The notes under the pieces are model-generated. The model was given only the letters and a program-made list of their open reading frames with translations, ran no database searches and had not been told where the DNA came from. Below, piece after piece: positions 1-11,318 of a DNA stretch of 11,318 bases (the stretch's first letter is position 1; each line of letters begins with the position of its first letter). This DNA comes from Octopus sinensis (taxonomy: Eukaryota), in contig NW_021826840.1 of NCBI RefSeq assembly GCF_006345805.1, positions 1 through 11,318 on the forward strand, written 5' to 3'. Position numbers and translations under genes: made by a program.

Positions 1-218
1 ATACATCAAAGTGACACTGGGGTACAAATATACGAAGCCCAGTATACCCATCATGACTATCCGTCTGATAAGGGTACCCCAGGTACATGCATCACAACCA
101 TCTGTGCACGACATGGAGATCACATATCAAGATAAACAGGACATGACCTTACAAATGGCGCCCAGTTAGAATTTTCTTCAGGTTGAGTAGCCCATCCTGC
201 TCAAAAGGTCCCTAAATA
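1..218 (-). mobile_element. Probable fragment of an interspersed retroposon-like repeat, cut by the window edge
   Basis: Resembles from memory a common octopus repeat (not searched). In-window support is limited to a perfect 9-bp inverted repeat, CTGGGGTAC 17-25 / GTACCCCAG 74-82, and an abrupt end at a SINE junction. Confidence 0.3.
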
Positions 219-378
219 GTCGACCTCGGCGGAATTTGAACTCAGAACGTAGCGGCAGACGAAATACCGCTAAGCATTTCGCCCGGTATGCTAACGTTTT
301 TGCCAGCTCGCCGCCTAAATTCTTTTCTTTTCTACTCTAGGCACAAGGCCCGAAATTTTGGAGGAGAGGGTAGTCGAC
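219..378 (-). mobile_element. SINE family 1: tRNA-like head (219-315) plus tail B of an upstream monomer (317-378), inverted
   Basis: The reverse complement of 219-315 is near-identical to the head at 10064-10160. The reverse complement of 317-378 matches tail B at 4145-4199. Confidence 0.93.
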
Positions 379-515
379 TTTGCCTTTTATCCTTCCGGGG
401 TCGAATAAACAAGCACCAGTTACGCACTGGGGTCGATATAATCGACTTAATCCATTTGTCTGTCCTTGTTCGTCCCCTCTATGTTTAGCCCCTTGTGGGC
501 AATAAAGAAACAAGG
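373..515 (+). mobile_element. SINE family 1 body plus tail A
   Basis: GTCGACTTTGCCTTT...ACTGGGGTCGATATAATCGACTTAATCCATTTGTC...CCCCTTGTGGGCAATAAAGAAA aligns to 3871-4007 and 10155-10292. Confidence 0.93.
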
Positions 516-536
516 AAAGGTTGTTACTATTATAAA

Positions 537-593
<57 letters not shown>
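537..593. repeat. (TAG)19 microsatellite
   Basis: Perfect trinucleotide run read directly. Confidence 0.98.
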
Positions 594-834
594 GAACAGC
601 AGGCTCTGATTGCTCCGATAATCGGCGGTGACTTGGTTGGGGAATCTTCTGCTACGGTCGACAACCGACGGAAAGATGAGCGGCTACTGATCACAGTATC
701 GCAAAGTACTTAGTTCTGTGATCGGGAACTACATGTGACCTTTTATTTCCACTGAAGCTCCGATCATAAACTCATGGTTGGAGCCGGCTCAACCTACCCG
801 GGGTTAAATCCGCCGCAGAAAAGCAAATAGAAGT

Positions 835-1071
835 AAGGCGGCGAGCTGGCAGAATTATTAACATGCCGGACAAAATTGCTCAGTGACATTTCTTACGGCT
901 CCTTATGCTTTGAGGGCAAATTCCGTTTGCCTCCTAACGTTTTGAGTTCAAATGCAGCCGAGATCAGTTTTACCTTTCATCCTTTAGAGATGAACACTAG
1001 CGTCGATGTAATTGATTAACCCCGTCTCCTACTATTACTCGCCTCGTGATGCCAAAATTTGAAGCCGTTAT
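835..1071 (+). mobile_element. Older diverged SINE family 1 copy with tail C and a duplicated B-box region
   Basis: Starts AAGGCGGCGAGCTGGCAGAA; two B-box-like blocks (about 897-925 and 930-958); body CCTTTCATCCTTT and GTCGATGTAATTGA; ends GCCAAAATTTGAAGCCGTTATT. Confidence 0.8.
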
Positions 1072-1078
1072 TGAAAAA

Positions 1079-1165
1079 GGGCAGCGAGCAGGCAGAATAT
1101 TAAGCACGCCGGACAAAATGCTTAGCAACATTTTTTCTGACTCTTTAGGTCCTGAGTTCAAATTC
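1079..1165 (+). mobile_element. Diverged SINE family 1 head only
   Basis: GGGCAGCGAGCAGGCAGAATATTAAGCACGCCGGACAAAATGCTTAGC...CTGAGTTCAAATTC matches the family head. Confidence 0.8.
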
Positions 1166-1226
1166 TTAGTTTCTTCCTCAATTTCATGGACGGCTGTTCA
1201 TTCTATAGCACCACTTATCCTCGATG

Positions 1227-1277
1227 GTAGTAGTAGTAGTAGTAGTAGTAGTAGTAAGTAGTAGTAGTAGTAGTAGT

Positions 1278-1349
<72 letters not shown>

Positions 1350-1358
1350 GGTGGTGGT
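1227..1358. repeat. Compound triplet microsatellite (GTA)n(GCA)n(GTA)n(GTG)n
   Basis: Read directly. Confidence 0.97.
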
Positions 1359-1963
1359 TATATTGGCTTTGTCATTACAGAGGTAATAGAGGCAGTATAG
1401 GTGGGGTTGTTATAGAATACGAAATGGAGTAGAGGTTGTTTTATCGACGTACCGAAATTGTGACTCAATGTTGTATATATTCAATGCGATAAAATTTCTG
1501 AAACCATTTAAGTAAGCTTCCGTCGACAACTTCCTTGCAAAACAAACAAACAAGAGCAACAACAACAACTATAACAACAAAATAGAAAAGAATAGTAAAA
1601 GAAGACACAAGCGTCGCACGTTCTCTAAAGCGCTAAAACTCTATGGTTTCGTATTTATATATGGAACACTCGAGCCGTAAGTATTGATCAAGAATGACTC
1701 CATTTTGTTTTTAGAAACAGCGTTTTTGTATGGGACATATTTAATCTTGTCAAACAAGACGTATTTAAATTATTTTTCTTTTTTTTTTTTTAAATGTTAG
1801 CAAAATCATAACACAGATTAGCGGCTAGAGAAGAAATTACATCATTTTTGCATTATTGAATCTTGTTCTTATTGTTGATATTGGTTGTGTTTACATAGTT
1901 CTTAACTACAGGGAATGAAGTGGTTGACACGCCGCTACGTAGGCACAGAGATACACACACTCA

Positions 1964-1965
<2 letters not shown>

Positions 1966-1996
<31 letters not shown>
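1966..1996. repeat. (TG)n microsatellite
   Basis: Read directly. Confidence 0.97.
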
Positions 1997-1998
<2 letters not shown>

Positions 1999-2221
1999 CT
2001 ATGTATGTGTGTGTAAAGAGAGAGAGGGGGAGGGAAGAAGGTGATAAAGGAACGGTTAGACAGAGAAAGTGTGTATACAAGAAAAATTTAGGGCATAGTA
2101 ATATAGCGTTAACTGAATGGAAATGAACACTGATAAAAATACATACGCACATACACGCACACATACACACACATAAACATACATATATCTGCATATAAAT
2201 ATATTCATGTATGTATATGTG

Positions 2222-2234
<13 letters not shown>

Positions 2235-2309
<75 letters not shown>
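2235..2309. repeat. (AT)n microsatellite, interrupted
   Basis: Read directly. Confidence 0.97.
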
Positions 2310-2323
2310 CACGTGTGTGTTGC

Positions 2324-2445
<122 letters not shown>

Positions 2446-2553
2446 TTGATACATATATATGACATTATTCAATAAGTGTGCAATCAATACCTAAAATGTT
2501 CATACCCAAATTAAAGTGTGAGTTCTCCGGTTTCGTAAACGTGTGCACTCGTC

Positions 2554-2640
2554 AGTGAGCTGCTGAAGTATATTTGAATCTGATGGGTGAGGATTGTTCG
2601 ATATGTCCTGCGTTCAAAGTTTGCCAAGTTTGACTTTGTC
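2554..2640 (+). mobile_element. Highly decayed SINE family 1 head
   Basis: GTCCTGCGTTCAAAGTTTGCCAAGTTTGACTTTGTC (2605-2640) resembles GTTCTGAGTTCAAATTCCGCCGAGGTCGACTTTGCC. The 5' part is only weakly similar. Confidence 0.5.
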
Positions 2641-2832
2641 TCTTTTTTTTTTCTATTGTCAATAAAGTAATAGAAGAATTGATGTATCGATTAATCTGTT
2701 TCGAAAAGGTCGTATCATATTCTTCAAGAATTTAAGCCTAAAAGTCACTGTAGATAGTAATTTATATGTTACTCTAAATTTTGAAACCAGTCGATTTTAT
2801 CTGTGATATATCCAATGAAAGATTATTTCATA

Positions 2833-2950
2833 CCCTTTTATCCTTCAGGGTTTGATAAAATAAGTACCAATCGAGCGCTAGAATTGATTTAATCGACTTG
2901 CCCCTCCGCCAAATTTTGTGGCCTTATGCCTATTGTATAAATAAATATTA
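2833..2950 (+). mobile_element. Decayed SINE family 1 body plus tail B
   Basis: CCTTTTATCCTTCAGGGTTTGATAAAATAAGTACCA...AATCGACTTGCCCCTCC...GGCCTTATGCCTA. Confidence 0.8.
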
Positions 2951-2975
2951 TTACCTGTCATATCCTGCCACAGTA

Positions 2976-3270
2976 AGAACCCAATACGGTAGCAACTTGG
3001 GGTTCAAAGGCCCGTAACTTTTCAATATATTGCCAAAAGTCCTCGGAGATCAATGAGGTGTTGCTGTGGATGTTTTCAAAGAACAGTTATACAAATTTTT
3101 ATCTGATTTATCAAATGAACTCACATCACGACAAGGAACGCAATGAAGGGCAGCTTTGTCCAACTTACGACAGATTCCAGTGACAAGACCGGGAAAATGA
3201 GACAAAAATAACAAGCATTAATGCTAACGGCGGTGCTGCAGCTTCTGGAACTGATATAAAAATATAGAAT
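2976..3270 (+). mobile_element. Decayed 3' end of a CR1/L2-group LINE (ORF2 C-terminus with three in-frame stops, plus 3' UTR)
   Basis: Hand translation from 2976: RTQYGSNLGFKGP*LFNILPKVLGDQ*GVAVDVFKEQLYKFLSDLSNELTSRQGTQ*RAALSNL. This matches from memory the post-RT pattern GPxLFNxLP...VDxFKxxLDKFL...PDEP...RAAxSN of CR1/L2-type ORF2. A GGCGGTGC-containing 3' UTR follows at 3229. Confidence 0.75.
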
Positions 3271-3777
3271 CTATAAGACTTCCAATCACCGGCCAAGTAT
3301 TCTTGAAAGATTAGTCTTCGATATTAGTAAATGAATTTTCATTACATATTCTTTCAGTAAAATCTTGTAATTGCCGGCAATCAAAATCTTATAATATTTC
3401 TTTATTATTTTATTTACTGTTCTTATATTAATAAGTGTCCATAGATAACTTGTTTTATTTACAACGTCTCTCATGTAAACAAGAGAACATTAGTTTGAGA
3501 GTAGATCTTCTGCAATTTTTATGATCTTGAAATTTCCTCAAAAGGTGTATAATCTGAGCGAACATGAACATTCGACCGTGCAATTTGCAATTTTGCAATT
3601 TATTGCTCAACCTCTGTTCTAGTTTTGATTTCCACGGTCAAATACCACAGATGTACACAGAGATATTTCTCTCTTTCACAAATTCACATCAATCATCAAA
3701 CTACATAATTGTTGCTTTTACTTTATTTTCCATCTATTTTGTCTGCACGTTTTTCTATATAATATTATTAAGTTGCG

Positions 3778-4199
3778 AAGGCGGAGACCTGGCAGAAACG
3801 TTAGCACGCTCGGCGAAATGCTTAGCAGTATTTCGTCTGTCTTTACGTTCTGAGTTCAAATTCTGCCGAGGTTGACTTTGCCTTTCATCCTTTCGGGGTT
3901 GATAAATTAAGTACCACTTACGCACTGGGGTCGATGTAATCAACTTAATCCCGTTGTCTGACCTTGTTTGGCCCTCTGTGTTTAGCCCCTTGTGGGCAAT
4001 AAAGAAATAAGAAAAGTTAACACGCCCGGCGAAATGCTTAGCGGTATTTCGTCTGTCTTTACGTCCTGAATTCGAATTCCGCCGAGATCGACTTTGCCTT
4101 TCATCCTTTCAGGTTCGATAAATTGCGTACTGGGGTCGATCTAATCGACTTACCCCCTCCACAAAAGTTTCGGGCCTTGTGCATAGAATAGAAAAGAAT
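3778..4199 (+). mobile_element. SINE family 1 dimer: full monomer with tail A (3778-4010) plus 5'-trimmed monomer with tail B (4011-4199)
   Basis: Both units align to the family. The first has A-box-like TGGCAGAAACG and B-box-like GTTCAAATTC. Confidence 0.95.
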
Positions 4200-4687
4200 T
4201 TTATAAAGTTATGACGAAGATTTTTATGAAAGCGCTTTCAATGGTCTACACACGTGGTATAAACAAAAACTGTCATGCTTCTTATCGTTAGTGCTATATT
4301 ATTTTCGGTAGCAGTTGTATTTCCGGTTTAGTTTCGGATTGACGATGTTTATAAATAATCCCTTTTGGCTTTGTATAATTCTTCATTTTCTTTCTATATT
4401 GCGAAAAAAGATGTATTTTGAATTTTCTATTTGCACAGACGTCTAAATATTCTGTTTATCGTACATTCTTAACAGTTGGATGCGAAATTTGTTGTTTATG
4501 TCGATACGCTGATGCGGTACATAGAAAAATTTGGCTTATGCTATGTGTCTGAAGAACCGATGATGGACGAAAGCATTTTTTTTTTTTTAATTCCTTATCA
4601 TCCATCACATCTGTTTTGATTTCTTTTGATTTATGTGTGTGTGCGTACACATACATACATACATACAGATCGAAAGATAGATAGATT

Positions 4688-4799
<112 letters not shown>

Positions 4800-4848
4800 T
4801 ACATATACATAGATAAGTAGATATATATAGGCACATATATACATATTC

Positions 4849-5296
4849 CGTGTTCTTCGAAAAGAGCATCATTTTATCATATTTGATTTTCAAAAACCTA
4901 ACACTCGTAAATATGTATGCACACACACACGCACGCACACACACACACACACACACACACTCACTCACACATTCACTCACACACACACACACTCGCGCAC
5001 TCATATCTATGTACATTTATATGCACTTGTATGTGTGTGTAGGTGTATATGTATGTATAGATACATATGCATATATATATATATATATATATACATACAT
5101 ATATATAAATATATATATATATGTTTATTTATATGTTTATATAAAAACATAAACACATAGACACACACACTCACACACATATGCACATATATGCACATAC
5201 GTTTGCATAGGTGGGTGAGTACGCCTTCAAATATTTATGACTGTCAGGTTTTTGAAAATTAAGCATGATATAATGCTGCCCTTTGCGAAAGATACG
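4849..5296. repeat. 66-bp inverted repeat pair (4849-4914 / 5231-5296) around a 316-bp CA/TA-microsatellite-rich spacer
   Basis: Hand alignment of arm 1 against the reverse complement of arm 2 gives 53/66 identity with no gaps. Confidence 0.85.
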
Positions 5297-5303
5297 CTAT
5301 ATA

Positions 5304-5306
<3 letters not shown>

Positions 5307-5352
<46 letters not shown>
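5307..5352. repeat. (GT)23
   Basis: Read directly. Confidence 0.98.
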
Positions 5353-5358
<6 letters not shown>

Positions 5359-5620
5359 GAGAGAGATTCTGTGTATATGGAAACAAACGCACACACACAC
5401 ACACATACACAAACATACATTCATACACACATGCTTATATATATATAAGAGTGTGTGAGAGAGAAAGAGAGAGCAGGAGTAGGTGTGTGTTTGAAACGGT
5501 GGATATAAATCTACTGAAATTGATTGTAAAAACAAAGGCAGTCAATGAGTGATGTGTATGTGTGTATATGTGTGTACAGTTTCTATGTTTATATATACAC
5601 GTGTGTATATGTTTATCCAT

Positions 5621-5625
5621 ATACA

Positions 5626-5657
<32 letters not shown>

Positions 5658-5673
5658 AATATATGTATATATG

Positions 5674-5759
<86 letters not shown>

Positions 5760-5771
5760 ATATATATATAT
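5621..5771. repeat. (ATAC)n followed by interrupted (AT)n
   Basis: Read directly. Confidence 0.97.
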
Positions 5772-6101
5772 GCATATGTGTGAGGTGCATGAGTGCAACA
5801 AGCGATATAAATCTACCAAAATTAATTGAAGTAATATAAGACATTTAAACGGGGAGTTTGACAAAGGACAGATGCCAAGGTTGTAAACCTGGTTGTTTAT
5901 ATCTTTTGTTAGTTTGTTAGCTTATTAGTTTATCTCTTCTGTAATTCGTGTTCTTTTTATAAATTTATGCCAAGGTAATATTGAACCTGATACACCGTGA
6001 CATCGGTAAGAATTCTTTTCTTTTTAGTCAAGTGTCAAACATGCCACCATTCTTCGTGAAAGTAAATCATTGTTCTTGGTGTTGTTATTATTGGCACTGA
6101 C

Positions 6102-6232
6102 TCCGCCGAGGTCGACTTTGCCTTTCATCCTTTGGAGGTCGATAAATTAAGTACCAGTTGCATACTGGGGTCGATGTAATCGACTATCCCCCTTCCCCCA
6201 AATTTCAGGCCTTGTGCCTATAGTAGAAAGGG
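6102..6232 (+). mobile_element. 5'-truncated SINE family 1 with tail B
   Basis: TCCGCCGAGGTCGACTTTGCC...GGCCTTGTGCCTATAGTAGAAAGG. Confidence 0.93.
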
Positions 6233-6246
6233 TTATTGCTGCTGAC

Positions 6247-6398
6247 TACGTTCTGGGTTCCAATTCCACCGAGGTCGACTTCGCCTTTCATCCTTTCGGG
6301 GTCGATAAATTAAGTCCCAGTTACGTACTGGGGTCGATATAATCAACTGGGGCACCTCCCCCAAAATGTCAGGCCTTATGCCTATAGTAGAGAGGTTA
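6247..6398 (+). mobile_element. 5'-truncated SINE family 1 with tail B and a 14-bp target-site duplication
   Basis: Flanked by identical TTATTGCTGCTGAC at 6233-6246 and 6399-6412. Confidence 0.93.
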
Positions 6399-6417
6399 TT
6401 ATTGCTGCTGACGTTTA

Positions 6418-6624
6418 AGGTGGTATGTTAGCGGATACATTAGAATGTCGGAAAAGATTTCTGGTTCTTTAGATCCTGTGTTCGAATCCAGCCAATATTA
6501 ACCTTGCTCTTCATTTTTTTCGAGAGCGATAACAAAAAATACCACTCAAACACTGGATTCTATGTAATCGAGTTATATCTCTTCAACTAAAACATGCTGG
6601 CCCTGGGGCTAAATTAGAAACATT
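6418..6624 (+). mobile_element. Highly diverged SINE family 1 copy with tail C
   Basis: AAGGTGGT start; B-box-like GTTCGAATCC; CACTGGATTCTATGTAATCGA; ends GCTGGCCCTGGGGCTAAATTAGAAAC. Confidence 0.65.
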
Positions 6625-7491
6625 TGTTACTGTCGTTGTATGTTAAGGCTATTATATGTTACTGTCGTTGTATGTTACGGTCATTGTATGTTACGGTCAT
6701 TATATGTTACTGTCGTGGTATGTTACGGTCATTGTATGTTACGGTCATTGTATGTTACGGTCATAGTATGTTACGGTCATTGTATGATACGGTCATTGTA
6801 TGTTACGGTTATTGTATGTTACGGTCATTATATGTTACTGTCGTTGTATGTTACTGTCATTGTGTGTTACGGTCATTATATGTTACTGTTGTTGTATGTT
6901 ACTGTCGTTGTATGTTACGGTCATTGTATGTTACGGTCATTATATGTTACTGTCGTTGTATGTTACTGTCATTGTATGTTACGGTCATTGTATGTTACGG
7001 TCATAGTATGTTACGGTCATTGTATGATACGGTCATTGTATGTTACGGTTATTGTATGTTACGGTCATTATATGTTACTGTCGTTGTATGTTACTGTCAT
7101 TGTGTGTTACGGTCATTATATGTTACTGTTGTTGTATGTTACTGTCGTTGTATGTTACGGTCATTGTATGTTACGGTCATTGTATGTTACTGTCGTTGTA
7201 TGTTACGGTCATTGTATTTTACGCTCATTGTATGTTACTGTCGTTGTATGTTACGGTCAGTATATGTTACTGTCGTATGTTACTGTCGTATGTTACGGTC
7301 ATTATATATTACTGTCGTATGTTACGTTCATTGTGTGTTATGGTCATTGTGTGTTACGGTCATTATATGTTACTGTCGTTGTATGTTACTGTCGTATGTT
7401 ACGGTCATTGTATGTTACGGTCATTATATGTTACGGTCATTGTATGTTACGGTCATTGTATGTTACGGTCATTGTATGTTACTGTCGTTGT
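6625..7491. repeat. 16-bp minisatellite TGTTAC(T/G)GTC(G/A)TT(G/A)TA, 55 units, four of them 13 bp
   Basis: Parsed unit by unit. Explains the 16-aa periodic ORFs (3 units = 48 nt). Confidence 0.97.
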
Positions 7492-7499
7492 CTAGAGCA

Positions 7500-7590
7500 A
7501 TGTATCTGCGGAATCGTATAAAGTTCGGACAAAAAAAATCCTCGTGGTATTTGTTTTGTTCCGAGTTCAAATTCTGCAGGAATCAAAATT
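7500..7590 (+). mobile_element. Decayed SINE family 1 head
   Basis: CTGCGGAATCGT...CGGACAAAA...GGTATTT...GTTCCGAGTTCAAATTCTGC. Confidence 0.6.
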
Positions 7591-7636
7591 TTTGTGTGGT
7601 CAATAGAAGAAATAATCATTCAACTACTGAGACAAA

Positions 7637-8280
7637 CTTATTCTTATTTCTTTACTGCCTACAAGGGGCTACTCAGAGAGAAAACAAACAAGATCTGACA
7701 AACGGATTAAGTCGATTATATCGACCCCAATGCGTAACTGGTACTTATTTAATCGACCCCGAAAGGATGAAAGGCAAAGTCGACCTTGGCGGAATTTGAA
7801 CACGGCAGACGAAATACTGCTAAACATTTCGCCCGGCGTGCTAACGTTTCTTATTTCTTTACTGCCCACAAGGAACTACAAACAGAAGGGACAAACAAGA
7901 ACAGACAAAGGGTTTAAGTCGATTACATCGACCCCAGTGCGTAACTGGTACTTAATTTATCGACCTCGAAAGGATGAAAGGCAAAGACGACCTCGGCGGA
8001 ATTTGAAATCAGAACGTAACGGCAGACGATATACCTATTTCTTTACTACCCACAAGGGGCTAAACACAGAGGGGACAAACAAGGACAGAAAACGGATTAA
8101 GTCGATACATCGACCCCAGTCGTAACGGCATCAACACTGGACTTAATCTTATTTATCGACCCCGAAAGGATGAAAGGCAAAGTCGACCTCGGCGGAATTT
8201 GAACTCAGAACGTAACGGCAGACGAAATACCGCTAAGCATTTCGCCCGGCGTGCTAAAGTTTCTGCCAGCTCGCCGCCTT
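7637..8280 (-). mobile_element. SINE family 1 trimer (units 8280-8036, 8035-7851, 7850-7637) with a 10-bp target-site duplication
   Basis: Three body-plus-tail-A units; flanked by identical CTGAGACAAA at 7627-7636 and 8281-8290. Confidence 0.95.
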
Positions 8281-8580
8281 CTGAGACAAAACCTATGCTA
8301 CCGAATGTCAACACATGCGCCTGTGCTAGAATCACTTGCTATTGTTATTGTCGTTGCAGTTGTTGCTGCTGCTGCTACTGCTAGTATTGTTGCAGTCGTT
8401 TGAACCAACTTCTGCACTTAGTCAGGACTGACCTAGACAACACAACAGTAACTTGAACAACGCGGTGTAGACGATGATCTTAATCCCTGTTTAAATGGTG
8501 TTCGTCGAGCAGAATTATGATCAAAGCGTCCAGCTGTGACGATCCTGTCTTTTTACCTCAGATCTCAACAGTTACAGAGC

Positions 8581-8744
8581 GTGGCTGTGTAGCGAAAAGT
8601 TTGCTTCCCAACTACATGGTTCCAAGTTCAGTCCCACAGCGTGGCACCTTTGGCAAATGTCTTCTACTATAGCCTCGAGCTGACCAAAGCCTTGTGAGTG
8701 GATTTGGTAGACAGAAGCTGAAAGAAACCTATCGTATACATTTA

Positions 8745-8814
<70 letters not shown>

Positions 8815-8982
8815 TGTGCGCATGCAAGTGGGTGAGCGGGCGGGTGGGCGCGCGAGCGTGTTTGTGTCTTTGTGTCTGTGTTAGTCCGCTACCATCGCTT
8901 GACAATCGGTGCTAGTGTGTTTACGTTCCGACAGATGTGCCCCAGCATGGCCGCAGTCTAATGAACGAAACAAGTAAAAGAT
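8581..8982 (+). mobile_element. SINE family 2 (tRNA-derived) with internal (GT)n at 8748-8812 and tail D
   Basis: A-box-like TGGCTGTGTAGC and B-box-like GTTCAGTCCC. ACCTTTGGCAAATGTCTT resembles from memory the start of the CORE/V domain. Tail GTGCCCCAGCATGGCCGCAGTC...GAAACAAGTAAAAG. Candidate TSD TACAGAGC at 8573-8580 and 8989-8996. Confidence 0.85.
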
Positions 8983-9938
8983 CATGTCTACAGAGCTACA
9001 ATATTCAATATGTCATTCGATTATTTAGACAGTACAACGATTTAATATACAAGTTACTTATAAATCAAAAACGTTTTCAGGTTATTTTATTTTGCCATCA
9101 ATTTTTGTATATAAGAATTGTAGTTTCTTCGCAATATCTCCCTTCTAGGTAGAGATATTTAACCTAAAGGTTCGTTTACCAAACAAGGCACAAGAAAACA
9201 AATTTAATAAATCGTTGTGAAGAAAGTAACGGGAAGATCTTTCTAGATTGGTAGTTAAAGGCTGGCTTTCTTGCATCTTTGAGCGGAAGGTAAAGAAAAT
9301 ATAGATAACCATTTGATTTAACAGTAACAACAGAAGCAATAATAATAAGCAGCAATATTGATTGTAACACCAAGAGAAAACAACAAAGCTACAAATATAG
9401 TCTACTGGAAATGGTATATAGTAAGAGAGAGAGAGAGAGCCTCGCCATCTTGTCCACACTTCTACCACCACAACACTGACGTCGGCGACGAAGGTGACGG
9501 CAGCCATGTTAGTGATGCCGATAACAATATCGGATACAAGGACAACAATAATAGAAAAACTAAGTAACAACGATGACGCGAAGGGGAAGAGGCTTTTGGA
9601 TGTAAGTGTTAAGGGAAATATAAACCTCCGCATCATAATGAAGGCCAGGAAAATGGAAAAAATGGTGAGAAAATTATCCTCCCCAAAGACTTCTGTAAAC
9701 AGATGGAAAAAATAACGATTACTTTCCGTTGCCACTCTCAGAAGCCGCTGACGTTAAAGATAAAAATAAAAACCCTAGCCAAGCCAGCTTTAAGATGGCC
9801 ATAAAAGACTTAACAGAAAACTATAAAACACTTGAAGAGCGACATTCTGTTTTATGTTAATCTAAGTTATTTCCTATTTTCACAAGAGAAAGAAACAAAG
9901 CAAAATCATTTCACGACAGTCATTTATTCTCTTTTAAT

Positions 9939-10036
9939 ATCTTCTTTTTACCTGGTTTCATTCATTGGACAGCGGCCATGATGGAGCACCGCTTTAAAGG
10001 GAGAGAGATGTAATCGATTGTATCGATCTCAGTATT
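9939..10036 (-). mobile_element. SINE 3' fragment: family 1-like body end joined to tail D
   Basis: 9946-9989 matches the reverse complement of the tail at 8937-8979 in 37/44 columns. The reverse complement of 10008-10034 resembles TACTGGGGTCGATGTAATCGACT. Confidence 0.75.
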
Positions 10037-10061
10037 TTGTCTGATAATATCTATTTTATCA

Positions 10062-10637
10062 AAGGCGGCGAGCTGGCAGAAACGTTAGCACGCCGAGCGA
10101 AATGCTTAGCGGTATTTCGTCTGCCGCTACGTTCTGAGTTCAAATTCCGCCTTGGTCAACTTTGCCTTTCATCTTTTCGGGATCGATTAAATAAGTACCA
10201 GTCACGCACTGGGGTCGATGTAATCGACTTAATCCATTTGTCTGTCCTTTTTTGTCCTCTCTGTGTTTAGCCCCTTGTGAGTAGTAAAGAAATAGGTATT
10301 TCGTCTGTTTTTATGTTCTGAGTTCAAATTCCGCCAAGGTCGACTTTGCCTTTCATCCTTTCGGGGTCGATAAATTAAGTACCAGTTACGCACTGGGGTC
10401 GATATAATCGACTTAAACCCTTTGTCTGTCCTTGTTTGTCTGTCCTTGTTTGTCCTCTCTGTGTTTAGCCCCTTGTGAGTAGTAAAGAAATAGGTATTTC
10501 GTCTGCCTTTCATCCTTTCGGGGTCGATTAAATAAGTACCAGTTACGCACTGAGGTTGATATAATCGGCTGGGCTCCTTCCCCAAAATTTCGGGCCTTCT
10601 GCCTAGATTAGAAAACAAAACAAAAGAATAGAAAAAG
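10062..10637 (+). mobile_element. SINE family 1 trimer (10062-10294, 10295-10492, 10493-10637) with a 16-bp target-site duplication
   Basis: Two tail-A units then a tail-B unit; flanked by AATATCTATTTTATCA (10046-10061) and AATATTTATTTTATCA (10638-10653), 15/16 identical. Confidence 0.95.
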
Positions 10638-10732
10638 AATATTTATTTTATCAGTTATGTAAGGTGGAATCGTATTAGTCGAAATCTATCTGGAAGTAAG
10701 TGAACATTCGTTGAACGCACCATTTCTGTCAC

Positions 10733-11180
10733 CACACGCGCACGCACGCACATACCCACACACATACACATACACACTTACAAATACACACGTATGAAAA
10801 TTTATGCGTAAGTTTTTAGCATAAATTTATATTAAAAACTATTGAAACGTTATGTGGTAAAGAACCCAATACGAAAGTTAAAATTAATGTAAATCTATAT
10901 GGTTTCAAAGCCTTCACATTAATATACATACATATGAATATATATGTGTGTGCCTGTTTGTGTGTATGAATGTATGTATGTATATAAATATATATATATG
11001 CACATACTTATATATAGATGTATGTACATTAATGACTGGAATTTTAACATATTGTATATAGACTGATATCAATTTTAACTTTATTAAACATCAAACATTT
11101 ATTTTTTTTATTGATGTATGTGTATGTAAGTGTGTGAGTGTGTTTATATGTATGTATGTATGTGTGTGCATGCGTGTATA
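10733..11180. repeat. Degenerate CA/TG/TA/GTAT microsatellite patches in AT-rich DNA
   Basis: Read directly. Confidence 0.8.
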
Positions 11181-11318
11181 ATTTTTTTATTTACGAGATA
11201 AAAACCTGACAACGTTAAAGTTGTTTCAATAAATGTATCGCCACAAAGGTGTAGACTATACATTTATAATGTATTGAGTACTTTTTCTCTAGTTATGGCT
11301 TACTTGCAAGTAACTTTG

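What the first reader, a model, noticed from the sequence alone, without database searches (positions are those of the whole stretch)
213..540. SINE dimer with a clean 5' inversion at GTCGAC palindromes (twin-priming geometry)
Seen: flipping 219-378 between the two GTCGAC sites (219-224 and 373-378) rebuilds tail B + complete head + body + tail A. The rebuilt monomer shares diagnostic variants (CTGCCGCTAC, AATCCATTTGTC) with the unit at 10062-10294. TAAATAGT occurs on both sides (213-220 and 533-540) and its AGT end overlaps the inversion point. Established: twin priming of human L1 gives TSD - inverted 5' part - forward 3' part, with junction microhomology. Inference: a dimeric SINE RNA was inserted by twin priming. 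The apparent partner LINE here is CR1/L2-like, for which I know of few such cases. The alternative is a post-insertion inversion through 7-nt AGTCGAC microhomology. The right TSD copy overlaps an AT-rich/(TAG)n tract and could be chance.
Basis: partly seen in the sequence, partly recalled or inferred. Interest (0 to 1): 0.7.

Follow-up and report, generated by a model that had tools for sequence, protein, structure and literature searches.

The report
Octopus SINE insertion with inverted front end
One copy of a very common octopus short retrotransposon (SINE) has its front 160 bases flipped relative to its rear half, with the marks expected if the flip arose while the copy was being inserted ("twin priming"); this is known but rare for SINEs, and it is an ordinary genomic scar with no function.

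Summary
Reverse-complementing 219-378 and joining it to 379-540 gives one colinear element. It consists of a 3' fragment of a "tail-B" SINE unit, then a complete tRNA-derived head, then body and tail A. It aligns without a break across the junction to the copy at 10063-10292 (90% identity, E=6e-88).

The flipped piece and the forward piece meet at the same consensus position (2-100 versus 94-238). TAAATAGT flanks the whole structure (213-220 and 533-540; chance p about 0.01-0.02). There is 3-nt microhomology (AGT) at the 5' junction and 5-nt microhomology (GTCGA) at the inversion junction. The left flank has no SINE similarity.

This is the anatomy of a 5'-inverted retrotransposon insertion. 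Twin priming, resolved by annealing of the two cDNA ends through the self-complementary GTCGAC, is the best explanation (about 0.65).

I cannot exclude a later inversion through the 7-nt inverted repeat, a cDNA fold-back at the palindrome, or an assembly error.

The host is an octopus; the same SINEs occur in O. bimaculoides loci.

Among 63 SINE segments in 115 kb, this is the only inverted one. It is a new example of a known kind, of modest interest.

The parts
213..220 (+). Left copy of the target-site duplication, TAAATAGT
   Evidence: Exact 8-mer repeated at 533-540; p about 0.012-0.022. Other SINE arrays in the window have 10-11 bp TSDs.
218..220 (.). 5'-junction microhomology, AGT. It belongs both to the TSD and to the inverted SINE head (rc of ACT in GGTCGACT).
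   Evidence: The consensus match of the inverted head starts at 218 and the TSD ends at 220.
218..316 (-). Inverted, complete tRNA-derived SINE head (consA 2-100), ending at GGTCGACT
   Evidence: 96% identity to consA; alignment.
317..377 (-). Inverted 3' fragment of a B-type SINE unit: TCGAC, tail B, and an AAGAATTT spacer. In the template it lay directly 5' of the head.
   Evidence: consB 146-199 at 325-377, 92.6%; matches tail B at 4145-4198, 6180-6229 and 10582-10623.
373..377 (.). Inversion-junction microhomology, GTCGA. It is shared by the end of the inverted B fragment (TCGAC on the minus strand) and the start of the forward body (GTCGAC). It lies inside the 8-nt palindrome AGTCGACT at 372-379.
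   Evidence: Sequence. Consensus B has A, not G, before TCGAC in all copies.
373..517 (+). Forward SINE body plus tail A (consA 94-238)
   Evidence: 89.7% identity to consA. Its divergence does not differ from that of the head (Fisher p=0.13).
518..532 (+). 3' extension of the tail (GGTTGTTACTATTA-like, triplet-repeat-like) up to the right TSD
   Evidence: Sequence. Whether it belongs to the SINE tail or to the target is not settled.
533..540 (+). Right copy of the target-site duplication, TAAATAGT
537..593 (+). Perfect (TAG)19 microsatellite, overlapping and following the right TSD; probably part of the target site
   Evidence: TRF: 19 copies, 100% matches.

Best explanation
A single retrotransposition event into the edge of a (TAG)n microsatellite produced a 5'-inverted SINE insertion, by twin priming.

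Inferred steps:
1. The template was an RNA in which the tail of a B-type unit lay directly upstream of a complete A-type unit. This was either a read-through transcript of a genomic B-A tandem or an RT template switch between two SINE RNAs.
2. The first cDNA was primed at the bottom-strand nick. It copied tail A and the body up to GUCGAC at the head/body border.
3. The top-strand 3' end created by the second nick (...TAAATAGT-3') annealed by AGT to ACU, immediately 3' of that same GUCGAC. It primed a second cDNA through the head into the upstream B tail.
4. Both cDNA 3' ends then carried the self-complementary (G)TCGAC. They annealed over 5 nt and were repaired, which fixed the inverted 5' piece next to the forward 3' piece.

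Shown directly: the anatomy, the TSD, the two microhomologies and the contiguity in template coordinates.
Inferred: the order of events, the nature of the template RNA and the identity of the reverse transcriptase.

The element has no apparent function. It is a dead copy in repeat-rich non-coding DNA.
For: 1. Colinear rebuild across the junction, E=6e-88.
2. The inverted piece is consA 2-100 and the forward piece is consA 94-238. The two pieces therefore meet at one template position with at most 7 nt of overlap. This is as described for L1, where the two cDNAs end close together and may share sequence (PMC12016303).
3. An 8-bp TSD flanks the whole structure, p about 0.01-0.02. It is close to the 10-11 bp TSDs of other arrays of this SINE (10052-10061/10644-10653 and 8292-8281/7637-7627).
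4. The polarity is right. The inverted piece is attached to the 3' end of the left TSD copy with 3-nt microhomology, within the 2-5 nt range seen at about 70% of 5'-inverted L1 junctions (PMC2912911).
5. There is 5-nt microhomology at the inversion junction.
6. The left flank (61-218) shows no SINE similarity (scores equal to shuffles), so SINE material begins exactly at the TSD.
7. Head and body are equally diverged from consensus (p=0.13), consistent with one age.
8. The predicted RNA structure leaves GUCGAC at consA 94-99 mostly unpaired (P unpaired 0.66). The B-unit TCGAC lies in a strong local hairpin, GGUCGAU...AUCGAC, a plausible stalling point (prediction only).
9. B-tail-to-full-head tandems exist in O. 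bimaculoides.
Against: - There is no independent allele, ortholog or read evidence, so the timing of the inversion is unproven.
- The TSD is short, AT-rich and overlaps a microsatellite (p only about 0.01-0.02).
- 5' inversion is very rare for SINEs where it has been counted: 1 of 5,554 and 1 of 5,936 Alu insertions.
- It was not seen at all for an L2-clade LINE in cell assays. The authors argued that short overhangs cannot prime a second reverse transcription (PMC4245944). Here the overhang would be only 8 nt.
- None of the other 60 or so SINE segments sampled shows the arrangement.
- Both ends of the flipped piece carry the same palindrome, which is also what a plain inversion between inverted repeats would leave.
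Confidence: 0.65

Rival explanations
1. Post-insertion inversion. A 5'-truncated B-tail + A dimer inserted normally (TAAATAG|TCGAC-tailB-head-GTCGAC-body-tailA). Later, the 160-bp segment between the two GTCGAC palindromes was flipped by microhomology-mediated repair or replication template switching through the 7-nt inverted repeat AGTCGAC/GTCGACT.
For: The 7-nt inverted repeat is present at exactly the two breakpoints (218-224 and 373-379). Flipping restores a perfectly ordinary 5'-truncated insertion with the same TSD.
Against: It needs three coincidences. The 5' truncation must fall exactly at TCGAC. The target base in front must be G, to make the palindrome (consensus B has A there). The left breakpoint of a rare sub-200-bp inversion must lie at the very first base of the insert. 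Inversions mediated by 6-7 nt are very rare (my own knowledge, not tested here).
Confidence: 0.12
2. Fold-back self-priming during integration. The first-strand cDNA ran through body, head and B tail to TCGAC. Its palindromic 3' end snapped back onto the internal GTCGAC of the same strand and was extended. Opening of the roughly 150-nt loop at the base of the stem, fill-in and end joining to the left flank then gave the observed order.
For: It explains with a single pairing why both ends of the flipped segment carry GTCGAC. It is compatible with the TSD and with one-event insertion.
Against: I know of no precedent for this route in LINE/SINE integration. It requires a precise cut 4-6 nt inside the stem and does not explain the AGT overlap with the TSD any better than twin priming does. 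The sequence does not distinguish it from twin priming.
Confidence: 0.12
3. Assembly or cloning artefact. The 154-bp fragment between two SalI-type sites (GTCGAC) was mis-oriented in the assembly or in a library step.
For: The inversion is bounded by two identical restriction-type palindromes. No independent assembly of the locus could be found.
Against: A 6-bp palindrome is far too short to mislead either de Bruijn or long-read assemblers (my own knowledge, not tested here). The window has no gaps. The TSD and microhomologies fit a biological event.
Confidence: 0.04
4. Two unrelated insertions that happen to abut: a minus-strand SINE fragment next to a plus-strand 5'-truncated SINE.
For: SINE density is high, with 63 segments in 115 kb.
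Against: The minus-strand piece would lack its whole 3' half, which target-primed reverse transcription does not produce. The two pieces meet at the same consensus position (100 versus 94), a chance of the order of 1 in 200. One TSD flanks both.
Confidence: 0.02

Closest known systems
5'-inverted L1 insertions made by twin priming (Ostertag & Kazazian 2001; described in PMC2912911 and PMC12016303)
   Same: A TSD flanks both pieces. The inverted 5' piece sits next to the 5' TSD and the forward 3' piece carries the tail. The pieces are adjacent or overlapping in template coordinates. Both junctions show microhomology.
   Different: The element is a roughly 240-nt tRNA-derived SINE (plus a fragment of a second unit) in an octopus, not a 6-kb L1 in a mammal. 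The TSD is 8 bp rather than 10-20 bp. The inversion-junction microhomology is a self-complementary palindrome. The enzyme source is unknown.
Rare 5'-inverted Alu and SVA insertions in human and chimpanzee (1/5,554 Alu and 4/477 SVA in PMC2912911; 1/5,936 germline Alu in PMC12016303)
   Same: A non-autonomous SINE with a 5' inversion and otherwise normal insertion hallmarks.
   Different: Those elements are mobilised by L1 ORF2p and have poly(A) tails. This SINE has a specific, non-poly(A) tail and an unidentified partner LINE. No counts exist for this family beyond my sample of 63 segments.
Octopus tRNA-derived SINEs (OK, OR1, OR2 of Ohshima & Okada 1994; the 'tRNA-Deu'-type and unclassified SINEs that make up about 11.6% of the O. 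vulgaris genome, PMC13282606)
   Same: A tRNA-like head with a B-box-like GAGTTCAAATTCC, a conserved central domain, variable tails, very high copy number, and presence in O. bimaculoides loci.
   Different: I could not compare with the published consensus sequences, because no repeat library is available and the sequence strings were not found in papers. The family name is therefore not assigned.
Chimeric or multimeric retrocopies made by RT template switching (cited in PMC4824008 as the route to composite SINEs)
   Same: Units of different SINE subfamilies are joined head-to-tail inside one TSD. This is seen in the finding and in the trimers at 10062-10643 and 8280-7638.
   Different: Template switching alone keeps all units in one orientation. 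It can explain the B-tail + A template but not the inversion.

Membership tests
Twin-priming-type 5'-inverted retrotransposon insertion | One target-site duplication flanks the inverted and forward pieces together | tested here: met
   TAAATAGT at 213-220 and 533-540; p=0.012-0.022. The support is modest because the sequence is AT-rich and abuts (TAG)n.
Twin-priming-type 5'-inverted retrotransposon insertion | The inverted piece is attached to the 5' TSD, and the forward piece retains the 3' tail next to the 3' TSD | tested here: met
   218-377 is on the minus strand next to the left TSD; 373-532 is on the plus strand ending at the right TSD.
Twin-priming-type 5'-inverted retrotransposon insertion | The two pieces are contiguous in template coordinates, with only a small overlap or deletion at the inversion point | tested here: met
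   consA 2-100 (inverted) versus 94-238 (forward), an overlap of at most 7 nt.
Twin-priming-type 5'-inverted retrotransposon insertion | Microhomology at the 5' junction and at the inversion junction | tested here: met
   AGT at 218-220 (3 nt); GTCGA at 373-377 (5 nt).
Twin-priming-type 5'-inverted retrotransposon insertion | The inversion arose at the time of insertion (no uninverted filled allele exists) | not testable with these tools
   The junction ORF and other window ORFs are not on record. There are no homologues of the junction ORF. The metagenome scan gave only 2 unrelated contigs.
Twin-priming-type 5'-inverted retrotransposon insertion | Mobilised by an L1-type (or any identified) LINE reverse transcriptase/endonuclease | not testable with these tools
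   No LINE ORF was found in the window, L001 or L005, and no LINE library is available for comparing tails.
Octopod tRNA-derived SINE | tRNA-derived head with Pol III A and B boxes | tested here: inconclusive
   ARAGORN calls no tRNA in the window. A B-box-like GAGTTCAAATTCC and a long stem are visible in the consensus.
Octopod tRNA-derived SINE | High-copy interspersed element with TSDs, present in Octopus genomes | tested here: met
   63 segments in 115 kb, including O. bimaculoides chromosome CM046612.1 loci L001 and L005. 10-11 bp TSDs flank arrays.
   No LINE sequence was available. O. vulgaris has active RTE, Dong-R4, CR1 and L1-Tx1 families (PMC13282606), so several partners are possible.

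The most novel reading that the evidence does not exclude
The self-complementary TCGA/GTCGAC motifs built into this octopod SINE family (four per unit) may act as programmed hot spots. They would let the cDNA ends of a non-L1 LINE machinery anneal to each other or fold back. If so, 5' inversions would be recurrent in this family, with breakpoints clustered at those motifs. That would be a sequence-directed form of twin priming outside the L1 system, where cell assays so far found essentially none.
Probability: 0.1. Interest if true: 0.5.

Novelty: new member of a known kind. Interest (0 to 1): 0.3.

Why it matters
5' inversion is a hallmark of L1 integration. In the papers I read it has been counted almost only in mammals. 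It is about 20-30% for L1 but about 0.02% for Alu. It was absent for an L2-clade LINE in cell assays.

A clean natural example in a cephalopod tRNA-SINE suggests that a second priming event (or an equivalent strand switch) can happen with another LINE machinery and an 8-nt overhang. It also suggests that an internal palindrome can help resolve the two cDNAs.

As a single locus it proves nothing general. Its value is as a pointer to a cheap genome-wide census in octopus assemblies, where SINEs make up about a tenth of the genome. It has no bearing on gene function at this locus.

Tried and rejected
1. Independent assemblies or alleles of the locus. An exact look-up of the junction-spanning 66-aa ORF (288-488) and of two other window ORFs found nothing on record. 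A homologue search with the junction ORF found no candidates.

2. More SINE copies from public collections.
- A metagenome scan with a 21-nt core pattern gave only 2 contigs. They share only the conserved central domain and are not from the octopus SINE.
- Protein searches with SINE-derived ORFs, including a six-frame concatenate, gave only four proteins. Three could be traced to DNA, giving two O. bimaculoides loci (L001, L005) and one 543-bp ENA contig.
- The census is therefore tiny: 115 kb, 63 segments, and no second inverted copy. By the rule of three this bounds the frequency only below about 5-6%.

3. Left flank as a degenerate SINE B body, which would have favoured a later inversion. 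Rejected, because alignment scores equal those of shuffles.

4. Different age of the head and body pieces. Not supported (p=0.13).

5. An alternative TSD beyond the (TAG)19 tract. None is visible.

6. Rfam and ARAGORN gave only low-complexity noise and no tRNA call.

7. Partner LINE. No LINE ORFs were found in any fetched DNA.

8. Published SINE consensus strings were not found in the paper library. Ostertag & Kazazian 2001 is not held.

9. The 'diagnostic variants' as proof of a single source copy are weak. Overall identity of the two halves does not single out the 10062 copy.

Full report
**What the window is.**
- The 11.3-kb window is repeat-rich, non-coding animal DNA. It holds microsatellites, a 16-bp minisatellite and many copies of one tRNA-derived SINE.
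- There is no credible protein-coding ORF and no LINE. Rfam gives only low-complexity noise.
- SINE-derived peptides from the window hit annotated Octopus bimaculoides proteins: LOC106868243 and a kelch-like 10 isoform.
- The genomic loci of those genes are L001 and L005, on chromosome CM046612.1 of GCA_001194135.2. They carry the same SINE. The host is therefore an octopus.

**The SINE.** An alignment of 16 copies gives three modules.
- A head of about 100 nt, AAGGCGGCGAGCTGGCAGAAACG...GAGTTCAAATTCCGCCGAGGTCGAC.
- A body of about 70 nt, TTTGCCTTTCATCC...GGGGTCGAT.TAATCGAC.
- One of two tails: A (TTAATCC.TTTGTCTGTCC...AAAGAAATAAGAAA) or B (T.(G/A)CCCCCTCCCCCAAAATTTCGGGCCTTGTGCCTAGAGTAGAAAAGAA).

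Each unit holds four TCGA motifs. The last two form a local hairpin, GGTCGAT-NNN-ATCGAC.

**Check of the observation.**
- GTCGAC is at 219-224 and 373-378.
- rc(219-378) joined to 379-540 aligns without interruption to the full copy at 10063-10292 (query 63-292, 90%, E=6e-88).
- Query 2-54 matches tail B at three other places.
- Against the consensuses the pieces are: 218-316(-) = consA 2-100 (96%); 325-377(-) = consB 146-199 (92.6%); 373-517(+) = consA 94-238 (89.7%).
- The two 'diagnostic' variants are indeed shared only with the 10062 copy. One is at a CpG-decay site, and overall identity does not single out that copy.
- TAAATAGT occurs at 213-220 and 533-540. A match of 8 nt or more so placed has p=0.012 (shuffling the right-hand zone) to 0.022 (using all other window positions as the left end).

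**Refinements to the anatomy.**
- The 'GTCGAC' on the tail-B side is not a consensus GTCGAC. All B copies read AATCGAC|T at the body/tail border. B-derived sequence therefore runs only to 377, and A-derived forward sequence starts at 373. The overlap is GTCGA, 5 nt.
- At the left end the head consensus (GGTCGACT) runs to 218 and the TSD runs to 220. The overlap is AGT, 3 nt.
- AGTCGAC (218-224) and GTCGACT (373-379) are a 7-nt inverted repeat, and 372-379 is an 8-nt palindrome.
- The left flank 61-218 has no similarity to either consensus on either strand (scores 15-17, against shuffle means of about 16). SINE material therefore starts exactly at the TSD.
- Head and body differ from consensus by 4.1% and 10.0%, which is not significantly different (p=0.13). 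Other copies show similar spreads.

**Context: multimers are normal for this SINE.**
- The trimer at 10062-10643 is flanked by an exact 10-bp TSD, TATTTTATCA (10052-10061 and 10644-10653).
- The minus-strand trimer at 8280-7638 is flanked by GTTT(T)GTCTCAG (8292-8281 and 7637-7627).
- A B tail followed directly by a full head also occurs in O. bimaculoides (L001 66212/66193; it is translated in P0002).
- A template with 'B tail + complete A unit' is thus unremarkable. It could come from read-through of a genomic tandem or from RT template switching, the route invoked for composite SINEs (PMC4824008).

**Mechanism.** The structure has every sequence hallmark of a 5'-inverted insertion as described for L1 (PMC2912911; PMC12016303).
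- One TSD surrounds both pieces.
- The inverted piece is attached to the 3' end of the left TSD copy.
- The forward piece keeps the tail.
- The end of the forward cDNA and the start of the inverted cDNA lie at the same template position and may share a few bases.
- Both junctions show microhomology. About 70% of 5'-inverted L1s have 2-5 nt at the 5' junction.

The polarity works in detail. After staggered cleavage the top strand ends ...TAAATAGT-3'. Its AGT pairs with ACU in GGUCG-ACU-UUGCC. Extension gives TAAATAGT|CGACCTCGGCGG..., exactly as observed.

The first cDNA stops at the same GUCGAC. Both cDNA 3' ends then carry (G)TCGAC, which is self-complementary, so they can anneal to each other. 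The first complementary site met by the second cDNA upstream of the head is the B-unit TCGAC, and that is where the junction lies.

RNA folding predicts that the GUCGAC at the head/body border is largely unpaired and that the B-unit TCGAC sits in a stable hairpin. This is suggestive only.

**Rivals.**
- A later inversion between the 7-nt inverted repeats would leave the same sequence. It needs three things: the 5' truncation of the B unit fell exactly at TCGAC; the target supplied the G that completes the palindrome; and a rare small inversion had its left breakpoint at the first base of the insert.
- A fold-back of the first cDNA on the internal palindrome, followed by loop opening, also reproduces the order. 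It explains both palindromes with one pairing, but I know of no precedent for it.
- An assembly artefact is unlikely, because a 6-bp palindrome cannot mislead an assembler. It was not excluded.
- Two independent insertions are excluded in practice. The minus-strand piece lacks any 3' half, and the pieces meet at one consensus position.
- My weights are 0.65 twin priming, 0.12 later inversion, 0.12 fold-back, 0.04 artefact and 0.02 coincidence.

**What argues for caution.**
- 5' inversion is very rare for SINEs where it has been counted: 1/5,554 and 1/5,936 Alu.
- In cell assays it was seen only with human L1 (plus one Nimb-2_DR insert) and never with the L2-clade ZfL2-1. The authors argued that short overhangs cannot prime (PMC4245944).
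- In my small census (115 kb non-N, 63 SINE segments) no other copy shows abutting opposite-strand pieces. This bounds the rate only below about 5-6%.

**The partner LINE.** O. vulgaris has recently active RTE, Dong-R4, CR1 and L1-Tx1 families (PMC13282606). The tail could not be compared with any LINE.

**Verdict.** This is a real, cleanly resolved 5'-inverted SINE insertion in an octopus. It was most likely made during integration. It is a new example of a known kind, of modest interest, and mainly a pointer to a genome-wide census and an orthologous-site check that these tools could not provide.

Noticed in passing
window 10052-10653 and 8292-7627 (minus strand): Two SINE trimers, each flanked by a single TSD (TATTTTATCA, exact 10 bp; GTTT(T)GTCTCAG, 11/12). 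The array is a full A unit followed by 5'-truncated units. The same inter-unit junctions recur in independent arrays: tail A joined to head position ~50 (GGTAT(T/A)TCG) at 10294/10295 and 8036/8035, and tail A joined to head position ~17 (AGAAACG) at 4012 and 7851. This suggests either propagating multimer masters or microhomology-guided template switching.
   Followed up: partly
window 6102-6415 with left flank 6080-6101: A tandem duplication of 163-bp period (TRF 1.9 copies) of a 5'-truncated B unit. Each unit ends in GGTTATT(ATT)GCTGCTGAC, and a similar GTTGTTATTATTGGCACTGAC lies in the left flank. This could be a long TSD or a duplication that includes the flank. The motif resembles the 3' extension GGTTGTTACTATTA of the finding (518-532).
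   Followed up: no
window 537-593 and 1227-1350: Triplet microsatellites of the same class: (TAG)19, and a compound (GTA)n-(CAG)n-(GTA)n-(GTG)n. Each lies just 3' of SINE or SINE-like sequence. This could reflect a microsatellite-like tail or a target preference, as described for RTE-related retroposons (PMC6007223).
   Followed up: no
window 6416-6600; 835-985; 1080-1165: Other, more diverged tRNA-SINE relatives (70-78% to the consensus). The one at 6416-6600 has a different head (GTGTTCGAATCCAGCC B box) but the same central domain.
   Followed up: no
L003 1786-1824 and L004 6537-6587 (JGI metagenome contigs): The 39-51-nt central domain (CGACTTTGCCTTTCATCCTTTCGGGGT...) is 90-92% identical in contigs that otherwise do not carry the octopus SINE. 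The core domain is apparently shared with SINEs of other organisms (superfamily-type conservation).
   Followed up: no
window 6625-7491: A 16-bp minisatellite (TGTTACGGTCATTGTA), about 55 copies at 85% matches. It produces spurious long ORFs (391 aa).
   Followed up: no
window 8574-8930: Another interspersed repeat, unrelated to the SINE, with up to 14 matching places in the two O. bimaculoides loci L001 and L005.
   Followed up: no
L001 10001-66298 (P0002) and L005 (P0004): Annotated O. bimaculoides proteins contain SINE-derived peptide stretches. P0002 reads through rc(body)-rc(head)-rc(tail B). These are likely exonised SINEs or annotation artefacts.
   Followed up: no
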